A stretch of DNA of 64,000 nucleotides. It comes from Macrostomum lignano (lineage: Eukaryota). The first letter of the stretch is position 1. Each line of letters begins with the position of its first letter. Shown here piece by piece: positions 1 to 64,000 of this stretch. Position numbers and translations under genes: made by a program. The notes under the pieces are model-generated. The model was not told the origin of the DNA and ran no database searches. It was given only the letters and a program-made list of their open reading frames with translations. The stretch lies in the NCBI GenBank assembly GCA_002269645.1, contig NIVC01000006.1, positions 992,001-1,056,000 of the forward strand, read 5' to 3'.

Positions 1-141
1 AACAGATTAGATATCGTGTCTAACAGATATGGTTTTAGGTTTGATTGTGTCTAACAGGTACGCTGCACCTGTTCTAACTGTTAGATTACCCCTGCTTTCG
101 AATTAACTACTGTCGCTAATTTCTTATTATAACTTTGCCAG

Positions 142-591
142 GCACGTGAAGATCGGCCAGGTGCACAAGTTCACGGTGATCCAGATTGCCTGCCTGGTCG
201 TGCTGTGGGTGGTGAAGGCCATCAAAGCCATCTCCATCCTGTTCCCCATCATGGTGCTGGCCATGTGCTTCATTCGCAAGGCGCTCGACTTCGTGTTCGA
301 TCAGTCGGAATTGAAATGGATCGACGACATCATGCCGCCGATCACGGTCAGCCTTGGCAGGAAACGCAATTCTGGTGACGAAGGCGGCGCCGCTTCTGGC
401 GCGCCTGGCGCCGCTAGCTCGGGCCGTCAGCCAATCACCATCGAGCTGGACATAGACCTCAAGCAGCCGGCTGCTGCAACCCAGCACTTCAACGTTTCCA
501 ACGAAGTGGACAGAACCTCAATTTGGAAGAATCTCACTGGGGCTGGCGGCAATGCTGACGGAGGAAAATCTTCTAAAAAACAAAAGAAAAA
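142..591 (+). CDS. SLC4A: SLC4 family bicarbonate transporter/anion exchanger, penultimate exon (5' exons lie outside the window)
   Basis: Acceptor ccag|G at 141/142. Reads (R)HVKIGQVHKFTVIQIACLVVLWVVK...ILFPIMVLAMCFIRKALDFVFDQSELKWIDDIMP, matching the SLC4 C-terminal TM signature (RHVPLRRVHLFT...DDVIP). Donor AA|GTGAGA at 591/592. Paralog not assignable. Confidence 0.9.
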
Positions 592-654
592 GTGAGAAAA
601 GGGATAAAATTGTATTTTTTATAAATTTTTATAAAAGCTATGGGGACAATGGAA

Positions 655-1108
655 GGGAGGAGAGGAGGGAAGAGAGGAGGGGAGAGAGGAGGGGAGAGAG
701 GAGGGGAGAGAGGAGGGTAGAGAGGAGGGGAGAGAGGAGGGTAGAGAAGAGGGAAAAGAGGAGGGGAGAGAGGAGGGGAGAGAGGAGGGGAGAGAGGAGG
801 GGAGAGAGGAGGGGAGAGAGGAGGGAAAAAGGAGGGGAGAGAGGAGGGGAGAGAGGAGGGCAGAGAGGAGGGGAGAGAGGAGGGAAAAAGTAGGGGAGAG
901 AGGAGGGGAGAGAGGAGGGGAGAGAGGAGGGGAGAGAGGAGGGGAGAGAGGAGGGGAGAGAGGAGGGGAGAGAGGAGGGCGGAGAGGAGGGCAGAGAGGA
1001 GGGGAGAGAGGAGGGAAAAAGGAGGGGAGAGAGGAGGGGAGAGAGGAGGGGAGAGAGGAGGGGAGAGAGGAGGGCGGAGAGGAGGGCAGAGAGGAGGGGA
1101 GAGAGGAA
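655..1108 (+). repeat. Purine-rich 12-bp minisatellite (GGAGAGAGGAGG)n in SLC4 intron
   Basis: Tandem GAGAGGAGGGGA units filling the intron. Confidence 0.9.
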
Positions 1109-1175
1109 ATGCGACACGAAATAGCAGTCAAAATCCAATACAAAATGAATGTAAAATTACCTAATTCGAACATAG

Positions 1176-1353
1176 AAGCTCCAAAAAGGCATCGAGTTCA
1201 TCGGCCGCCGGTGGCAACGAAGACGTCGGAGGCGCCGGAAAGCTCGACGACGCCGACAAGGAGGCCGCGGAGGCTCTGCTGAAGATGCCGGAGATCGTCG
1301 TGGAGCCGCCGTCCGGGTGCAACTCGCCGGAGCGGCGCTCTTCCAATGCCTGA
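1176..1353 (+). CDS. SLC4A: SLC4 transporter terminal exon (cytoplasmic tail)
   Basis: Acceptor catag| at 1175 is phase-compatible with the 591 donor (AA+A=Lys). GC-rich open frame SSKKASSSSAAGGNEDV...PEIVVEPPSGCNSPERRSSNA* with TGA at 1351-1353. Confidence 0.75.
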
Positions 1354-1363
1354 GGATTTGATT

Positions 1364-1448
1364 GATAGCTTGACCGGTTAATTGATTGATTTATTGATTG
1401 GTTGATTGATTGATTGATTGATTAATTTCATGACTGATTAATTTGTTA

Positions 1449-1480
<32 letters not shown>

Positions 1481-1509
1481 GTTGGTTGATTGATTGATTG
1501 GTTGGTTGG

Positions 1510-1552
<43 letters not shown>

Positions 1553-1636
1553 GTTGGTTTATTGATTGATTAATTGATTGATTGATTGATTGATTGGTTG
1601 GTTGATTGATTGATTGATTGATAGCTTGACCGGTTA

Positions 1637-1723
<87 letters not shown>

Positions 1724-1756
1724 AGTTGATTGATTGATTGATAGCTTGACCGGTAA

Positions 1757-1807
<51 letters not shown>

Positions 1808-1842
1808 AATTGATTAGTTGATTGATTGATTGATTGGTTGGC

Positions 1843-1879
<37 letters not shown>

Positions 1880-1984
1880 TAATGACTGATTAATTTGTTA
1901 ATTGATTGATTGATTGATTGGTTGGTTGGTTGGTTGATTGATTGATTTATTGATTGATAGCTTGACCGGTTAATTGATTGATTT

Positions 1985-2036
<52 letters not shown>

Positions 2037-2170
2037 GTTGGTTTATTGATTGATTGATTGATTGGTTGGTTGGTTGGTTGGTTGGTTGGTTGGTTGGTTG
2101 ATTCATTGATTGATTGATTGATTGATCGATTGATTGATTGAGTGATTGATTTATTGGTTGGTTGATTGAT
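1364..2170. repeat. (GATT)n/(GGTT)n microsatellite
   Basis: Tetranucleotide array with recurring GATAGCTTGACCGGT interruptions near 1364, 1620, 1740 and 1956. Confidence 0.95.
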
Positions 2171-2666
2171 GACTTACTGATAGACCAATTCGTGGAAGGA
2201 ATACTTGGTGTTGTCTCATCGATTGGCAAGTTGATTTGATTTATCAATTAAATAGTTTACTGACTTTTTTATTAATTGGGTAATTTTTTGCTCAATTAGT
2301 CAGCTGATTAATTGAGTGATAGATTGCTCAATTGATCAAATCAGTTGATGGATAAGTTAACCAACTGAGCGAACTCAATGATTCGCTAAACAATATGTTT
2401 ACAAATTGGTCAATCCGATTTATGATTGCTAATTGAATGCTCTGAGCACAAACTGAGGTATTGAAAATGACGTGAATTTTTACGTTTATGTTCTGTAATT
2501 CATTGTAACATGTCGATGCTAATTTGACAAGAAAAATCAAGCAAGCTTAGAATTTTGTTCTAGTGAAATATTTTATAGTGAACTCTTTACATAGAATAGC
2601 ATTGTGAATCTCACTTACCTTGATCTCTCATTATTAATCTCCATGTAGAATCATCGATCTCTTTTA

Positions 2667-2972
2667 TTGATAATCTCAGCCCTAGACATATCAAATCTTT
2701 ATTTGATAATCTCACCCCTAAAGTTATCAAATCTTTATTTGATAATCTCACCCGTAGAGGTATCAAATCTATATTCGATAATCTCACCCCTAAAGTTATC
2801 AAATCTCTATTTGATAATCTCACCCCTAAAGTTATCAAATCTCTATTTGATAATCTCACCCCTAAAGTTATCAAATCTCTATTTGATAATCTCACCCCTA
2901 AAGTTATCAAATCTCTATTTGATAATCTCACCCCTAAAGTTATCAAATCTCTATTTGATAATCTCACCCCAG
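2667..2972. repeat. 36-bp minisatellite with internal inverted repeat
   Basis: Unit TTGATAATCTCACCCCTAAAGTTATCAAATCTCTAT, about 8 copies; TTGATAA...TTATCAA arms in each unit. Confidence 0.95.
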
Positions 2973-4286
2973 ATAAGTATTGAATGTATTAATCCTCTTC
3001 ACAGATACAAATACTGATTGGTGTTACAGACTTGCTGTTCTTTAAGTGTTTTTTTTTCAATAAATTTTCATTAAAATGCTTTGTTTGAATGTAGTTATAT
3101 TTTTCTGCACAAGATTTGCTAATGTTCCGTCACCATCGAACAACTTCGTTTTTATAGACATGAAATTTCATCACAGTTTGATCATAAGATTTGTACAAAC
3201 TTCTCTCCTCTTTAGCGACTCAATCTGTGAATTCGTAAAATAAATTCTGCAATATGCACCAGCGCTTGACCCACAAAATGACCCAGACTATAATTTAGAA
3301 CCAGTCATACAAAATCATAAATCAAATTGCATGACCATTGTGACACTTATGTCACTAATTATTTAACTATTTTTTCCAAAATATTGTTCAAACCTTTACT
3401 CAGTTTAGACTATAAAGTATTTTTGCAATAATTAAATATACAATAAATAAACATGCTTTTAGACTACTTGCGACCGATTCTAATCAGTAGTTAGTAAGCA
3501 TTTTTCCGACTGTAACGCACAAAATTTGGAGATTAGTTCAAGAATCGCCACGCGTAAAATTATTCAATCTAGCTGATTTCACCGTTATAGTTGAAGGAAA
3601 TTTTTACCATTTTTGCACCTTGATCGCTACCCGCTGATTAAAAATTAAATCTTACTACTGTCACAAGTAGAAGTAGTACACGCGCACGCTGAGATGTTGA
3701 GAACTGCGTACTGTGCAACGTATCAAATATAGTAGCCAACTTAATGCTCACGCGTCTCATACTAAATATCTTTGTTATCATAACTGCAGTCTTTCAACAC
3801 TTGGATTTGTTTATTTGAAAATTTAAAGTGGGTTTGGGCTTCAGCTGCCGCTAAAAATTGAATTATTTGTTTAAAATGTGTGGACTTGATAATCCCTTCC
3901 TTGATAATCCCTCCCTTAATAATCCTTCCCTTGATAATCTCTCCCTTGGTAATTTCTTCCTTTATAATCTCTCATTAGAAAATGCTAATGTTTTATTAAG
4001 TCAAAATGTTTTCAGAGGTACAAAATTTGTACCAATAATTTTATTGAAAATTTATTTAGCTGATGGCAAAACTATAGCTGCGTAGGCAGGTGAAAAATTG
4101 TAATATTACAGGTAAATATTTTACACTATTCGTACGAGTCGTACTTAAATAGCAAGCAGTTAAATCATTACGCATTAATTTGAGCAATTAGTAGAGAACT
4201 GTACAAAATTATTCGGTCTCACGCTGCACTACTAACAGTATCAAACACGCGCATGTGTTGACTAATTTTATAATTTAGGAAAAAAA

Positions 4287-4374
4287 TTAAAACGAATACG
4301 GCCGATTGATGTCGTAAAACTGTCCGTCCATAGTTGAAGCTTCATCCGGTGTCGATGCTTGAAAAGTTGGTTGG

Positions 4375-4405
<31 letters not shown>

Positions 4406-4829
4406 AATTCCAGTTGTTATAGCTAACTTCTTGCTGTTGTTGCTGTTGCTGAAAGCAACAAGACTGGCAATAGCAGATGCTCTCAATAAAACTGCAACAA
4501 GTTGCAGATGCAGCCGGGGGAGGCTGGGCAGCTTGGGCGGCGTCCAGGCGCCTCAAAGTGTCGGACAGCCAGGCGATGTACTCGTAGGCGGTGCGCAGGG
4601 TCTCGATCTTGGTCAGGCGGGTCTCGTGCTGGCCCATGCTGGGCAGGGCTTGCCGCAGCGTCTCCAGGGCGTCGTTCAGGCCGTGCATCCGGTTGCGCTC
4701 GCGATCGTTCGCCTTCATCCTGCGGAGGCGCTTCAGCCTCTGCTGCTGCGGCTGCGGCTGCGGCTTTGGTCGGCGGTCAGACTGTGGAGCAGGCGACGAA
4801 CTGCATGACATCGCGGCTTCCGAGTTCAT
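4287..4829 (-). CDS. NEUROG: Neurogenin-type proneural bHLH transcription factor, single coding exon, 180 aa
   Basis: [28 protein letters not shown]...[23 protein letters not shown] matches the neurogenin bHLH ([20 protein letters not shown]...[18 protein letters not shown]). ATG at 4829-4827, TAA at 4289-4287. Confidence 0.92.
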
Positions 4830-4871
4830 TGTTGAGCTGCTGTCTGAGGATTGATGGAGATTGGGGTATAG

Positions 4872-5875
4872 GTTAGAATCCTGTAGATAGATTAGACTCC
4901 TGTTAGATAGGTTAGAATCCTGTTAGATAGATTAGAATCCTGTTATATAGATTAGAATCCTGTAGATAGATTAGAATCATGTTAGATAGATTAGAATCCT
5001 GTTAGATAGATTAGACTCCTGTTAGATAGATTAGAATCCTGTTAGATAGATTAGACTCCTGTTAGATAGATTAGAATCCTGTTAAGATAGATTAGAATAC
5101 TGTTAAGATAGATTAGAATACTGTTAGATAGATTAGAATACTGTTAGATAGATTAGAATCCTGTTAGATAGATTAGAATACTGTTAAGATAGATTAGAAT
5201 ACTGTTAAGATAGATTAGAATACTGTTAAGATAGATTAGAATCCTGTTAGATAGATTAGAATACTGTTAAGATAGATTAGAATACTGTTAGATAGATTAG
5301 AATACTGTTAGATAGATTAGAATCCTGTTAGATAGATTAGAATCCTGTTAGATAGATTAGAATCCTGTTAGATAGATTAGAATACTGTTAAGATAGATTA
5401 GAATCCTGTTAGATAGATTAGAATACTGTTAGATAGATTAGAATCCTGTTAGATAGATTAGAATCCTGTTAGATAGATTAGAATCCTGTTAGATAGATTA
5501 GAATACTGTTAAGATAGATTAGAATCCTGTTAGATAGATTAGAATCCTGTTAGATAGATTAGAATCCTGTTAGATAGATTAGAATACTGTTAGATAGATT
5601 AGAATCCTGTTAAGATAGATTAGAATCCTGTTAGATAGATTAGAATCATGTTAGACAGATTAGAATCCTGTTAGATAGATTAGAATACTGTTAGATAGAT
5701 TAGAATCCTGTTAGATAGATTAGAATCCTGTTAGATAGATTAGAATCCTGTTAGATAGATTAGAATACTGTTAAGATAGATTAGAATCCTGTTAGATAGA
5801 TTAGAATCCTGTTAGATAGATTAGAATCCCTGTTAGACAGATTAGAATCCTGATAGATAGACTAGAATCCTGTTA
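4872..5875. repeat. 20/21-bp minisatellite upstream of neurogenin ATG
   Basis: Unit GTTAGATAGATTAGAATCCT, about 50 copies. Confidence 0.95.
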
Positions 5876-6339
5876 TGCAGTTCTTTGCCTTGACAGGGAT
5901 CAGTTGTTTCATTACTCACTTAATTATTGCGTCATTGTGCGACACTTATAAACCCCAGCCTCACTGCAGCATCTGAACCTCCCGCCTGACACACTTTGGG
6001 TGGCGCAGAAATCAGGCATGCAGATATTTAATGCCTTTTTGATCTCACCTCCGCCCTCGCACGCATGCGCCATTTAATGGGATGCTCGCACGCGAACGGT
6101 CAAAATAGAAATTTGGAAAGTGACGACTTTTGTTTAAAACAAGCCGACTAACTGCATGTCCTTGCTAATAGCGATTGCGCAACGATGCCGAATAGCGCTT
6201 AAAGATTTTTGTGTTTTTCATCACCTTCTCTCATTTTCTGGTCAATTTGTTGGAATTCTTTTGCTTTCTGTTTAACTCATGTGTCTATTGAGCATCACGT
6301 GGCGCTGAAATGCAGATCTCCGCATGGAGTGAACTGGGG

Positions 6340-6957
6340 AGCCAACTGGGGGAGGGCAACTGGGGGGCGCCAATTGGAGGGGGGCGCCAACTAGGGGGGC
6401 GCCAATTGGGGGGGCGCCAACTGGGGACGCCAACTGGGGGAGGGCAACTGGGGGAGCGCCAACTGGGCACCTAAAAGAGACAGGGGCGCCCACCTAAGAG
6501 ACAGGGGCGCCCACCTAAGAGACAGGGGCGCCCACCTAAGAGACAGGGGCGCCCACCTAAGAGACAGGGGCGCCCACCTAAGAGACAGGGGCGCCCACCT
6601 GAGAGACAGGGGCGCCCACCTAAGAGACAGGGGCGCGCACCTAAGAGACAGGGGCGCCCACCTAAGAGACAGGGGCGCCCACCCGAGAGACAGGGGCGCC
6701 AACCTAAGAGACAGGGGCGCCCACCTGAGAGACAGGGGCGCCCACCTAAGAGACAGGGGCGCCCACCTAAGAGACAGGGGCGCGCACCTAAGAGACAGGG
6801 GCGCCCACCAAAGAGACAGGGGCGCCCACCTAAGAGACAGGGGCGCCCACCTAAGAGACAGGGGCGCCCACCCGAGAGACAGGGGTTCTCACCAAGAGAC
6901 AGGGGGCGCCCACCTAAGAGACAGGGGCGCCCACCCGAGAGACAGGGGGCGCCCACC
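6340..6957. repeat. GC-rich compound minisatellite (GCGCCAACTGGGGG then 21-bp CACCTAAGAGACAGGGGCGCC)
   Basis: Two abutting tandem arrays sharing the GGGGCGCC core. Confidence 0.9.
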
Positions 6958-7957
6958 ATGACATTAATGATTGGCGCCCCTTAGGGTTGCGGTGCCTCCA
7001 ATTAATTCCTATGTACACCACTGACTGGGAGGGGCGCTAACTGGGCTGAACTTTTGATGAGCCACAATTGCCTAAGTTTTGCATAGCTGGTGTGTGCAAA
7101 CATTCATAAATACTCAAATCAAATTTTGCAACACACTCACCCTGATTGACAGTGCAGGAAGCGGCGAGAGCAAACCTCGGATCGAAGTCTTGCATAATTC
7201 GATGATAATTTAATTGAGACGGGAATGCAGAAATTCTCTCGGTTATCGAGGCTGGCTCTGTCTACTCTGCTTGAGACTTCTGAGATCGGTCTTATTCCCC
7301 TTTCCTACTTCTCTGTTCCCTTCGCTTTTAGCTTTGCTCAACTGGGAATCTGGAGGAGGGGGGGCGGGGATGGAGGCTGGTTGGAGGAGAGGCAGCGGAG
7401 GCGGCGGCGGCTGGCGGAAGAAAAATCCCCAATTGGGATCTGTGCGGGTTCTCAAGATTTTGAGAAACGGCTGTCATTGGCTGGAAGTTGGTTAGGGGGG
7501 GTTGAGGTTGTGTGTCGCAAAGCAGCGTTGGGTCCTGTTTTGATCAAGGGGTCCGGAACACTATGTTTTACTTCAAGTGCCAGGAAAAAATCCGAGAAAC
7601 GGACAGGGGAAAGTCGCGAGAGATGAAATAGGAAGAGAAATGAGATGAGATCTTAAATGAGACAGGAGAAAAGAGAGAACAGAGGAGAGAAGAGAGGAGA
7701 GAAGAGACGCGAACATTGAGCGGGCGGGATTGCCATTGTGAAGTTTCAAAGGACCAGAGGGCCGGATAGAGAGGCTTTGCGGGCCGACCCCTTGCCCTTG
7801 CGTCAGGCCGATAGATCTGACTACTGTATAAACTGTTTCTTTCATTGTAACAAAAATATAAAATTTGTACAGACTAATGGCGTATGTATAAGATATATGT
7901 ATATCAAATTAGCTATCATGCTTATTAGCTAATCTGACTATTTTTAAACTAAAACCA

Positions 7958-8640
7958 GAGTGACAATACAATCAGAGTGACAATGCAATCAGAGTGACAA
8001 TATAATCAGAGTGACAATACAATCAGAGTGACAATACAATCAGGGTGACAATGCAATCAGGGTGACAATACAATCAGGGCGACAATATCAGAGTGACAAT
8101 ATAATCAGAGTGACAATGCAATCGGAGTGACAATACAATCAGAGTGACAATACAATCAGAGTGACAATGCAATCAGAGTGACAATGCAATCAGAGTGACA
8201 ATGCAATCAGAGTGACAATTCAATCAGAGTGACAATACAATCAGGGTGACAATGCAATCAGGGTGACAATACAATCAGGGCGACAAAACAATCAGAGTGA
8301 CAATACAATCAGAGTGACAATACAATCAGGGTGACAATGCAATCAGGGTGACAATACAATCAGGGCGACAATATCAGAGTGACAATACAATCAGAGTGAC
8401 AATGCAATCAGAGTGACAATACAATCGGAGTGACAATTCAATCAGAGTGACAATACAATCAGAGTGACAATACAATCAGAGTGACAATGCAATCAGAGTG
8501 ACAATGCAATCAGAGTGACAATTCAATCAGGGTGACAATACAATCAGAGTGACAATGCAATCAGGGTGAAAATACAATCAGGGTGACAAAACAATCAGGG
8601 TGACAATGCAATCAGGGTGAAAATACAATCAGGGTGACAA
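7958..8640. repeat. 17-bp satellite array A1
   Basis: Unit AGAGTGACAATACAATC with variants. Confidence 0.95.
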
Positions 8641-9416
8641 TCAATATTGCAAGAAGACATGTGTACATGGCAATAAAAAGACAAATCAAGGAGTCTTGTT
8701 TACTCTCAGCTGATGGAGAGTATGAGTGAAAATCGCAGAAGTGCATGACGTCTCCAATCTCAGTTTGTTTTGACCCCTGCAGACGTAAACAGATTATTAA
8801 TAAACAAACTTATATAATATCTTACTGTGTAAGAGAGACTGGGCCATCTGTATGATTTATAACTGACGCGTGGCAACCAACACCCTAGCAAGCAGCGGTG
8901 TGACAGATCACTTGTCAGTCAGTCAGGCCTCCTCATTCTCTTTATGTCTTAACGACAGCCAAAAAAGCATAATTCCTTATTCAAAAATACGAACCGCCTT
9001 TTACTATATAGCTGAGGCACCTGCTATATTACAATCTACAGACAGGCCCACCCACCCAGATGGAAATATGTGCGTGGGCGTTTGTGTATTGTATCCCATA
9101 TCATATCATATATTATTAATATAATAATCGGTTTCACCGACAAAAACCGTGGGCCCAGAGCGACATTTTGTTTTGAAAGAATCCACATATAGCCAAATCT
9201 GTGTGAAAGAAAGTCTGTTTAAATAAAATAAAAACTTCATCAATTCTCCAAATTTGGCTATTAAAAACATGCAGGCACTTAAATGTCTACGAAAATTATG
9301 TAAAAAGTTTGTACAGAGAAATCTGTTTTGCATTCTGCATTGCATAAACCGCGGTTTTACAAAATAGGCCCAAAAAAGATCCAGTCACTTAGTCAGATCA
9401 AATACCTCAGATCAAG

Positions 9417-12400
9417 ATACTTAATCGAGTGACAAGATGGTTAATCGAGTGACAAGATGGTTAATCGAGTGACAAGATACTTAATCGAGTGACAGGATGG
9501 TTAATCGAGTGACAAGATGGTTAATCGAGTGACAAGATGGTTAATCGAGTGACAAGATGGTTAATCGAGTGACAAGATGGTTAATCGAGTGACAAGATGG
9601 TTAATCGAGTGACAAGATGGTTAATCGAGTGACAAGATACTTAATCGAGTGACAGGATGGTTAATCGAGTGACAAGATGGTTAATCGAGTGACAAGATGG
9701 TTAATCGAGTGACAAGATGGTTAATCGAGTGACAAGATGGTTAATCGAGTGACAAGATGGTTAATCGAGTGACAAGATGGTTAATCGAGTGACAAGATGG
9801 TTAATCGAGTGACAAGATGGTTAATCGAGTGACAAGATGGTTAATCGAGTGACAAGATGGTTAATCGAGTGACAAGATGGTTAATCGAGTGACAAGATGG
9901 TTAATCGAGTGACAAGATGGTTAATCGAGTGACAAGATGGTTAATCGAGTGACAAGATGGTTAATCGAGTGACAAGATGGTTAATCGAGTGACAAGATGG
10001 TTAATCGAGTGACAAGATGGTTAATCGAGTGACAAGATGGTTAATCGAGTGACAAGATGGTTAATCGAGTGACAAGATGGTTAATCGAGTGACAAGATGG
10101 TTAATCGAGTGACAAGATGGTTAATCGAGTGACAAGATGGTTAATCGAGTGACAAGATGGTTAATCGAGTGACAAGATGGTTAATCGAGTGACAAGATGG
10201 TTAATCGAGTGACAAGATGGTTAATCGAGTGACAAGATGGTTAATCGAGTGACAAGATGGTTAATCGAGTGACAAGATGGTTAATCGAGTGACAAGATGG
10301 TTAATCGAGTGACAAGATGGTTAATCGAGTGACAAGATGGTTAATCGAGTGACAAGATGGTTAATCGAGTGACAAGATGGTTAATCGAGTGACAAGATGG
10401 TTAATCGAGTGACAAGATGGTTAATCGAGTGACAAGATGGTTAATCGAGTGACAAGATGGTTAATCGAGTGACAAGATGGTTAATCGAGTGACAAGATGG
10501 TTAATCGAGTGACAAGATGGTTAATCGAGTGACAAGATGGTTAATCGAGTGACAAGATGGTTAATCGAGTGACAAGATGGTTAATCGAGTGACAAGATGG
10601 TTAATCGAGTGACAAGATGGTTAATCGAGTGACAAGATGGTTAATCGAGTGACAAGATGGTTAATCGAGTGACAAGATGGTTAATCGAGTGACAAGATGG
10701 TTAATCGAGTGACAAGATGGTTAATCGAGTGACAAGATGGTTAATCGAGTGACAAGATGGTTAATCGAGTGACAAGATGGTTAATCGAGTGACAAGATGG
10801 TTAATCGAGTGACAAGATGGTTAATCGAGTGACAAGATGGTTAATCGAGTGACAAGATGGTTAATCGAGTGACAAGATGGTTAATCGAGTGACAAGATGG
10901 TTAATCGAGTGACAAGATGGTTAATCGAGTGACAAGATGGTTAATCGAGTGACAAGATGGTTAATCGAGTGACAAGATGGTTAATCGAGTGACAAGATGG
11001 TTAATCGAGTGACAAGATGGTTAATCGAGTGACAAGATGGTTAATCGAGTGACAAGATGGTTAATCGAGTGACAAGATGGTTAATCGAGTGACAAGATGG
11101 TTAATCGAGTGACAAGACGGTTAATCGAGTGACAAGATGGTTAATCGAGTGACAAGATGGTTAATCGAGTGACAAGATGGTTAATCGAGTGACAAGATGG
11201 TTAATCGAGTGACAAGATGGTTAATCGAGTGACAAGATGGTTAATCGAGTGACAAGATGGTTAATCGAGTGACAAGATGGTTAATCGAGTGACAAGATGG
11301 TTAATCGAGTGACAAGATGGTTAATCGAGTGACAAGATGGTTAATCGAGTGACAAGATGGTTAATCGAGTGACAAGATGGTTAATCGAGTGACAAGATGG
11401 TTAATCGAGTGACAAGATGGTTAATCGAGTGACAAGATGGTTAATCGAGTGACAAGATGGTTAATCGAGTGACAAGATGGTTAATCGAGTAACAAGATGG
11501 TTAATCGAGTGACAAGATGGTTAATCGAGTGAAAAGATGGTTAATCGAGTGACAAGATGGTTAATCGAGTGACAAGATGGTTAATCGAGTGACAAGATGG
11601 TTAATCGAGTGATAAGATGGTTAATCGAGTGACAAGATGGTTAATCGAGTGACAAGATGGTTAATCGAGTGACAAGATGGTTAATCGAGTGACAAGATGG
11701 TTAATCGAGTGATAAGATGGTTAATCGAGTGACAAGATGGTTAATCGAGTGATAAGATGGTTAATCGAGTGACAAGATGGTTAATCGAGTGACAAGATGG
11801 TTAATCGAGTGACAAGATGGTTAATCGAGTGACAAGATGGTTAATCGAGTGACAAGATGGTTAATCGAGTGACAAGATGGTTAATCGAGTGACAAGATGG
11901 TTAATCGAGTGACAAGACGGTTAATCGAGTGACAAGATGGTTAATCGAGTGACAAGATGGTTAATCGAGTGACAAGATGGTTAATCGAGTGACAAGATGG
12001 TTAATCGAGTGACAAGATGGTTAATCGAGTGACAAGATGGTTAATCGAGTGACAAGATGGTTAATCGAGTGACAAGATGGTTAATCGAGTGACAAGATGG
12101 TTAATCGAGTGACAAGATGGTTAATCGAGTGACAAGATGGTTAATCGAGTGACAAGATGGTTAATCGAGTGACAAGATGGTTAATCGAGTGACAAGATGG
12201 TTAATCGAGTGACAAGATGGTTAATCGAGTGACAAGATGGTTAATCGAGTGACAAGATGGTTAATCGAGTGACAAGATGGTTAATCGAGTAACAAGATGG
12301 TTAATCGAGTGACAAGATGGTTAATCGAGTGAAAAGATGGTTAATCGAGTGACAAGATGGTTAATCGAGTGACAAGATGGTTAATCGAGTGACAAGATGG

Positions 12401-12590
12401 TTAATCGAGTGATAAGATGGTTAATCGAGTGACAAGATGGTTAATCGAGTGACAAGATGGTTAATCGAGTGACAAGATGGTTAATCGAGTGACAAGATGG
12501 TTAATCGAGTGATAAGATGGTTAATCGAGTGACAAGATGGTTAATCGAGTGATAAGATGGTTAATCGAGTGACAAGATAGTTAATCGAAT
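9417..12590. repeat. 20-bp homogeneous satellite, about 158 copies
   Basis: Unit TTAATCGAGTGACAAGATGG, near-perfect, no spacers. Confidence 0.98.
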
Positions 12591-13170
12591 GACAATACAA
12601 TCAGAGTGACAATGCAATCAGAGTGACAATACAATCAGAGTGACAAAACAATCAGAGTGACAATGCGATCAGAGTGGCAATACAATCAGAGTGACAATAC
12701 AATCAGAGTGACAAAACAATCAGAGTGACAATGCGATCAGAGTGACAATACAATCAGAGTGACAATACAATCAGAGTGACAATACAATCAGAGTGACAAT
12801 ACAATCAGAGTGACAATACAATCAGAGTGACAATACAATCAGAATGACAATACAATCAGAGTGACAAAACAATCAGAGTGACAATACAAGAGTGACAATA
12901 CAATCAGAGTGACAATACAATCAGAGTGACAATACAATCAGAATGACAATACAATCAGAGTGACAAAACAATCAGAGTGACAATACAATCAGAGTGACAA
13001 TACAATCAGAATGACAATACAATCAGAGTGACAAAACAATCAGAGTGACAATACAAGAGTGACAATACAATCAGAGTGACAATGCAATCAGAGTGACAAA
13101 ACAATCAGAGTGACAATACAAGAGTGACAATACAATCAGAGTGACAATGCAATCAGAGTGAAAATGCAAT
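12591..13170. repeat. 17-bp satellite array A2
   Basis: Same unit as 7958-8640, directly fused to the end of the 20-mer array. Confidence 0.95.
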
Positions 13171-14665
13171 CAAGGTGCAAGATCTCAACTGTTTGAGCGC
13201 AACCTCGCTGCCCCATCTCATCCCACATACTATACCAGCTGCCCAGCTCAAATATGACATGGTTGACAATCCGACAGGACTCACGAGAGCAGCCCAACAG
13301 CTAACAAAGATGTTCAGCAGCACAATCTACAATAAGTTGCACCACCATCCGTCAGATATCATTTGTAGATTAAGAATAGAACTTGTTTCAAAAGAAAATA
13401 ATAATCAGTTTTTTCAGGATGCTCCATCCACAATGCCACGTCAAAGGAAGGCTGGCAGTCTGAATGACGCAATCAGGTCACTCGCGTGGACGCTTAAAAG
13501 GTTTCAGGATTTTCAGTCGGTCAGACGCTGACTTTTAGACGAGGTGATGACGTCATGATAGATGGAGGCTGCAGGAGCAGGGGGGGGTCAGAGGGCAGTA
13601 ATTATTTACTGACGGCGAGATGAGATGCCCCGCCTCTGTCCAAGCGTATGCAGGAAGGGTGCGTATGGACTCAAAGCTTGGCTCTGCACAACAACCTTGG
13701 GGGCATTGAAGAGTGCAGCTTGCAACGATTTGCAACGACCTCTGAATGTGTGCACGTGGGCTATAGTTCAAGGACCACTAGGAGTTATTATACCGCTGTT
13801 ATCAGGACTGTAGCTTGAAGTTGGCGTGTGTGTTTTGCTCCGAGATTGAGCGCGCCAATACTGCATGTGCAGCGGCCCTTTGACTTTCTATTCGTCAGGT
13901 GTGTACAGTCTGTTTGGCTTGGGGGGTTGGCCCTGATGGGAGTGCATTCACATTAGTGTTAAAAACGGTAAATTCGACTTTAAATTCCAAACCCGATCCC
14001 AACTCGATGAGCGCTCTATTGTGAAAGCTCCCATCGCATTCGCTCGCATGCCTGGAAAGTTAAAGAATTTTTAATTAAGGGTCTGCTCAGTGCCGGCTGA
14101 ATTCGTTCGTTGAGCAGCAGAACTCGGTGCACATGGAGAAGCAGTCAGACAGACATTGTCAGGGCATGGCCCATGGCGCGTTGTGAGCCGGTGACGCGGA
14201 ATCAGACTGGCTGTGGAGGGCAGAGAAGATGAAGCATAGGAATCTGTTCTGCCGCAGGCTTTGTGAAATTATTGATTGCGCCACAATATTTGGGGAAGTC
14301 ACCTCCGCAGAATTAAAGGGGGAAGGGAAGGGCTCCTCTACTCCCGGGGGGAGATGAAGCAGAGATGCTGGAGAGAAGATGCCGAGCTGTTAATGCTAGA
14401 ATGGATAAAGAATGACACGGGGCAGACTGCACAGACAGTTATGAATGGGTCAGGATAGATGATGATTGTCCTTTGTTGTAAGGCTGAGACTTTTGAGACA
14501 AAGCCGCTTTTGGAGGTTGAGTCTGCGCAATAGGCTGAAATAATTTGCGGTTAGGGTGAAAACCCTTGGGAGAGGGACTTATTATACTGTCGAAATGGCA
14601 CAGAAAGTTTAAAATGGCACTTTTCTGCCAAAAAATGGTGCTATTTTATGATTTAATAGTAATTA

Positions 14666-14970
14666 TTGATGATAATAATAATTGATTACACCTGCCCTAA
14701 TGTGCAGATGTGCAACCGACAGCTCAGCCGCAGCTATTGCTCGGCGCATCTGAAGGCTGCGTACGGCTGTTCAGTCCAAGGGGGGGGGGTGCCACACAAA
14801 CCCTCAATCACCTCAGCTAATGCTGGCACCCATTTTACAGCGGGTGAACTGAAGCAATGCAGAGTTAAGTGTCCTGCTCAAGGACAAAAATTGTTCCAGT
14901 TGAGATCGGGAATCGAACCTCCAACCTTCAAGTCGTTAGTCCGACGCTCTTACCACTGGCTACAACCCCT
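14666..14970 (-). mobile_element. tRNA-derived CORE-type SINE, copy 1
   Basis: Minus strand has A-box TAGCCAGTGG and B-box GGTTCGATTCCC, a MIR/CORE-like segment TGTCCTTGAGCAGGACACTTAACTCTGCATTGCTTCAGTTCACCCGCTGTAAAATGGGT, and an (ATT)n-like tail. Second copy at 62710-62931. Confidence 0.85.
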
Positions 14971-15848
14971 ATGACTGCAATTATGATATTATCATTAGCT
15001 TTTTGAACAGACTAGGGGAGCAGTCAGTGGCGGTTAAGGGTCAATTCTCGTATTCTTAATTTCTAACATTAAAAATGGCACCAAGAACCAAATTTTTCAG
15101 TTAGAGCACTTCTGCGACAGCAATGCTATGTCGTATCTTCCAGTTGACACAAGACAAGTTGAAATCAAGCAACACAAGGCTCAGCCACAGAAATTTACAC
15201 ATCAATCCATAATTGCTCGCTGGCCCGCTAAACACCAGCCAATGAAACACAAAAAATTCAACTCAAACTTTGATGATATCATTATCCATTGTTCTGTTGT
15301 AGCAGAGTTAGCCATCTATATAGAGTAGAAAAACCTTGGCAACTAAGCATACTCGAGGGCAATGGCGCACGGGGCCGATCAAATTAAGCAATCAATTGAC
15401 CTGCCATATATTTATATTTATGATAGTTATCAGCAACAGACAATAGCCAAGCGAAATATTCCGAAGCAAAAAGGTAAGATCGAGAGAATTGGGGCCGCGG
15501 ACGCCAGACAAAAGGAGATCTTCTGAAAATTTGGCCAATTTCTTTACGGACAAGTTGAGAACAAGTTTGCCTGGCTCCCAATTATTGTTTCGAGTTCTCA
15601 GGGCCACGAGCGCGCCATTGCCGAGCAGTTTTAGCTTGGGGAAGAGAGTCAGTTCTTCAGGACAGGTTAATGCCCCGCGGGGGTCCTTCAGGAACTACCA
15701 AAGATAGAATATGGCGGGGCAAGAGCTTGCTAGTTTTTTAGATTGGGCAAACCAGCAATTTTGTGATGCCGCCTAAAGATAATAAATAGTAATATTTGCC
15801 GGCATCACTGGTTCTTGGCTTTCTGCAACACAACCATACAATCGCTAC

Positions 15849-16175
15849 GGGGTGCTTTCACAAGGTCGAAATTTCACAACGTCGAAAAGAAAATTATTTC
15901 ACAAGGTCGAAACTTCACAGCGTCGAAAACTTTAGCAAAGGACTTCATAAGGTCGAAATTTCACAACGTAGAAAACTCAAATGGCAGCAACTTTCACAAG
16001 GTCGAAACTTCATAAGCTCGAAATTTCAGTATTTCACAACGTCGAAATTTAATATAACAAGAACCATACATTAGTTTTCAACGTTGTGAAATTTCGACCT
16101 TGTAAAATTTCGATCTTGTGAAAGAAGGTGCTTTCAACGTTGTGAAATTTCGAGTTTGTGAAACCCCCACCCCTC
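15849..16175. mobile_element. Foldback element (MULE-like family shared with 53710-54322)
   Basis: Starts GGGGTGCTTTCACAAGGTCGAAATTTCAC. Arms built of CACAAGGTCGAAATTT subrepeats, inverted after about 16070. No TSD found. Confidence 0.7.
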
Positions 16176-18609
16176 CAAAGAAAACTGGTTCTGTAACAAC
16201 TGTTTCTCGAAATAGAATTCCTTGAGCTCATGCGCCGTCCAATTAGAAGTTTTGTTTGGTGACAACCAGATTTTTGCGGTCCTCGGCTCGGCTCCCCAGT
16301 GGGGTGGGGGCCGCCCGGCATCAAGTTCGCCTAGATACTAAAACACATTGGCATCGCAAGTATGAGTTGTAAAACAGCGGTCCCTACAAGTTTTGGGCGA
16401 ATAATTCCTCAACAGCTGATTGAGTTGAGTCGAGTATAAGAGGAGAGAGAATTGAACTTCTTCTTCTTCACAGAAAAAGACAAGTGGCAATGAGATATTA
16501 GGGGGAGTTGATCAGGCAGACAACAACTAACTGCCTACTCAGATCTCAACAGGCAATTGACGCAGGCATTCCGAAGACCGGAGTTCGACCCCCCGCGGGC
16601 AGTGTTTGACAGCTCAATCGGTCTCCGCGCTGCCTAGGAAACCAGAATTTCATAGCCTCCGGTTCGGTTGAAATCGAAGTCGATCTTTGCTATAGCCGCT
16701 ATTTGATGGAGTGGCACCGACAATTTAATGTTGGACTAAATTTTTCTACTTCAGGACAAAATATTTCCCGATTTTCGAACCAAGACTTTCAAGCTCAAGT
16801 TGGTAAACAAATCTTTTGGTAAAATCTTGATATGGAAAAATTTTTGTCATCCACTTCAACTTCAGCTGCGAACTCCCAACCTGTAAAGTGTCAATAAGTT
16901 TAGGCAAATAGTCATTGCATTGCGCAATCATAGGCAACTTTTGAGTGAGTATAAGGAATGTATTTGTAAGCACAGGCATAGGCCAGCAGGTGCGAATAAC
17001 TGAAGTTTCTAATTTGGCACCTGTATTTCGCGAAATCTGTTTACTCTCTCTGCTCATAATTACTGAAGTATTGAGGCATGAATTAGCTGAATAGCTTAAG
17101 CTCAATTCCATTGAATTTTTACCTGTGTAACCCCACCTTTAGTATAGAAAGAGTTAGTGTAAGTTAGTGGTGCTCATATTGTTTTAGGTACGAATACTGG
17201 ACATGCCGCTCAATTTGATGTTCATGCATCCTTTTCCCAACCTCAGAGATTTTGTTTAGGTGCGCACTAATCTTTGACGATAACATTACTTTCAGCAAAT
17301 ATATATTGTCCGCCCGTGGAACATCTTTCTGTGTAATTATCAGTTTGTTAAATCGTGCTCATGCTTTGATCATGCGGCTCAAGGATTCCTGAGCACGCTA
17401 TTAGAAACGGCTTGAGCTGTTTGTTAGTCTACTATTGAGTTTCTTTTTAACTCGCCAATAGCCCCAACAAGTATTGTGAAGCAAATCCTCCATCCCGATC
17501 GGGCTCCAACAGTTGGTGACTGCGAGTCTGCCGAAGAAGTGGGTTGAAGAGGGGCCGTCATTGAAGAAGTATTCGTCATTCTGGCCGAACAGATGGTCGC
17601 GGGTTGATATGCGAGTCCTACCGAAAGCGAATAAATAGCGTAAATATGATCCCCTTTCATATTCCAGTAAATCGCCGGCAGGCCATCATTCAACTTCTGT
17701 CGCGATGGGGCTTGGGAGGGGTCTCTTTTTCGTCTCACACAGGACCAAACTCTTTGACTTGCTTGCCTATAGGATTTGTAGACTGGCTCTCCCTCTTTCT
17801 CAATTAGAATGTCTTTCCAATCGAGAGCTATTTTGATCGTTCAACAACGATATAGGAGTCTCCAAGGCGGGTATTCATATTTGAGCTGGGAGTTGCGAGC
17901 TCCCTGCAGTAAGCGCTGTGGCAGCGACCATCATGGTGTCGGTTTAGAAAATGCCAGGTTTAAAGAAAAGCTTTAGGTTGTATTTTCGTTAGACTTCAGA
18001 GGCTCAGGAGTATAAAGGATAGAGTAGAAATGTTGCTATTTTAATTTATTTTTGACTTTAACTTTTTGACTGGTGCCAGCTGAAGACTCATTCACACTGC
18101 CTTCAAATGCGCAACCAAATCACACGACCAATGTACAAGGAATCAAATTTGATGTAAAATCAACATCATTTGGAGCTAAGCCAACCCCCAAGGCACAGAG
18201 ACTGTACATGCCTGGGGATTATAGAAGTAGAAAGTCAAATTGCCGCTGTACCCCCCTTGTGATCGCGTGTCTGAGGGCGTGCCAGCGTACAGTATTGGCG
18301 CGCTTGTGTGCGCTAAGAGTTGGTTGTGGGACGATTTCACACGATGGCAATATAGAGCTGCCACACTTTATCATCAGATTAGTTAAACTCAAAATTTTGT
18401 GTAGTCAAGCAAATTCCCAATTGAGAATTAGACTTTCAAGCGCAGCAAAAATAATTGCTCAACTTTTATCGCACCCCAAAATTTCATTAAAGCTGCAAGA
18501 CGGCCAGCCAGGCTCTTCTGGACTCCAACTGTGCAATTTATCCGGGTGGGTTAATTAACCAAAACCCCTTAGTGAGACGGCTTGATCATGGACTTCTGGA
18601 ACCACAAGT

Positions 18610-18632
18610 CCATCTATCTATCTATCCATCTG

Positions 18633-18678
<46 letters not shown>

Positions 18679-18684
18679 CATTTG

Positions 18685-18719
<35 letters not shown>

Positions 18720-18811
18720 GTCTGTCTGTCTATCTATCTACCTATCTACCTATCTATCTATCTATCTGTCTATCTATCTACCTATCTACCTATCTATCTA
18801 TCTGTCTATCC

Positions 18812-18845
<34 letters not shown>

Positions 18846-18865
18846 TTATCTATCTATCTATCTGT

Positions 18866-18906
<41 letters not shown>

Positions 18907-18953
18907 AATCAATCAATCAATCTATCTATCTGTCTATCTATCTACCTATCTAC

Positions 18954-18999
<46 letters not shown>

Positions 19000-19033
19000 G
19001 TCTGTCTGTCTGTCTATCTATCTACCTATCTAC

Positions 19034-19121
<88 letters not shown>

Positions 19122-19125
19122 ATCT
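18610..19125. repeat. (TCTA)n microsatellite
   Basis: Tetranucleotide array with TCTG/CCTA variants. Confidence 0.97.
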
Positions 19126-19834
19126 AGCTATACATCATCCTTGGGGAGCTTCTCTACATATCCTATGATATTTGGCGAAGATTTTCACTAGCTAACTAGC
19201 TTCCAGTCCAAGGGGCGCTTTTAACTCAGTGGTGTCCATGGCTCTGATCCAAAGCGAAAATTCCCTCCGGGCTTGCAACTATAGAGAGCAGAGTAGACTC
19301 GAGAGACCTGTTGCAACCCTTTTGGCCGGCTAATTATACCACTGACCCCCAATTAACGCACGTGCCTCTGCCACGGGACTACCTTGACCTTCCTCGTCCC
19401 CCAATGCAGTCTATAGCAGTTGCTGGGCAATTATACATCATGGAACGCAACCCAGGGGCCAGAAAGCAAGATCAAGCTCACCGCAGCTTTGCATCAGCAG
19501 CCTAGCTGCGAGGTCCTTAATGAAAAAAACAGGTGTTAAAATAGAAACAGTTTAATTAAATCGATTTGAGTAGAGACAGACTGCAGCGCAACAAAGACTC
19601 AAAAATTAGGGAGACCAGCAATTATCTTTCTGAGTCCAGAAGTTTATTACCCCAAGTGGTTTCCAAGCCTTATTCTTGCCTGACAGCTTTTATTACAGCT
19701 GCAGATTTAAACGGTGCGTAATCAAAAAAATGTGCTGGCCAAGAGCCAAGGAGCTGACACGCAAAGTTTGCTGCATGCAATTCATTTTTAAGCAACAAAT
19801 ATGTTCCAGTAACAGAATACCTACAGGTCTGCAT

Positions 19835-20513
19835 GCAGACAGCAAAGATTAGATACAGACAGTAGGGATGAGACACAGACAGTAGGGATGAGATACAGAC
19901 AGTAGGGATGAGACACAGACAGTAGGGATGAGACACAGACAGCAGGGATGAGACACAGACAGTAGGGATGAGACACAGACAGTAGGGATGAGACACAGAC
20001 AGCAGGGATGAGACACAGACGGTAGGGATGAGACACAGACAGTAGGGATGAGATACAGACAGTAGGAATGAGACACAGACAGTAGGGATGAGACACAGAC
20101 AGTAGGGATGAGACACAGACAGCAGAGATGAGACACAGACAGTAGGGATGAGATACAGACAGTAGGAATGAGACACAGACAGTAGGGATGAGACACAGAC
20201 AGTAGGGATGAGACACAGACAGCAGAGATGAGACACAGACAGTAGGGATGAGACAAAGACAGTAGGGATGAGACACATACAGCAGAGATGAGACACAGAC
20301 GGTAGGGATGAGACACAGACAGTAGGGATGAGATACAGACAGTAGGAATGAGACACAGACAGTAGGGATGAGACACAGACAGTAGGGATGATACACAGAC
20401 AGCAGGGATGAGATACAGACAGTAGGAATGAGACACAGACAGTAGGGATGAGACACAGACGGTAGGGATGAGACACAGACGGTAGGGATGAGACACAGAC
20501 GGTAGGGATGAGA
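19835..20513. repeat. 20-bp minisatellite
   Basis: Unit ACAGACAGTAGGGATGAGAC. Confidence 0.95.
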
Positions 20514-21111
20514 CTACTACAAACAAAATACTAAACAAAATACTGTTAGCCTACTTAAAGCAGACAGATAAGAAATGCAGAAAACTCAAGTATAAAACAG
20601 TAAATTACTTTGATTTTACTCGTACTTTATCTTAAACTGCTTAGAACGTCAAGCAGCTCTGCAACACACGCACACATATGCGCATGTACTTTTATATTTA
20701 TTTTATTAATTGTTAAATATTCTTAGCAGACAAAGCGGGGTTCCGCTTGATAACAAATTTGTGACTCAGCTGTGAGCAGATAAGCAACCTATTGTGTCAT
20801 GAAGTCAATTACAGCAAAATAAAACCGTTAGCTTTGTAAGATAATTTCAAAAGATTTAAAGTTTAATAGTTAATGAGCTTTTAAACTTCAGATTACATGT
20901 GCCATAAATAGTGTCTGCATAAAATAATTAGACATACTAATAGGAATGTTAGAGGAATGTGTCAAGCAAACTCCACGATGCCAGCCAAAACGATTATTTA
21001 AATAATAATAACTTTATTTCCTTTAATTAAAACAAAACCTGCTTGCGCTAAAATAAAAATCGAACTCAGTAACTTGCAGTACAGCTGAATCTGAGCTACT
21101 GAGAGTGATTT

Positions 21112-21860
21112 TCGAATCTCACAATGACCTTGAAATCTCGCAGTGACCCAGGAATCTTCCAATGACCTTGAAATCTCGCAGTGACCCAGGAATCTTCCAA
21201 TGACCTTGAAATCTTACAGAGACCAAAGAATCTTCCAATGACCTTGAAATCTTACAGGGACCAAAGAATCTTCCAATGACCTTGAAATCTTACAGAGACC
21301 AAAGAATCTTCCAATGACCTTGAAATCTTACAGAGACCAAAGAATCTTCCAATGACCTTGAAATCTTACAGAGACCAAAGAATCTTCCAATAACCTTGAA
21401 ATCTTACAGAGATCAAAGAATCTTCCAATGACCTAATCTAATCTTACAGAGATCAAAGAATCTTCCAATGACCTTGAAATCTTACAGAGACCAAAGAATC
21501 TTCCAATGACCTTGAAATCTTACAGAGACCAAAGAATCTTCCAATGACCTTGAAATCTTACAGAGATCAAAGAATCTTCCAATGACCTAATCTAATCTTA
21601 CAGAGATCAAAGAATCTTCTAATGACCTTGAAATCTTACAGAGACCAAAGAATCTTCCAATGACCTTGAAATCTTACAGAGACCAAAGAATCTTCCAATG
21701 ACCTTGAAATCTTACAGAGATCAAAGAATCTTCCAATGACCTAATCTAATCTTACAGAGATCAAAGAATCTTCCAATGACCTTGAAATCTTACAGAGACC
21801 AAAGAATCTTCCAATGACCTTGAAATCTCACAGTGACCCAGAAATATTACAAGGACCTCG
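21112..21860. repeat. 38-bp minisatellite
   Basis: Unit AATGACCTTGAAATCTTACAGAGACCAAAGAATCTTCC. Confidence 0.95.
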
Positions 21861-22379
21861 AAACCTCAGTTAGCTTTCTACCAAAACAGTGAATAAAAAA
21901 AGTAAAAGTGAGTCGCCATACCTTAAATAAAGTTCAGTGTGACCTTAAATTAAAAACAAAACATGCGCTGTCAAAGTTAACCAAAAATGTCGGAAACAAA
22001 GTCAGCATAAAATTGTTACACAGCCAAGAATTGGAAGAAGTAAGAACTGTAGAACGATAAAGTGAGGCACATAGACAAAATATAACCGTATAATTTAGCT
22101 TTTCAGTCAGGATAAAAACTATTTAAAACGAGATAAACACTGGCTGCTGCTGCTTTTAAAAGTATTAAAAGAATAATTATTTTTTGTACCTTTAATATTA
22201 GAATTAACACCTCTACCAGGACGTCTTTGACCAAAGTTAGGTGCACATCTGCTAGTATACATGTACAGTATACCTTAATACATTTTCGATATTACCTTGG
22301 ATTAATCAGAAAATTGAAAGGGATGATTTTTGGAATTCGAAAATCGATGGGATTTCTAGGATTATTATGATCCGAATAC

Positions 22380-23250
22380 TCATGGGATTTTTGGGATTTG
22401 GAATCTGATGGGATTATTGGGATTTGGAATCTGATGGGATTATTGGGATTTGGAATCTGATGGAATTATTGGGATTTGGAATCTGATGGGACTTTTGGGA
22501 TTTGGAATCTGATGGGACTTTTGGGATTTGGAATCTGATGGGATTATTGGGATTTGGAATCTGATGGGATTATTGGGATTTGGAATCTGATGGGATTTTT
22601 GGAATTTGGGATCTGATGGGATTATTGGGATTTAGAATCTGATGGAATTATTGGGATTTGGAATCTGATGGAATTATTGGGATTTGGAATCTGATGGGAT
22701 TTTTGGGATTTGGAATCTGATGGGATTATTGGGATTTGGAATCTGATGGGATTATTGGGATTTGGAATCTGATGGGATTATTGGGATTTGGAATCTGATG
22801 GGATTATTGGGATTTGGAATTTGATGGGATTATTGGGATTTGGAATCTGATGGGATTTTTGGAATTTGGGATCTGATGGGATTATTGGGATTTAGAATCT
22901 GATGGGATTTTTGGGATTTGGGATCTAATGGGATTTTTGGGATTTGGAATCTGATGGGATTTTTGGAATTTGGGATCTGATGGGATTATTGGGATTTAGA
23001 ATCTGATGGGATCTTTGGGATTTAGGATTTGATGGGAATATTGGGATTTAGGATCTGATGGAATTATTGGGATTTGGAATCTGATGGGATTATTGGGATT
23101 TGGAATCTGATGGGATTATTGGGATTTGGAATCTGATGGGATTATTGGGATTTGGGATCTGATGGGATTCTTGGGATTTGGGATCTGATGGGATTCTTGG
23201 GAGTTGCGATATGAAAATTTTTGGGATTTTTGGGATTTGGGATCTGAAAA
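22380..23250. repeat. 26-bp minisatellite just 3' of SCAMP stop
   Basis: Unit GATGGGATTATTGGGATTTGGAATCT. Confidence 0.95.
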
Positions 23251-23419
23251 CTGTAGGGATTAATATTTAAGGAGTTCGTTAATCGATTAAACTCCGTGCA
23301 CAGCAACTGAGGGGTTAAAAAACAAAGAAATCGATAAATTTCTATACTCAAGTTCAGAAAAGCTACCCCCCCAAAAAAAGTATTTTATCAAAATTTGTTC
23401 AATTTAGTTTCCTAAAGCT

Positions 23420-23590
23420 TCAATATCGTCCGCCGCTGCCGCCGCCGCTGCCGCTGGCCATCGCCGAGAAAGTGGACGTGGCGGCGCCGGCTGCCGCGCT
23501 GCGCACCGTTTCGTTGGCGGCGACGCCCTGGCTGAGCTCCTGACGGGCTTTGGCGAAGCTGGCGCCGGAGCTGCGGTAGATTCGGTGCAC
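23420..23590 (-). CDS. SCAMP: SCAMP (secretory carrier membrane protein) exon 5, terminal
   Basis: Acceptor ctccccaaag|GTG. VHRIYRSSGASFAKARQELSQGVAANETVRSAAAGAA...GGRY* matches the SCAMP C-terminus (VHxxYRxxGASFxKAQxEF). TGA at 23422-23420. Confidence 0.93.
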   Translation of the reverse strand: MHRIYRSSGASFAKARQELSQGVAANETVRSAAAGAATSTFSAMASGSGGGSGGRY

Positions 23591-23707
23591 CTTTGGGGAG
23601 TTTTTTGGAGGGAGGAGGTTTAGAAGGCGCATGGCGAAGAGACTGCGTTATGCTACTGACATTGAGTAGGAGAAACCGCAAACGGAGGTTATATTTGTTA
23701 TAATATC

Positions 23708-23821
23708 GCCCCAGAGTCGTTGCAGGTAACACAGTAAAGTCACACAGAAAGTCTTCAAAGATTCGCCTAAGAGTCAATTTGAAGCGTTTTATTGTCTGCG
23801 TTTCTAAAACGCCTCTGGGGC
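23708..23821. mobile_element. Small element with GCCCCAGAG...CTCTGGGGC inverted termini (family also at about 47750-48150 and 54511-55142)
   Basis: Shared internal AAACGCxTCAAATTGACTCTTAGGCGAATCTTTGA and TTACCTGCAACGACTCTGGGGC segments. No TSD resolved. Confidence 0.6.
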
Positions 23822-24054
23822 CGATCCCGGCCGGCTGGCGAGGGGTCTGGCCAAGGTAAGTCGCAAAAATGCCCACCCGAAAATGACAGACGTATTACTA
23901 CTTAGATGACGAGGCATTTAACCTTAATAGGACAGTCATAGTTACTTCTGCCGTTTACCCGAAATTGCGATAATTTTTCTTTCGGGTTTCTTTCACAGGT
24001 AAGTCGCACGGCCAGTGTAAACCAGGGGGGGGGGGGGGAGGTTGCGCATGTATG
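23822..24054 (-). mobile_element. Truncated hAT-type MITE carrying a 28S rRNA-derived segment (23898-23961)
   Basis: Ends GGTTGCGCATGTATG (family TIR). Collinear with the reverse complement of 38632-38909 both inside and outside the rRNA-like core. Left TIR missing. Confidence 0.8.
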
Positions 24055-24089
24055 TTGACCGCATTAAGAATCTAGTGGAGTGAACTCAC

Positions 24090-24309
24090 CCTTATGATAA
24101 GCAGAACATCAGCAATCACCAGCAAGGTGAACAGGGCGGCAATCACCATCATGAACACCCCAGCGCCAAGTTTAACTTTCAGAGTAGCGGCGCCGTTAAT
24201 CCAGCCGCAGGAGCCCAGGTAATTGATGCCGAGGCACTGCACAATCAGGACGCAGATTTGCACGGCGATCAGCAGAAAGAAGAAGAAGAAATTGAAGCTG
24301 CTGTCGTTT
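24090..24309 (-). CDS. SCAMP: SCAMP exon 4
   Basis: Acceptor ccgccag|A. NDSSFNFFFFFLLIAVQICVLIVQCLGI...GSCGWING...LLIIR. Donor AGG|GTGAGT. Confidence 0.93.
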
Positions 24310-24391
24310 CTGGCGGAAGAAAAAACATTGGCGCGTAATGCAAAATTGACATGATGTTCGATTTGAAATCTGCTGACATGCAGTTTAGGAG

Positions 24392-24830
24392 TGGTCACTG
24401 ATCCTCAAATATCCAGTGACTGTGACTGCTGACTGGTCACTGATGCAGTGACTGAAACTGGTCACTTATCTTCAGTGACTGAAACTGGTCACTGATCCTT
24501 AACTATCCAGTGACCGTGACTGGTCACTGATGCAGTGACTGAAACTGGTCACTGATCTTTAACTATCCAGTGACTGTGACTGGTCACTGATGCAGTGACT
24601 GAAACTGGTCACTTATCTTCAGTGACTGAAACTGGTCACTGATCCTTAACTATCCAGTGACTGTGACTGGTCACTGATGCAGTGACTGAAACTGGTCACT
24701 GATCTTTAACTATCCAGTGACTGTGACTGGTCACTGATCTTCAACTATCCAGTGACGGTGACTGGTCACTGATGCAGTGACTGAAACTGGTCACTGATGC
24801 TGAAATATACAGTGACTGGGAATGGTCACT
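24392..24830. repeat. Palindromic GTCACTG/CAGTGAC minisatellite in SCAMP intron 3
   Basis: Compound units containing ACTGGTCACTGAT...CAGTGACTG. Confidence 0.9.
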
Positions 24831-25135
24831 AAACCAGTTTTTTTATCAGAGACAGGGGGTTGTGTGCACCCTGGCGCACTTTAAGCGACATTGTCACACA
24901 ACCGGCGAGAGGCAGTACTACCGATTCCGCTGACTCCCCTGAGCAGGCACACACTCACACAGGAGTGCACAGCGGCCGTAACTGTATTCATCGTTAGGCA
25001 TGTACACCTCAATGTGACTTGGGTGTTGGCCCCATACGAGGGCGCCGCGCTAGACCCAAAGACTCTAAATAATGCGACTCAATACTCAATAACAATGAAA
25101 TGAATAGAAGTGGCTATAACAGCGGGGAAACTCAC

Positions 25136-25439
25136 TTAAACGCCTTGTACAAAGGCCTGAACCAGCACAGATAGGAGCAGGGCACCAGAATGATGCACAC
25201 CAGCAGAGACACGCCAAACACCGTGCCAGACGTGATGGCGTCCGTCTTAGGGGAGACAATAAAATAGGTGAGAGTGCCGATGATGTTGACAAGCAGCAGA
25301 ACGCTGTGAACCAGCCACAGGTAGTAGCCGAGCTTCACCACCAGCCGGTACTCGGCGGGAATCTCCTGATCGAAATCCTGGTAGAAGCAGGGGCCGACAG
25401 GGCAGCAGGCGGGCAGTGGCGGCCAGTTGTTGGGGCTCT
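25136..25439 (-). CDS. SCAMP: SCAMP exon 3
   Basis: NNWPPLPACCPVGPCFYQDFDQEIP...CSYLCWFRPLYKAF contains the SCAMP NWPPLP motif and the E-peptide CWxRPxYKAF. Donor AA|GTGAGT. Confidence 0.95.
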
Positions 25440-25574
25440 CTGTCCAAGAGGGTAGTTAGTAGTCAGTTCAGTACAGAAATAAAAGTGTAATGTAGACATT
25501 GTAACCCTTTTCATGGCAATTAAAGTCTGCGTTGATAAATTTAATTACAAGGCGCCAAAAATTAAAGTTTAGCA

Positions 25575-26030
25575 GTAAAATCTCCAAGGTGAGTAATATA
25601 GTCAAAGTGGGCAGTAAAACTCCAAGGTAAGTAATATCAAAAGTTTAGCAAAAAAATCTCTTAAGTGGGAACTGAAATCAAGTCGAGTAATAAAACTCCA
25701 AGGTGAGTAATAAAATCTCCAAGGTGAGTAATAAAACTCCCAAGGTGAGTAATAAAATCTCCAAGGTGAGTAATAAAACTCCCAAGGTGAGTAATAAAAC
25801 TCCAAGGTGAGTAATAAAACTCCCAAGGTGAGTAATAAAATCTCCAAGGTGAGTAATAAAACTCCCAAGGTGAGTAATAAAACTCCAAGGTGAGTAATAA
25901 AACTCCCAAGGTGAGTAATAAAATCTCCAAGGTGAGTAATAAAACTCCAAGGTGAGTAATAAAACTCCAAGGTGAGTAATAAAACTCCCAAGGTGAGTAA
26001 TAAAATATCCAAGGTGAGTAATAAACTCAC
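25575..26030. repeat. 20/21-bp minisatellite in SCAMP intron 2
   Basis: Unit CCAAGGTGAGTAATAAAACT(C). Confidence 0.95.
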
Positions 26031-26132
26031 CAATTAGGTGATAAACATTATGCCAAAAAATTGAAAACCAAAAACGAGACCTGCAGATATTAATATGTAC
26101 TTCTAAGCCAGCAACCAATCATAGAAACTCAC

Positions 26133-26403
26133 GCGAACCGGCAGCGCCAGCGGAGCTCTCCGCCTCTCTTTGCCTTTGTTCGGCTTCTCTACGTTCGAGT
26201 TCCCGAGATTTGGCCTCCAATTCGCGCTGACGGCGCTCCAATTCGTCGCTGGAGATTCTCTGCTGAGCGCTGGCCGTGTAGGCTGGGGGTGGAGCCGCCT
26301 GCTGCGGCTGGGTCTTATCGAATGGGTTGTAGTCGCCTGTGGTGCCACCGCCACCGCCGCCGCCAGCCCCACTGCTTGTGCGGGCCTGCTGCACTGATGG
26401 GTC
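26133..26403 (-). CDS. SCAMP: SCAMP exon 2
   Basis: Acceptor ccatag|GAC. DPSVQQA...DYNPFDK...ELERRQRELEAKSRELERRE contains an NPF motif and the coiled coil. Donor C|GTGAGT. Confidence 0.92.
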
Positions 26404-26579
26404 CTATGGAATGCAAAGTACAAATTGCATAAATGATAATTGTCAGCCAATAATATTGAGCAACCTACTGGTACCACTAATTATTATTATTAATTAATTA
26501 TTAATTAACTTTAAAAAAAATTTTCTGACTCTTTTGCACGATGTGCTAAGTAGGCAATAGGTTTTTTTGTAAAATTTAG

Positions 26580-26930
26580 ACTGATCACTGATCCTAAATA
26601 TTCTGTAGTGACCTGTGATTGGGACTGGTCACTGATCCCAAATATTATGCAGTGACCTGTGATTGGGACTGGTCACTGATCCCAAATATTATCCAGTGAC
26701 CTGTGATTGGGACTGGTCACTGATCTCAAATATTATGCAGTGACCTGTGATTGCGACTGGTCACTGATCCCAAATATTATGCAGTGACCTGTGATTGGGA
26801 CTGGTCACTGATCCCAAATATTATGCAGTGACCTGTGATTGGGACTGGTCACTGATCTCAAATATTGTGCAGTGACCTATGATTGAAACTGGTCACTGAT
26901 GCCAAATATTCTGCAGTGACCTGTGATTGA
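26580..26930. repeat. 44-bp palindromic minisatellite in SCAMP intron 1
   Basis: Unit GTGACCTGTGATTGGGACTGGTCACTGATCCCAAATATTATGCA. Confidence 0.9.
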
Positions 26931-28829
26931 GACAATGGAAGATTTAAAATGCAAAGTAATTAATTAAGTAAGTAACTTTGCCTATTAGGTATTGATTGCC
27001 ATAGTCAGGAAAGTAGCATAATATGTCAAAACAACTTTTGCGAGATAATCTAGGAGAAAAAGAATTGACTATAATTTGCCTAAAGTACAATTTGTCTAAG
27101 TGAATTGCCCATTGAACTTTTCTTGCTAAGATTTGCTTTAAGTGAATTTTGTATATAAGCAAGTTGCCTATGACAAGTAAATTTTCTACCAAGCTTTTCC
27201 TGCCAAGGTTTGCCCTATAATGCTTTTTTATTTACATTTAGCCACATGCTTTTGTTTGCATTCTCTCTTTCAATTCTTAATAACCCATGATAAAGAGATT
27301 TATAGGACAAAATGACCTAGCATATACATTAATTGATAGCTTATCAATGTGTTTTGGCAATCTTCTTCTTGTTTTGTATTCTAAATTATTTTTTTCCATT
27401 TATTTGCCATTGGAGCTACTTGCAGCACGGTAGGATGCCCTTTAGCACCATACAGTCATAACTCTTATTGCCAAACTATGAGCTACCATTGAACTATGCA
27501 ACTTAGACCTAAATCATTGTGAGCTAGTTGCCTTAGTACCAAATGTAAATACTACTATATGCTGATTAGCAAAGTACTATCTGCTACAAAATATCCTAGA
27601 TTGTAGTACCTGCAATGTCCCAATGTCTCTATAGCACTGTGCTAGGTAAGATTACATTGATTATGTAAGATTACATAAAAATGAAAAGTCTGTCTGTGTA
27701 CTTTGCTATGGACTCCCAAGCCAGTTAACCAAAACCAAATTATACCAAATTTTACACCCACCTTAAACTCACTATGGAAAGTGTCATAAACTACTTTAAA
27801 ATTTCCTAAATCCAAGTCTTCCTACTTAAAAGTGCAAAAAAACTGCAAAAAGTGGGATTTTTTCACTAAATCCTCCCATATATTTACTCATTTTACAAAT
27901 CATTTTAAAATTTGGATACAAAATTTTTTTAACTATTACACAATTGTGTAAAATTTCAAGTCTAAAAGATAATCCTGACTGGTGCTATGCAGTTTTGAAG
28001 TTAGTCTGCTTTTTGTCAATGAGAGAGCCACCCCAACCTTTATCTGCCTTTCTATTCTTTATCTGGCCTAGATCTGCAAAGGGTTTTAAAATCAAATAAC
28101 TTTTGGCAGCCAAATGTCAAGCAATTGACTTCTAACTTGACACAATTATTCATTGACTTATTCTCTATCTAAATATAAAGTCTCAACTCTTTAACTCAAA
28201 CAGGATAGAAACTATAAGCATATGAAGTTTCTTTGCTTTTTCTGTCATTTGTTCCACTCACTCACTTACTGTTCCAAAGCCAGACTAAGGGTCAGACAAT
28301 AGGGCTAAATATACATGGCAATGCACAGTGTTTTGTTTTGGAATAACTTTTTATAGCCTTCTTTGCATCGCCACAGAGAGGCTACATTTTAGCCATAACA
28401 GTTTAGTGAGAAATTCTAACCACTGCCCTCTATATAGGCAAACTCTGCAACAGTTTTAATAGCAGATAGTAATCTGCAAATCAAAGCAATCCAACAGGGT
28501 TTGTAAAAGCAAAAGATTTATGAAAAAGGGATGTAATGCAATACAACCCTATGAAATTAGTTACACCATGGAAATTTTAAGTTTCTCTTAAAAGTACTTT
28601 AAAATTTAAATGGCCTAAAAATGCATATTTCCTTGGTTGTTAGACTGCTGCAGAATGCAATGGAGCTAAAGATATACAAATTCTTTTCAGGGCTACAAAT
28701 TGGCAAGAAAGATGACGTGATCAAAGCATGAGAACAACCATAAGAGTACTATGTCCCACAAACTGGCTTTGTAAGCAGGGATAGGCAGACTTTTACCTCA
28801 AAGCCAGATAAAGAATCCAGCTCATGCCT

Positions 28830-29830
28830 CATGGCTGCAGGCTAGATGAGACTAAGTGGAAACAAGAGAGAATATACATGTAGAAAAGGGAGGAGAGGCA
28901 AGATAGGAGATAAGAGAAAAGATAGAAGATAAAATGAAAAAAGAGGGAGGTGAGTAGAGAGAGGGAAGAGAAAAGCAGGGAAAGGAGAGAGGAGGAGTGA
29001 AAGAGCAAAAGAAGGGAGAAAGGAGGGAAGAGAGGAGAGAGAAGAGAGGAAAGACGAGAGACAAAGAGAGAGAGAGAGAGAGAGAAGTGCAAGAATGAGG
29101 AGAGAGAAAAGGGGAGAGAATCATAAAGAGAGGGGAGAGAGGGGAAAAGAAAGAGAGAGGAAAGGGAAGAAAAGAGAGTTTTGAGAGCAATGATGACAAG
29201 AAAGATAAGAAAGTAAAGGGAAGAAAGAAGAGATAAAGTTGTAGAGATGAAAGAAATGAAAGGTGAGATGAGAAATGAGAGATAATAGATAAAAAAGAGG
29301 AGAGTAAGGAGAAGAGGAGATAGAATAGAGAGAGAGAGAGAGAGAGAGTATAGAAGAGGGAAGAGAAGAGAAGAGAGGAGAAAGGAAAGAAAGGAGTCAA
29401 GAGGGGAAGAAAAGGGAAGATAAGAACAGAGACAAGAGTGAACAGAAAGAAAGGGAAAGGGAGAGAGGAGAGAGCAGAGGAAAGGAAAATGGAGAGGGGA
29501 GAGACTAGAGAGAAAAGAGATGGGAGAGCAGAGAGCAGAGATGAGAGAAGAGATGAGGTAAGATTAGAGAGAAAAGTGAAGAGGGGAGAGAGGGGACAGA
29601 AGAGAAGAGGGGAGAGAAGAGAGTAGAGGAAAAATAAGAGAGCAGAGGGGAGATTGGAGAAAGCAAAGAGAAGACGGAGAGGAGAGAAGAGAGGAAAGAT
29701 GAGAGGAGATGAGATGATAGAAATGAGAGAGCAGAGATGAGAGACAAAAGAAGAAAGAGAAGAGGGGAGAATAGAAGAGAGATAAGAGATGAGAGAAGAG
29801 AGGAAGCAAAAGAGAAAATAGAAGTTTCAA
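28830..29830. repeat. Polypurine (GA-rich) low-complexity tract
   Basis: About 1 kb almost entirely G/A on the + strand. Confidence 0.9.
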
Positions 29831-30221
29831 ATGATCCAAGGGATATTAATATAGAGAAAACAAAGGCAAAGGCCAGAATTTGCCACTATATGTTTTTAAT
29901 AGGCATTGGCTGACATTCTGGCAATGTGATCAATGCTTTCCTCAAATCTTAATTTTATAGGAATTTACTCCAATTTTGTTTAGACCTCTGGCTCTGTCTA
30001 TCTCCTGACCTAACTATTAACATACATGCCCAACACCCATCCAACCCGTCTGAACCAGACAGGTGAAATGGCCGCCAGCCAAGGTAAGTCGCAAAATTGA
30101 AAATGGGAAAAACGAAAAATTGGGGGAAGAAAGAAAGGAAAGGAAGAGAAAAGGAAAAGAAAGGAAGAAGAGAGAGAGGGAAAGAGGAGAGAGAAAGAGA
30201 AAGAGAAGAAAAGAGAATAGA

Positions 30222-30770
30222 GGAACTAAGTAGCAATTAGGAGGAACTAAGTCGCAATCAGGAGGAACTAAGTTGCAATCAGGAGGAACTAAGTCGCAAT
30301 TGAGAGGAACTAAGTTGCATTCGGGAGGAACTAAGTCACAATCGAGAGGAACTAAGTCACAATCAGGAGGAACTAAGTTGCAATTGGGAGGAACTAAGTC
30401 ACAATCAGGAGGAACTAAGTTGCAATTGGGAGGAACTAAGTCGCAATCGGGAGGAACTAAGTCGCAATCGGGAGGAACTAAGTTGCAATCAGGAGGAACT
30501 AAGTTGCAATTGAGAGGAACTAAGTCGCATTCGGGAGGAACTAAGTCATAATCGAGAGGAACTAAGTCACAATCAGGAGGAACTAAGTCGCAATTGGAGG
30601 AACTAAGTTGCAATCAGGAGGAACTAAGTCGCAATCAGGAGGAACTAAGTCGCAATCAGGAGGAACTAAGTCACAATTGGGAGGAACTAAGTTGCAATTG
30701 GGAGGAATTAAGTCACAATCAAGAGGAACTAGCTAAGTCGCAATCAGGAGGAACAAAGTCGCAATCGGGA
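30222..30770. repeat. 21-bp minisatellite inside the hAT element
   Basis: Unit GGAGGAACTAAGTCGCAATCA, containing the family subterminal TAAGTCGCA motif. Confidence 0.95.
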
Positions 30771-31360
30771 GATTTTTTGCCTGTCCTCTAGGCAATGCAG
30801 TAGTGTATCTAGGCATTGTATATATGGCAAATTTTTGAAGGCATGATATATACAAGGCTCCAATTTGTGTGCAGCACAATGGTGTTGGAAGAAATTGTTT
30901 CTTGCCCATGGTTTTAGCAAACTTATAAGTCTAACTCAATTTCCTGTTATCACAGATGCTTTATCTATTGTAACACCCTGTGGGTTATTGCATCTGCAAC
31001 ATGAATATCAATTTTTGCATTCTGCACAAATAGATCTCTATTAGAAGCAACAACCTCTGGATTTTGGACGGCCATTAACAGTCCCTCTCTGTATGGGATA
31101 GTGGTGCTTCTAGTTCTTTTGAATGTGCTGCAGCTGCACTATCACCTGATCCTTGGGATGCACTTAAGATTGTTGGTAAATTTTATTCTAATATTCAATG
31201 CCTACCAGAATAATCATTAACTTCTCCAGGAGTTACACAACCAAGTTTCCATTGTGTAAAAGGCAATGGCTTTTGCTCTTCAGCTGCAGAAAGGGGGCAC
31301 TAGTTGATAGAATAGTCTTCATGGCCTTTTTGATCCCATTCACATGCAGGATTCAATATA

Positions 31361-32663
31361 CGAGGGCTGAGCAATAAGTTTCTGGGTGTGCATAGTTGAG
31401 AGGCAACTGACAAAATCTGACACCATAGGTGTCAAGTACATTATATAAGTACAATGTTTGTAAAGATTCAAACACATTGGTCATATATAGCCAGTGCAGC
31501 ATCCCAAACCAAGCTAGCATAGCCACCCTATCTATCAAATTCACAATGGAGCTCAATAGGAGTCATTTTAGAGAAATGATTTATTACCATTTTAAAAGTG
31601 GTTTGCGGCAGCAAGAAAGTCTTGAGCAATTGCAAGGAGCTTTTGGGGATGAAGCACATCTAGATCCACCATTTTTGACTAGTTTGCCAAATTTTGATGT
31701 GGCAGGCAGAGTCTAGATGATGAGGAGCGCAGCGGCTGGTCTGTCTCTGCAATGACTGAGGATAATGTTGCTGCTGTCTGGGCCATGGTTGAGGATGATG
31801 CCCGAGTAACTGACCCAGATAGAGGCAGAGATGGGTATTTCATCAGGATTCATCAGGACAATCCTGCATTCACATCTAAACCTGAGCAAGATTTCTGCAT
31901 GCTGGGTGCCTCATCAGCTGACTCTGGAGCAGGAGGCTTGGGTGACCTGGTGCTGCACTATGCTTGACAGATTCAATGGAGGCAGCTCAAACTCAGTCTG
32001 GGATATTATCAGTGGTGACAAGTCCTGGATCCATAGTTTTGACCCAGAGACTAAGCAGCAGTTGGCCCAGTGGACTCCAGTTGGTGGCACCCCACCATCC
32101 AAGCTTCAGTGAGAGTGCAACATGGCAAAGCAGATGGTGGCCATTTTTGTGGCAAAAACTGGTCATCTAGCCACAGTTCCACTTGTGCAGCAGCGCACAG
32201 TCACTGGTGACTGGTACGCCAATGTTTGTGTGCCAGAAGTGCTGAGCGCTCTCTCCAGGCGTCGCCCAAGGACTCGAGCTTGGGGCCGCCGCATCCTTCT
32301 CCATCACAACAATGTCCCGGCCCACAAGGCTCGACAGGTAGCAGAGTTCCTGGCTAGAAAGCACATTCAAGAGCTTGGTCATCCACCTTACAGCCTCGAC
32401 CTAGCCCTTGTTTCTACAAATCAAGCGCAGGATAGTCCTATGTGGAATCCACTATGGATCACCAGAAGCTGCAATGGAGGCCTTCATTTGGCATATGGAG
32501 TCCGAGGTGCCTACTTCAGATTGGTCCAGCTGCTTTAGCAAATGGTAAAGCGCATGAAAATTTACATTGAATCTGCTTGAGAGTACTTTGAAAAGATGTA
32601 ACTGTTTTTTCTCTCTAAGTATTTCTGTCTGGGCATATCTGGAAACTTATTGCTCAGCCCTCA
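31361..32663 (+). mobile_element. Mariner (Tc1/mariner, D34D-type) transposon, full length, inactive
   Basis: TIRs (C/T)GAGGGCTGAGCAATAAGTTTC; TA TSD at 31359-31360 and 32664-32665; about 1.3 kb. Confidence 0.95.
31546..32601 (+). pseudogene. Frameshifted mariner transposase
   Basis: MELNRSHFREMIYYHFKSG (HTH), WVPHQLT, ISGDKSW, LLHHNNVPAH and HPPYSLDLA are spread over several frames with stops; the second catalytic Asp is changed to Asn. Confidence 0.9.
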
Positions 32664-33609
32664 TATAGTCAGGTGCAGGTCTATCTTTAAGTAAAGTATA
32701 CAATGATTGAAAAGAATGTACACCTATATATATATATATATGCACAAGTGTATATATACAAGCTAGTTTGCCAGACATATACAGTACAGTATGTAGAGTG
32801 TAGCCTACAGGGTATAGGCTATAGTGCAATTTAGTATAATGCTGCATAAGTGAATGATAAATCAATCAGTAAAGAAAGTAAGGGCAGGAGAAAGGGAAAA
32901 GAAATGAGGTACTTCTATGTTTCAATAAGTACAAGCATGCACAAGGTGTGCTACCCCCCTACCCCCCAGTCCTTCAGTGTGGTAGTGCATAGGTAAGTCA
33001 CATATCTGGACAAAACTAAGTTGCACTGGACAGGTGAAATTTTGAGGTTGGGCATGTATGACTATTAACAAGTTTTTTGTTTGAGTATGATTTTAGATTT
33101 TAGAATACAAATAAAAATAGTTCTGGGGACTAGAATTCTATCAGTTTAAATTCCACAGGTTTCAATAGCTTGTTATAATATATTTATTTATTAAATCCCC
33201 ATGCATAATATTAATAATATGTGGTTTTTATTTTTACTATTAATTCTATTATCTAACTATAAAACTGGCTCTAATTATAGCTCTAACCAGAATAGCCAAA
33301 AAATTGCAACAACTCAATTAATAAGATCTGCAAAACTCTGAATAGTCAATCTACTAGACCTAAAATAGGCTTATAGGCCTATATAAAGCCATTGCATTAA
33401 AGGGTACTCCAGAAGAACAATTTTTGCTATATTTTCCAACAGTTATTGTCTCCAATTTATATTGTATCTTTAAGTAGATATTAAAATTGGTTATATTAGT
33501 TATATTATTATTAAAATAAAATTTGTTTCTTATCTGAGTGAGGACTAGACTAGGTAGAGCTAGCTGGGCAACAATAAAATACATACAGCTCTACACTTAT
33601 GTCACTTAC

Positions 33610-33663
33610 CGAAAAGGGGCTATTTCTGGATGGGTCAGCAAACGGATTATCAAAATCTGACAT
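33610..33663 (-). CDS. SCAMP: SCAMP exon 1 (start)
   Basis: MSDFDNPFADPSRNSPFS|GTAAGT joins in phase 0 to DPSVQQ, matching SCAMP1-type MSDFDSNPFADP...NPFxDPSV. Confidence 0.9.
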
Positions 33664-35149
33664 TTTAATTTAGATTACTGCCCAAAATGCTTAACCATAA
33701 ATAGCGATAGTTGACAACAGCGTCCTACACTACTCGGGTCGGGTGTAAACAACAATGTCTTCGTTGACAGATTTTTGCAACCTGGTTTCTAGGAAAGGTT
33801 ATTTTAAAGCCCGCGTTAACTAATAGCCTAGGCTTAAAATGCACAATAGGCTATTGATTTAAACACTGTATCAGTATGAGGTTTAACAACTCGTGTTTAG
33901 CAGTTTATATTTAAATCTAACATAATTTGAAGTGCAATTTTAAATCCAATACTCGATCAAAGGCCTTTTCATATTGCTTGTTCTAGAATTAGATCCATTT
34001 TGTAAATGTAAGGAAAGAGTGTTGGTAATTCGCGGCCCGGCCTAGCCTATCCACACTGGATGCTATCTGCCAAAATGCCTATGCACTGCAATGAGGGTGA
34101 CATTCAATGAAAACTTGCAAGCTTCTCAAGTAAGCACTTGGGAAATTAGGAAATTTCAAATTCTAACTATTCCTTGAGTTTTAAGTTTGAAAGAAAAGAC
34201 TTATATTGCTAGAAAAATCTTTAAAAACTGAATTCAGTAGATATATATAGGGCCTAAATTGTTTGCTTTAAATGTGAAAACAGAAAGCAAAACAGAAAAA
34301 AAATTCTACATACTTTCAACTTTTTGCACAGATTGTAATTATTTTTACAATAGGTCAAATATTATAAAGTAAAGACAAAGTGGTTCAATTTTTAATTGCT
34401 ACTGTGCATTACAGGGGGTTTGGTGACTGTATTGGAGGGTTGACTTAGTTTTCATTTCACAACTATATTTTTTAAAGTTATAATATTGAACTGAGACTAA
34501 TACTTACTGACTAAGAAATCAATTAAGCCATCTATTATTCCATTTGTTTTATTATTGGCATCTTTCTATAAGCAGCTCTATGAGTCTATGTTATCTTGGT
34601 AGTAAAATTCAATGAATACATTTTTGAGCCTTTTTAGCACATAGTTAATGAATACTCACTACTTCAATGCTTTAAATTGGGAATTTTCAAATGCAAACTG
34701 TTCTCTGACATTTAAACTTGGAGAGAGAAGAGACTTAAATTGCTAGAGAGAGCCTACAACACTGAGTTTGACGATACAAGCTTCTTGCTTTAAAAAAAAA
34801 CAGAAAGCACAACATTCAAGAAAAAATCATTCTTTTAACTTTCTCACATGTTCTGTATACAATGCAAATGACCCCCCTCCTGTGTTGGGGGTGGCAGCAA
34901 TAAGGCTCAGTATACATAGTGAATGCCCAGTAAAAAGGCTGCAGATAGCAATGAAATAAAAGAATGATAAAATATTAACCCTAATCCTAACCACTGATGC
35001 CTCCAAATTGAATATTTTAAATATAGATTGCTTCTTTTGGATCCTAATTTAACAGTCTTGATGGATTGCAATTTCATGGAGATGTTGGGTATTATGATTA
35101 AATTGATGAATTGTAGCTTGACAGAGATGATATTGGTAGATTGTTATTG

Positions 35150-35580
35150 AACAAAGTGGATTTTGATGGAATTCAGTTTCATCAAAAAAAATTGATAAAG
35201 TTCTGTTTCATAAAGAGGATTTCAATGGCTTTCAGTTTCACAAAAAAGATTTTGATAGATTTATGTTTTACAAAAATGATTTTGATAGATATCTGTTTCA
35301 CAAAGAGGATTTTAATAGATTTCTGTTTCACAAAGAGGATTTTGATAGATTTCTGTTTCACAAATAGGATTTTGATAGAATCTTGTTTCACAAAAAGGAT
35401 TGTGATGGATTTCTGTCTTATAGAGATTTTGATTAATGTCTTTCACAGATAAGCTTTTGATGGTGTTCTGTTTAATAAAGAGGCTTTTGATGGAGTTTTG
35501 TTCAATGGAAAGACTTTGAAGTATTTCTGTTTCATGGAAAAGATATTAATGAAGTCCAGTTTCATTTAGGGGATTTTGAT
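35150..35580. repeat. Diverged 30-bp tandem repeat
   Basis: Unit approximately GATTTTGATAGATTTCTGTTTCACAAAGAG. Confidence 0.8.
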
Positions 35581-36037
35581 AGATTTGAAAGGATTAGGAT
35601 AATGGGTTAGGTCATGGGATTCAGCTGATGGATTTCAGGGAATCAGGGGAAAAACTCACTTTTCCTATAAGTTATGTGATTAAAAAAATGTAATAGATTT
35701 TTTTATAAATTATTGCAATTTTCCCTAATTTTTGTTATGGAAAGGTTTTACAAAGAATATATAGATACATATATGGTTATAAAAACACATATTCCCCATT
35801 TTTATTTTTTATATCTAGGCTTCTCAATAACTTAGAAGACTATTATGTTATGTAGTGAGCCATTAGTTTAATGTTAGGCATTGCACTACTTTCACCAATT
35901 TTCCTTGCCTTTGCCTTAGGTTACTATCTGCTGCTAAGCAGCCTCTCTCCTCTTTTGCCTGCCCATTCTCTATTTCCCTCTCTTTTTCTACATTCTTATA
36001 GCCACAGGCATCTCTGCTGTGGTCTGCTGTTTGTTTC

Positions 36038-36583
36038 GGGAGCACCCCAACTGCCAGCCGACAATTGCCAGCCAACAACTGCCAGCCGAGAAATCTGCCA
36101 GCCAACAACTGCCAGCCAACAAGTTCTAGCTAATTGAATTTACTGTAGCCTACTTATTAGCTAATATATACTTCTAATGGAAATCTGAAAAAATTAGGGT
36201 AGGGAAGGGCAACATTTAAGGCTACCCCACAAGCCTTTTGCTAGCCAAACAGTTTCGTGCTTTTTACTTAGCTAATAAGTAGGCTACAGTAGATTCAATT
36301 AGCTAGAACTTGTCGGCTGGCAGTTGTCAGCTGGCAGATTTCTGAGCTGACAGTTGTTGGCTGGCAGTTTTCCGGCTGGCAGTTTTCTCGGCTGGCAATT
36401 GTTGACTGGCAATTGTTGACTGGCAGTTGTCGGCTGGCAGTTTTCCGGCTGGCAGTTTTCTCGGCTGGCAATTGTCGGCTGGCAGTTGTCGGCTGGCAGT
36501 TGTCAATTGGCAGTTGTCGGCTGGCAGTTGTCGGCTGGCAATTGTCGGCTGGCAGTTTTCCGGCTGGCAGTTGGGGTGGACCC
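36038..36583. mobile_element. MULE-like foldback element
   Basis: Termini GGGAGCACCCCAACTGCCAGCCG / CGGCTGGCAGTTGGGGTGGACCC; long inverted arms of CTGCCAGCCGACAA subrepeats; 9-bp TSD GTTTGTTTC at 36029-36037 and 36584-36592. Confidence 0.88.
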
Positions 36584-38386
36584 GTTTGTTTCACTCTAGT
36601 TTTAAGGTCATGGTTGGTGACCTGTTTTCTCTTGTTATATAAGCAAGTCACATGACAAGCCATGTTTTCATGGAGTCCAAAAATGTAATAAACATGTCAA
36701 TTGCACTGGCCTATGTTTATAGAGAAATCACCTGTCCTAGGACCCCAGCCTTCTCTAAGGCAAGAGGCAATCAGTTCATCAGTTCTAAAAATAGATACTT
36801 TGTCATATGGTCTGATGCATATTGTCCAAGGACCTTTGCCTTCTATAAAGCTCAAGGTGACAGTCATGCAGTCTTGTGCACAATGGCACAATGGGGATTC
36901 TTAGCCTATATAAGTATGGACCCCTCTCACCTTTGTTTCTATAAAAGATTTCTGTTTCAGTTTTAGGTCTAGTTCCTTGCTTTCAGTTCTTTTGCTATCC
37001 TGTTTTGGATTCTCAACATTTCTTTGTTTAAAGCCATCTATAATTGGCCTGACTGAACTTAGATGCCCAAGCCTAAAGGAAGCTAATACTGCCTTCCCAA
37101 CCACCTACTAAGCCTAGTGGGATCTGCTGACCAGATGCCTTGTTTGTTAATCTGCAAATCTGCATGTAGTGCCAGTTTGTTAACTTGTTTATTTAATCCG
37201 AATAGAAGCTCATCTTACTGAAGGCTTAGACCTGGCACATTATTGTAGCAACTAACTTTGCTACTAAAAGGCTTGTAATCAGATATAACAGAGAGCCATT
37301 TATACTATGCTAGTGCAGCCAAAAAGCACAAGTACAATGTTGTTTTATTAGGATTCTAAAGATCTACCAAACCACACCAAGACAATTGTCAGTATAAATC
37401 AGATAGAGTTGTCACTTTGCAAATAATATGAATAAAAAACCAACAATCAACATTAATAAGTCAATGCATTCCATGGTGCATCTTAAGATTTATTTTATTA
37501 AAACAAAAAAAACCAAGGCTAACAATAAAAAATATTAAATGAGTAATTATTCTATATAATAATTTGTCCAAAGATCAATAGGCAGGTCAGGGACAGAAAT
37601 TTTGGCAGAGCAATGCAGTCCATAGTTGGTGTTCTCTCTCAAAACTTAAAAAACACAAAAATCACAAAAGTACTATGTCAATACTTTAGTGGTGGCAGTG
37701 GTGGGTTATTGAAGACTTACTAAACTACCCCAATACAACCAAAAGCACTTCAATTTGAGCCATTAATTTGATAGGTCAGGGTGGAGCAATAGAACATTTT
37801 AGAATTGGATAAATATTGCCAGTTGCAAAGCTTTTGTGAGGTAAGCTTATTAAGTCCTTGGCTATTAAGGATTTTAGTAGCTTTTAGCAACAAATAAAAA
37901 TATGTACATTATACAAGCTAAGTGTCCAAGGGGTCATTCTTCTGTCCTTTAAACTAGTCTCAGCTGTCACAAAGTTGTTACAGGGTAAATCCTCTATTTT
38001 CTTAGAATTAGTCTGTGAGTTATTCTTAGTATATATCTAAATAATTGTCTAAGTATATGTCTGAGCATTAGTCTGTGTATTGCTCTTAGTGCAATGACAA
38101 GTCTGGGTATAGTTCTAAGTATTTCCTATTTCTTACTGGTAGTGTTATCATTCTGCTAGTAGCATTCTTACTAGTTCTGGAAGCATTATATGTAAAGCTA
38201 GCCTGAGTGGTATATTACTGTTATTACTACTGGTATATGTTCTGCATGTATTATTTCCAGTCCTAGGCATTCCTAAGATTAGAGGGTCATGGCCTCTGTA
38301 TTCTATATATACTGTATTGTTATGGATCTACATCATTTTCCTTCTCCTTATATGTTCTTCTTATCAGTACTTATTCTACTTATACA

Positions 38387-38524
38387 CATGCTTGGGCGCA
38401 ACCTTGGGATTCACTCGGCCTTGGATGGAATAGTAGTCACGTGACTGCTCTCAGCCAATAGCAACTTACATGTGTGTGTTGCCAATAGAAACGGCCAAGT
38501 GATTCCCAAGGTTGCGCATGTATG
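38387..38524. mobile_element. 138-bp hAT-type MITE
   Basis: Inverted arms GCGCAACCTTGGGATTCACTCGGCC / GGCCAAGTGATTCCCAAGGTTGCGC, ending GCATGTATG; 8-bp TSD CTTATACA. Confidence 0.85.
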
Positions 38525-38631
38525 CTTATACAGCACACAATTTCCTTCTACTTCACTCTGTCATGAGATGAATCAAATTGGAAAACACTTCTTTAGATAT
38601 TTCCTAACTCATTGAACACTTCAATCGCAAT

Positions 38632-38909
38632 CATACATGCGCAACCTCCAAATTTCGGTCGGCCGTGCGACTTAGCTTTAACAAAAATGCGACGTAGTTT
38701 TTGGCCAAAAATGCAACTTACATGTAAAAAACCCGAAAGCAAAATTAACGCAACTTTGGGTAAACGGCAGGAGTAACTATGACTGTCTTATAAAGCTAAA
38801 TTGCCTCGTCAGCTACTTAGCACTACCACTTGGTGTTTTTTCGGGTCGGCATTTTTGCGACTTCCTTGGTTGGCCGCCAAATCGATCGGCCAACTGTTGC
38901 GCATGCATG
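38632..38909 (+). mobile_element. 278-bp hAT-type MITE carrying a 28S rRNA-derived segment (38758-38820)
   Basis: TIRs CATACATGCGCAAC / GTTGCGCATGCATG; 8-bp TSD ATCGCAAT at 38624-38631 and 38910-38917. Confidence 0.9.
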
Positions 38910-39358
38910 ATCGCAATGCTAATTTGAAGTCAAGCCAAACTTAAAATGGTTGGGCTCTCTCTTGCCAAAAATGCATGTATTTAAACTAAGTTTTTGACTT
39001 TATTAAAACAATAATTAGATTGTGAAAATATTTTGGGAAATATGCACAGTATAACAAATCACTTTCTTAGCAATTGCATGGGTTCAAAATGTAATATACA
39101 TTTAATAGAAAAGAAAAATAGGAGCTCTATACATAAGTTAAAAAATAAACTGGCTTTTTAAACTATATTATGAATTTATGAACTTTTCCATAGTTTTTTT
39201 AGCTAATATATAAGTTTACTAACATTGTACCAAATAATTATATCTTATTCAACTATTGTGTATTTATAATAAATGTTTTTTAATTTCTTATAATTAATAC
39301 TTTAAAGTTTAACAAATCTGTGTGCTATCTTTTCAGTGTAAACTTATTGTCCAAAGAA

Positions 39359-39579
39359 ATGTCACTATCTGATGCAATAAAAAACAGCTGCTTGGACTCC
39401 ATGGTCAGGCTGATTGGTCCTTACACTCTAGTAACAGAGTTGAGCAATGATGGTCATTGGCATATCTATTTGTCAAACGGTGACAGTGTTCTATATGCTG
39501 ATCTTGGCAATAATGAGATTGATGATCTACAGACACGACTGGGTCTAACCAATCGACAAGGCGTTGTCAATCTAATTGG
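39359..39579 (+). CDS. PAXX: PAXX-like protein exon 1 (XRCC4-family head domain)
   Basis: ATG 22 nt after acceptor tttcag|. GHWHIYLSNGDSVLYADLGNNEIDDLQTRLGL aligns by eye to PAXX GGFNLYVTDAAELWSTCFTPDSLAALKARFGL. Donor GG|GTATGC. Confidence 0.7.
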
Positions 39580-39669
39580 GTATGCAAATGAATGGCACTA
39601 TAGTATTATTTTATATAATTGCTTTGCTTAGGGCTTAAAGACTAAAGTGTACAGACCAATTTCAAACTT

Positions 39670-40620
39670 ATGATTGAGACGCTGATCTTAAAGATTGAGA
39701 CCCTGATCCTAGAAATTAAAACACTGGTCACGAAGATTAAGACCCTGATCTCGAAGATTGAGACCCTGATCCTAGAAAGTAAAACACTGGTTACGAAGAT
39801 ACCCTGATCCCAAAGATTGAGACCCTGATCCCAAAGATGAGACCCTGATCCCAAAGATTGAGACCCTGATCCCAAAGATTGAGACCCTGATCCTAGAAAT
39901 TAAAACACTGGTCACGAAGATTGAGACCCTGATCCTAGAAATTAAAACACTGGTCACGAAGATTGAGACCCTGATCCTAGAAATTAAAACACTGGTCACG
40001 AAGATTGAGGCCCTGATCCCAAAGATTGAGACCCTGATCCCAAATATTGAGACCCTGATCCCAAAGATTGAGACCCTGATCCCAAAGATTGAGACCCTGA
40101 TCCCAAAGATTGAGACCCTGATCCCAAAGATTGAGACCCTGATCCCAAAGATTGAGACCCTGATTCCAAATATTGAGACCCTGATCCCAAAGATTGAGAC
40201 CCTGATCCCAAAGATTGAGACCCTGATCCCAAAGATTGAGACCCTGATCCCAAAGATTGAGACCCTGATCCCAAATATTGAGACCCTGATCCCAAAGATT
40301 GAGACCCTGATCCCAAAGATTGAGACCCTGATCCCAAAGATTGAGACCCTGATCCCAAAGATTGAGACCCTGATCCCAAAGATTGAGACCCTGATCCCAA
40401 AGATTGAGACCCTGATCCCAAAGATTGAGACCCTGATCCCAAAGATTGAGACCCTGATTCCAAATATTGAGACCCTGATTCCAAATATTGAGACCCTGAT
40501 TCCAAATATTGAGACCCTGATTCCAAATATTGAGACCCTGATCCCAAAGATTGAGACCCTGATCCCAAAGATTGAGACCCTGATCCGAGAACCTAAAACC
40601 CTGATCTTAAAGATTGAGAC
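39670..40620. repeat. 21-bp minisatellite in PAXX intron
   Basis: Unit GATTGAGACCCTGATCCCAAA, with 42-bp variant units at the 5' end. Confidence 0.95.
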
Positions 40621-40728
40621 ACCAATCCTAAAGATAAGAACCAGGTCTGCAGAAGCCCTGGCCCCGAAGATCTACTTTAATAGTATATCGAAATCTGAGA
40701 AATCTACATTATTCGACATTTAACACAG

Positions 40729-41221
40729 GGCCAGTCTCCGCGAACTTCAACAACCGCCTACCACGCCGGGCGCCCCGCTGACTCTGCAGCTGCCGGTTGC
40801 TGGCGTTCAAATCAGCCTCAACCCCCCAGCCGACCAAGCCGCTTATCGACGCCGCTTGTTTTGCCTGCTGTCCAGTCGGACCCATGACCTCTCAGCCAGG
40901 CTGGATGCCAGCAGGCGAGATTTGGAGGCCGCCCGATCTGGCGGCGGCGCCTCTACGGCTGTCAGCTTAGCTAAACAGCTCGGCGCCGCCGCTGCTGGTG
41001 GTGCCGGTGGCGCTGGCGGTAGGCGCGCCGTTCGAACCGCCCTGCCTGGGATGAGTCTGCTCAATCCGATGCAGCGGAAGCGTCCAGCCGCCAGAGGAGT
41101 GGTGCTCAACCACGTTGATGACGACGACGAAGACGATGACGAAGAAGAAGCAAAAGAAAAGAAGAAAGAAGACGATAAGAAGGATAATGCAGCGTCAAAA
41201 GGGAAACAGCGCAGGAATTGA
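40729..41221 (+). CDS. PAXX: PAXX-like protein exon 2 (coiled coil and C-terminal Ku-binding-type motif)
   Basis: Acceptor acacag|G is phase-compatible. PGMSLLNPMQRKRPAARGVVL resembles the PAXX tail PGESLINPGFKSKKPAGGVDF. TGA at 41219-41221; 237 aa in total. Confidence 0.75.
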
Positions 41222-42974
41222 TTTATCGTTTAGTTCTTAAAAATAAACTTGCTAAATTCATCAGCAGGCGTCTGATCTATGCAGTCCGCGATTAGTGTTT
41301 TTATAAATTAATTTCCCAGCTCTGTCTACTACAGTAGCTACTTCATAATTCATTAGAAGTAGTATAGTTTGTTTTATTCTTTTAGTTTTTATATCCAGAA
41401 TCAATTCGCATGCTATACGTGTTTTTATGTAACTCATCAAGGTGTCAACGTTTTTAGTATGCTTATAAAATTCAGTGTATGCTCTGCTGCCATTGAAAAT
41501 TCACAATCAAGCAGATGGCCTAAAGCAACTATTTATTTTTTAAAAAACTTTCTTACTTCTATAATTGTACTTAATTATACTTTAAAGTAAATCGATTCAG
41601 TCAATGCATTTCTATAAGTACATTGCACTTAATGCATATGAACTTTTGCGCTGCTTGTTTTTAAGTACAATATATTCAGAATGACCGATGCTAGTGTTTT
41701 GATGTTTATGCATCGTCGCATCGTTAAAATTTCTGATGAAAAGGCTATAAATTTTTTGCTCCTCTTTTCTGCGTTCTGATTACTAAATTGCTCTCGTATG
41801 GAAATTCTCTTATTTCAGTCAGTTGTTACTAGCTACTTGCAAATATATGTGGGATATGTAATCATCATCAGCGAAAATCGCTAAATCGCTATATCCCTGG
41901 CGAATATCGCTAACGTCTATAGCGTAAAAAGGACCAAAATACTGCGAAAAGTTTTCCGGCAGTTTAAGTAATGCCGATATAATTTTTACAAAGGAATATT
42001 ATTTTATGAGAGCTTTCAAAACCTAATGAATAAAATAGTACATAATTTTCAACTATTTTTAATTAAAAGAGAAGAGAATATCGTCGTCGATCTTCGTCGA
42101 AATGAACGTCGACCAAGCGATCTATAGTTAGGATAGTGTCGAGTAATAAAGATGTGAATGTCAGATCTTTTTCCATTGCAAGTTTGAAGCTGTTTCGTAT
42201 GTGCAATTTTGTGATTTATGAAGGTTACCTCAAAGAGCGAAATTTAAACAGCAAAATCAAGTCTCAGAACGTTGGTAGTTCATCTCAGCTCTGGAAATAT
42301 TTATATGGTTTGTAAGCAAGTTGTTCTTGATTGTTGTTCGATTTTCGGATGTATTTCCTGCATCCCTATTTCAAGTATGACAACGATAACGTCACGTTGG
42401 CTCCACAACGAGTATTTAATTTAATTTGATTTAATTCTTCGCTTAATGATCGTGCGCAACGTCGAATAGGCGACGTGACGGATGTGTTTTTGTTGCAGCA
42501 TTTGCATTCCTTCATATTATCGCTTGGTTCAGTCCAATTAATAAATTCTTAGCCTCTTAGTCTTAGGCATAGTCAATGCTCTAAGGCACATAAAAAAGTA
42601 CTATATTTAGTTAAGGGACGGCCGCATGGGCAGGAAAGGTCTTTTAAAAGTCCCAAAATAATTAAAATTTTGGGTGTAAGAAGAGTCTATGCAGATGCTT
42701 TTACAGAAATACAAATGATCAAAGGAAAAAAACAATTTTGTACCTAGTTTGTCTGAAAGCTAGGGCTAACTTCATTTTATTTTCATACTAGAGAGTCAAG
42801 ACTCTAGATTGAGATTAGAAGTTCAAGAAAAGGAAAGAACAAGGAACTAAAGTAAAAATAATGTTAGGCCCCTAATGAATATATTAACTAGGGCCTAGGG
42901 CCTATATTTATTGAATAATATAACCAATTAATTAAAAAATATGATGACCTAGGTCCTAGGAATAGGGCTAGGGG

Positions 42975-43081
42975 AAATCCTGAAGATTCCCGCGTTTAAT
43001 TATTTTACGGAATTATTTCGCCCTCTATTCAAGGGTGTGGGGGGGTGTAGGTTATAATTAAATGCGGGAATCTTCAGGATA
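42975..43081. repeat. Short inverted-repeat element
   Basis: Arms ATCCTGAAGATTCCCGC..TTTAATTA / TAATTAAA..GCGGGAATCTTCAGGAT. Confidence 0.6.
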
Positions 43082-44489
43082 ACCGATGGCTAGGCCCCTT
43101 CAAGGCTTCAACTTCAAGTAGGGCCTATAGTAGGTGTAGGCCTAAGGGCATAGGCCTAAGGCTTAGGCCTAAGGCTTAGGCAAAAATTCAAGTCAAATTA
43201 AAAACTAAAATCATATAGGTATAGGCCTAATTTAATTTTTTTTAATTTTTGGGCTTGTTTTTTTAGACTTCAATGTCTAGTTGACATGGTTGTTATGTTA
43301 ATGACGTTGACATTGTCTAAATGAGAAAGATACTTAGGGCATATGAATATCATATCTTCTTTAGTTTATAGAGGCCGATCCTAGGGCTAGACCTATGCCC
43401 TAATTAAAATTAAATTTCTTTTTGTATACATAGGGTCATTGAATACTAGTCAAATTGTCAGCTAGCATTTTGTCAACTGAGAAGCCATTTCCCTTAGGCC
43501 TTAGCCCTTAGGTCACTTTGTCAACTGGCAAATCAATTGACCTTTAAACATTGTCGCTATCAATTTTCAATTGTAACACTTAAAATGGTAGTCACTATCA
43601 CTTTGTCAACTAGGCCTATGGTTATATACATAATCATATGCCAATACTACCTATAGAGGTCTATATATGCAATGCAATGCAATATTTTGTATAATACATG
43701 TTAAGGCTAGGCCCTATAGGCCTATCTATGCCAAAAAAATTTCTATTAAATTCTCTTATATGAATAAAGCAAGTAAAGTAGGTTAGGCCCTAATTAATTT
43801 TGAAGTACAATAGGCCTTATACTGCATTGATAAGCCTATATTCTTTCCAAAATAGGCCTATATAATTATATGATACATGTTTAAATTTCTAAATTTGGCC
43901 TATTCAAATTCAGATTCAAAATTTAACATTGAATTATAATATAATAAAAAGGTTGTTTAAAAATGATAAATAATGATAAACAATTAATTAATTAATCAGT
44001 GAATATTAATTTTTTAAAATCACAAATAAAATATCTTGTATAAAGCTCAATTCTCTATAAACATTTGGCACCAAAGTAACTATAAATTAAAAATGGAAAC
44101 ACTGTCAATTGCAAATACTGTTATCCCTGCCAAATAGTCACTTTGTCAACTTCTGATAAAATGCCAGTTGATAAAGTGACTAGCACCTAGGCCATCATAG
44201 GCCTAGTCTTAGACCTAAACTATACCTAGGTCCTATAATATAGCAGAGTAGTATTGTATACTAGTTCCCCTTATATGTATATATATTTACTAGATCTACT
44301 TATATGATTGTTTGCAATTTTTGTTATCTTTATTTTTAGCCAATTTTGGTTAGCCCTATTGGAATAAATGGATAGAAAGCATCCAATATCCATTGCAATT
44401 TAGAAATTTTCTGGTTTCATATTGTGGCTGGAGTCAAGGCAGGTGGTGTCATAGTGCATTGCAGTTTTTGGTTAAATGGCAAGACTAAC

Positions 44490-47400
44490 TATCGTTAACT
44501 ATAATTAACTATAATTATCTGCAGGTGATAGTACAGAGGATGCTAACACTAACATGGAGCTAGTTTGTAGCAATGAACTCCCTGCTGCAGCCTGGCTTAG
44601 TTGGGCAGAGTGGAGGGCCTAGGACCTGAACATCAAAGGTATAACAGTCTTAGCGGATGGTGGTGCATGCTGTCTAAAGGCTGATGGCAGTTAAGGCTTA
44701 TGGCAGCATGGCAGCCTCAGCAGTGGCAGTGTCTATTGCATCATTACTGTCAATTCTTGCATGGCTTGGCACCCAAATAAAAGTGATGGCAGTGCTACTG
44801 TTGGCTAAAAGTTGTCAGCAGACTTTTCCAGTGGCAGTGGCTTGCCCAAAGGGGCCTTGTTCAAGGGCCATCAGGGCACTCAGGCTGTCCATGGCAATGG
44901 CAACTGTGCAGAAGGCGCAGGTTGGTTTGCAAGGAGGTATTCTAGCATACGTAGCATGGATATAACCTAGCTCAGCTTGAAAGCTGCTGCAGAGTGCGCC
45001 AGCCGGCTTGCAGATAATAGTAGTGGCATTGCCAATGCAGATGACAGCAGCACTGCTGCTATTCTCAGTGCCACTGGTGGCTAACTCATTGGTCCAAGTG
45101 ATGGCGTCGTAGTTGGCAACTCTGGCAAGACTGGCAGTTGCAGCTTTGGCCTTAGCCACTGAGGGGCAGAGCAGTGGATGTGCATTTCAGTGAGGTCAAA
45201 AGTTTTAAGGCCACCGCCACAGTTTCCAAGGGGTAGGTCTAGGCATGCTTTCCTATCCGAGGTGCTGCAGCGTGGCATAGATGGGCAGCTTGGTGGCAGC
45301 GTGGTGCAGCACTTTTGGAACTTGTGGGAGCGGTTGAGGTTGCGGCAGTCATCAGCGGACCTCATCTCCCGCGCTGGGGGCAAACAAAGCTCCAGTTTTT
45401 GAGTTGCAGTCATGTCTGCCACGTGGTGGTGGCAAAAGCTAGGCAGTCTGGCAGCAGCCTGGAGATGCATTTGAACAAGGAGGCGGCTTGCTTGATGGCA
45501 ATGTTGCCCACAGGCGGCAGGTTCGCCAGTTGGAGTGTCAGGTGGTTCGGGGTGGAACTGCAGCAGCCGGTGATAGTGATAATGTGCGCGCAGATAGTTT
45601 GTTGCTGTTCGATGGTGCGCCTAGTGCTTGGTGCCGCGCCTATGAGCCATATGGCACTGTCATAGTCTGCGCAGGCTCAGATAGTGGCGAGGTAGATGGC
45701 CCGCAGGGCGCCAAGGCTCTGTGGCATTGAGCCATGCAATGGCGGACCTCTTGGCCATGCTGGCTGAAGTTGAGCTGCCAATCGAGGGTCACGCCGAGCA
45801 GCCTAGAATGAAGGTTGAAGGCGAGCTCGTGGCCATTGATGGTAAGCGAAAGGTGGAGTTTGCCATTGCACTCGGCTGGGCTAAGGGTGAAGGTACCGTA
45901 CTTGCACTTCTCCCAGCTGAGAAGTACTTTCCAGATCTTGCACCATTCCACCACAGTGTCAATGGCAGGCTGGAAAATGGCAGTGCACCCCCGGAGCTGT
46001 TGATGAGTGGCTGGCAATCGAGGGTCATGCCGAGCAGCCTAGGATGAAGGATTGAAGGCGAGCTCGTGGCCGTCAATAGTAAGCAGAAGGTGGAGTTTGC
46101 CATTGCACTCGGCTGGGCTAAGGGTGAAGGTACCGTACTTGCACTTCTCCCAGCTGAGAAGTACTTTCCAGATCTTGCACCATTCCACCACAGTGTCAAT
46201 GGCGGGCTGGAAAATGGCAGTGCACCCCCGGAGCTATTGATGAGTGGCTGTGAAGCTGCTGTCATCCACGTAGAGATTGATGCTGCAGCTGGGGCTGGCG
46301 CACAGCACCGCAGCAAGTAGGTCATTAATGTAGAGCAGCCAGAGAAGTGGGGCGATGACGCTTCCCTGCAGTAGTCCATCCGAGAAAATACGCTTGCTGC
46401 TATGGCTGAGTTCCAGCAGATGGCGGCACGCCTGTCATAGAGGAATTTGAAGATCCACAGCGTGAAGCGCGCTGGGACTCCCGCATTGCGTAGTTTGATG
46501 CAAAGAGCCTGGAGCCAGACCCAGTTATATACTCGTTTAAAGTCCAGTAGCACAAGGGCCAAGTGGAGGGCAGGGCTGGCTTCAAGGCTGTCAAAAATAG
46601 ATTGGCAGACGTGGGCCAGCACCTCTTCCGTGCTGCGGCCAGAGCGAAAGCCGGCTTGTTCAGGGGTAAGCCGGTTGTGCTGTTCAAGCCAGACACTGAG
46701 ATGCTGCTGGATGAGCCACTCTGCAATCTTTGCAATACAAGGAGATCAAGGAGACAATCAAGGAGACGGGCTTCGGTGTCTGGCGGGAGCTGTTTGATCA
46801 TTTCATTGGCGATTCCGTCCAGGCCAGCGCTCTTGCCGGTTTTGAGCCGGCTGATGGCGGCGCACAGCTCAGCCAGGGAGAAGTCGCACTCGGCATCGCT
46901 GAGGGGTTCCCGGAGGCAGCTGCGCAGGTAGTTGTTTGCTTCGGTACGGATGTTTCTCTCATTGGTGACCGGCTCAAGCTGGGACTCGCTGGCGTAAATA
47001 TCGACAAACAGATCGGCTTTCTCACAATCGGTGACAGCTTTGTGAGTGGCCCCGCGTTTCGAGGTGTTTTGGATGGTTGCACTGAATCAGGGCTGGGCGG
47101 CGTCGCCGCGGAGCTTCTGGGTGAGGCGGAAGAGGTCAGAGCCGATGTTGAGCCACTCGCAGGTGTTCTCCCAATGCTCTCGCTTTGCAGTGGCAATGGT
47201 CTTGTGTAGCGAGACGCGGGCTCCGTTGTAGTCAGTTTATGTTGGCTGCTGACGGGGTGATCTCCCTCTGTTAAAGGGCGGCGCAACAGGCCTCCAGGGT
47301 GCAATCGCAGTTTTCGTTCCAGAAGGACTTGGCCTGGCCCTTGCAGGCTCCTCTGGGGATGGCTGCCGACGCGGCCTGGAGGATGTCGCTGCAGAGGTGC

Positions 47401-47745
47401 TTGTATGCCTGTGAGGTGCTGACGGGTCCCGGGCGGTCCTGGGTGGTCGCGGCATGCAGGGAGCTGCGAAAGAGCGGCCAGTTGGCCTTTTTGAAGGCCC
47501 AGGCGGTGCGGTTGGTAACGGGGGACCTGCTCCATCGCGGATCAAGAACTGTATTGGCAGGTGATCGGAGCCAAGGTCCTCGCCGACTCCCCAGCAAGGA
47601 CCTCGGCTGGGGCGTCGGCGAGGACCTCGGCTCACTTCGCAGCATCCGGGAAAATTGAGACACTTCGCCGCCCTCGAAAGGGTGCAGGCGCATCGGGAAC
47701 GTGGTCTCGTTGCCACCCGTGATCAGAATTGCTAGTGTCGCTGCA
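44490..47745 (-). mobile_element. Decayed, 5'-truncated LINE (I superfamily, Ingi-like: APE-RT-RNase H)
   Basis: Minus strand: WGVGEDLGSDHLPI (APE end); LDFKRVYNWVW, GLLQGSVIAPLLWLLYINDL and YVDD (RT); AGALCSSFQAEL, DSLSAL and FIWVPSH (RNase H). Frameshifted, with a short-repeat 3' tail near 44490-44520. Confidence 0.88.
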
Positions 47746-48285
47746 AGCAACTCTCTAGTGACTCTAGCGACTCTGGGGCAACTCTTTTCACTTTTTAATA
47801 TGATGTAGGGGCGTACTGTTGGGACACAATTGCAGAACTGTAAAAGGGTTGCAAAAATTGTCTTCTTAAGAGTTATTGTGTTAGCACCTAATTTTCTACT
47901 AAATTAAGTAGACTAATTGCGAAATTTGATTATAATCGGTGATTATCTCGGTGATTATAAAGTGCCTCGAACATGACTCTATAGGCCTAGAGTCATTATA
48001 AAAGCACCCCACAGTCACTTGTGTCATCCCAAAGTCATTACAGAGTCGCAGAAAAAGATTTATTAAAGGCCTCAAATTGACTCTTAGGCGATTTTTTAAT
48101 GACTTGCGACCCTGACACCTCGTCGTTTGGAGTCAATTCTTTCTTAATTTACCTGTGTTGCCTAAGTACTGTTTTCATCAGAAATGGGGGCGTACGCAGC
48201 GGCGTTGACTTTATCATTGCCAGCTAATTAAAAATACGAGTTTAAACAAAATTTACAGCTAAATTCCAAGCCCAAGCCATACACA

Positions 48286-48957
48286 ATGCGCAGTCCAAAG
48301 TCTCAGCAGGGAAACAGTTCCAGTTCAGCTTCGTCATCAGCAGCGGTTAGCAACAAGCTGAAGCAGCACAAGCGCAAACTGGCCGAGCTGCGGGCCAGCC
48401 ACGCCAAGCTGCAGACTGAGCACGCCGACTGCCGGCTCACCATCGCGTCCCTGCGCGAACGAAACGCCATGCTTGAGGCCCGGGCTTCGTCCTCAACTTC
48501 AACCGCAGCCTCCTCAGCTGCTGCCGCCACCAACAGTCGGCATTCGTACTTAGCCAAGGAGAACGAGCATCTCATGCGACAGCTGGACAGCCTGCTGTCC
48601 GCCGCCAATTCTCGTCGAACGTCTGGCAACGAGGACGCCGCGTCGCAGTGCTCTTCGTCCTTTCACTCGGCTGCCGCTGCCTCTGTGGCTGCCGCATCTG
48701 TCCAGACCGAATCTGACTGTCGTGGCAGCGACAGTTCAACTGCCGAGTCTCTGGCCCGACTCACCGGCGAGATTGGCGACCTGCTTGATCAGCTGCGCGC
48801 CGGCCGGGAGCGCGAGGAGGCGCTCCGCTGCAAGCTGGTCACCGCCGAGGAGCGGGTGGCCTTCGTGCGCGAAGAGAAAAAAGAACTGCAAAAGCGAACG
48901 GACCGCTACTTAGACGAGAAGCTGGAAAAGGGAGAGGCGCTTGAAGAAGCTAAAGCG
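48286..48957 (+). CDS. Coiled-coil protein exon 1
   Basis: Long GC-rich heptad-rich ORF; upstream acceptor atttacag| at 48258 in frame; donor GCG|GTGAGT. Confidence 0.8.
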
Positions 48958-49506
48958 GTGAGTTTATAATTTGACTAGGTGCCGATATGTAGCTTATATT
49001 ACTTTGTAAAAGTGCTTTTGAACAACTTAAAAATTTTATTCAAATCTAGTCCACATAAGCAGTCTAGCCTGTTTAATTATTTGCCTGTTTTTTCGCTAAA
49101 TTAAAAAATTTAGCTCGGCGCCGATATGTAGCGTAAAATACTTTCTGTAGCGCTTTTTGAAGTGCCGTAAATGAATGTAAACAAAGTATTGGGATGGTCC
49201 TTTAACTACTATTTTTTTCAAAAAAGATTTTTTTCAGCTAAATTTTCTGTCAGCTGTTAAATTCTTGCATTCAATTTTTGGCAAGATCTAGACACTGGAT
49301 ATTTACCGATATGTAGCGTAATATACTTTGTAAGACCGTTTTTTTCTGACAGTTTTAAAGAATAAAAAATACATTTTCAGACTTAAAGTTAAAAAATTCT
49401 AAACTAGCAATTGGAAAACCTCTGGAAAAAATCAGGCGCCGATATGTAGCGTAAATAACTTTGTGGAGCGCATTATTTTCATCGCGAGTCCCAATTAATT
49501 ATGCAG

Positions 49507-50091
49507 GAGATCCAACGCCTTGAAGCCGCTTTAGCCGAGGCGGATTCTAAATTATCGGCCACCTCAGAATCCGCTGCTAGCGCTGCCACCAGCGCCGAGC
49601 AGCGCGCCAACGACGCCGTAAAAGTCGCCGAGCAGCGCGCCAACGACGCCATAAAACTCGCCGAGAAGCGCGCCGCCGATGCTGAACAACGCGCCGCGCG
49701 CGCCGAATCGTCTCTAGCCGAGCTTCAACGACGCCAGACAGCCGCCGCCGAGGCTGAGAAACGCCAGCTGCTCAGCCGATGTCGCGAAGCTGAGCGCCTG
49801 GCCGCCGAGCGCGAGCAGTCTGTGCGCGAGATGGATGTCCGCCTCAGCCGAGCCGTAGCTGAGGCCGAGTCCCATTCGCGGGAGGCCCGCTCAGCGAAAG
49901 ACCGGCTGGCCGCCGTGGAGGCGGAGAAAAATCGACTTTTAGAATCGGCCAATTCAACGACTAACGAGACGGAGCGTCGGCTGGTTGAGGAGCGTCGGCG
50001 GGTGGCCGGGTTTGAGCAGGCCCAGTCCGCTGCCAAGGAGATGCTGGCCGATCTGCAGGAGCAGGTTGCCGTGCTCAAAGATCAGCTCAAG
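49507..50091 (+). CDS. Coiled-coil protein exon 2
   Basis: Acceptor atgcag|GAG in phase 0; Ala/Glu/Arg-rich heptads; donor AAG|GTTCGG. Confidence 0.8.
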
Positions 50092-50358
50092 GTTCGGCTC
50101 AGTTTCTCTGCTTTGTTGCAGCTTGTCTGTCATGTCTTCGTGTCTTTGTGTCTTCCTATCTTCATGTCGTCTTATCTTTATGTCTTCATGCCTTCATGTC
50201 TTCGTATCTTCGTCTCTTCGTGCCTTTATGTCGTCTTATCTTCATGTCTTCCTTTTTTTAAGTCTTCCTAGCTTTGTTTCTTCACGTCTTCATGCGTGAT
50301 TGCGTGAGCTGAGCCACAACCACTACTCTACTCAACTGCACCTATCCGTCGCCTTCAG

Positions 50359-50700
50359 TCCGCACAGGCTCAGCTGGACCGTCGCCAGCAGGCGGCCGCA
50401 GCCGACACGGCCGCTCAGCTGTCCGAGCTTCGCTCCGCAGTCAGCTCCGAGCGTAAACGCGCCGCCAAATCGGAATCAGAGGCCGAACGATTGCTGCAAC
50501 GACTGCGCCAGACAGAATCGGAATTGGACTCGGCCGAGCGCAGGCATCAGGAAGCTCGGGAGGAATGGCAGACTCGAGCCTATCAGCTTGAGCAGACCTG
50601 CGCTCAGCAATTAAAATTAATTGATTATTTGCGACCGTTTGAAGAGCAACTGAATAATTGTCGGTGTCGGGCTAAGAAAGTTGTGCGAGTTCTCGGACAG
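50359..50700 (+). CDS. Coiled-coil protein exon 3 (citron-like motif)
   Basis: Acceptor at 50358 (or in-frame 50367). LEQTCAQQLKLIDYLR resembles citron TISQQTKLIDFLQ. Donor CAG|GTGAGT. Confidence 0.75.
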
Positions 50701-50729
50701 GTGAGTATCTCTTGACTGCTCTGATTTGT

Positions 50730-51125
50730 CAGGAAGTGGTAGAGAGAATCATACTAGGACTTCTCTGATTGGCCAGGAAAGGTTAAAGAGAGAGAGAATC
50801 AGACTAGGGCTTTCTGATTAATTAGGAAAGGGGTAGAGAGAGAATCAGACTAGAGTTTCTCTGATTGGTCAGGAAAGGGGTAGAGAGAGAATCAGACTAG
50901 GGCTTCTCTGATTGGTCAGGAAAGGGGTAGAGAGAGAATCAGACTAGGGCTTCTCTGATTGGTCAGGAAAGGGGTAGAAAGAGAATCAGACTAGAGTTTC
51001 TCTGATTGGTCAGGAAAGGGGTAGAGAGAGAATCACACTAGGGCTTCTGATTGGTCAGGAAAGGGATAGAGAATCAGACTAGGGCTTCTCTGATTATGGT
51101 CAGGGGTTAGAGAGAGAATCAGACT
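50730..51125. repeat. 47-bp minisatellite in intron
   Basis: Unit CTGATTGGTCAGGAAAGGGGTAGAGAGAGAATCAGACTAGGGCTTCT. Confidence 0.9.
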
Positions 51126-51484
51126 GCTAGCCCAGCAACTGAGTATCTGGGAGCCTCGCCTTTCTTTATTTGGTCAGAAACTTAAGAAAATACATCTATT
51201 ATGGGACATTCTAAATTTTGTATATTGAAGTTTTTAAAGAATAATGTATGTAATTAGGCTAATGCAATTTCAATACCCTTCAACTCTTCGTAGTGAACAA
51301 GTCCTCACTGCAGGAGCCATGGCTGCATTATAAGACTTGTGATTCCACTGTAATGGGAAAGAATTTAGTCAGACCAACCGGCTATGCTGGGACTGAAGCC
51401 ACCTGACGGAATATATCTGTATATCTCCCACCATGCAGCAAAATGTAAATTTCCTAAATTTATTGTCAATCCGCCATTATCCAG

Positions 51485-51655
51485 TGGAACTCGGCAGCTC
51501 TGTCAACTCCGCAGAGGACCAGCGCATCCACAGTTGCAGCTCCGCAAGATGGAGCCACAATGTCAGTTCAGAAGCAGCAGCAGCATCAACAAGCTGTTGG
51601 CAGTTGGCCATCAAGCAACAAATACAGTTTCGTTACTCCTAAAAGCAAGCCCTGA
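51485..51655 (+). CDS. Coiled-coil protein probable terminal exon
   Basis: Acceptor tatccag|TGG in phase 0; WNSAALSTPQRT...FVTPKSKP* with TGA at 51653-51655. Confidence 0.55.
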   Translation, partial: WNSAALSTPQRTSASTVAAPQDGATMSVQKQQQHQQAVGSWPSSNKYSFVTPKSKP

Positions 51656-52537
51656 TTAGTTGCTTATTCAACTCGGTTCAGTCATTTCTCTTGAGTGCTT
51701 TTAACTACCTGTTATTAACTAAAACTTTTGTATTTCTTAACTGATTTTTATTCTTGTAAATATATACTTAATTGTTACTTCAAGTAGGCATTTAAAAATC
51801 AAGCATATTGCTTTCTAAATTTATCTTATGAAGTTTTTTGCGGCTTTTTAATTATCCCACAGGCGTCTGCATTTGAGTCTATTTAGCTAATTATGCTAGC
51901 TTGCACAGCTCAAATTATTCATTGCATGCTCAATTATACTATAATTGCTTTTTATAAAACTGAACTTTCAATCTTATATCACACTATTTTTTCATGCTTG
52001 TTTTTTACTGTTTTGTATAAAAATTAAATCATTGCGAGCGTCAAATTTAAAGAAGTATTTTTATAATGGCTTTATCAGTGAAGGTAAAAAATGTTTAATA
52101 TTCAGTGCTTCTCTCAGTTCAGTATGTGAATCATTTAGTGTCAGTTACAGGTTTTTTTTCATATTGTTGTGTAACGCTGCACTAACTAGTACCTTTTTAT
52201 ACTTCTTAAAGTAAACACGCTTGATTTGTAGCAAGTAGGAATTTGCGGCGAGCTATAAATGAGTTGACTTTTTCAATTTTTTATTCGCCATTAGCTAATA
52301 TCTGACACTGTATAGGCATTGATAATGCAAAACAATTTATATTTTAAAATAGATTCATTGGCGTATAGTTTTTTCTGCAGTTTCAATCCTCTCGGTCACT
52401 GTTGCAGCTTCCCCTGCGCCTCATCAGACGGTCAGTAATGGCTTTTAATCAGTTAAATTAGATCTACTCTTAGCTACTCATAGTGTAATGGCGTTGCCAT
52501 TGATGATGCTACAATCAAGTTACATAGATATCTGCTT

Positions 52538-52962
52538 AGCTTCCAGTCCAGATGCTATCGTTAGGTTGCATGGACTGCTGGTTAGCTTCCAGTCCAGGTG
52601 CTATCATTAGGTTACATGGACTGCTAATTAGCTTCCAGTCCAGATGCTATCATTAGGTTGCATGGACTGCTGGTAGCTTCCGGTCCAGATGCTATCATTA
52701 GTTTACATGGACTGCTGGTTAGTTTCCAGTCCAGATGCTATCATTAGGTTACATGGACTGCTGTTTAGCTTCCAGTCCAGATGCTATCATTAGGTTACAT
52801 GGACTGCTAATTAGCTTCCAGTCCAGATGCTATCATTAGGTTGCATGGACTACTGGTAGCTTCCGGTCCAGATGCTATCATTAGTTTACATGGACTGCTA
52901 ATTAGCTTCCAGTCCAGATGCTATCATTAGGTTGCATGGACTGCTGGTAGCTTCCGGTCCAG
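52538..52962. repeat. 46-bp hairpin minisatellite upstream of RNFT
   Basis: Unit AGCTTCCAGTCCAGATGCTATCATTAGGTTGCATGGACTGCTGGTT with CAGTCCA/TGGACTG arms. Confidence 0.93.
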
Positions 52963-53048
52963 ATTGCTACATTCAGACAAACAGTTTCCAGTCCAGAATT
53001 TTATAGGTCAAAGACTCCTTTTCAAAGAACACCATCCCCATCCAATTC

Positions 53049-53402
53049 ATGCGTCACCTCGGCCGCAGGATGTCCGCCTCCGACCCGGAGGCCAGAAGCC
53101 TATCGACAACTGGCAGCTCCTCGGCATCAAATCCATCGTCTTTGTCAGTGAATTTGGAGCCATTTTTAGCTCAACTGCCGCACAATATCCATGACAACGC
53201 TGCTAGCAACAACAGTAACTCTTATACGGTTGGCGCCGTCGATGAGAACCCTGCCGACGCTGTGAATGGCGCTCCGGCGCCAAATCCAACAGCTGGTCAA
53301 CAGCAGAACCCGAATCAGGCATTTATTCAAGTCACTAAAGCGGTGCTGCCTTCGCTGCCCTTCATTCTGCTGTTGGCCTTGAAGTTTCTGTACGATCACA
53401 AG
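53049..53402 (+). CDS. RNFT2: RING finger and transmembrane domain protein (RNFT1/2 family) exon 1
   Basis: ...LPSLPFILLLALKFLYDHK matches RNFT LPFILILLAKLVFQHK. Donor AAG|GTGAGA. Start could be 53049 or 53070. RNFT1 versus RNFT2 is not resolvable. Confidence 0.85.
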
Positions 53403-53709
53403 GTGAGAGAGTGCGTGTCTCGGGTTCAGATATGATTACCTTGTAAATAAATATGGAGAGTTACCCATTCCGCTGACCTCTGAGTCACAGACACGCGTTG
53501 TACAGGGGCTCTGACCTGCTCGTCATTATTGAAGTTCGCATACTTGTGTGTATTCTAATTTTACAAGAAAAGTCTTTAAATTATCCCGTTGAAAAACGTT
53601 ACCGTGACAAGAATCGCCTAGAGTCATTGCAAACGATTCAATGGGGCCGGCTCTTGTTACTTTTAAAACGACTCAAACGACTGTAATGCGACGGAGATGC
53701 GACTGTTTG

Positions 53710-54322
53710 GGAGAATTTCACTAGGCCGAAATTTCACTTCGCCGAAAGCATCTTCCTTCACAAGGCCGAAACTTCACAAGGCCGAAACTTCACTAGTCCG
53801 AAACTTCACTTTGCCGAAATGACTAGCACGCTCTTTCATAAGGCCGAAACTAACATTATAACATTAAAGTGAATCTTAGAGCCATGCATTTTCTACGAAT
53901 CGGAATCCAGGCAAATCTGAATGCTTTCAAAGGAGCCATAAAAAACATACAAACACTCTATAACTTAAAAGTCCATCCGACTGAGACAGAAAATGCAATG
54001 AAAATAATAAGCAATCGGAGTTCACCCCCAAATAAAGTCAGAAGTGTCGAAAATATTCCATACAAAAAACTAAGCGACCATATCGTGCTCCCACTTTGGT
54101 AGCAGAGTAACACTTAGGTCAAAATAAAGAAACTGGTGCAGAGAAATCGTCACTGCTTGCGGTTCCATTTTGGGAGGCTTAAGTTCGCATCCCCTTTCGA
54201 CCATAGTAAGAGTTTCGGCCTTTTGAAACAGCGTGCTAGTCATTTCGGCAAAGTGAAGTTTCGGCCAAGTGAAAGAGAGTGCTTTTCGGCAAAGTGAAAT
54301 TTCGGCCTAATGAAAGCGCCCC
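53710..54322. mobile_element. MULE-like foldback element in RNFT intron 1
   Basis: Inverted arms of AGGCCGAAATTTCAC subrepeats; TSD GACTGTTTG (9 bp, readable as 10 bp) at 53701-53709 and 54323-54331. Confidence 0.85.
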
Positions 54323-54510
54323 GACTGTTTGAGTCACGACCGCATCACGTGAGTTGCAGAGTCGTTAAAGTCGCCTAAGAGTCGTTGTGTTACCCCTTAG
54401 CTTTTTACTAAACCCAAGCAGACTAAAAACAGTTTTATAAATGCGAAATGCGATTCTAATTCATAAATTGACGCAGGTGCGCTTTAGTAGACGCAACTCC
54501 AGAGTCTCAG

Positions 54511-55142
54511 GCCCCAGAGTCTCAGGCAATATAAAACGCCTCAAAATTGACTCTTAGACGAATCTTTGACAACATTTTGGCAACTTTTACCGCGACATCT
54601 GGTCGTTTTGGATTCGTCTGGAGTCACTTCTTTCCTCTTTTACCTGTGTTGTTAAACGAGGGTGGGAAGCCGGAGCCCGTATAAAACGAAACGGTCACAA
54701 GCGTTACAGACCACGGTAACAAGGGGAACGGTCACAGCCCCTTTTTGTGACCGTTTCGTTTTATACGGGGAGGCTACCCGCGGATCAGCCCTGGGAGGGG
54801 CTCTGCCGCTGAGGGGCACTACCAGGGGCCTAAGCCCGAGATACCCACATGATTGGTCCCCGACGTCTAGGCCAGGAGGAATTTTGGAGCTACTAACCCA
54901 AACCTATGGTACAAGACACCGCCAACCCCAAAAGTGGAATCAGGGACGGTGCTAGGACCGAGTCCAGTCCACCCAGGCCAGCCCCCAGCAGACAAGTCCT
55001 CGGGAGTGCGCGAAAAAACAGAATTGGAAATGAAAATGTTGGGTATACTACTGAAAGCCGTCCAAGAGCGGGGAAACCCAGAAGTCTTGGAATAGGGCTT
55101 AACTATTGGAGTGAACTGTGTTACCTGCAACGACTCTGGGGC
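54511..55142. mobile_element. GCCCCAGAGTC-family element with internal insertion
   Basis: Inverted termini GCCCCAGAGTC / GACTCTGGGGC; homologous to 23708-23821 and 48040-48150. Confidence 0.6.
54676..54769. mobile_element. 94-bp miniature element with perfect 25-bp TIRs
   Basis: CCCGTATAAAACGAAACGGTCACAA / TTGTGACCGTTTCGTTTTATACGGG, flanked by GAG on both sides (possible 3-bp TSD). Confidence 0.65.
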
Positions 55143-55377
55143 AACGCAAGTCACTCTGGGACGCTTCTCGGCCTATGTACTGTTCACATCAGTTTTGTAC
55201 ATGACCTTGAAATAAATTAAGCAGAGGTGCAAGCTGAGATAATTGATATTGAAGCTGAGAGATGCATTAAATAATCTATAGGTGGAAAATGAATTGAACT
55301 CGGGGTACTTTGAAGAGAGTCAGACGCGTGTCAATTTATTGAACTAGCCAAGCCCGATACAACGCCCCCAAACCAAG

Positions 55378-55899
55378 GTCGGACTGCTGCTGTTTGTCTG
55401 CCTCTGGCTGCTGTTCGCCAAATGCAACGAAGGCGTCACAAAGCTGATCAGTCGGAGTCGAGCGCCAGTTGTTAACCTGGCAGCCTCCTCTGGGGCCTCG
55501 CATCGCAGACAAGCCGCCTGTCTGTGCTTAGTTTGCCTAGCAACTGTGCTTCTAGTTATTTACCTCTTCAAAGAGCAGTCATTGTGGCTCAGTCTGATTT
55601 GTTTGCCACCAAATTTGCAAACCTACGGCTTCTGGAGCCTGCTGTTCACCGTGACTGTCGCTGATATGCTGCTAAAGTTTGTTGTCATGTCGATTAAACT
55701 GTCGGCTGTCTGCTTACTGTCTGACAGGCTGTCTTGCGTGTCGCTAACTCGGATTTATTTAATAGTGGAACGATTCTATCAGCTGTACAGACAGTTTGTC
55801 CCCATCGGAGTCTGGTATGTCACTCTCGTGTCTGGCGGCGGAGCCGACTCCTCACGTATCTACACCAGCCTGCTAGTGATTGCCTATGCCATTTTTAAA
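55378..55899 (+). CDS. RNFT2: RNFT exon 2 (transmembrane region)
   Basis: Acceptor accaag|GTC. LFTVTVADMLLKFVVMSIK...YQLYRQFVPIGVWY...AYAIFK aligns to RNFT LWIVGIADFVLKYITIALK...LFRSLVPIQLWY...LYSLCK. Donor AAA|GTGAGT. Confidence 0.9.
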
Positions 55900-56035
55900 G
55901 TGAGTTCTGCTTACTGCTTTTACGTTAGTTTATTTTTAATTTTTTTGTTTTTAATTTTGATAACAGTAACTGTTGTTTCCGAGTACACCTGCATTGATTA
56001 GTGATATCCACTATAAACTCTGCGTCTGCTCCAAT

Positions 56036-56665
56036 CCCCCCAGCCGTCTGCACCAACCCCCCAGCCATCTTAACCAATCCCCTAGCCGTCTGCACCAACC
56101 CCCCAGCCGTCTGCACCAACCTCAGCCATGTTCACCAATACCCTAGCCGTTTGCATCAACCCCCCCCAGCCGTCTGCACCAACCCCCAGCCGTTTGCACC
56201 AACCCCCCCCCCCAGCCGTTTGCACCAACCCCCCCCCCAGCTGTCTGCACCAACCCCCCAGCCATCTTAACCAATCCCCCAGCCGTCTGCACCAACCCCC
56301 AGCCGTTTGCACCACCCCCCCAGCCGTTTGCACCAACCCCCCCCAGCTGTCTGCACCAACCCCCCAGCCATCTTAACCAATCCCCCAATCCCCTAGCCGT
56401 CTGCACCAACCCCCCAGCCATCTTAACCAATCCCCTAGCCGTCTGCACCAACCCCCCCCAGCTGTCTGCACCAACCCCCCAGCCATCTTAACCAATCCCC
56501 TAGCCGTCTGCACCAACCCCCAGCCATCTTAACCAATCCCCTAGCCGTCTGCACCAACCCCCCAGCCATCTTAACCAAACCCCCAGTCGTCTGCACCAAC
56601 CCCCAGCCATCTTCACCAACCCCCAGCCATCTTCACCAACCCCCAGTCGTCTGCACCAACCCCCG
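56036..56665. repeat. About 20-bp C-rich minisatellite in RNFT intron 2
   Basis: Unit CAGCCGTCTGCACCAACCCC. Confidence 0.93.
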
Positions 56666-56773
56666 GCTTTTATAATATTTATGTTTATTATTTAAGGCAA
56701 CTTTTATCTAAGGTAAACCAACTACTGAGAGTAGCATCTATACCTAGCAATAACAACATCTCCCCCCGGGCAG

Positions 56774-57115
56774 GTGCACAGCCTCTATACCTCGGCTATA
56801 CCGCTAGTCAAGATCCTGGCCAACCTAATCCAAACCCCAACGCTATTCGGCAATAATACCGCTCAATCGTCAACTAAGAGCTCCGACACCGGTAGTTGCT
56901 CCGACTCGAACGAGTGCCCGATCTGTCGCGAGCTGATGCGCGGTCCAGTTAGACTGGCCTGCCAGCACGCCTTCTGTCTGGACTGCCTGCTGCGCTGGCT
57001 GGCGCAGTCGCGAACCTGCCCGATGTGCCGTCAGGCTGTGGCGCCACCAGTGGACGGCCAGGACGCTCTGGCCTGGCTAGATGGCTCCACTACATCCGGG
57101 TTGCAGATCTACTGA
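56774..57115 (+). CDS. RNFT2: RNFT exon 3 (RING domain, terminal)
   Basis: CPICRELMRGPVRLACQHAFCLDCLLRWLAQSRTCPMCR, ending WLDGSTTSGLQIY* (RNFT: WKDGATSAHFQVY). Confidence 0.93.
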   Translation: MHSLYTSAIPLVKILANLIQTPTLFGNNTAQSSTKSSDTGSCSDSNECPICRELMRGPVRLACQHAFCLDCLLRWLAQSRTCPMCRQAVAPPVDGQDALAWLDGSTTSGLQIY

Positions 57116-57219
57116 CTTACGGTTGGAGTTCTAGGCAAAAAACATGGCCTATTGCTAAATGGCCCATTTTTTGTGAAATGCTTAATTTGTTTTTTTTTAA
57201 AGTTTATTGTCGCTAAATT

Positions 57220-57500
57220 TACCTGAGCTCAAAGACTCACCTGAGCTCAAAGACTCACCTAAGCTCAAAGACTCACCTGAGCTCAAAGACTCACCTAAGC
57301 TCAAAGACTCACCTGAGCTCAAAGACTCACCTGAGCTCAAAGACTCACCTAAGCTCAAAGACTCACCTGAGCTCAAAGACTCACCTGAGCTCAAAGACTC
57401 ACCTGAGCTCAAAGACTCACCTAAGCTCAAAGACTCACCTGAGCTCCAAGACTCCCTGAGCTCAAAGACTCGCCTGAGCTCAAAGACTCACCTGAGCTCC
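57220..57500. repeat. 18-bp minisatellite 3' of RNFT
   Basis: Unit CACCTGAGCTCAAAGACT. Confidence 0.95.
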
Positions 57501-58491
57501 AGGATCAAGCCCAAAAAGTATTCCACAGAGACTTAAGTGTCGCCTGAAGTTTCTGTTGCTTTATCTAGATCCTTTTTATTTCACTTATTGCCCATTGTAT
57601 CCTCCTCAAAACGAACTGATATTCAGTCAGAGCCTTGAGGTTTCAAATCGATTTATCAGCTTATTAACATGTTTAATTTTTTGTTTGATGATTTTTATCT
57701 GTACCAGTTTAATTTTTAAAAAGCAAAAATATAATAAATCAAACTTTTGTTTTAAAAGCAACCAATATTTGTGCTGTATTTCTGACGGTAGCATGGTGAA
57801 GTGTTTTTACATCGAATATTCATCGCTAAGTTTTTAATTTAAATTCCTATTATTTTTTTCAGAACTTAGTATTTATCAAAATTAAATTGCTGTACATTGT
57901 CTTCTGTTTTGTCTTCTTCTGTGTTCCAAAGTTTTTTCACTAACCTCTGCTTGTTAATAGAAGGTTATATTGTTTTCATTCTATTCAGAGAATTGTTGCA
58001 AGATCAGAGATTAAACTATTTTTATTGGTTGTTGGTCAGAATTTTTTTAATTGTTTGTTTCTTGTTGATTTATTTTAGTTTTAATGATGAATGCAGTAGG
58101 CTATTTTAGTATTGAATAAGTTTTGCGACCTTAATCTAGTTTTGCACAGGAAAAATCGGTTTTTTATTCTTGCCAGTTGCCAGTCAAAGTACTTTATAAC
58201 AGGTGTTCCTGGTCGATCATGGACTCCCAGTTTTAGCAAAGATACTAGAATAACTCGCAGTTAACGTTGTGAAGTATGAAAAAGTAGAGCGTCTACTCTG
58301 TGTTCAGTAGTTCGTCTGCACAGTGTCACTTATAAATTTAATATAACAGTTAAAATTTCTTTTTTCCTCAGGATTTGCAGCCTCAGGAGTATGTGGGGTT
58401 AAGAATGAACAACAAGCATTTAACTTAATGTGCAAAAGTGAACGCAAAACGGACGAAACTCAGCTTAGGGGCGAGCGAGGCAGACCCAAAA

Positions 58492-58797
58492 ATGATATAT
58501 AACAACTGGATTGTCAAACTACTCTATCTATAAGGGTTGAATATGCCTAAAATGTGACTCGCCAAACCCCTGCTTCCAGCTCATTGGCTGCTATTTTTAG
58601 CTCACTTGCTATGCCGACCTATGTAAAAACATTGCCTGGTGGTTAGAAAACTAGCTAGGACGGGTGTGTTTGCAAGGTTTTTTTTCTTCCTAGTGTATTT
58701 AAAACCCTCCAGCCAATGAGCATAAAAGAGGGGATTTGCGGGTCAAAATTTAAACATGCTTTAGCGCCAGTCTGACAATCCAGTTGTTATATATCAT
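58492..58797. mobile_element. Insert bounded by perfect 25-bp inverted repeats
   Basis: ATGATATATAACAACTGGATTGTCA / TGACAATCCAGTTGTTATATATCAT; interrupts a unit of the adjacent 80-bp array. TSD not clear. Confidence 0.6.
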
Positions 58798-58804
58798 CCT
58801 CGGG

Positions 58805-59305
58805 CCCAATCTAGCTCAGCCAATGAGAGAGCAGTAAGGAGAGAGGTCAAAGTCAGACGGACGAAACGCAGCCTAGGGGACAGGCGCAATCTAGCTCAGC
58901 CAATGAGAGAGCAGTAAGAAGAGAAGTCAAAGTCAGACGGACGAAACGCAGCCTAGGGGACAGGCGCAATCTAGCTCAGCCAATGAGAGAGAAGTAAGAA
59001 GAGAAGTCAAAGTCAGACGGACGAAAATCAGCCTAGGGGGTAGGCCCAATCTGGCTCAGCCAATGAGAGAGCTGTAAGGAGAGAGGTGAAAGTCAGACGG
59101 ACGAAACTCAGCCTAGGGGACAGGCGCAATCAAGCTCAGCCAATGAGAGAGAAGAAAGGAAAGAGGTCAAAGTCAGACAGACGAAAATCAGCCTAGGGGG
59201 CAGGCCCAATCTGGCTCAGCCAATAAGAAAGCAAAAAGGATAGAGGTGAAAGTCAGACGGATGAAAATCAGCCTAGGGGGCAGGCCCAATCTGGCTCAGC
59301 CAATT
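58805..59305. repeat. 80-bp tandem repeat with one CCAAT box per unit
   Basis: Unit CAGCCAATGAGAGAG...CAGCCTAGGGG.CAGGCxCAATCTxGCT, about 6 copies, ending about 60 bp before the ADPGK acceptor. Confidence 0.9.
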
Positions 59306-59366
59306 CGTTCCGTTAGTTTTTCAATACCCAACGCCACGCCACGCTCGCCCCCGCTCTTTTTTCCAG

Positions 59367-59692
59367 GGCAACCCGCAGCGCCTGCTATGCTGGGCAGTGG
59401 CCGCGGCCTTGCTAGCCTTTCTCGCCTCCTATTGGCTGACGGGCCATCAGCTGGCCAGCCAATCAGTGGAGGCCGTGGCCAAGGCGGCAGCCTTAACCGC
59501 CAGTTCGCTATCTCGCGTAGCCAGCAGCGCTGATAACAGACGGTCGGATCATTCCAGGCGAGCCAGGGTTGCCGTCGGTCTCGGGGCCAATGTTGACGTT
59601 CGAGCCAGTTCCGATCGCTTCTTGGCGTTGCTGGCTGCTCACGGAGGCGCTGCCATGGCAACAAAGGATGCAAGTAACAAACGGATTGATCG
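59367..59692 (+). CDS. ADPGK: ADP-dependent glucokinase-like protein, first visible coding exon (no genomic ATG at its start)
   Basis: Acceptor ctcttttttccag|GGC. Hydrophobic anchor LLCWAVAAALLAFLASYW, then RVAVGLGANVDV (ADPGK RVAVGVNACVDV). Donor CG|GTAAAA. Confidence 0.8.
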
Positions 59693-59861
59693 GTAAAATT
59701 CAAAAGTTTCTTTTTTATCTTTAAAAACGCTAATTTTGCTACTGAAACTGAAGTAAAAATAAACGCATATTTTTGCAAGTAGCATATCTAAATATTCTAG
59801 TATGTGGGGACTGGACAAACTAAAAGAACTTCCCCACACCGCCACACATCCGCCGTCGCAG

Positions 59862-60200
59862 GCTTAAAACTGCCTCCGACATTGTGGCGGATTTTCAACA
59901 GCGTTCGTCGGGCCGTCAGCCGGCCTCTGAGCGGCACCTTCACAATGCCAGCCTGTTTGCCGCTCTGGTCGCTGACTTGACGGCCGCTGGTGGCGTCCGC
60001 GGCAGCCAGCACCATCACCGGGTGTCTCTGGGCGGATGCCCTGTTCGCCTGGCCAACTCACTGGCCGGCTTCGGCTTTGAGGTGCTGCTCGGGGCTGGCC
60101 GGGCGGCCGGGCGCATGCGGGACCGGCTGGCCGAGGGAGTCTCGCTTGCTGCCGCTGCGGCCGAGACCAAAGACTCGGCTGTGGATGTGGATGAGTACCG
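59862..60200 (+). CDS. ADPGK: ADPGK-like exon 2
   Basis: ASERH (AAERF), LGGCPVRLA (VGGNAALIG), VLLG, DVDEYR (EVDEFH). Phase-2 junctions on both sides. Confidence 0.85.
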
Positions 60201-60209
60201 GTGAGCTGC

Positions 60210-61265
<1,056 letters not shown>

Positions 61266-61320
61266 CGCCTGGCTGCATTAGAATTCCACCAGAGCAGGAA
61301 CCCCATCGCCATCCCCTCAG

Positions 61321-61875
61321 GCTGCTAGTGGAGCAAGCCGACCCCGTCACAGGCGCGCACAGCTGGTACGCCCTCCGCCGGAGTCAGTGGAACGCTCAGC
61401 TGTCCAGCTTGCGCTCGTTTCAGTCCCGCATGGAGCAGTTCCAGCCAGACCTTCTCGTGCTGGCGGGCCTTCAGGCCATCCACGACCACCCGCAGTCTGC
61501 CGGACTGCTGCGCGATCGCCTGTCCAGCTTGGTGGAGTTCCTCACCGCCAGCGGCCGAGTGAAGACCCACCTGCGGCTGCCTCCGCTGCCGTCGGACGAG
61601 CCGAAGTTCGCTCAGCTGATGCTGGAGTTCGCGATGCCCTACGCTGACTCGCTGTTCCTCGATGGCCGCGGCCTGGTGGCTCTGCTGGGCGCCATGGAGA
61701 CTGGAAATCCGCCAGCTGTACCGGTTGAACCAGCGACTGTCACCGTCGGCCTGGACCTGCTCCGCCGGTTGTACAGCGTGCTGCGAACTACTTCGGTGAT
61801 GAATGGGCGCAGGAAAGTCAGCCGGCTGCACCTGCGGAGTCGGCTGGGATATCAGGCTTTGCTGGTGACTCACAG
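61321..61875 (+). CDS. ADPGK: ADPGK-like exon 3
   Basis: MEQFQPDLLVLAGLQ matches LEEFQPDLVVLSGLH; also VSRLHLRS. Acceptor ccctcag|G, donor AG|GTGAGG. Confidence 0.88.
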
Positions 61876-61914
61876 GTGAGGCATTAGTGGCTTGATTTAT
61901 GACTCACAGGTCTG

Positions 61915-62029
61915 GTAACTGACTGACTAACTAAATAACTAACTAACTAACTAACTTACTAACTAACTAACTAACTAACTGACTAACTAACTGACTAACT
62001 AACTAACTGACTAACTAACTAACTAACTG

Positions 62030-62068
<39 letters not shown>

Positions 62069-62150
62069 GACTGACTGACTGGCTAACTAACTAACTAACT
62101 GACTGACTAATTAGCTAACTAACTGACTGACTAACTAACTAGCTAACTAT
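61915..62150. repeat. (CTAA)n/(CTGA)n microsatellite in ADPGK intron 3
   Basis: Array ends about 25 nt before the acceptor at 62175. Confidence 0.95.
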
Positions 62151-62175
62151 CTCTCACACCCTCACTAATTCACAG

Positions 62176-62638
62176 AGCCGGCTGGCCTGACCCGGAATCG
62201 GCAGTTGCCGCCGCCTCTCTGGCTGCCTATCGTGCCGCCTGTGGTCGCCATGACGACACCGAAGCCAGCTACAATAGCGTCAGCAATCTTCAAAGTCGTC
62301 GCCGTATTCACCCGCGCCTGCTGGGCGACAGCCTGCCTAGCAACGCAGCTGTCAGTCCCAACTTTGGCTTCGGCTTTGCCAAAAGCAGCGAGCCGGATTT
62401 CTTCGACAACTGGCTGGCTTTGAATGCCACTCGGCCGGTGGGCTGCTGGACCGAGTCGCCGGATTTCACCGTCTGCCTGTCGCTGGCGCCGACTTGCGTT
62501 GGCGGCCACGGCGGCGGCGGCGGCGGAGGCACCGCGGCTATCGCTGCAGGCGATGCCTCGTTTGCCGCGGAGGCTGCGGCGCTGGCGGCCCAGCTGGGAC
62601 CAGCGGAGCCGATCGTGTTTCAGCCGCCTGGAGGCTGA
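62176..62638 (+). CDS. ADPGK: ADPGK-like exon 4, terminal
   Basis: AGWPDPESAVAAASLAAYRAACG ([22 protein letters not shown]) and TAAIAAGDASFAAE (TVGLGDAISAE). TGA at 62636-62638. Confidence 0.82.
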
Positions 62639-62709
62639 ACTTTAATATTCCACTCTGCTGCGTTAACTGTATCACTTTAGTCTGTAAAATTCTGCTGTAA
62701 CTTCTAGTT

Positions 62710-62931
62710 AATAATATATATTAAAAAGTCAGCTCAGCCGCAGCTATTGCGTGGCGCATCCTGGAGGCTGCGTACGGCCACAACCACCCTCAATTACCCA
62801 TTTTACAGCTGGTTGAACTGAAGCAATGCAGAGTTGAACGTGTCTTGCTCGGGGACACAAATTGTTCCGAGTGGGTCGGGAATCGAACCCCCGACCATTC
62901 AGTCTACAGTCTACCACTAGGCTACAGTCCC
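62710..62931 (-). mobile_element. tRNA-derived CORE-type SINE, copy 2
   Basis: Collinear with 14666-14970: CAGCTCAGCCGCAGCTATTGC...CCCATTTTACAGC...GAACTGAAGCAATGCAGAGTT...GGGAATCGAACC. Confidence 0.85.
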
Positions 62932-63832
62932 CTTTTTATAAGTTCCCTAGTTAGAAACTAAATCGAATTCAGATTAGGATTCAAGGACTACTTAAGTAGA
63001 AGGACGGGAAATCTCGTTTCTTTTAAAATTGTAGTACGCAGTACGCAGAAATCGCGTGTTTAAAATGGGGTTCCTTTTTGCATCTGTAAGCAGTCCCTAC
63101 TTGTGAGCTAACTAACTACGGTAAGTAGTATAAGCAGCATTTGAAACTTGCGCAGTTAAAGTTTACAGGCAATGCTTTGAGATTCTGTTGTTGTTGTATA
63201 TTCTACTGTTTTATCTGTTTAGTGAGTAGGATGTACTTTTTATAAATTGAATAATGCGTTTTTTATCTTACGATCCCAGTTCTTTACGACTATAAGCGAT
63301 TATGTTGACTTGTAAAAGTTGTCAGTTCCTTCCTTCAAATAGCTTTTTTATCTATTCATTATTTCTATATTTAGTAATTCAATACATATCTGTGTAATGT
63401 TTATGCAACTATCAACATCTTTCTGGCATATACGAGCTAAATGTAATAAAAACGGCTTGAAATTTTTTTAACGCCAAAGCTGTTTATCGGCTGTCATGCA
63501 TTCCAACTAAGCTGAGATTAAATATTGATTGCTCTTAAATCCATTCCTTTTTTCCTCATGGTCACATGAGACTAAACGTCTTCATCCCAAGTTGACTTTC
63601 TGGACTCAAAATAATTGGCATGACAGCTTTGGACGAGTTAAGTGTGTGTACTTTTGGCTTAGCAACTAATGTCTTCTACAGCTTCTGTCTGTGGCCCTTA
63701 CCTCCCCCCTCACTAGGCAGTTAGGCAGTGAGAAATCTTTTCTGCAGTCAAAGGCAAAACTTTACGCTGCCAATCTATTTGCTTGAAAGCCATCCATTTC
63801 GAAGGCGACTTCGGCTAATTTGATAACACAGG

Positions 63833-64000
63833 ATGGCTCCGGACGACAAATCTGCCAACAATCGAGTCGAGCTGGACATCTCAACAGACAGCTCGGACAA
63901 TGCTCAGCCGTCCAGACCGAAGCGGATTCGGCGACCTGGCGAAGACGGCTGGTTAAAGACGTTTCACGATCCGAACGCCGACAGGAGCCTGTTGGATTCG
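63833..64000 (+). CDS. N-terminus of an unidentified gene running off the window
   Basis: acacag|G-ATG, then 56 open GC-rich codons MAPDDKSANNRVELDISTDSSDNAQPSRPKRIRRPGEDGWLKTFHDPNADRSLLDS. Confidence 0.55.
   Translation, partial: MAPDDKSANNRVELDISTDSSDNAQPSRPKRIRRPGEDGWLKTFHDPNADRSLLDS

What the first reader, a model, noticed from the sequence alone, without database searches (positions are those of the whole stretch)
59274..59692. ADPGK has no genomic start codon for its N-terminus: candidate use of the spliced-leader 3'-terminal AUG
Seen: the ADPGK frame has a TAG at 59274 and no ATG until 59655, which lies downstream of the signal anchor and the conserved VAVG...VDV motif. The nearby ATG at 59387 is out of frame. 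A strong acceptor (CCCCGCTCTTTTTTCCAG|) at 59366 opens the frame exactly in phase 0. Known: flatworm spliced leaders end in AUG and can supply the initiator Met. Inference: SL trans-splicing at 59367 would give M-GNPQRLLCWAVAAALL..., a complete protein that depends on the leader for its start.
Basis: partly seen in the sequence, partly recalled or inferred. Interest (0 to 1): 0.7.

Follow-up and report, generated by a model that had tools for sequence, protein, structure and literature searches.

The report
Flatworm gene borrowing spliced-leader start codon
A Macrostomum lignano gene of the ADP-dependent glucokinase family has no start codon of its own and most likely takes its AUG from the trans-spliced leader, a mechanism already known in flatworms, so this is a sound but ordinary example.

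Summary
The window is Macrostomum lignano assembly Mlig_3_7. The four-exon gene (59367-62638) encodes 560 aa identical to GenBank PAA94627.1, annotated "partial", and its CDS starts exactly at 59367. In that frame there is a TAG at 59274, no ATG until 59655 (codon 97), and an out-of-frame ATG at 59387. TTCCAG|G at 59366 matches the published trans-splice acceptor motif [T/C]TNCAG.

The M. lignano leader ends ...TTATTGCATG. Gene boundaries in this annotation were cut at peaks of leader-bearing reads. Two sister copies read TTGCATG|GGCAAC at the same junction, while proteins from the older ML2 assembly read FFQ (TTTTTCCAG) there. The likeliest cause is RNA-seq polishing that wrote leader bases into the assembly, an indirect trace of leader-joined mRNA.

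Homology with a second M. lignano ADPGK and with animal ADPGKs runs through the membrane anchor upstream of codon 97, so translation must begin near 59367. The leader AUG gives a typical N-terminus.

Two corrections. The protein is a divergent paralogue that has lost several catalytic motifs. The mechanism has been known since Cheng et al. 2006. No reads or proteomics were available, so initiation at the leader AUG remains inferred.

The parts
58803..59304 (+). 80-bp tandem array (6.3 copies), each unit carrying CCAAT-box-like CAGCCAAT. Probable promoter-proximal region or upstream part of the outron.
   Evidence: TRF. 11 of the window's 17 CAGCCAAT sites lie in 58583-59463, against 3.1 expected for the whole window. 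The promoter role is inference.
59274..59276 (+). In-frame TAG that closes the ADPGK frame upstream. There is no ATG between it and the acceptor.
59349..59366 (+). Pyrimidine tract plus acceptor CCCCGCTCTTTTTTCCAG|. The proposed SL trans-splice acceptor.
   Evidence: Sequence. It matches the M. lignano trans-splice motif [T/C]TNCAG (PMC8629364). The GenBank 5'-partial CDS starts at the next base.
59367..59692 (+). Exon 1, phase 0 after the acceptor. Codons 1-108 (GNPQRLL...) hold the signal anchor (59382-59438) and the VAVGLGANVDV motif (59568-59600).
   Evidence: Homology to paralogue P0006 starts at residue 8.
59387..59533 (+). Out-of-frame ATG opening a 48-codon overlapping ORF. On the trans-spliced mRNA it would be the second AUG.
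59655..59657 (+). First in-frame genomic ATG (codon 97). A start here would remove the anchor and the first 30 residues of the Pfam domain.
59862..60200 (+). Exon 2
   Evidence: 100% match to PAA94627.1.
61321..61875 (+). Exon 3
62176..62638 (+). Exon 4, ending in the TGA stop at 62636-62638

Best explanation
The gene is copy g3 of Mlig006769, a divergent ADP-dependent-glucokinase-family paralogue of Macrostomum lignano. Its pre-mRNA is probably made from a promoter in or near the CCAAT-rich repeat array just upstream. It is then trans-spliced at TTCCAG|GGC (59366|59367) to the 35-nt spliced leader, which ends ...UUAUUGCAUG. The leader's terminal AUG becomes the first AUG of the mRNA and sits in phase 0 with exon 1. 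Translation then yields M-GNPQR-LLCWAVAAALLAFLASYWL..., a 561-aa type-II membrane-anchored protein with a normal ADPGK-type N-terminus. The genome itself encodes no initiator for this protein.

Shown: the sequence layout, the identity of the organism and its leader, the annotation boundary, and the homology of the N-terminal region.

Inferred: that SL-joined mRNA is the main product of this copy, and that ribosomes start at the SL AUG.
For: 1. Layout. In-frame TAG at 59274, no in-frame ATG before codon 97, acceptor in phase 0.

2. Organism and leader. The spliced protein is 100% identical to M. lignano PAA94627.1, and the window is identical to NIVC01000006.1. The SL ends in ATG, and the trans-splice acceptor motif is [T/C]TNCAG.

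3. Annotation boundary. The three GenBank copies g1, g3 and g4 are all 'partial' and all start at GNPQ. In g1 and g4 the assembly even shows an ATG immediately upstream, yet the CDS does not include it. The boundary therefore came from the transcript end. Mlig_3_7 transcript ends were cut by TBONE at peaks of reads that carried the leader (PMC5730564).

4. Leader bases in sister copies.
- g1 and g4 read CTCTTTTTGCATG|GGCAAC where the window reads CTCTTTTTTCCAG|GGCAAC. These three clustered changes create the SL's last 5 nt in a stretch that is 98% identical overall.
- The ML2-derived model P0004 is identical to g1 at all 12 diagnostic residues, yet begins FFQGNPQ, which corresponds to TTTTTCCAG.
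- Mlig_3_7 was polished with Pilon using STAR-mapped RNA-seq.
- The same kind of footprint (TATTGCATG) sits 9 nt upstream of the ATG in two of three copies of the canonical ADPGK paralogue.
- Only these two outrons resemble the SL 3' end enough for an aligner to extend into them.

5. Coding homology upstream of codon 97.
- The paralogue P0006 (MLPLKYSILVAALAFGLAYWLNYRHQL...) aligns from residue 8.
- The 17 ADPGK homologues aligned with it all have Met, then a stretch of 1 to about 35 residues, then a hydrophobic anchor; those in which a simple pattern search found the [VI]A[VI]G..x.D motif have it at residues 47-91.
- Mouse ADPGK 5CCF aligns RVAVGVNACVDV to RVAVGLGANVDV.
- dN/dS between g3 and g1 for codons 1-96 is 0.25 (3 synonymous, 2 non-synonymous changes).

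6. Precedent. Flatworm SL AUGs serve as initiators (Cheng et al. 2006, as cited in PMC9851317, and PMC12582326).
Against: - No RNA reads, RACE, ribosome profiling or peptide data could be consulted. The protein collection holds no transcript-derived members for either ADPGK cluster.
- The SL AUG has a weak -3 U (though a +4 G), so some scanning past it to the out-of-frame ATG at 59387 is likely.
- The polishing-footprint argument is indirect. It does not explain why the window copy alone kept its acceptor.
- In parasitic flatworms acceptors are often shared between cis- and trans-splicing, so an additional cis isoform cannot be excluded.
- The protein has lost several catalytic motifs, and dN/dS is 0.4 overall. 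Constraint on it is therefore only moderate.
Confidence: 0.78

Rival explanations
1. A cis-spliced upstream exon, or read-through from the upstream RING-finger gene, uses the same acceptor and supplies an in-frame genomic ATG. The leader would then not be needed.
For: - Flatworm acceptors are frequently shared between cis- and trans-splicing (PMC12582326).
- The RING gene lies on the same strand 2.25 kb upstream, and the same gene pair is kept at the canonical paralogue.
- Nine ATG..GT combinations between 57116 and 59366 would join in frame.
Against: - None of the nine has a good donor; the best scores 3 of 5 consensus positions.
- The ATGAGAGAGCA|GTAAGG in each 80-bp repeat unit would join out of frame (read).
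- The annotation cut the transcript at this acceptor on SL-read evidence.
- With the SL Met the N-terminus is already of normal length for the family.
Confidence: 0.06
2. The GCATG in copies g1 and g4 is real genomic sequence, so those copies have their own ATG. It could be ancestral, or copied in from a trans-spliced cDNA by gene conversion. The window copy would then be a variant that either depends on the SL or is simply start-less.
For: Two assembled copies read ATG|GGCAAC in frame. A similar SL-like 9-mer occurs in two copies of the canonical paralogue. A full SL sequence has been reported at the 5' end of another trans-spliced gene in the assemblies (PMC8629364).
Against: - The ML2-derived protein of the g1 type begins FFQ, not FCM.
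- Mlig_3_7 was polished with RNA-seq.
- Three clustered changes reproducing the SL end in two unrelated junctions fit a systematic artefact better than two independent conversions.
- The changes are confined to within 5 nt of the junction and fall off with distance (L007 is changed only at -2).
- Only SL-like outrons are affected.
- Even on this reading the GCATG derives from the SL, which still implies trans-splicing at this junction.
Confidence: 0.07
3. The locus is a decaying or non-canonical gene. Either the N-terminal region is not translated and the product starts at Met97 or at a near-cognate codon such as CTG 59382, or no stable protein is made.
For: - Catalytic motifs are degenerate: NEQE becomes DGRG, HxE becomes HLR, ANRF becomes AHSW, GGNA becomes GGCP.
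- dN/dS is 0.40 overall.
- Copy g4 carries a frameshift at codon 425.
- In-frame near-cognate codons exist.
Against: - The 560-codon ORF across four exons is intact in g3 and g1.
- The anchor and the VAVG..N.D motif are conserved with the paralogue and lie upstream of Met97.
- There are no indels in exon 1 among the copies.
- CTG 59382 has a poor context (C at -3 and at +4).
- A start at Met97 would cut 30 residues off the Pfam domain.
Confidence: 0.08

Closest known systems
Schistosoma mansoni mRNAs that need the SL 3'-terminal AUG as initiator (Cheng, Cohen, Ndegwa & Davis 2006, J Biol Chem 281:733; summarised in PMC9851317 and PMC12582326)
   Same: A flatworm leader ending in AUG is spliced in frame to an ORF that has no genomic initiator upstream of conserved N-terminal sequence. 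The summary states that the SL AUG is in frame in 28% of trans-spliced S. mansoni transcripts and that more than 40 cDNAs need it.
   Different: The species is a free-living macrostomorph and the gene is different. Use of the SL AUG is inferred from sequence and annotation here, not tested by translation assays.
slORFs: ORFs created by spliced-leader addition (slORFfinder, PMC9851317)
   Same: The start codon is supplied by the leader, and the ORF cannot be seen from the genome alone.
   Different: That work catalogued nematodes, Oikopleura and trypanosomes using ribosome footprints. No M. lignano data are included.
SL trans-spliced genes of M. lignano (Wudarski et al. 2017, PMC5730564; Ustyantsev & Berezikov 2021, PMC8629364)
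   Same: The acceptor motif [T/C]TNCAG, the 35-nt SL, and a gene boundary set at the splice site. About 30-39% of the species' genes belong to this class.
   Different: In the text I read, those papers do not discuss the SL AUG as an initiator. [quoted passage not shown] This gene is not named in any searchable paper.
Canonical M. lignano ADPGK, Mlig009787/Mlig032601 (P0006, 505 aa)
   Same: Same family. The N-terminal anchor is homologous. The upstream RING-finger neighbour is the same. It is probably also trans-spliced at a TTTCCAG-like site.
   Different: It has its own genomic ATG. The SL AUG would be closed after three codons (AUG UUA AUU UAA) immediately before that ATG. It keeps all the catalytic motifs that the window protein has lost. 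The two proteins are only 35% identical.
Mammalian ADP-dependent glucokinase (mouse, PDB 5CCF/5CK7)
   Same: The PF04587 fold region and the RVAVG.xAxVDV strand align (E 2.5e-11).
   Different: The window protein is Ala/Gly-rich, carries inserts, and lacks the NEQE and HxE motifs.

Membership tests
SL trans-spliced mRNA of Macrostomum lignano | Acceptor of the form [T/C]TNCAG directly at the 5' end of the mature mRNA body | tested here: met
   TTCCAG| ends at 59366. The motif is from PMC8629364.
SL trans-spliced mRNA of Macrostomum lignano | Reads or cDNAs carrying the SL joined to the exon at that site | tested here: inconclusive
   No reads were accessible. Indirect evidence: the 5'-partial CDS starts at 59367 in an annotation cut at SL-read peaks, and SL 3'-end bases are written against GGCAAC in copies g1 and g4.
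SL-AUG-initiated ORF (sensu Cheng et al. 2006) | The leader ends in AUG | tested here: met
   ...TTATTGCATG
SL-AUG-initiated ORF (sensu Cheng et al. 2006) | The SL AUG is in frame with the ORF, with no stop between them | tested here: met
   The exon is in phase 0 at 59367, and 560 codons are open through to the TGA.
SL-AUG-initiated ORF (sensu Cheng et al. 2006) | No genomic in-frame AUG upstream of conserved N-terminal sequence, and homology to relatives extends upstream of the first genomic AUG | tested here: met
   The first ATG is codon 97. Homology to P0006 begins at residue 8, and the anchor-plus-VAVG motif architecture is shared with the 17 aligned ADPGK homologues.
SL-AUG-initiated ORF (sensu Cheng et al. 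2006) | Translation shown to start at the SL AUG | not testable with these tools
   This needs ribosome profiling, N-terminal proteomics or reporter assays.
ADP-dependent glucokinase family (Pfam PF04587) | Significant match to the family profile | tested here: met
   108.1 bits against a cut-off of 27, residues 67-435. PDB 5CCF at E 2.5e-11.
ADP-dependent glucokinase family (Pfam PF04587) | Motifs conserved across the family, expected in an active kinase: GGNA, ANRF, HxE, NEQE, GxGD | tested here: not met
   In the alignment the window protein has GGCP, AHSW, HLR and DGRG; only GD (AAGDAS) and the N-terminal N.D are kept. The paralogue P0006 keeps all of them. The window protein is therefore a family member by fold and sequence but probably not an active ADPGK. 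The assignment of these motifs to catalysis rests on my own knowledge of the ribokinase-like ADP-dependent kinases.

The most novel reading that the evidence does not exclude
The SL-like GCATG next to the exon in the sister copies, and TATTGCATG upstream of the canonical paralogue, are real genomic sequence. On this reading, 3' ends of the spliced leader were copied back into the genome from trans-spliced mRNAs by cDNA-templated gene conversion. That would hard-wire the leader's AUG as a genomic start codon and destroy the acceptor. The window copy would be the unconverted state, and the family would show a start codon moving between leader and genome.
Probability: 0.07. Interest if true: 0.65.

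Novelty: new member of a known kind. Interest (0 to 1): 0.3.

Why it matters
There are two practical points.

1. In flatworm genomes many proteins flagged 'partial' or 'no start codon' are probably complete once the leader's AUG is added. Annotation pipelines and proteomic databases should append it, otherwise the true N-terminus is lost. Here that N-terminus is a membrane anchor.

2. Polishing a genome with RNA-seq in a trans-splicing organism appears to overwrite acceptor sites with leader bases. This creates false genomic ATGs and erases AG dinucleotides in the M. lignano reference. Promoter and transgene design in this model animal relies on that reference.

Biologically, the two ADPGK paralogues treat the same leader AUG in opposite ways, one fusing it in frame and the other closing it with a three-codon mini-ORF. 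This is a neat but small illustration of how trans-splicing shapes start-codon evolution.

Tried and rejected
- **SL RNA gene in the window.** I searched for the 35-nt SL with up to 3 mismatches and found nothing. The 10-nt SL 3' end with up to 1 mismatch gave 4 hits against 7.5 expected, none at a gene start.
- **TTGCATG upstream of the RING gene.** The four hits in window 52566-52938 are copies of a ~46-bp tandem repeat, not SL footprints.
- **Transcript-derived proteins starting MGNPQ.** The 90% cluster has five members, all from NCBI or UniRef genome models. The canonical paralogue's cluster also has no run-assembly members. I therefore judged a second whole-database search with exon 1 alone to be futile and did not run it.
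- **Literature.** The gene name is absent from searchable full texts and from the held supplements of PMC5730564 and PMC8629364. Wasik et al. 2015 is not held.
- **Cis-exon scan.** No convincing candidate was found.
- **Assembly indel.** I considered whether an indel could put the ATG at 59387 in frame. I rejected this because five independent models share the same frame and the anchor is homologous to the paralogue in that frame.
- **N-myristoylation of Met-Gly.** Considered and dropped. GNPQRL does not fit the usual consensus, by my own knowledge.
- **tRNA and Rfam scans of the window.** Both were negative.

Full report
**1. What the window is**

The spliced translation of the region is 100% identical over 560 aa to GenBank PAA94627.1, 'hypothetical protein BOX15_Mlig006769g3, partial [Macrostomum lignano]'. 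Window 49367-64000 is base-for-base identical to NIVC01000006.1 of assembly GCA_002269645.1, which is Mlig_3_7. The organism is therefore a free-living flatworm in which about 30-39% of genes are SL trans-spliced (PMC5730564; PMC8629364).

**2. The observation**

- Reading the sequence and translating 59274-59695 confirms the TAG at 59274. Thirty sense codons without Met follow, then the acceptor CCCCGCTCTTTTTTCCAG| ending at 59366, then an open frame beginning GNPQRLLCWAVAAALLAFLASYWL.
- The first in-frame ATG is at 59655, codon 97. The ATG at 59387 is in another frame and opens a 48-codon ORF.
- Four exons with canonical GT..AG borders (59367-59692, 59862-60200, 61321-61875, 62176-62638) give an intact 560-codon ORF. 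It hits Pfam ADP_PFK_GK over residues 67-435 (E 5.6e-31) and mouse ADPGK 5CCF (E 2.5e-11), with RVAVGLGANVDV aligned to RVAVGVNACVDV.
- A start at codon 97 would remove the only hydrophobic anchor (59382-59438) and the first 30 residues of the domain.

**3. Is the leader available and the site suitable?**

The M. lignano leader is ...CGGTCTCTTACTGCGAAGACTCAATTTATTGCATG. All reported flatworm leaders end in ATG. The top motif at 21,754 mapped M. lignano trans-splice sites is [T/C]TNCAG, placed right at the junction, and the window has TTCCAG|. No SL RNA gene lies in the window.

**4. Evidence that the mRNA really starts at 59367**

- The GenBank CDS spans exactly 59367-62638 and is flagged partial. 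The other two GenBank copies, g1 (L002) and g4 (L003), are also partial and also begin at GNPQ.
- The Mlig_3_7 annotation was built by cutting transcriptional units at peaks of reads from which a leader had been trimmed (the TBONE pipeline). ORFs were then called on those transcripts.
- In g1 and g4 the assembly shows an ATG immediately before GGC, yet the CDS does not include it. The boundary therefore reflects a transcript end, not genome-based ORF finding.
- Elsewhere in the fetched loci, several 5'-partial CDS starts also lie 0-5 nt after intact acceptors. Examples are TTTCAG|ca|ACT at L005/L006 and TTTACAG|CTA at L003 (window 48258|48259). One partial call, the window RING gene at 53085, starts at no acceptor.

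**5. A footprint of the leader in the sister copies**

- Aligning 300 nt around the site shows 98% identity. At the junction, however, the window reads CTCTTTTTTCCAG|GGCAAC while g1 and g4 read CTCTTTTTGCATG|GGCAAC. The three changes at -5, -3 and -2 turn the acceptor into the last five bases of the leader. With the two T's before them, this gives a 7-nt match.
- Two protein models from the older ML2 assembly cover the same point (that UniProt A0A1I8H350 and A0A1I8GUV4 derive from ML2 is my own knowledge). Both begin FFQGNPQ. One of them (P0004) is identical to g1 at all 12 residues that distinguish g1 from g3. For the g1-type copy the two assemblies therefore disagree exactly at these bases.
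- Mlig_3_7 was polished with Pilon using Illumina DNA and STAR-mapped RNA-seq. The simplest reading is that RNA reads carrying a few leader bases were aligned across the junction and outvoted the DNA.
- I looked for a second case and found one. In the canonical ADPGK paralogue, two copies read TATATATTGCATG|TTAATTTAA-ATG, a 9-nt match to the leader end. The third reads TATATATTTCCTG|CTAATTTAA-ATG. Three of the six differences in 130 nt fall within those six columns.
- A simple +1/-1 extension score shows that only these two outrons resemble the leader's 3' end enough for an alignment to run on (best score +2 reaching -10, and +4 reaching -12). The two splice-site acceptors scored as controls (RING at L005, 598-aa gene at window 48258|48259) and two other AG sites (window RING gene, downstream gene) all stop at -1.
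- This model is post hoc and rests on few sites, but it is coherent. If it is right, these bases record mRNAs with ...GCAUG joined to GGCAAC.
- It leaves one thing unexplained: why the window copy kept its acceptor (note 4).
- The alternative is that the GCATG is genuine and arose by cDNA-templated conversion. I rate it at about 7%. It would still mean the bases came from the leader.

**6. Evidence that translation must begin at or near 59367**

- An exhaustive HMMER search found a second M. lignano ADPGK: P0006, also known as Mlig009787/Mlig032601. It is 505 aa, complete, and 35% identical. Its N-terminus MLPLKYSILVAALAFGLAYWLNYRHQL aligns with LCWAVAAALLAFLASYWLTGHQL from residue 8 of the window protein.
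- The 17 ADPGK homologues aligned with it all show Met, then a stretch of 1 to about 35 residues, then a hydrophobic anchor. Where a simple pattern search found the [VI]A[VI]G..x.D motif, it lies at residues 47-91.
- With the leader Met the window protein fits this pattern: Met, five residues, the anchor, and the motif at residue 69. No further exon is needed.
- Between g3 and g1, exon 1 has no indels. Codons 1-96 show 3 synonymous and 2 non-synonymous changes, giving dN/dS 0.25. For the whole CDS dN/dS is 0.40. These numbers are too small to be significant, but they are compatible with coding.

**7. Rivals**

- **Cis exon.** A scan of the 2.25 kb between the upstream RING gene and the acceptor finds nine ATG..GT pairs that would join in frame, none with a good donor. 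The tempting ATGAGAGAGCA|GTAAGG in each 80-bp repeat unit joins out of frame.
- **Near-cognate start.** CTG 59382 has a poor context.
- **Decaying gene.** This cannot be dismissed, because the protein has lost GGNA, ANRF, HxE and NEQE, which become GGCP, AHSW, HLR and DGRG. The canonical paralogue keeps all of them. However, the ORF is intact in two copies.

**8. Mechanism**

A dense cluster of CAGCCAAT boxes surrounds the acceptor: 11 of the window's 17 sites lie in 58583-59463, most of them in a 6.3-copy 80-bp array. After subtracting tandem repeats, the distance to the upstream gene (about 1.5 kb) exceeds the 1-kb operon threshold used for this species. I therefore infer that the gene has its own promoter and a short outron.

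Trans-splicing places a 32-nt 5' UTR plus AUG in front of GGC. The AUG context (U at -3, G at +4) is moderate, so some leaky scanning to 59387 is expected.

The canonical paralogue contrasts with this. There the leader AUG would be followed by UUA AUU UAA and then the gene's own AUG. That is a three-codon mini-ORF which neutralises the leader AUG.

**9. Comparison with what is known, and verdict**

Use of the flatworm leader's terminal AUG as initiator was established in Schistosoma mansoni. There it is in frame in 28% of trans-spliced transcripts and required by more than 40 cDNAs (Cheng et al. 2006, as summarised). The M. lignano leader, its acceptor motif and this gene's boundary are all public.

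This is therefore a new, well-supported example of a known mechanism. I found no paper that names this gene.
- the gene is a divergent, probably non-catalytic ADPGK paralogue;
- the interest is modest.

The most useful by-product is the indication that RNA-seq polishing corrupted trans-splice acceptors in the reference assembly.

Noticed in passing
L002 9994-10000 and L003 9994-10000 (copies g1 and g4 of the window gene); L005 12826-12832 and L006 13153-13159 (canonical ADPGK paralogue): The last 7-9 nt of the spliced leader (TTGCATG / TATTGCATG) are present in the Mlig_3_7 assembly exactly where other copies or the older assembly have a TTTCCAG-type acceptor. This probably results from Pilon polishing with RNA-seq. 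It creates false genomic ATGs and erases AG acceptors.
   Followed up: partly
window 59367-62638 (protein residues ~165-370 and the C-terminus): The encoded ADPGK-family protein has lost motifs conserved in all other aligned family members: GGNA becomes GGCP, ANRF becomes AHSW, HxE becomes HLR, NEQE becomes DGRG. It keeps GD and the N-terminal N.D. It is probably a pseudo-enzyme. The canonical ADPGK of the species is a different gene (Mlig009787, 35% identical).
   Followed up: partly
window 58583-59463: A dense cluster of CCAAT-box-like CAGCCAAT sites (11 of the window's 17), mostly inside a 6.3-copy 80-bp tandem array at 58803-59304 that ends 60 nt before the acceptor. The array is shorter in the sister copies. 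It may be a repeat-built promoter.
   Followed up: partly
L005 12833-12844, L007 13259-13270 (canonical ADPGK): If trans-spliced at the inferred site, the leader AUG would read AUG-UUA-AUU-UAA and stop immediately before the gene's own AUG. This is the opposite solution to the one in the window paralogue.
   Followed up: partly
window 48252-48290: The 598-aa gene upstream also has a 5'-partial CDS that begins directly after an acceptor (TTTACAG|CTA at 48258|48259). The leader AUG would be in frame, and the first genomic ATG lies 9 codons downstream, so its true start is ambiguous.
   Followed up: partly
window 53060-53090: The RING-finger gene's annotated CDS starts at 53085, 15 nt downstream of an in-frame ATG (53070) that sits 1 nt after CCGCAG|. 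The sister copy starts 3 nt earlier. The annotated 5' end looks arbitrary.
   Followed up: no
window 53085-57115 with 59367-62638; L005-L007 10001-17165: A RING-finger gene followed about 1-2.3 kb later by an ADPGK-family gene on the same strand is found at both paralogous families. The pair was duplicated as a unit.
   Followed up: partly
window 60212-61264 and 61916-62149: Intron 2 is almost entirely a 1.05-kb (TGTC)n microsatellite (266 units) and intron 3 a (TAAC)n run (58 units). Differences in their lengths account for most of the gene-length differences between copies.
   Followed up: no
L003 12140-12604 and 16862-17325; P0002: Copy g4 has a frameshift after codon 424 and a second copy of the last exon 4.7 kb downstream, with overlapping gene calls. 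This is either an assembly duplication or a damaged copy.
   Followed up: no
window 62850-62930, minus strand: A tRNA-like stretch (GGTTCGATTCCCGACC T-arm-like sequence) sits just after the ADPGK 3' end. ARAGORN and Rfam report nothing, so it is probably a tRNA-derived repeat fragment.
   Followed up: partly
window 52540-52960, 56023-56664, 57221-57499: Further tandem arrays with periods of ~46 bp, 21/42 bp and 18 bp around the RING gene. The 46-bp unit happens to contain TTGCATG, which is unrelated to the leader.
   Followed up: no
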